The notes below the pieces were generated by a model. It saw nothing but the letters and a program-made list of their open reading frames with translations, made no database searches and was not told the DNA's origin. A stretch of 20,000 bases of DNA from an uncultured virus (IMG/VR IMGVR_UViG_3300024240_000003) (taxonomy: Duplodnaviria; Heunggongvirae; Uroviricota; Caudoviricetes): IMG/VR virus record IMGVR_UViG_3300024240_000003; one strand, 5' to 3'. Both the position numbers and the translations under genes were made by a program. Within the stretch, counting starts at the first letter, position 1. Each line of letters opens with the position of its first letter. Shown here one piece after another: positions 1-20,000 of this stretch.

Positions 1-534
1 CTTACTCCTTATTCCCTCAATCCCGCAGGTCATGCAATCGTAAGTTACAATATCTCCATCCACCTCTTTAATATCGAAGACGTGTACTCCATCTTTTATC
101 GCAAGAAGTTCTGTCTTATTTATTCCATCAATTATATCGTTTGGATTAGTATGAACTTCCATTCCCACCGCCGATGGCTTTACAGTTTTGGTTTTTAATG
201 CTTCATTCGTAAATGCTTCAGGTTCTTTTTGCTTCTGCAGTTGCAATTGCTTTTTTTCCCAGTTCTTCTGGTCTTTCTCCACGATTTCTTCTATCTTTTT
301 CCCCATGATAATTTGATTTGAATTAATTAAATATTTTTTTAAATGTGAAAAATTCTCATTTGAATTAATAATGTCATACCACGTCTTTAATCTTTCCACT
401 TGCTCTTTTGCTGGTTGCTTTAATCCGCAGACCTGCCCGGTATTACATGGAACTTTACATTTCTTGCAACACCCATCACATTCCGAACTGAAGTGACACA
501 TCATACATATTTCTTTTCTTGTTGGTATATGCAT
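1..534 (-). CDS. Partial ORF running off the left edge. Cys-rich N-terminus (MHIPTRKEICMMCHFSSECDGCCKKCKVPCNTGQVC...) continues in frame into MGKKIEEIVEK...YDCMTCG; may really be two genes (second start at 306)
   Basis: Manual translation: ATG at 534, 2 nt after the DUF5131 stop, with no stop codon down to position 1. Internal ATG at 306 is in the same frame. Missing from the ORF track because it is truncated. Confidence 0.7.
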   Translation of the reverse strand, partial: MHIPTRKEICMMCHFSSECDGCCKKCKVPCNTGQVCGLKQPAKEQVERLKTWYDIINSNENFSHLKKYLINSNQIIMGKKIEEIVEKDQKNWEKKQLQLQKQKEPEAFTNEALKTKTVKPSAVGMEVHTNPNDIIDGINKTELLAIKDGVHVFDIKEVDGDIVTYDCMTCGIEGIRSK

Positions 535-536
535 AT

Positions 537-1394
537 CTAAATTATTTTAAGCTCTTCTGGCCATTCCCTAACCTGCAAATCCTTTGGAAATTCTTTGATA
601 TCTTTATAAAGTTTTAATTTTGCATTTTTATCAAATTTATGAATCTGTTTGATAAATAAAGGTACTTTCGCCTCTTTACAATCTCTGGCAATTTGTAATA
701 TCCACCCTAAATTACAATATCTCATCTTTGGACCTGATTCTGCACCGACAATTACCCAATCAATCTTATCCATCTTGTTTTCTTCGTCTATTCTATCGGC
801 ATCCTGGTCGTATATTTCCCCTGTTAAACAGTTAAGAATATCAATTTTATCTATCTCAATCTGTTTAAGCCAGGTTTGCCCCACCAAAGGCTCTAAGCTC
901 AAAACCTTCTTCCCCGGTACCTGAAGAAGAATCGGAATCATCCTATCCGCATCATCCCGAGTAGATATCGATGCCCCTACAAAAAGATTTTTCAAGGGTT
1001 CATTACTGACAGGATTATAACAGGCTTTTTCATAAAATTCTTTCATTCTCTCCACACGCTTAGTCAATAAAATAAATTTATGTCTGTCATAATTTTTCCC
1101 CGAGGCTAAATGCATATGCGCATATACACTTTCAATGAATTCAAACGGCACCTTCTCGTGAAACAAATCCCCCATACTGTCCACAAACCAGACAGCAGGC
1201 TTCTTCACCTTAAGAGGAATGTTCAGCCTCTCCGGATGAACCTGCACGTCACAAAAATCCCTTTCCTTCCACATTCCCATTTTCCGTCTTGCGAAACTCT
1301 CCGCATAACAGTTCTGACACCCCGCCGCTACCTTCGTGCATCCCGTCACCGGGTTCCAAACACTCTCCGTCCACGCTATCTTCGTTTTTCCCAT
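537..1394 (-). CDS. DUF5131 / phage Gp37-Gp68 family protein
   Basis: N-terminal TKIAWT..WNPVTGCTKVAAGCQNCYAE, FVDSMGDLFHE, LLTKR, SLEPL, IDWVIVGAESG and PLFIKQ motifs are characteristic of the family. Confidence 0.9.
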   Translation of the reverse strand: MGKTKIAWTESVWNPVTGCTKVAAGCQNCYAESFARRKMGMWKERDFCDVQVHPERLNIPLKVKKPAVWFVDSMGDLFHEKVPFEFIESVYAHMHLASGKNYDRHKFILLTKRVERMKEFYEKACYNPVSNEPLKNLFVGASISTRDDADRMIPILLQVPGKKVLSLEPLVGQTWLKQIEIDKIDILNCLTGEIYDQDADRIDEENKMDKIDWVIVGAESGPKMRYCNLGWILQIARDCKEAKVPLFIKQIHKFDKNAKLKLYKDIKEFPKDLQVREWPEELKII

Positions 1395-1398
1395 AATT

Positions 1399-1707
1399 TT
1401 ATATAGCCTCTCTGTTATTTATTTCCGTAATTATTGTCGAATGAAATAAACTTAATTGTTCCTCAGAAACGTCACTGTCGGATATTTTTATTTTTAAAAT
1501 AAGAGCATTTTCTTTATCTGGCTCCAAGGGTTTAAAATTTAATCCGATATTATACAATTTATCGGTATCGAATTTTATATTTTTATCGATAATAGCGGAA
1601 AATAAATCTTCGATGATTTTTACGACTTTATCATCTTTCTTAATATCAATTAATTTTACTTTGTAACTATTGTCAAGTTGTGTACTGTAAGACTCTAACT
1701 TTGCCAT
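1399..1707 (-). CDS. Hypothetical phage protein (102 aa)
   Basis: ORF packed in the operon 4 nt upstream of DUF5131; no recognisable motif. Confidence 0.7.
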   Translation of the reverse strand: MAKLESYSTQLDNSYKVKLIDIKKDDKVVKIIEDLFSAIIDKNIKFDTDKLYNIGLNFKPLEPDKENALILKIKISDSDVSEEQLSLFHSTIITEINNREAI

Positions 1708-1723
1708 TTTTCTTAATTTAAAT

Positions 1724-1786
1724 TTATAAAAAGGTTTTTGTTCTGCTCTTCCTCTGTGTATCTCCGTGGTACAGCTCTTTATTCAT
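1724..1786 (-). CDS. Possible 20-aa micro-ORF MNKELYHGDTQRKSRTKTFL
   Basis: Manual translation. Fills the gap between two operon genes; ATG is 6 nt after the upstream stop. Confidence 0.3.
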   Translation of the reverse strand: MNKELYHGDTQRKSRTKTFL

Positions 1787-1792
1787 AATTCC

Positions 1793-2353
1793 CTACGCTG
1801 CCATTTTCACCGCTCTTACCACATTCTCCAGCTTCTCGTGTATCACCTTCTGTACTCTCTCATTCCTCTTTACCTCGATATCCGTAATTATTCCGCTTTC
1901 TCTCGATTCATATACAAGTATCCCCGATTCTTTTTCCATATAAAGCATATATCCCTGTATTTGAAAATATACCTTCCTCGGTATGTCACTCTTTAACGGC
2001 AACCAGTCATCCATTAATACAGATTTTATATCCCCGGGAAAGCCGTTCATTAAAAAATCCGGATGCCCTTTTACAATCCCGCCGAAAGCCGTAATCTCTA
2101 TATCTTTCTCAAATCTGGTCGTTATCTTTCCCCCGAAAACCTGCTTTAATCTTACTAACAAATCCTTCTCCATTTGATACCCTTTGTAGCATTTTAACCG
2201 TATAATCTCAGAGTCCGTAAACCCTTCCCTGTACATTTTTATCAGTTGCCCCTCTTCCAGTCCCACATGCGAAAGCGAAATGTAATTTCTTTCTGTATCA
2301 AAATTGCTGTTCTCCATTGTGTATTTTCTCAATAACTGTGTCACGTAACTCAT
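1793..2353 (-). CDS. PD-(D/E)XK superfamily (RecB/Cas4-like) exonuclease
   Basis: GHPDF...GDIKS catalytic motifs followed by QIQGY (QxxxY) and GILVYE; GGAGG ribosome-binding site upstream. Confidence 0.75.
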   Translation of the reverse strand: MSYVTQLLRKYTMENSNFDTERNYISLSHVGLEEGQLIKMYREGFTDSEIIRLKCYKGYQMEKDLLVRLKQVFGGKITTRFEKDIEITAFGGIVKGHPDFLMNGFPGDIKSVLMDDWLPLKSDIPRKVYFQIQGYMLYMEKESGILVYESRESGIITDIEVKRNERVQKVIHEKLENVVRAVKMAA

Positions 2354-2380
2354 TTACCCTCCGAATTTTTATAATTTTTT

Positions 2381-3259
2381 TTAAATTGACTGATAATAAA
2401 CTACGTTATAATGATTCGTTAATAATTCTTTGATTTTATCCTGCTCCTCTTTCTCCAGTGTTATAAATTCAGACTTTTTTGAAAGCAAATTATTGTATGC
2501 TTCACATTCTTGCGCATTTTTTAATTTCATAATTTCAGTTTTCAATCTCTCCCCCGTTTCTGATAATTCCGAATCTGTCGACCCATCACCCGGCATCGTT
2601 ATATATTCCCTCCAGGTATCCGGATTGAAAAAGGTTTTGCCCAGCTTTATAAATTGCCGTTGTATTTTTGCCGAATAAATGAACTTTTTGTAATTGCTCA
2701 TCGCAGTAAAAAAGTCCTTCAAATCTTGCTCGGAATTAATGGATTGTTGGAAGTGCTCCCACGCTACTTTTTTTCCCATCGGATTCGGATATAAGTTCCA
2801 CGCTCTTAAAAAATCTTTTTCCTGAACTATATATATATTACTTGTATTATTGTTATTAAATGTATGTAGTGAACTTTGTTCACTTTTTAAGTGAACTTTG
2901 TTCACTTTTTTAGTGAACTTTGTTCGCTTTTTAGTTGGTTCAAATTGTGAACTTTGTTCACTTTTTATAATAGCCTTGTCATACCACTTATCAGTGACTT
3001 TCCTGAGATGTCCTTTCTTTTCTAAAAATCCTTGAATTTCCAATTTAGCTTCAATCTTATTCACACCTTCCCGGGTGAATCCAATTAAATCGGCAATTTT
3101 AATTTGATTGATGCTGCACCATCCGCTCTTATTCTTCGGATTGGAAGAGAGGTGATAAATGATATCCAGAACGCAATACTCATTGCACGTTAGCCCCAGT
3201 TCCTTCCTGGCTGTATGATTTATCGTTGTATAATTAACTGTAAAATCCTTTTCGCTCAT
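2381..3259 (-). CDS. Phage replication initiator (lambda O-like, N-terminal winged HTH)
   Basis: N-terminal GLTCNEYCVLDII...GWC...KIADLIGFTREGVNKIEAKLEIQGFLEK wHTH, a central low-complexity linker encoded by iterons, and a C-terminal FLRAWNLYP..GKKVAW....FIKLGKTFFN domain typical of phage replisome organisers. Confidence 0.85.
   Translation of the reverse strand: MSEKDFTVNYTTINHTARKELGLTCNEYCVLDIIYHLSSNPKNKSGWCSINQIKIADLIGFTREGVNKIEAKLEIQGFLEKKGHLRKVTDKWYDKAIIKSEQSSQFEPTKKRTKFTKKVNKVHLKSEQSSLHTFNNNNTSNIYIVQEKDFLRAWNLYPNPMGKKVAWEHFQQSINSEQDLKDFFTAMSNYKKFIYSAKIQRQFIKLGKTFFNPDTWREYITMPGDGSTDSELSETGERLKTEIMKLKNAQECEAYNNLLSKKSEFITLEKEEQDKIKELLTNHYNVVYYQSI
2868..2966. repeat. Four palindromic iterons GTGAACTTTGTTCACTTTTT (putative phage replication origin)
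   Basis: Copies start at 2869, 2891, 2913 (one mismatch) and 2947. Each has the dyad GTGAAC-TTT-GTTCAC. An AT-rich tract lies adjacent at ~2828-2860. Confidence 0.88.
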
Positions 3260-3267
3260 AATTATTT

Positions 3268-3438
3268 TTAAAATTCTGTGTTTATCCTGTTAAATCCGAG
3301 TATATCATTAGCTGATTTCTCCTCCGGTCCCTGAACCTTGAATAACTCATCAATCCACTTCTTCTCTGCCTTCCTTTGCTCCTCTGTGGTAGTGTGCTTC
3401 CTCTTCCCACCCTTTATCTTTGTTCTTATCTTTTTCAT
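3268..3438 (-). CDS. Small basic hypothetical protein (56 aa, MKKIRTKIKGGKRKHTTTEEQRKAEKKWIDELF...)
   Basis: Manual translation, below the ORF-track cutoff. GGGGA upstream of the ATG; stop is 8 nt before the initiator start. Confidence 0.65.
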   Translation of the reverse strand: MKKIRTKIKGGKRKHTTTEEQRKAEKKWIDELFKVQGPEEKSANDILGFNRINTEF

Positions 3439-3478
3439 TTTGTCATCCCCGCTTCAAGCTCTTAATTTTTTTAAAAAA

Positions 3479-3955
3479 TCATTTTTTATCATAAGAATCA
3501 GCGCGATCAGCATAAAAAAATTTTAAATATCCCGTCACAACTTCAATGAATTCTTCTAAACTGTAAATTACTTTTGCTTTATATCCCGAAAAGTTTAAGT
3601 ACTTTATCCATTCTTTCTGTTCCTTTGAAATCGTTCCTCCCGGTCTTTTAACTTCAATGTATAGTCCATGACATTTTCCTATTGCCGTCGGTAAACATAA
3701 ATCAGGGACTCCCGGATTCAATCCTTCTTCTTTAAGCTTCTTTGCAGAGTTTGATATCCAGATATCTTTTTTCTTTTTTGCATCCCATACCTTGCTCTTT
3801 ACCAGATTTCCTCCGTTTGGAATTGCGTATATCCATTGGAGAACAGGATAATTCCCTTCGTTCCACCTGCACCAGTCAATACAAGCACTCTGAATCGAGT
3901 GTTCATCATTATCTAAAATTTTATTATTTTTTATTATTATTTTTCTTCGACTCAT
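3479..3955 (-). CDS. VRR-NUC domain nuclease (probable start MSRRK at 3955)
   Basis: EHSIQSACIDW, YAIPNGG, GVPDL and GLYIEVKRPGGTISKEQKEW motifs. The start at 3955 avoids overlap with the upstream gene. Confidence 0.88.
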   Translation of the reverse strand: MSRRKIIIKNNKILDNDEHSIQSACIDWCRWNEGNYPVLQWIYAIPNGGNLVKSKVWDAKKKKDIWISNSAKKLKEEGLNPGVPDLCLPTAIGKCHGLYIEVKRPGGTISKEQKEWIKYLNFSGYKAKVIYSLEEFIEVVTGYLKFFYADRADSYDKK

Positions 3956-3956
3956 T

Positions 3957-4196
3957 TTAAACTTGACTCCAATCATATTCTGCAAATTCTCTGCAATCAT
4001 CACACATAAAAGTATCTGTGGATGGCTTTCCGCAGCACTGACATAATGTTATCAGTGAGAGATTCTTCGGAATTGGCTCATAAAAAATATTAGAGATATC
4101 GACCAATCTTCTTAACTCGAGTATACATGCAATAAATTTTTGTCGTCTCGAAGGTTTGTTAATTCCGCTACTCTGAAGTTGTTTGTTAAATGACAT
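3957..4196 (-). CDS. Small hypothetical protein with C-terminal Zn-ribbon-like motif
   Basis: CQCCGKPSTDTFMCDDC (CxxC-x9-CxxC); packed in the operon. Confidence 0.6.
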   Translation of the reverse strand: MSFNKQLQSSGINKPSRRQKFIACILELRRLVDISNIFYEPIPKNLSLITLCQCCGKPSTDTFMCDDCREFAEYDWSQV

Positions 4197-4215
4197 AATC
4201 GTTTAATTTTATGAA

Positions 4216-5295
4216 TTAAAGAACATAATCGTTAATATCAATTTCCTCAGTACCCTTTGTGGTATAAGGCTTTTCGCTTTTACCATTTGCGTTCTTTGCA
4301 TCCCGATGTTCTACATATCGGGATTCCGATATGCCGGAACCCAGCAAATCATCCACACATATCTTCTCCAGCTCCTTCGTTTTCTCCGTCATATAAAATT
4401 TTATTACCTTCTTCTCCTCCTTTGAATATGTTCCGTTCGAATTGTTCAGCTCTATCCTCATACTTTCATATTCATCTTTATTGGTTATCTTCCCAATCAA
4501 TTCCTTTACCTTGATTAATTTATTTACATCTTTTCCGGAAGATTTTATTTCGAGGGTAGGTTTGCCTTCTGTAATCTCCAGTGGTATATTTCCATCTGTA
4601 ATTTCAAGAGGAGCAATATCTCCGAGATCAGAAGCACCCGCTAACATCGCATTTCTGTGTTTCCCAGGTTCAAGTTTCCAGAAAGTGCATTTCTTTTCTC
4701 CGTTATATCCTACTTCTACCCATATTACCCACGGCAATCCAAGAAGAATCTTTTGTCTTAATTTTAATTGTGTCCATATATGATCACCATTATTCTTGGA
4801 AGTGGTTTTGAAGCGGATTAGATTGTTTGTTATTATTCCTCCTGTAACCGGATTTGCAATAAAAGCATAAAACTGCACATCATGCCTGCATTCACATTTG
4901 GGCCATTGGCATTCATAATCATTTCCCGGCTCGTATATCCTGCCGTTGCCGTATGGTCCGTCATTCCCCTTTTCATCCTGCTGCTTGAATCTTACAAAGA
5001 ATTTCTTACCGTCACATACTCTTTTTGTTTTATGATTGCTTCCCCATGTTACTCGGCGGTACGTAAAGAAATGTTCTAAAATATTTGAAGGAAAATAAAT
5101 TACAAGTTTATCGGGCTGATTTCCATAATGTGCTTTAATTTCCGGATATTCATCTACATTGAAATATTCGAGTGATTCACCTTCAGGAATCCCATTCGCT
5201 CTTATTTTCCCGGTCGGTCTTCCTGAAGTTATTGGTCTCCGTCTGTCAACTCCAAAATTAACGGCAATGCAGGATTCATCTAAAATTAGTCCCAT
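4216..5295 (-). CDS. Gp3-like (recombination directionality factor-like) phage recombination protein
   Basis: Pattern ITSG...LEYF...YGNQPDKLVIYFP...WG...RVCDG...C..C.C...FKTTSKN resembles the Gp3-like family as recalled; AAGGGG RBS. Confidence 0.55.
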   Translation of the reverse strand: MGLILDESCIAVNFGVDRRRPITSGRPTGKIRANGIPEGESLEYFNVDEYPEIKAHYGNQPDKLVIYFPSNILEHFFTYRRVTWGSNHKTKRVCDGKKFFVRFKQQDEKGNDGPYGNGRIYEPGNDYECQWPKCECRHDVQFYAFIANPVTGGIITNNLIRFKTTSKNNGDHIWTQLKLRQKILLGLPWVIWVEVGYNGEKKCTFWKLEPGKHRNAMLAGASDLGDIAPLEITDGNIPLEITEGKPTLEIKSSGKDVNKLIKVKELIGKITNKDEYESMRIELNNSNGTYSKEEKKVIKFYMTEKTKELEKICVDDLLGSGISESRYVEHRDAKNANGKSEKPYTTKGTEEIDINDYVL

Positions 5296-5323
5296 TTCTT
5301 CCCCTTGAATTTAATATATCAGT

Positions 5324-5992
5324 TTAAAATGTAGAGAGTAATATCCTCTCGTTATTAGTTAATTCCCTGTGAGTTTCTTCGAATTGCTTCTTAGGACACC
5401 ATGATTCGTAAGGCTTGTTAGCTTCTATACTGTAAATAACCTGATATCCTTCCACTTCTTCTAAAATCTTGCCGCCGTTTCTATAAAATTGTTTATTTGT
5501 CATTTCCAGCGCCGCTACAATCTTTGACCCTATATATGGATATAAGATTATTCCTGATGCAACAGGTAGAGGAATATCGAAGAATACTTGTCTGTAAGCA
5601 TTTTCGAATTCTTCTTTCGGACTCCACGATGTGTAACCGCCACTGTAATTTATAAGGTATCCCGGTCGGTCTTCCCGATTTTCCGGATTCTTTGAATGGA
5701 ATTTTAACTCGCTAATCTCTCCGGCATATATAAGTTTTGTCGCAATAAAGATTCTGGGAATCGATTTTATCGCTTCTGTTGATTCGTTTACTAAATCATC
5801 TTCGTTATCTCTTAAAATGTCAGCATCATCAAATTTTCTCATAAATGCCGGTATGTATTCTGTATCTTCGGGTTTGTCCGGAATTACCCCTGTTTCATTA
5901 TCCTGTGCCCCTGAGCCTGCTTTGATTGTATCCGGTCCCAAGCCCTGTAGACTTTTATCATTTTCGTTGGGAACTTTATTTTTTTCTTCCAT
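5324..5992 (-). CDS. Phage protein with acidic N-terminal tail and two tandem copies of a Y/F-I-G/A-T/S-K...GY...Y.SW.PK..FE domain
   Basis: Copy 1 FIATKLIYA...PGYLINYSGGYTSWSPKEEFENAYR; copy 2 YIGSKIVAA...EGYQVIY...YESWCPKKQFEETHR. Confidence 0.8.
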   Translation of the reverse strand: MEEKNKVPNENDKSLQGLGPDTIKAGSGAQDNETGVIPDKPEDTEYIPAFMRKFDDADILRDNEDDLVNESTEAIKSIPRIFIATKLIYAGEISELKFHSKNPENREDRPGYLINYSGGYTSWSPKEEFENAYRQVFFDIPLPVASGIILYPYIGSKIVAALEMTNKQFYRNGGKILEEVEGYQVIYSIEANKPYESWCPKKQFEETHRELTNNERILLSTF

Positions 5993-6038
5993 AATATTTT
6001 TATTTAAATTTTAAAAAAAGTTCTTAAACTTATAAAAT

Positions 6039-6212
6039 GTACAGGCAGAAATCTACTAACGTTTCTCCTGTTTGCAGAGCCTCACGGTTCAAGCGAATAT
6101 TGACTCAACAAACACTGTTTCAGGCTTAAATCTAATTTTTATTTAATACTTTTTTATGTTTTCGAACTACATTTTAATATAATTGGTGATTTAAGTGACT
6201 TCTTACCTGTAC
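6039..6212 (-). ncRNA. Candidate structured non-coding RNA (three-way junction with complementary loops)
   Basis: Closing helix 6212-6194 with 6057-6039; second arm 6195-6188 with 6132-6125; third arm 6124-6067. Multiple G-U pairs are valid only on the minus strand; no ORF. Folded by eye only. Confidence 0.55.
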
Positions 6213-6268
6213 CTTATTTTAAAAAACATGTATTGCTCTTAATTTTCAATTCCGAAAAAAAAAATTAA

Positions 6269-6340
6269 TTAAACGATTATTAGAGCAATTAAGAAAAGTA
6301 GTACAACTGTCCCGAAAACTAACAAATATGGATTTCTCAT
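6269..6340 (-). CDS. 23-aa single-helix membrane micro-protein MRNPYLLVFGTVVLLFLIALIIV
   Basis: Manual translation. Strong RBS (AAGGAGAGG) just upstream of the ATG; residues 5-23 are uninterruptedly non-charged and hydrophobic. Confidence 0.7.
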   Translation of the reverse strand: MRNPYLLVFGTVVLLFLIALIIV

Positions 6341-6370
6341 AACCTCTCCTTGCGTTTTTAGTTTATAAAA

Positions 6371-6931
6371 TTAATTGCTTTGTACTTCTTCCAGGTTGAA
6401 CATAGCTTTCATTTTTTCTTGTAAATCCGAACATCTCTTCCCAATTGCCTCAATTGTGTATTTTTTTTCATCCGGAGGCTCGGTACTTCTACTAAATTCG
6501 AACTTAATCTTCCCCTCCGTCCTTAAACATTTCATCTTCATAAGTTCGAAAGGCTCTTTCACGTCCTTCATCAGTGCTTCCCCGACTCTCGATATCGCAT
6601 TAGCTCTCGGAAAAAGACTCTTCTTAACGTACCTTTCAACCTTTCTGGGGTCCGGCTCTACCCAGTATCCCCGCCCATTTGCTACTAATCTTGGCACTAA
6701 GCGGTTTTCCCTGATATAATGGATGTATTTCCTCACGTCCGTAGAGGGCAACTTCTTGCCCTTTTTCGTCTTGAATCCTAATTTAAAAAGCCCCGCCGCA
6801 ATATCCTGGATTGAAATAAACTTCTCTTTACCAACATGATTTAACAGGAAAGACCGCACAATGCACGGTATCAACCGATTCTTTTCCCACTCGTCTAATG
6901 GCTTCGTTAATATTTCAAATCCTTCAAGCAT
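6371..6931 (-). CDS. Hypothetical phage protein, probable winged-HTH DNA-binding domain
   Basis: GKEKFISIQDI...STDVRKYIHYIRE...LVANGRGYW pattern suggests a wHTH; TAATG coupling with the upstream gene. Confidence 0.7.
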   Translation of the reverse strand: MLEGFEILTKPLDEWEKNRLIPCIVRSFLLNHVGKEKFISIQDIAAGLFKLGFKTKKGKKLPSTDVRKYIHYIRENRLVPRLVANGRGYWVEPDPRKVERYVKKSLFPRANAISRVGEALMKDVKEPFELMKMKCLRTEGKIKFEFSRSTEPPDEKKYTIEAIGKRCSDLQEKMKAMFNLEEVQSN

Positions 6932-7149
6932 TATAGCTTATTTTCCTTAATTAAATTTTCAGTTGCAAATATCGTAACTTCGTTGCCGGGCTTAATCGTG
7001 AATCCCAGTTGTTTTAGTGCCTTTAACTCGCTTAAATTTACAGTCTTTTTCTTTGTAAGCGCGGAAATAGGTCCGGAGTGCTCAGAAGTAATGTATACGG
7101 ATTCGCTTCCGTAATTAGACCTGACCTCTATTTTTATTGTCTGTTCCAT
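6931..7149 (-). CDS. Hypothetical phage protein (72 aa)
   Basis: Packed ORF; stop overlaps the next start. Confidence 0.75.
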   Translation of the reverse strand: MEQTIKIEVRSNYGSESVYITSEHSGPISALTKKKTVNLSELKALKQLGFTIKPGNEVTIFATENLIKENKL

Positions 7150-7156
7150 AAATATT

Positions 7157-7369
7157 TTAAAATATCTTTGAAAAATATCCGATTAAAAAGAATAATATCA
7201 CAATTCCGAGCGCAATCAACTCTTTCTTATCCTTCTTCTCCTCTTCTGTCTTTACCAGCGTGATGTTCAGCGGCATTCTTATTGCCTGCAGTCTAATACG
7301 CTCTTCTTGCTCTTTCGTAATCTCCGTAAATTTTGGAGAAAGTTCCGATTTTTTACATAGAGAAATCAT
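7157..7369 (-). CDS. Small protein with C-terminal transmembrane helix
   Basis: LIALGIVILFFLIGYF at the C-terminus; GGAG RBS. Confidence 0.7.
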   Translation of the reverse strand: MISLCKKSELSPKFTEITKEQEERIRLQAIRMPLNITLVKTEEEKKDKKELIALGIVILFFLIGYFSKIF

Positions 7370-7411
7370 TTCTACTCCGTTTTACTCTTACATTAAAGAA
7401 AACTATTGAAT

Positions 7412-7741
7412 TTACTTTGACCTGAACCTTATCTTTTGATTTTTAAAATCCGGAATTGAAACTCCGCATCCTTCATCATGGAAATTGTAAATACCCGTTT
7501 CGTAATCGTAATCAATACCATCAGTATTAATTGTTACCATACTTGTATCCCCGTTGTCACGCACAGTCGTTATCTCCACCTGCCACCAGGTATCAGTTGA
7601 TATCTTGTGACCCGGTGTATCCGTCACCTTGTTATTCTGTGGCTCATTTGGCATGTTTTGATTGCAACCAAATATTTCTATTGTAACCATAGCTAATACT
7701 ACAAATGCTGCTAAGACCAGTAATGTTTTTTCGTATCTCAT
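7412..7741 (-). CDS. Exported protein / probable lipoprotein
   Basis: Hydrophobic signal followed by IFGC and a polar linker; AGGAGG RBS. Confidence 0.72.
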   Translation of the reverse strand: MRYEKTLLVLAAFVVLAMVTIEIFGCNQNMPNEPQNNKVTDTPGHKISTDTWWQVEITTVRDNGDTSMVTINTDGIDYDYETGIYNFHDEGCGVSIPDFKNQKIRFRSK

Positions 7742-7813
7742 TTTAAACCTCCTATTTTTTAATTTTTTTGAAAAAATTTCTTATAAAAGTCGCTATTGCT
7801 CTAATTTGTTCTT

Positions 7814-7854
7814 AAAAAAAGTTTGCCCGCCTGACGAAGATAGGCGGGCAAACC
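7814..7854 (-). terminator. Intrinsic terminator inside the leftward operon
   Basis: Perfect 12-bp stem GTTTGCCCGCCT/AGGCGGGCAAAC (7821-7853) followed on the minus strand by T7. Confidence 0.85.
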
Positions 7855-7861
7855 AAATTTT

Positions 7862-8125
7862 TTAACCGTCACCGGAACCGTCACCGGAACCGGAACCGTC
7901 ACCGGAACCGTAACCGGAACCGTCACCGGAACCGTAACCGGAACCGTCACCGGAACCGTAACCGGAACCGTAACCGGAACCGTAACCGTAACCGTAACCG
8001 GAACCGGAACCGGAACCGGAACCGGAACCGGAACCGGAACCGTAACCGGAACCGTAACCGTAACCGTCACCGGAACCGTCACCGGAACCGGAACCGGAAC
8101 CGGAACCGGAATTTACTTTTCCCAT
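7862..8125 (-). CDS. Glycine-rich (G-S/G-Y/G-D)n repeat protein, 87 aa (probable start MGKVNS at 8125)
   Basis: 40 Gly-X dipeptides. The ATG overlaps the end of the DUF6948 gene, a pairing recurrent in phages. Confidence 0.75.
   Translation of the reverse strand: MGKVNSGSGSGSGSGDGSGDGYGYGSGYGSGSGSGSGSGSGSGYGYGYGSGYGSGYGSGDGSGYGSGDGSGYGSGDGSGSGDGSGDG
7865..8110 (-). repeat. Hexamer tandem array GGTTCC/GGTTAC/GGTGAC
   Basis: About 40 contiguous 6-nt units of only three variants, directly visible. Confidence 0.97.
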
Positions 8126-8409
8126 ACCGGTACCTCTTTTATACTTTTTTCTGCGGCAGGTGTACAATCTATTATTTCAATTGCTTCAGTCAATTCCACT
8201 CTGTCAACTTCACAAGGGAATTTGCAATTTTCAGGTTTTTTTACACCTTCCATAGCAAGCTGACTTAATGATGCTGCTCCGTCCCAGTACCATAGCCGCC
8301 TCGCTTTTTCCATTACCACTTCTTTTCCTTTCTTTGCAATAATGTATCCGGCAAATACACCTGCTGAAAATGTTCTTACAATCTGATATTTCTTTTTGCC
8401 TTTAGGCAT
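8113..8409 (-). CDS. DUF6948 family phage protein
   Basis: IVRTFSAGVFAG...ARRLWYWDGAASLSQLAMEG...EAIEIIDCT..A..SI.EVPVW; AAGGAG RBS. Confidence 0.85.
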   Translation of the reverse strand: MPKGKKKYQIVRTFSAGVFAGYIIAKKGKEVVMEKARRLWYWDGAASLSQLAMEGVKKPENCKFPCEVDRVELTEAIEIIDCTPAAEKSIKEVPVWEK

Positions 8410-8425
8410 GTCTTTCTCCTTTCGT

Positions 8426-8647
8426 TTATGTTTTTAAATTATTACGCCTCTGCTTCACCTCCCGGTCAATATATACCTTCGCCGCGGGATGCCTTTCTTT
8501 GTAACTTTCAAAAAATTCTATCGCTTTTTTTTCATCTTCAAAATTCCTGACTACCTTTTTTTTCTTAATCCCCGCAACTCGCTTAATCACGTACATAATC
8601 GCTATCCTCGCCTTTAATGCTTCCAGTGTGTATACCTTTGTCTTCAT
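8426..8647 (-). CDS. Small basic hypothetical protein (probable start MKTKVY at 8647)
   Basis: ATGA overlap with the upstream stop and GAGG upstream. Confidence 0.7.
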   Translation of the reverse strand: MKTKVYTLEALKARIAIMYVIKRVAGIKKKKVVRNFEDEKKAIEFFESYKERHPAAKVYIDREVKQRRNNLKT

Positions 8648-8853
8648 GCCACCCTCTGCCTCTTTGAGTTCCATTCGTTCCATGTCGTTCTTAAATTCCT
8701 CTTGAACCATGTCGCACTCGCGTCGATTATATCCGCATCCATTAAATCCTTGAGCATCCCCTGCTCCTCCGCATTAAGCCTTACCATTACAGGAAGCTGG
8801 TCTTCTTTGGCTCTGGCTCTTCTCTTTTTTTCTCTTTGATTTTGATTTGACAT
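8644..8853 (-). CDS. Cro-position regulator, probable ribbon-helix-helix DNA-binding protein
   Basis: First gene of the leftward operon, divergent from the repressor. PVMVRLNAEEQGMLKDLM matches an RHH strand-helix pattern. Confidence 0.6.
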   Translation of the reverse strand: MSNQNQREKKRRARAKEDQLPVMVRLNAEEQGMLKDLMDADIIDASATWFKRNLRTTWNEWNSKRQRVA

Positions 8854-8875
8854 TGTCAAATATTCTCTTTATGTT
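8847..8875 (+). promoter_or_regulatory. Putative rightward (repressor) promoter
   Basis: TTGACA (8847-8852), 17 bp spacer, TATGTT (8870-8875). The -35 is half of the palindrome TTGACATTGTCAA. Confidence 0.5.
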
Positions 8876-8898
8876 AATTAAAATTATTTTGTGTTACG

Positions 8899-8945
8899 CA
8901 AAGTTAATAGAAATATTTCCATTTGTCAAGGGGATATTTCTATTA
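8899..8945 (-). promoter_or_regulatory. Leftward (lytic) promoter overlapped by an inverted-repeat operator
   Basis: Minus strand TTGACA (8929-8924), 17 bp, TAACTT(TG) (8906-8899; also fits the Bacteroidota TAnnTTTG element). Inverted repeat TAATAGAAATAT (8905-8916) / ATATTTCTATTA (8934-8945). Confidence 0.72.
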
Positions 8946-8963
8946 TGTAAAAATTTTTTATTC

Positions 8964-9317
8964 ATGGATATAACGGACAGGTTAAAGGAAATTATCGGTG
9001 ACTCTGATTTAAAAAAATTTGCTGACTTAATTAATGCCGACCCTTCAAGCTTAACAAAATATTTAAAAGGTACTATAAAGCCTACAACCGAGTTCTATAG
9101 AGCATTAACAGAGAAACTGCATATTAGTATTAGTTGGCTTATTGCCGGTATTGGAAGTAAGTATATTAATGCGGATTCTTATGATACATTAATTAAGGAA
9201 AATCTATTATTGAAAGACTCGTTAAAAAAAATTACCTACTCTATTTCAAGTGAGGTGTCTAAAATTGATAAAATTTCTAAACTGGATATTCCAAAAATTA
9301 AAAAGGTAAAAAAATAA
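8964..9317 (+). CDS. CI-like XRE-family HTH repressor (probable start MDITDRLK at 8964)
   Basis: DRLKEII...KKFADLINADPSSLTKYLKGTIKP...ISISWLIAGIG XRE fold; coiled-coil-like C-terminus; no S24 peptidase domain. Confidence 0.88.
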   Translation: MDITDRLKEIIGDSDLKKFADLINADPSSLTKYLKGTIKPTTEFYRALTEKLHISISWLIAGIGSKYINADSYDTLIKENLLLKDSLKKITYSISSEVSKIDKISKLDIPKIKKVKK

Positions 9318-9318
9318 A

Positions 9319-9636
9319 ATGATTAAATTGCCTTATAAAATCTTGTCTGGTATCTTCTCACTTTTTGTAATTATTGGTGGAATTTATTTTTTATATTTTT
9401 ATAAATCAGAAAACCTTCAACCGGAGCAGAATCAAAGAACAGGTTCTGGATTTATTCAAGAAGATAATACTTTACAATCCGATGAATGTTTTATCTGCAC
9501 CGGTCCAATGTCAAAACGATATCACAAAGATAAATATTGCAAAGGTTTATCCAAATGCAGTGGATATATAAAAAAAGAAAAGATAACCGAAGCAATTTCA
9601 AATGCTCATACACCTTGTAAAATTTGTTGGTATTAG
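9319..9636 (+). CDS. Membrane-anchored protein with C-terminal Cys/His metal-binding domain
   Basis: N-terminal TM helix; ICTGPMSKRYH...C.GL..C...TPCKIC motif. Confidence 0.8.
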   Translation: MIKLPYKILSGIFSLFVIIGGIYFLYFYKSENLQPEQNQRTGSGFIQEDNTLQSDECFICTGPMSKRYHKDKYCKGLSKCSGYIKKEKITEAISNAHTPCKICWY

Positions 9637-9698
9637 ATTTAATAATGAATAAATTCTTGATTTTACTTTGAGAACTTATAAATGAGTATTAACTTCTA

Positions 9699-10106
9699 AT
9701 GCAAAAGAAAGAAAAAATGAGAAAAGAAAATAATGAATATTTTCTCAAAAAAGACGTGTATTCCGCTTTTGCGTTTTTCGGATTTATAATGTTTGTGTTA
9801 ATCTTAAGCATATTTGAAAGTGTTGAGAACAATGAGGATAGAGTAAAATTAACTGGAAAATCTTTTCCGGTTGATATTGAATGGAACTCAATTACCCAAC
9901 ATCAAAAGGATTCTGTAATCCTTAGATATGGAAAAATAAAAACCCGCGAGTTGTTGGATATTATTTATAAATGGAGGGAAATAAATAATTACCGCTCGGT
10001 TAATGGCAGAGATTTGTTAGACAAACTAATAGAAGCTAAATTAATCTCCGAAGATGACGTTTCGGAATATTACAAAGAAGTGATTATAGACAATGAATCA
10101 AAATAA
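9699..10106 (+). CDS. Hypothetical membrane protein
   Basis: Single TM segment AFAFFGFIMFVLILSIF. Confidence 0.75.
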   Translation: MQKKEKMRKENNEYFLKKDVYSAFAFFGFIMFVLILSIFESVENNEDRVKLTGKSFPVDIEWNSITQHQKDSVILRYGKIKTRELLDIIYKWREINNYRSVNGRDLLDKLIEAKLISEDDVSEYYKEVIIDNESK

Positions 10107-10112
10107 AACATT

Positions 10113-10583
10113 ATGAATAAATTTTATTTTCTTATTTTCGCACTCTGCTGCCTGCTTTCCGCTTGCAGCAAAGATTCCGGCAATCCGGTGAATAATCAAA
10201 CTCCTACGGACCCAAACGGAACAGTATTATACGAGCGTCCCGGACAGGATTCCGTTTATGGCTTCATAGGTATTCATGGAGCTATTGAAGATTCTGTTTT
10301 TTGTAACTTCGATTTTACCGGCAGCGATAGTGTTATTACTATCTGTTCCGCTAAAACAAATCTGGATATGACTCCTTCACCCGTGGGAATATTCGCTACA
10401 AGCGATACATGCTTACTTACAATAATCCAGCCCCTCTATAATTCTGGCAATTTTGCAGAATATAGATGCGCTTATAAATCCCCTAAAAGAAAATTTAGTT
10501 TTGCAATACTTACTATAAATAACGGGGGGCAGGGCTTAAATTATTTTCTCGTCGTAAAAAACTTAAAAATCTATAAAAAATGA
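10113..10583 (+). CDS. Lipoprotein
   Basis: MNKFYFLIFALCCLLSAC lipobox followed by a SKDSGNPVNN linker. Confidence 0.85.
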   Translation: MNKFYFLIFALCCLLSACSKDSGNPVNNQTPTDPNGTVLYERPGQDSVYGFIGIHGAIEDSVFCNFDFTGSDSVITICSAKTNLDMTPSPVGIFATSDTCLLTIIQPLYNSGNFAEYRCAYKSPKRKFSFAILTINNGGQGLNYFLVVKNLKIYKK

Positions 10584-10652
10584 AAATCGTACTTGACACT
10601 TGCATGACACAAACAATCATAAATCCTTAAAATTAATCAAATTACGCACAAT

Positions 10653-10724
<72 letters not shown>

Positions 10725-10793
10725 CACTCAATATTAAATGTTAAATGTTAAATTAAGAGCATTTTCATTTTAAATAGTTTTTTCGCAGATAAT

Positions 10794-11879
10794 ATGAAGA
10801 AAATATTTTTTACAACGGGTCCGACGCAGTTATATCCTCAAATAAAAAATTATTTGAACGAGGCTATTGATGAAAATATTCTTTCACTTCCCCACAGAAG
10901 CGAACAATTCACAAACATTATTAAAGATACTGTCTCCGAATTAAAAAATTTATTAAATGTTCCGGAAAATTTTCAGATTTTCTTTCTAAGTTCTGGAACC
11001 GAATGCATGGAAAGGATTATTGAAAATCTTGTCGAAGATTTAAGTTTTCATTTTATAAACGGATATTTCGGCGACAGGTTTTTTAATATCGCAGTCAATT
11101 TAAATAAATCTCCTGAATATATTAAATGTGAATACGGAAAAAATTTCAATTTCAAAAAACTTTTTATACCAGTCGGATATGAATTAGCCTGTTTTACTCA
11201 GAACGAAACAAGTACGGGCGTTGCAATCGATATGAAAGATATTTATGAATTAAAGAAAAAACATCCGGAGATTATATTTGCTATCGATGCAGTGAGCAGT
11301 GTCCCGTATACAGAACTGGATTATAACTTTATCGATTGTGCATTCTTTTCGGTACAAAAAGGATTCGGAATGCCTTCCGGTTTGGGAATTATAATTATAA
11401 ATAAAGATTGTATTGAAAAAACAAAATATCTACAGAGTAAAAATATTAATACGGGAAGTTATCACAATTTTATTAACCTGTCCCGAAATGCCGAACATTA
11501 TCAGACCGCAATGACGCCTAATATGCTTGCAATCTATCTCTGCGGAAAAGTCGCTCATTATCTCAACAAAATCGGAACAGGGAAAATACGGATGGAAACG
11601 GAGCAAAAGGCTCAGCTGCTATATGACTTTTTTGAAAAAAATAAATTCGTTTATCCAGCTGTGAAAAAACATTCCGACAGGTCTCAGACTACACTTGTTA
11701 TGAATGTTAATAAAAATCCGGAAGTATTATTGAATAAACTTAATGAAAAAGGATTTGTGCTAAGCAATGGATATAAGGATTACAAAGATTCACAAATAAG
11801 GATTGGAAATTTCCCGATGCATACAATTGAGGATGTGAAAAATTTGATAAAAGCGTTTAAATCAATTTTAAAATTCTAA
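10794..11879 (+). CDS. serC: Phosphoserine aminotransferase (class V PLP enzyme)
   Basis: FTTGP, HRS, NETSTG, IDAVSS and FSVQKGFG (PLP lysine) motifs. Confidence 0.8.
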   Translation: MKKIFFTTGPTQLYPQIKNYLNEAIDENILSLPHRSEQFTNIIKDTVSELKNLLNVPENFQIFFLSSGTECMERIIENLVEDLSFHFINGYFGDRFFNIAVNLNKSPEYIKCEYGKNFNFKKLFIPVGYELACFTQNETSTGVAIDMKDIYELKKKHPEIIFAIDAVSSVPYTELDYNFIDCAFFSVQKGFGMPSGLGIIIINKDCIEKTKYLQSKNINTGSYHNFINLSRNAEHYQTAMTPNMLAIYLCGKVAHYLNKIGTGKIRMETEQKAQLLYDFFEKNKFVYPAVKKHSDRSQTTLVMNVNKNPEVLLNKLNEKGFVLSNGYKDYKDSQIRIGNFPMHTIEDVKNLIKAFKSILKF

Positions 11880-11995
11880 ATAATTATTAAAGCGTAATAT
11901 CGAAATCCTATTATAATTCGTAATTAGAAAATCAGAATTTTTAGAACCCGTATTTTAATATTTAACAAGAAAATTTAGTTTCACAATTTTTTGTT

Positions 11996-12068
11996 CAACT
12001 CCTCCGGAGTTGTTATGTTCGTAGTCAATATTTTGTTACAAATATAAAACTCCTTCGGAGTTTATATT
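11996..12068. repeat. Pair of REP-like hairpins AACTCCT(C/T)CGGAGTT
   Basis: Copies at 11997-12011 and 12048-12062, direct orientation, 51-bp period. Confidence 0.75.
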
Positions 12069-12140
12069 AATCTAAATTAGAAATTCAATTTCTAATCAAT
12101 TTTACATTTATCTTTATAAATTAATACTTTAATTTATTTT

Positions 12141-13448
12141 ATGGATTTGTTTGATGATAATATTGTAAAGGAAAATGTGCCGCTTTCGGAGCGGATGCGA
12201 CCGAAGACACTCGATGAATTTGCCGGACAGGAGCATCTTGTCGGAACCGGGCGTCCGATTAGATTAATGATTGAAAGGAATGACCCTGTGTCTATGATAT
12301 TCTGGGGTCCTCCGGGAGTTGGGAAAACAACACTCGCTTTAATCATCGCTAATTCGGTAAAAGCTAATTTCATACAGCTCTCCGCAGTTTCATCGGGCGT
12401 TAAAGATGTAAGAGAAGCAATTGAAAAAGCAGGACGCGACCAAAAATATTCTCGAGCGAAGACTATTGTTTTCATTGATGAAATTCACAGGTTCAATAAA
12501 GCCCAGCAGGATTCGCTCCTGCACAGCGTTGAAAAAGGTATTATAATTTTAATCGGTGCAACTACAGAAAATCCTTCTTTCGAAGTTATTTCTCCTCTGC
12601 TTTCGAGATGTAGAGTTTACGTCCTCGAAGAATTGAAGCAAAAAGATTTTGAGAATATGATGACGAGAGTTTTGAAAGAAGATGAATTTTTAAAAGATAA
12701 AAATATTATTATCGAAGATAAAAAATTTCTTATTAAAATGTCCAATGGCGACGGAAGGAGATTATTGAATGGTCTCGAACTCGCTACGAAAATTACCAAA
12801 CCCGAAGATGATAATTCGGTAAGGATTACAAATGATATTTTAAAAGAAGCATTCCAGACAAACTATATTAAATACGATAAGAATCAGGAAGAACATTATA
12901 ATATAATTTCAGCGTTCATTAAAAGTATGCGTGGAAGCGACCCTGATGCAGCCGTTTACTGGCTTGCAAGAATGCTTAAAGGCGGCGAGGACCCGAAATT
13001 CATTGCACGGCGAATGATTGTACTTGCTTCCGAAGATGTGGGTAATGCAGATCCTTACGCATTAACGCTTGCTACGAGTACATTTACGGCTGTAAATTAT
13101 ATAGGAATGCCGGAAGCAAGAATAATATTGGCACAAACGGCAGTATATCTTTCGAGCTGTCCGAAAAGCAATTCTTCTTATATGGCGGTTGAGGGCGCCT
13201 ACGGCGATGTTAATGATTTACCGGCTTATGACGTTCCGATGCATTTGAGAAATGCTCCGACAAAGCTGATGAAAGAACTCGGATATCACGAAGGTTATAA
13301 ATATGCGCATAGTTTCGAAAATCATTTTGTCGAAATGGATTACCTGCCGAAGGAATTGAAAGATAAAATTTATTATCACCCGACAGAATTCGGAACGGAA
13401 GGAAAGTTTAAGAAACGTTTGAATGAATTGTGGAAAAAAAGGAAATAA
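12141..13448 (+). CDS. rarA: Replication-associated recombination protein A (MgsA/RarA AAA+ ATPase)
   Basis: PLSERMRP, GPPGVGKTT, FIDEIHRFNKAQQD, GATTENPSF, KSMRGSDPDAA and VPMHLRNAPT motifs. Confidence 0.97.
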   Translation: MDLFDDNIVKENVPLSERMRPKTLDEFAGQEHLVGTGRPIRLMIERNDPVSMIFWGPPGVGKTTLALIIANSVKANFIQLSAVSSGVKDVREAIEKAGRDQKYSRAKTIVFIDEIHRFNKAQQDSLLHSVEKGIIILIGATTENPSFEVISPLLSRCRVYVLEELKQKDFENMMTRVLKEDEFLKDKNIIIEDKKFLIKMSNGDGRRLLNGLELATKITKPEDDNSVRITNDILKEAFQTNYIKYDKNQEEHYNIISAFIKSMRGSDPDAAVYWLARMLKGGEDPKFIARRMIVLASEDVGNADPYALTLATSTFTAVNYIGMPEARIILAQTAVYLSSCPKSNSSYMAVEGAYGDVNDLPAYDVPMHLRNAPTKLMKELGYHEGYKYAHSFENHFVEMDYLPKELKDKIYYHPTEFGTEGKFKKRLNELWKKRK

Positions 13449-13451
13449 TAA

Positions 13452-13479
13452 TTTTGAATGTTGAATTTTGAATGTTGAA
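13452..13479. repeat. Heptamer tandem repeat (T[T/G]TTGAA)x4
   Basis: TTTTGAA TGTTGAA TTTTGAA TGTTGAA immediately after the rarA stop. Confidence 0.8.
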
Positions 13480-13523
13480 TAAAAAATTATTTGTGATTAA
13501 TTATTAGCTATTTATTCAATACG

Positions 13524-13592
13524 AACGGAAAACCCCTAACGGGGTTGTTAAATTTTAATTATTTCCTATAAACGGAAAACCCTAACGGGGTT
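13524..13592. repeat. Pair of REP-like hairpins AACGGAAAACCC(C)TAACGGGGTT
   Basis: Copies at 13524-13546 and 13571-13592 between convergent rarA and ltaE. Confidence 0.8.
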
Positions 13593-13645
13593 TTAAATAC
13601 AAAGCTTTATTAATATTATATTTTTAGCAAATAATTAAAAATTCA

Positions 13646-14665
13646 TTACAAATTTTTAATCACTTCCACTGCGGTTTTTACTTCATCCATACTTACATCG
13701 AGATGGAAGACGGCGCGGAGATTTTCGAAACTACCAGCAGAAATTAAAACACCTTTTTCTTTCATAATTTTTATAAAATCCGGTTTTGCAAATTTTGATG
13801 TTGAAAAAACGACAATATTAGTATGAACTAATTCCGGATTTAAATTAATCCAGTCGAGATTGGAAATTTCTTTGGCGAAATATTTTGCTTTATTATTATC
13901 TTCTTTTAATCTTTCAATGTTGTTATCGAGAGCGTAAAGTGCAGCAGCAGCAAGTATTCCGGCTTGTCTCATTCCACCGCCGAGAATTTTTCTCCACCTG
14001 TGAGCGATTGTAATAAATTCGTTAGTCCCGCAAATTATAGAGCCGACAGGTGCGCCAAGTCCTTTGGAAAAGCAGAATGAAATTGAATCAAAATAACTTG
14101 CATATTCTTTAATGGTAATTCCGGTCTCAACGTATGCATTAAAAATCCTCGCACCATCCATATGCAGTTTAATTCCGTTTTCTCTCGCGAAATTTGAAAT
14201 TTCTTTAATGTATTCAATCGGCTGAATCACTCCGCCTGCACGGTTATGAGTATTTTCAAGACAAATTAATCTTGTTCTGGGAAAATAATATTCTTTAGTT
14301 CTTACGAATTTTTTTAGTTCATCCAGTTGCATAATGCCGTTCTCACCGACTACAGTCATGACCTGAACGTTCGAAATTATTGATGGCGCCGCTGTTTCGT
14401 AATTAAATATATGAGATTCTGATTCGAGTATAATTTCATCACCAGGTTGTGTATGAGACTTTACGGAAAGCTGGTTCCCGAGACATCCTGAAGATACGTA
14501 TAATGCTCTTTCTTTACCTGTTAATCCGGCACATCGTTCCTGTAGTTTGTTTATGGTTGGGTCTTCGCCGAAAACATCATCGCCTACTTCAGCGTTAAAC
14601 ATTGCTTCCCGCATGCCTTTAGAAGGTTTAGTGACCGTATCGCTTCTGATGTCTATGTAGTTCAT
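13646..14665 (-). CDS. ltaE: Low-specificity L-threonine aldolase
   Basis: IDIRSDTVTKP, GDDVFGEDPT, LENTHN, HMDGARIFNA, CFSKGLGAPVGS and GGGMRQAG motifs. Confidence 0.95.
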   Translation of the reverse strand: MNYIDIRSDTVTKPSKGMREAMFNAEVGDDVFGEDPTINKLQERCAGLTGKERALYVSSGCLGNQLSVKSHTQPGDEIILESESHIFNYETAAPSIISNVQVMTVVGENGIMQLDELKKFVRTKEYYFPRTRLICLENTHNRAGGVIQPIEYIKEISNFARENGIKLHMDGARIFNAYVETGITIKEYASYFDSISFCFSKGLGAPVGSIICGTNEFITIAHRWRKILGGGMRQAGILAAAALYALDNNIERLKEDNNKAKYFAKEISNLDWINLNPELVHTNIVVFSTSKFAKPDFIKIMKEKGVLISAGSFENLRAVFHLDVSMDEVKTAVEVIKNL

Positions 14666-14684
14666 GTTGATTGTAATTTATTTT

Positions 14685-14712
14685 TCTATCCCAAGCCGGG
14701 GCTTGGGATAGA
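14685..14712. repeat. Perfect 12-bp hairpin TCTATCCCAAGC-CGGG-GCTTGGGATAGA (REP-like / mRNA-stabilising)
   Basis: Inverted repeat is visible; no downstream T-tract on either strand, so not a canonical terminator. Confidence 0.65.
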
Positions 14713-14720
14713 GGAAAAAA

Positions 14721-15077
14721 TTAAAGAATAAGCTGTTGATCAGAATTTATTATTATCGAATCAATTTTTTGTTTTAAATCTGGTATGTCAATTTTAATTG
14801 TTTCCCAAACTGCATTTATATCTACGCCAAAATAATCATGTATAAGTTTATTTCTCATCCCAATAATATTTTTCCAGGGAATATAATTGAATTTTAATTG
14901 AAATTCTTTCGAAAGTTTTGACGATGCCTCTCCGATTATCTCGATTTGCCTTATAACGGCATCTTGTATAATTGTTTTTGAACCAAAGTTATCTTCATTT
15001 ATATCCTCGCAATATTCAATTATTTTATTTATTGAATCTCTAATATGATAGATATATACTAAATCTTCCCTACTCAT
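14721..15077 (-). CDS. hepT: HEPN/DUF86 ribonuclease toxin (HepT)
   Basis: DAVIRQIEIIGEA, IPWKNIIGMRNKLIHDYFG (RX4HXY motif). Confidence 0.92.
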   Translation of the reverse strand: MSREDLVYIYHIRDSINKIIEYCEDINEDNFGSKTIIQDAVIRQIEIIGEASSKLSKEFQLKFNYIPWKNIIGMRNKLIHDYFGVDINAVWETIKIDIPDLKQKIDSIIINSDQQLIL

Positions 15078-15367
15078 TGATATAAAACTTTAATATCATT
15101 TTTTATAATAGGATAAATATATGGGCTTATTGATGCTTTTGTAAGTAAATCGACTTTAATTCCAAGGTATTCAGATAAATCCCGTTCAATTTCAACAAAC
15201 TGAAGTAAACTTTTTTTATCTAAAAATTCGACTAAAATATCAATATCACTCGATTGTGTTTCCTTATCTTTTACATATGAACCGAAAACAGATATTTTAC
15301 CGGCATTATTTTTCTTTAAAAAAGAAATAATTTTTGTATAAATTTCCTGTTTTTCTGTTTTGTCCAT
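15074..15367 (-). CDS. mntA: Minimal nucleotidyltransferase antitoxin (MntA)
   Basis: FGSY...SDIDILVEF (GSX10DXD) and KVDLLT; ATGA overlap with hepT. Confidence 0.92.
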   Translation of the reverse strand: MDKTEKQEIYTKIISFLKKNNAGKISVFGSYVKDKETQSSDIDILVEFLDKKSLLQFVEIERDLSEYLGIKVDLLTKASISPYIYPIIKNDIKVLYQ

Positions 15368-15370
15368 ATT

Positions 15371-17839
15371 TTAAAACAATTTTTCCTGTTCGACTTCTTT
15401 ATCTTCTTCTACAATTCTTGCAACTGCTGATATTGAATCGTGCTCGCTGATTCTGATTAGTTTAACACCCTGAGCATTTCTTCCCATCACGCGGATATCT
15501 TTTACCTTCTGACGAATTAAAATTCCCTTAGTAGTAATAATCATTAAATCATCAGTATCTGTGACTTCTTTTATCGAAATTAATTTGCCGACTTTATCAG
15601 TTGTCTTCACAGTTATAACACCTTTGCCGCCTCTGTTCGTTACCCTGTAATCACCAAGTTCACTTCGCTTTCCGAATCCTTTGCTGGTTACAACAAGTAT
15701 TGTTGCACTTGGTCTGATAACTGCAACAAGGCCGATTACATAATCACCCTTTCCGAGTTTAACAGCTCTTACACCTGTTGCAGTTCTGCCCATATCACGA
15801 ACTTGTGATTCATTAAACCTGATAGCCTGACCATTATACGTGCCTATAACAATTTCCTGAGAGCCATTCGTCATCTTGACATCTACAAGTTCATCTCCTT
15901 CGTTAATGTTAATTGCATTAATACCGTTGCGCCTGATATTAGAATAACTATCAAGTTTGGTTTTTTTAATTGTCCCTTTTTTTGTAACCATAGTAACATA
16001 TAAATCTGCGCTGAAATCCTTAACCATCACAAACGATGAAATGTTCTCGTCTTTTTCTTTTTCAATCAGGTTAAGAATAGATTTACCTCTCGATGCTCTT
16101 GTACCTTCAGGAATATCGTAAACCTTAAGCCAGTAACATTTTCCCCTGTCCGTAAAGAACATTATGTATTGATGCGTTGAGCCTATAAACATATGTTCGA
16201 TGAAATCCTCATCAGAACTGCCTGTAGTTGCCGCGGTTATTCCTTTGCCGCCCCTGCCCTGTGATTTGTATGAAGTAACGGGGATTCGCTTTATGAATCC
16301 TTTATTCGAAATCGTGATGACAACATCTTCTTCTTTTACAAGTTCTTTCATCATTTCGTCATCGGACATTTTTTTAACATCGTAAATTATATGCGTTCTT
16401 CTTTCATCACTGTATTTTTCTCTTATGTCTTTTAATTCATCGATAATAATTTCTTTTCTTAAAGCTTCGCTCGCTAAAATTCTTTTCAGTCTTTCGATAG
16501 TTTTTAAAAGCTCTTTGTATTCTTCTTCGATTTTTTTTCTTTCAAGTCCTGTTAATCTCTGAAGTCTCATATCGAGTATTGCCTGCGACTGAACTTCGGA
16601 AAGCTTGAATCTCTTCATCAATCCTTCTCTCGCAGCCTGAGCGTCTCTCGATTTCTTTATTACTTTAATAACTTCGTCGATGTTATCGAGAGCAATAATA
16701 TAACCTTCCAGAATATGTGCACGTTTCTCCGCCGAATCGAGATCGAATTTAGAGCGGCGTACAATTACATTCAATCTGTGCTTCAGGAAATACGACATTA
16801 CATCTTTAAGACTCAGAACACGCGGAATACCGTCTACAAGAGCAAGAGTAATTATTCCGAACGTAGTCTGCATCGAAGTATGTTTAAACAGATTATTCAG
16901 AACAACGTGCGGATTCCCGTCCCTTTTCAGTCCTATAACAACCCTCATACCGTCCCTGTCACTTTCATCATTGATGGAGGCGATATCTTCGATTTTTTTA
17001 TCGCGAACAAGCTGTACAATATTTTCTATGAGGTTAGCTTTGTTTACCTGGTAAGGTAATTCAGTGATAATAATATTTTGTTTCCCGTTCTTCTCAGTTT
17101 CGATTGAAGCCTGTGCGCGAATAATAAGTTTACCTCTTCCTGTTTCATACGCTTCTTTCACGGTATCATAGCCGTAAATTATTCCACCCGTAGGAAAATC
17201 AGGAGCGATAATGAATTTCATCAGTTTCTTAACGTCGCAATCAGGATTTTTAATTAAGAAAATCAAACCATCAACAACTTCACCAAGATTATGCGGGGGG
17301 ATGTTAGTAGCCATTCCGACTGCAATTCCGTTCGAACCATTGATTAAGAGGTTAGGCAATGCAGATGGCATCACAGTAGGTTCCTTTAAAGTCTCGTCAA
17401 AATTAGCTATAAAATCTACAGTATTTTTATCTAAATCCGATAATATAGTATCCGAAATTCTTGCAAGTCTCGCCTCCGTGTAACGCATTGCCGCAGGTGA
17501 ATCGCCGTCAACCGAGCCGAAGTTTCCCTGACCATCGACGAGAGGATAACGCAGAGAAAAATCCTGAACCATCCTGACCATCGTATCATAGACAGCTTTA
17601 TCACCATGCGGGTGATATTTACCGAGAACTTCTCCGACTATACGGGCGGATTTTTTATAAGGTTTATTGTGAGCGAGACCGAGTTCGTTCATACCGAAAA
17701 GTACCCTACGGTGAACCGGTTTCAAACCATCACGCACATCGGGCAGGGCACGCGCAACAATAACAGACATCGAATAATCAATATATGACGACTTCATTTC
17801 GTCTTCAATATTGACAGGAATAATTTTTTCGTTTGGCAT
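15371..17839 (-). CDS. gyrA: DNA gyrase subunit A (probable start MPNEK at 17839)
   Basis: [29 protein letters not shown] and the GyrA-box QGRGGKG (distinguishes it from ParC). Confidence 0.97.
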
Positions 17840-17924
17840 AAATAAATTAGTATTCAAATATTAAATAATTACAACTACACATTATTTACAGGCGTTGCAA
17901 TGTTATCGTTAAATTAATCAAAAG

Positions 17925-17997
17925 TGGAGCTAACAGGAGTCGAACCTGCGACCCTTTCGTTGCGAACGAAATGCTCTACCAGCTGAGCTATAGCCCC
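17925..17997 (-). tRNA. tRNA-Ala (anticodon CGC), CCA not encoded
   Basis: GGGGCTA/TAGCTCC acceptor with G3:U70, anticodon arm TTTCG-TTCGCAA-CGAAA, GGTTCGACTCC T-arm. Confidence 0.97.
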
Positions 17998-18142
17998 GTT
18001 TTAAATGTCTGCAAAATTTCCCTCTGAATCTTTTAAATTTACCGAATTTTAATATGTTTAACAATGAAAATTGAGATAGAAAAATAATGAATTCGGTTGG
18101 ACTGACATTATGAATGAATGATTATACTTTTGGTTTTTGCTG

Positions 18143-18174
18143 AATAAAAATGAAGCCCGGGTAAATCCGGGCTC
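18143..18174 (-). terminator. Probable intrinsic terminator of the T9SS-substrate gene
   Basis: AGCCCGG...CCGGGCT stem (18154-18173) followed on the minus strand by TCATTTTTATT. Confidence 0.7.
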
Positions 18175-18200
18175 CTCTTAAACCTTAACAATTAAAATCA

Positions 18201-19742
18201 TTATTTTAATAAAATCATTTTTTTTGTGTTGCTAAAATTTCCAGCAGTTATTTTATAGAAATAAACTCCGCTCGGCAGCTGGTAATCGGGAAACCGGTTA
18301 ATTGAAAATGGTATTTCATAAGTACCGGGTTGTAATTTTTCATTAACCAAAGTTGCTATTTCCTTTCCGAGAATGTTGAATACTTTTAATGTCACAAATC
18401 TTGAATCTTTAATCCGGAATTTTATAATCGTAGTCGGATTGAACGGATTTGGATAATTTTGGGACAAAGAATATTTTTCAGGTAATATATGATTTTTATT
18501 AGAAACACCTATTACATCAAATAACCTGTTTGAAAATATGCGTTTATTCGTTCCATCAGAACCAACCCATATTGCTCCCATATCAGGCATAGTAAAATAT
18601 TCAATTATAGAAGGAATATATAATCTGGAAGACCATCCCGGAAAATTTGTATTGTCAATTTTTGCCGGAACTGTAAATCCGTTCGGAGTTCCTGCTGCAG
18701 CCCATGTATACATCAGTTTATCCGAGTTAACATTGGGATTTCCGTTTTGTAAACTATCCCGGTAATATATTAAATCAACACCTCCGTCATAAGCAGTATG
18801 AAATTTAACATCAAACCAGTATTCATCTACATTTGGTATTCCCCCTGCCACGGTAAACGGATAATTAAAAAAACCTCCATTATCAAAACTGACCCGGCAA
18901 ACTATATCTATTGAGCCGGTTGTACCCATAGTATTAAAAAACCAGACAATATTCTGGTAAGCGATTGTTGCAAATTCCGGTTTAGTATCCGTTCCGGTTA
19001 CTATATTTATAAAATCAATTGCACTTATTACACCTATTGAAGTTTCACGGTATCTTCCCTGCCTGATGGTCGAGGTTGCTGTATCTGCTAGAACCGGTGA
19101 ATAATAATTCAAAAATAACGTATCTCCTGAGTATGATTTTGATACATGCGGCTTAGCTGCATTGTTTTCAACTGTTCCGAAATTTGGCCAGCTTATCCCT
19201 CCATCTGTTGATCCTTTTCTGATTGCATTGTGCGATGATCCGTTTAGAGTATCGGCAAATACATATAAACCGCCCGTTGATGTTGCAGCAACATCAAATT
19301 CCTTCAAAGGACCCGAAGAGACCGGACTAAATCTGCCATTCAAAACATTCCAGTTGTAAACGGATGAACCATACCAAAAAAAACATACTACTGAATCTAA
19401 ACCAGTGCAAATCATTTTTGTCTTTCCGCAAACAAATGCCGGATGTAACCCGACCAGCGCTGACCACGACGCACCATGGTTTGATGAAACATAAATAATG
19501 ATTCCGTATTCCTGCCCGGGATAAATGTTTGTATCAGGAACCGATACATAAATGTTTCCGTTTGATTTTTCCACTCCGGACATTCTTCCCATAGGTTCTG
19601 ATGATGATATTAAAACATCATTACCCCAGTTTGGTGAATCAATATTAGCAGTTACGGGTTGAAAATAATGAATGGAAAAATTTTGTGAATAATTGATATT
19701 TGTGCTTAAGAAAATTAGGATGAGCAAGTAGAATTTAATCAT
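18201..19742 (-). CDS. Secreted Asp-box (BNR) beta-propeller-like protein with T9SS type A C-terminal sorting domain (probable start MIKFY at 19742)
   Basis: Signal peptide; SSNHGASW, STDGGISW and SFDNGGFF Asp-boxes; YSLSQNYPNPFNPTT...LPSGVYFY...TKKMILLK CTD; AAGGAG RBS. Confidence 0.88.
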   Translation of the reverse strand: MIKFYLLILIFLSTNINYSQNFSIHYFQPVTANIDSPNWGNDVLISSSEPMGRMSGVEKSNGNIYVSVPDTNIYPGQEYGIIIYVSSNHGASWSALVGLHPAFVCGKTKMICTGLDSVVCFFWYGSSVYNWNVLNGRFSPVSSGPLKEFDVAATSTGGLYVFADTLNGSSHNAIRKGSTDGGISWPNFGTVENNAAKPHVSKSYSGDTLFLNYYSPVLADTATSTIRQGRYRETSIGVISAIDFINIVTGTDTKPEFATIAYQNIVWFFNTMGTTGSIDIVCRVSFDNGGFFNYPFTVAGGIPNVDEYWFDVKFHTAYDGGVDLIYYRDSLQNGNPNVNSDKLMYTWAAAGTPNGFTVPAKIDNTNFPGWSSRLYIPSIIEYFTMPDMGAIWVGSDGTNKRIFSNRLFDVIGVSNKNHILPEKYSLSQNYPNPFNPTTIIKFRIKDSRFVTLKVFNILGKEIATLVNEKLQPGTYEIPFSINRFPDYQLPSGVYFYKITAGNFSNTKKMILLK

Positions 19743-20000
19743 TTTGAAACTCCTTTTTAATAATTTTAAAATTATATGGAGCAACTAAATATATCAGGAA
19801 GTTCGGATTAAATTAATGTACGTATTATTTTAATTAATAGTTTCAAATCAGGAATTTCTCAATAAATAATATTTGAACTAATTTATTTTAATTTATATTT
19901 ATTAAAATTTAATATTAATAAATTAATATTAATCTTTGAATTTGATTTGAGAATCTAAATATTTATTTTATTTGAATTTATCATTATGGGATTTATGAAT

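Follow-up and report, generated by a model that had tools for sequence, protein, structure and literature searches.

A candidate structured RNA with a predicted three-way junction among the early genes of a rare prophage

A gap between early genes of an uncultured prophage probably encodes a genuine structured RNA of 174 nt, which by computation folds around a three-way junction and which is so far unique, in a prophage that is itself rare. The window analysed here is the whole 20,000-nt stretch of IMG/VR record IMGVR_UViG_3300024240_000003, and the positions of the element and of its surroundings are collected in Table 1. At present the RNA is one sequence with a good fold, for which the evidential ceiling is low; the novel family suggested by a preliminary description of this DNA cannot be claimed from a single sequence. 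Structured phage RNAs without a known function form a class that is recognised but sparsely sampled; covariation, the route by which most of them came to light, overlooks rare cases such as this element. The element should be easily transcribed and could be examined in vitro without its host.

Folding strength and helices of the element

The RNA of the minus (operon) strand, 6212-6039, folds at -40.9 kcal/mol, an energy reached by none of 200 shuffled sequences (z -3.80), whereas the plus strand of 6039-6212 gives a weaker RNA fold (z -2.47, 2/200). Folded as single-stranded DNA, the two strands of 6039-6212 have z-scores of -1.47 and -1.72, which are not significant. Because the preliminary description had set the ends of the element at P1, a further control left the ends free and shuffled the sequence in four composition blocks; the minus strand again beat its controls (z -3.29, 2/500), with z -1.72 (22/500) for the plus strand. 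These results bear out the earlier proposal that the symmetry lies at the level of RNA rather than DNA, and structure on the operon strand is favoured. The same proposal had counted at least six G-U wobbles on the operon strand, and six are indeed present in the helices as first drawn, against one A-C pairing on the other strand.

When windows were scanned over 40 kb, the element ranked 20th of 2,648 (z -4.0), with 19 windows stronger, while in the background of the same scan 3 of 2,648 shuffles had z below -3. The fold is real in the sense of lying above chance, yet it is not the strongest of the prophage. The strongest of the 40 kb (z to -6.3) lies at 2760-3050 of the window, where repeated palindromic units inside the replication-initiator gene are probably the phage origin iterons. 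Windows with z between -3.8 and -5.5 also occur around late-gene boundaries in L076, another locus of the prophage (3999-4172, 4492, 5130-5390, 6087 and 7595-7855).

Table 1. Features of the element and of its surroundings, in window coordinates unless stated otherwise
Feature	Position	Strand	Description or basis
Candidate structured RNA, three-way junction	6039-6212 (174 nt)	minus	Folding, pair probabilities, shuffles
P1 5' strand	6197-6212	minus	Pairs with 6039-6053 over 15 bp, two of them G-U; one A bulges out
P1 3' strand	6039-6053	minus	Pair probabilities
P2 arm	6125-6195	minus	8-bp base 6195-6188/6132-6125 is firm; two folds compete in the AU-rich upper part
P3 arm	6069-6114	minus	Three helices with 16 bp in all, of which three are G-U; a bulge of 5 nt
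Loop 2	6160-6168	minus	9 nt; open only in P2 as first drawn
Loop 3	6086-6092	minus	7 nt; putative kiss partner of loop 2, or T-loop pentaloop plus two extruded bases
J2/3 junction strand	6115-6124	minus	10 nt; T-loop-like pentaloop closed by C-G
J3/1 junction strand	6054-6068	minus	15 nt; purine-rich, mostly unpaired
14-nt direct repeat, first copy	6121-6134	minus	12/14 identical to 6042-6055
G-U pairs in helices as first drawn	8-167, 14-162, 36-64, 105-138, 110-133, 119-129 (RNA numbering)		Sequence
3' flank	5993-6038	minus	GC 6.5%; nearly unstructured, -2.0 kcal/mol
5' flank	6213-6268	minus	GC 18%; contains 8-codon ORF 6229-6203 ending inside P1
Probable small membrane-peptide gene	6269-6340	minus	23 aa, hydrophobic, strong Shine-Dalgarno; absent from the preliminary description
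Upstream gene	6371-6931	minus	186 aa; N-terminal 125 aa are an unnamed phage family
Downstream gene	5324-5992	minus	222 aa; an unnamed SH3/Tudor-like domain occurs twice
Repressor	8847-9317		phrog_4; faces short Cro-like ORF of the leftward set
tRNA-Gly	10653-10725		Boundary between prophage and host genes

Every motif named in the preliminary description was found where it had been placed, and the helices drawn from these motifs were partly revised. In the RNA numbering used here, position i corresponds to window coordinate 6213-i. P1 consists of 1-8/167-174 and 10-16/160-166 (pair probabilities 0.96-1.0), with a register at A9/A10 that splits 0.48/0.51, and past a 3-nt bulge it can be extended by six A-U pairs, 6221-6216/6038-6033. 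The original drawing used three bases twice (C18, U19 and C143), so P1 is taken to be 15 bp and not about 18: the top three pairs, in which C18 and U19 are reused from the base of P2, have a probability of 0.17-0.20. The long P2 arm is retained at its base, 18-25/81-88 (0.78-0.80), and differs from the drawing in its upper part, where the predicted ground state favours a rival hairpin, 29-36/41-48, at 0.77-0.96. In P3, the helices 99-105/138-144, 107-111/132-136 and 117-120/128-131 (0.78-0.99) close a 7-nt loop, 121-127, and the arm has a GC content of 47%, as against 33% for the whole element; the further helix CCUG/CAGG drops out, as it reuses C143 of the next helix and is energetically unfavourable (-36.2 kcal/mol with it, -37.1 without). 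P1, the base of P2 and P3 are thus well supported by the folding model, and the three-way junction that they enclose is supported too; the frame of the fold appears to be present, and the top of P2 is doubtful.

Loop contacts and comparison with known RNAs

The two apical loops had been described as kissing. Their complementarity (6167-6162/6092-6087) amounts to 6 bp with one G-U, and no 6-mer of the element other than RNA positions 46-51 fits loop 3. The helix itself is not established, because the predicted ground state leaves loop 3 open and hides loop 2, whose kissing-strand bases G46-U48 are buried by hairpin 29-36/41-48. Forcing P2 into the hairpin as first drawn costs 2.96 kcal/mol, whereas the stacking sum of the loop-loop helix is -8.2 kcal/mol with loop penalties left out, as the program does not model them, so the kissed form could win. 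Among 20,000 shuffles of the interior of P2, 2,566 contained a fitting 6-mer, 500 had it in a hairpin loop and 240 were as cheap as the real sequence; for random loops of 9 and 7 nt, complementarity by chance is about 1%. The shuffle result (p ~0.012) was obtained after the fact and is suggestive, no substitute for covariation. We would put an intramolecular kiss between loops 2 and 3 at about an even chance.

Other wiring of the same loops can be drawn. In loop 2, two purines and one A flank a self-complementary hexamer (6166-6161), and this 2+6+1 palindromic arrangement is the geometry of the HIV-1 dimer-initiation loop. The chance of a palindromic hexamer is 3.8%, and the duplex energy of L2/L2 (-5.5 kcal/mol) equals that of L2/L3 (-5.4 kcal/mol); both points would suit dimers in which loop 2 of one molecule pairs with loop 2 of another. 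Loop 2 also presumably resembles a tRNA T-loop, and loop 2, loop 3 and J2/3, matched by eye, all fit U-N-R-N-A, which we take to be the T-loop consensus, so that T-loop modules might interdigitate or dock tRNA-like elbows. Palindromic intermolecular kisses are known in OLE and GOLLD, according to the part of the source available (PMC12286853), and interdigitated T-loops, which have almost no Watson-Crick pairs, are suggested in the accessible text of another report as something to look for in viral RNAs (PMC4919913). The consensus is short, however, and pattern scans built on these motifs gave no family. Moreover, known interdigitated T-loop pairs come from adjacent strands, not from the tips of two long arms. 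We therefore consider T-loop or dimer wiring quite unlikely.

The preliminary description could not match the element to a known family, and no match was obtained here either. A search of Rfam 15 with 5950-6400 (451 nt) gave no match at E<=10, and the whole window at E<=1 yielded two tRNAs and one unrelated 26-nt match, all outside the element. Among the named families compared, it appears to belong to none, and in kind it would be a phage structured RNA with loop-loop contacts. The pRNA of phi29-family phages, which is about 174 nt long in phi29, has a three-way junction and two arms with complementary apical loops; in the element the junction is predicted and the loop complementarity is present, but loop 2 is closed in the predicted ground state. 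It serves phi29-like packaging motors, whereas the present RNA lies among early genes of a TerL/TerS prophage; pRNA was rejected on the presence of large and small terminase subunits in the same prophage and the empty Rfam search. Sequence conservation among pRNA members is low, 12% in the portion of the source available (PMC5340915). Should the fold and the kiss both hold, the element would be a small RNA built like pRNA, in a temperate phage of the terminase type whose host is uncultured.

ROOL and GOLLD are encoded by phages and prophages and have no known function, and together with OLE they use kissing loops, some of them palindromic and intermolecular, as far as the available part of the report extends (PMC12286853). 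These RNAs are several times longer, many-branched, often found by tRNA islands and represented by Rfam models, in contrast to the 174 nt and single junction of the element. Small closed junction RNAs cut from the early transcript of temperate phages, by small ORFs, are exemplified by P1 C4 and P4 CI, and the element would be like them in all these respects. An antisense RNA of C4/CI type was rejected: no complement of at least 11 nt (with at least 3 G/C) occurs within 800 nt, no C4-family Rfam match was obtained, and the longest complement of the element on either strand of ~45 kb of the prophage is 11-12 nt. In lysine and purine riboswitch aptamers and in the SRP Alu domain, two parallel arms are joined by a loop-loop helix above the junction; unlike them, the element shows no conserved ligand-binding core, Rfam match (E 10, 451 nt) or expression platform. 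A retron or DRT ncRNA was rejected as well, as no reverse transcriptase family was found among the 22 ORFs of the window or 16 further prophage ORFs; the one PF00078 match of G001, the nearest genome, is on a different contig, and the model finds nothing nearby. This match region holds a single host reverse transcriptase of 495 aa (L696 838-2325, minus strand; G001:C158), by eye defence-associated rather than of group II intron type.

Several of these comparisons bear on whether the sequence functions as RNA at all. It might be an AU-rich spacer that folds by chance, or what is left of a decayed ribozyme or of a small mobile element with inverted repeats; no diverged homologue was found in the collections searched (see below), and the plus strand also folds somewhat. 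The ends, TA-CAGG...CCTG-TA, resemble those of a TA-targeting element. A MITE or TA-targeting inverted-repeat element was nevertheless rejected, as G001 has a single full copy and the end motif has 15 matches against 9 in the control; the terminal motif is paired at the element only, among the matches listed. Type III hammerheads have a three-way junction with a loop I-loop II pseudoknot and are common between prophage genes, in the part of the literature source available (PMC3088659). The element is likewise predicted to have a three-way junction, lies between phage genes and has GUC, CUGA and GAAAC in the same order, whereas its junction strands, of 10 and 15 nt, are longer than a hammerhead would have. 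A hammerhead was rejected: neither CUGANGA nor CUGANNGA occurs on either strand of the 378-nt gap, G8-A9 is absent, and forcing the register U15-A151 plus G14-C152, in which a U16.1-A15.1 pair would close stem III next to GAA, costs 10.6 kcal/mol. The sole UUGANAA of the gap lies upstream, at 6249, with no U3-A8 core in register. With z between -3.3 and -4.0 in three controls, DNA folding that is not significant, and phage genomes that would rarely retain 300 idle bases, we regard a non-functional origin as unlikely.

The intergenic gap, neighbouring genes and candidate roles

Within the window, the operon has no gap larger than the 378-nt one that holds the element, and the next measures 120 nt. 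It had been called the only large non-coding gap; its size is confirmed, but 72 of its 378 nt are a probable 23-codon gene. Considered as a type I toxin-antitoxin locus, the region has this 23-aa hydrophobic ORF and a fold that favours the sense strand, and promoter-like sites on the plus strand at 6010-6038 number 4 against 2.5 expected, which is chance level, with no terminator. No minus-strand promoter was called in the 5' flank (6213-6268), and 3' of P1 there is no credible terminator or SD-sequestering hairpin (-1.2 to -2.0 kcal/mol). Since the element has no called promoter or terminator of its own, its release would need processing. Five RNA runs contain part of the window, and the assembled contigs of four of them were compared with the element; those of three runs do not touch it, and in the fourth (X13), among the pieces listed, coverage stops at 6075 and resumes at 6209, which is uninformative on a transcript either way.

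The first 125 residues of the upstream gene product belong to a family of 455 representatives with a weak winged-HTH likeness. The downstream product is predicted to contain a tandem beta-barrel domain of ~60 residues. Comparisons by sequence, with Foldseek and with VIA-align matched this domain to nothing in the PDB (best Z 4.7), a domain scan rejected it as Acb4 itself, and it has no description in the accessible portions of the literature consulted, including PMC13728456. Proteins headed by this domain occur in 37 IMG/VR loci; in all five proteins scanned (L039, L040, L061, L063 and L068), the domain is followed by Tad2 (2), Sequestin (2) or Acb4/PF13876 (1), the fused Pfam families being PF11195, PF21825 and PF13876. 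Tad2, Sequestin and Acb4 are families of immune-signal sponges, and Sequestin was itself discovered through fusion to sponge families, in the available part of that study (10.1101/2025.07.12.664507). By the same fusion logic, the SH3/Tudor-like domain is a candidate new anti-defence family.

The reading that we tentatively favour, while rating it somewhat below an even chance, is that the RNA is cut from the early operon transcript, persists as a compact molecule and uses its unpaired junction strands to bind a protein. It would be a self-contained structured domain, carried as accessory cargo in the long leftward (early) transcript of the prophage. P1 would clamp both ends, with P2 and P3 as two bulged arms, as in the computed fold; the arms might lie side by side, with loop 2 pairing to loop 3 in a Mg-dependent manner that overrides the rival P2 hairpin. 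Host endonucleases could cut the AU-rich unpaired flanks or P1 to leave a stable RNA of ~175 nt after induction, which would act in trans as a protein decoy or scaffold, most plausibly in counter-defence, as the neighbouring gene suggests. What supports this reading is strand-specific folding above chance, together with ends tied by a 15-bp stem between flanks of 6.5% and 18% GC, a layout typical of RNAs processed from phage operons such as tRNAs, P1 C4 and P4 CI. The sole 6-mer fitting the kiss (240/20,000 shuffles), the 5-8-nt bulges that could bend both arms, and the fusion of the neighbour's domain to sponge families elsewhere are consistent with the same reading. Against it stand the single sequence, a folding model that favours a structure hiding loop 2, and the 19 stronger windows in 40 kb.

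A role as partner of either neighbour is opposed by relatives of these genes: near homologues of the upstream gene no such RNA was found (0 of 82 loci, 0 of 50 whole records), and a one-sequence covariance model (R1) had no match in the 10 loci of downstream-domain relatives that were examined. Nearness to a sponge-associated domain is weak evidence in any case, as phage accessory genes cluster anyway and the domain has no known function. A new type of phage counter-defence, in which a kissing-loop RNA soaks up a host immune protein, binds a cyclic-nucleotide immune signal or, by sensing such a signal, switches on the sponge-associated gene, is a long shot; were the RNA to work with that domain, it would join the protein sponges of phage counter-defence.

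The order in which the helices form bears on two further readings. The direct repeat allows the 5' end of P1 to pair early with 6124-6121 during transcription. In prefix folding, early pairs (4-7/89-92), along with pairing of J3/1 to the start of the 8-codon ORF, are replaced once the P1 3' strand emerges. The repeat and the two folds of P2 offer alternative structures during transcription, and these, the giving way of the early fold and the 8-codon ORF that terminates inside P1 would all suit a cis-acting switch: an attenuator, an antiterminator or a ligand- or protein-sensing leader that sets the 222-aa gene and later genes. Antitermination is called for by a gene array that shares one strand from 8859 to the virion genes, and a three-way junction with a loop-loop contact is a frequent riboswitch plan. 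We nonetheless give a cis switch fairly little credence, because the sequence 3' of P1 offers neither a credible terminator nor an SD-sequestering hairpin, 46 nt of unstructured sequence separate P1 from the start of the downstream gene, searches matched no riboswitch family, and related prophages manage without the element.

Prefix folding also shows that P1 holds most of the stability, the energy falling from -24.9 kcal/mol at 160 nt to -40.9 at full length. P1, which can reach 21 bp, could on this basis be a plain RNase III-type processing site or a 5' stabiliser that divides the early transcript, with an incidental interior and incidental loop complementarity, and intergenic processing stems do occur in phage early mRNAs. 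A simple hairpin would suffice for that purpose, however, and P3 is independently well formed and rich in G-U, with the kiss at p ~0.012; we judge a mere stem to be quite unlikely.

Relatives of the element and its prophage setting

G001 (93% complete) contains one full copy of the element, and the sole other match found, in L480, is identical over 576/576 nt. No diverged homologue was detected in genome, phage, plasmid, viral or metagenome collections by blastn, R1 or exact patterns, the last two of which have low sensitivity. Blastn returned short AT-rich matches only in 38 non-self genomes among 401 of the phylum (best E 1.2e-4), 25-26-nt matches in three INPHARED phage records (E 0.6), and 137 plasmid records, where one match of 34 nt falls within a gene (E 0.05). 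Under strict filters, R1 found only the self match in overlapping samples of 116 order, 150 class and 150 phylum genomes; its best E was 1.95 in five genomes with related phage genes and, unfiltered, 0.039 in six loci, with stems and loops broken. Viral pattern scans gave 71 loci with no relative, a further 47 with none by R1 (0/47), at least 117 in which an alignment screen showed no diverged relative, and 72 with a best R1 E of 0.64. The genome scan gave 85 loci, 80 of them put through R1 (best E 0.042, many broken pairs), and the metagenome scan 110 loci, all aligned and 100 put through R1, with no diverged relative. A sequence-blind hunt for a junction plus kiss in 39 distinct gaps from 129 phage loci produced eight candidates, none of the same architecture by eye. 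The available portions of the literature held no description of the 174-nt RNA, and five short motifs were absent from the six supplementary files of PMC10690425 that were searched.

Distant relatives do occur in the family of the host: of 115 other genomes of the order, 3 carry homologues of the 359-aa gene, which is located two genes downstream. In one of these, G495, the early region has no gap above 62 nt from the Cro-like gene to the 359-aa homologue, and by eye the prophage has neither flanking gene; in G459, the homologue directly adjoins its next gene. The prophage of G495 is related and shares the layout of the early region; as it has no such gap, the RNA and its neighbours appear to form an accessory block.

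The window is the right part of a prophage, and the prophage context given in the preliminary description agrees with the terminase subunits, repressor and replication initiator that were identified. From 8859 leftward, the minus strand holds every gene as far as the virion genes: a Cro-like ORF, small early genes, a VRR-NUC nuclease, the replication initiator (phrog_270), a Cas4-like nuclease and DUF5131, continued in G001 by a ParB-like gene, GroES, small and large terminase subunits and very large ORFs. TerL (phrog_979, E 4e-23) and TerS (phrog_51, E 8e-21) lie in the same prophage, ~15 kb from the RNA. The attachment site is one that we infer, because the opposite prophage end and the integrase are not on the contig. 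What we take to be a type IX secretion-style C-terminus in the product of 18201-19784 suggests an FCB-group, Ignavibacteria-like host. Metagenome runs containing the window come from peat, permafrost and wetland. Among 5.8 billion clusters, the two flanking proteins and a probable capsid protein each matched only a near-identical self, and by this measure the prophage itself appears rare.

Other features of the prophage were also observed. A second multibranch intergenic element, followed by a terminator-like stem, lies at 16643-16897 of L076 (minus strand, z -1.93); two of its loops have 5-nt complementarity, it has no Rfam match, and the model does not align it to the 174-nt element. The same locus encodes a phage GroES and a DHH phosphoesterase (12114-12416 and 13390-14445, minus strand). 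One or more giant ORFs at 3-12016 of L077 (minus strand; 2,703 and 1,304+ aa) have helicase-like motifs by eye; the larger has no PHROG match, and runs of N in the assembly may split one protein. At 7801-8167 of the window, a Gly-Ser/Gly-Tyr-Gly repeat ORF adjoins the DUF6948 gene (8113-8409). The G001 assembly differs from the window at tRNA-Gly, which is partly missing there, and just past this tRNA (10729-10765, plus strand) lies a repeat of ~30-35 nt that recurs at ~45 places in G001 and resembles a REP-like host repeat.
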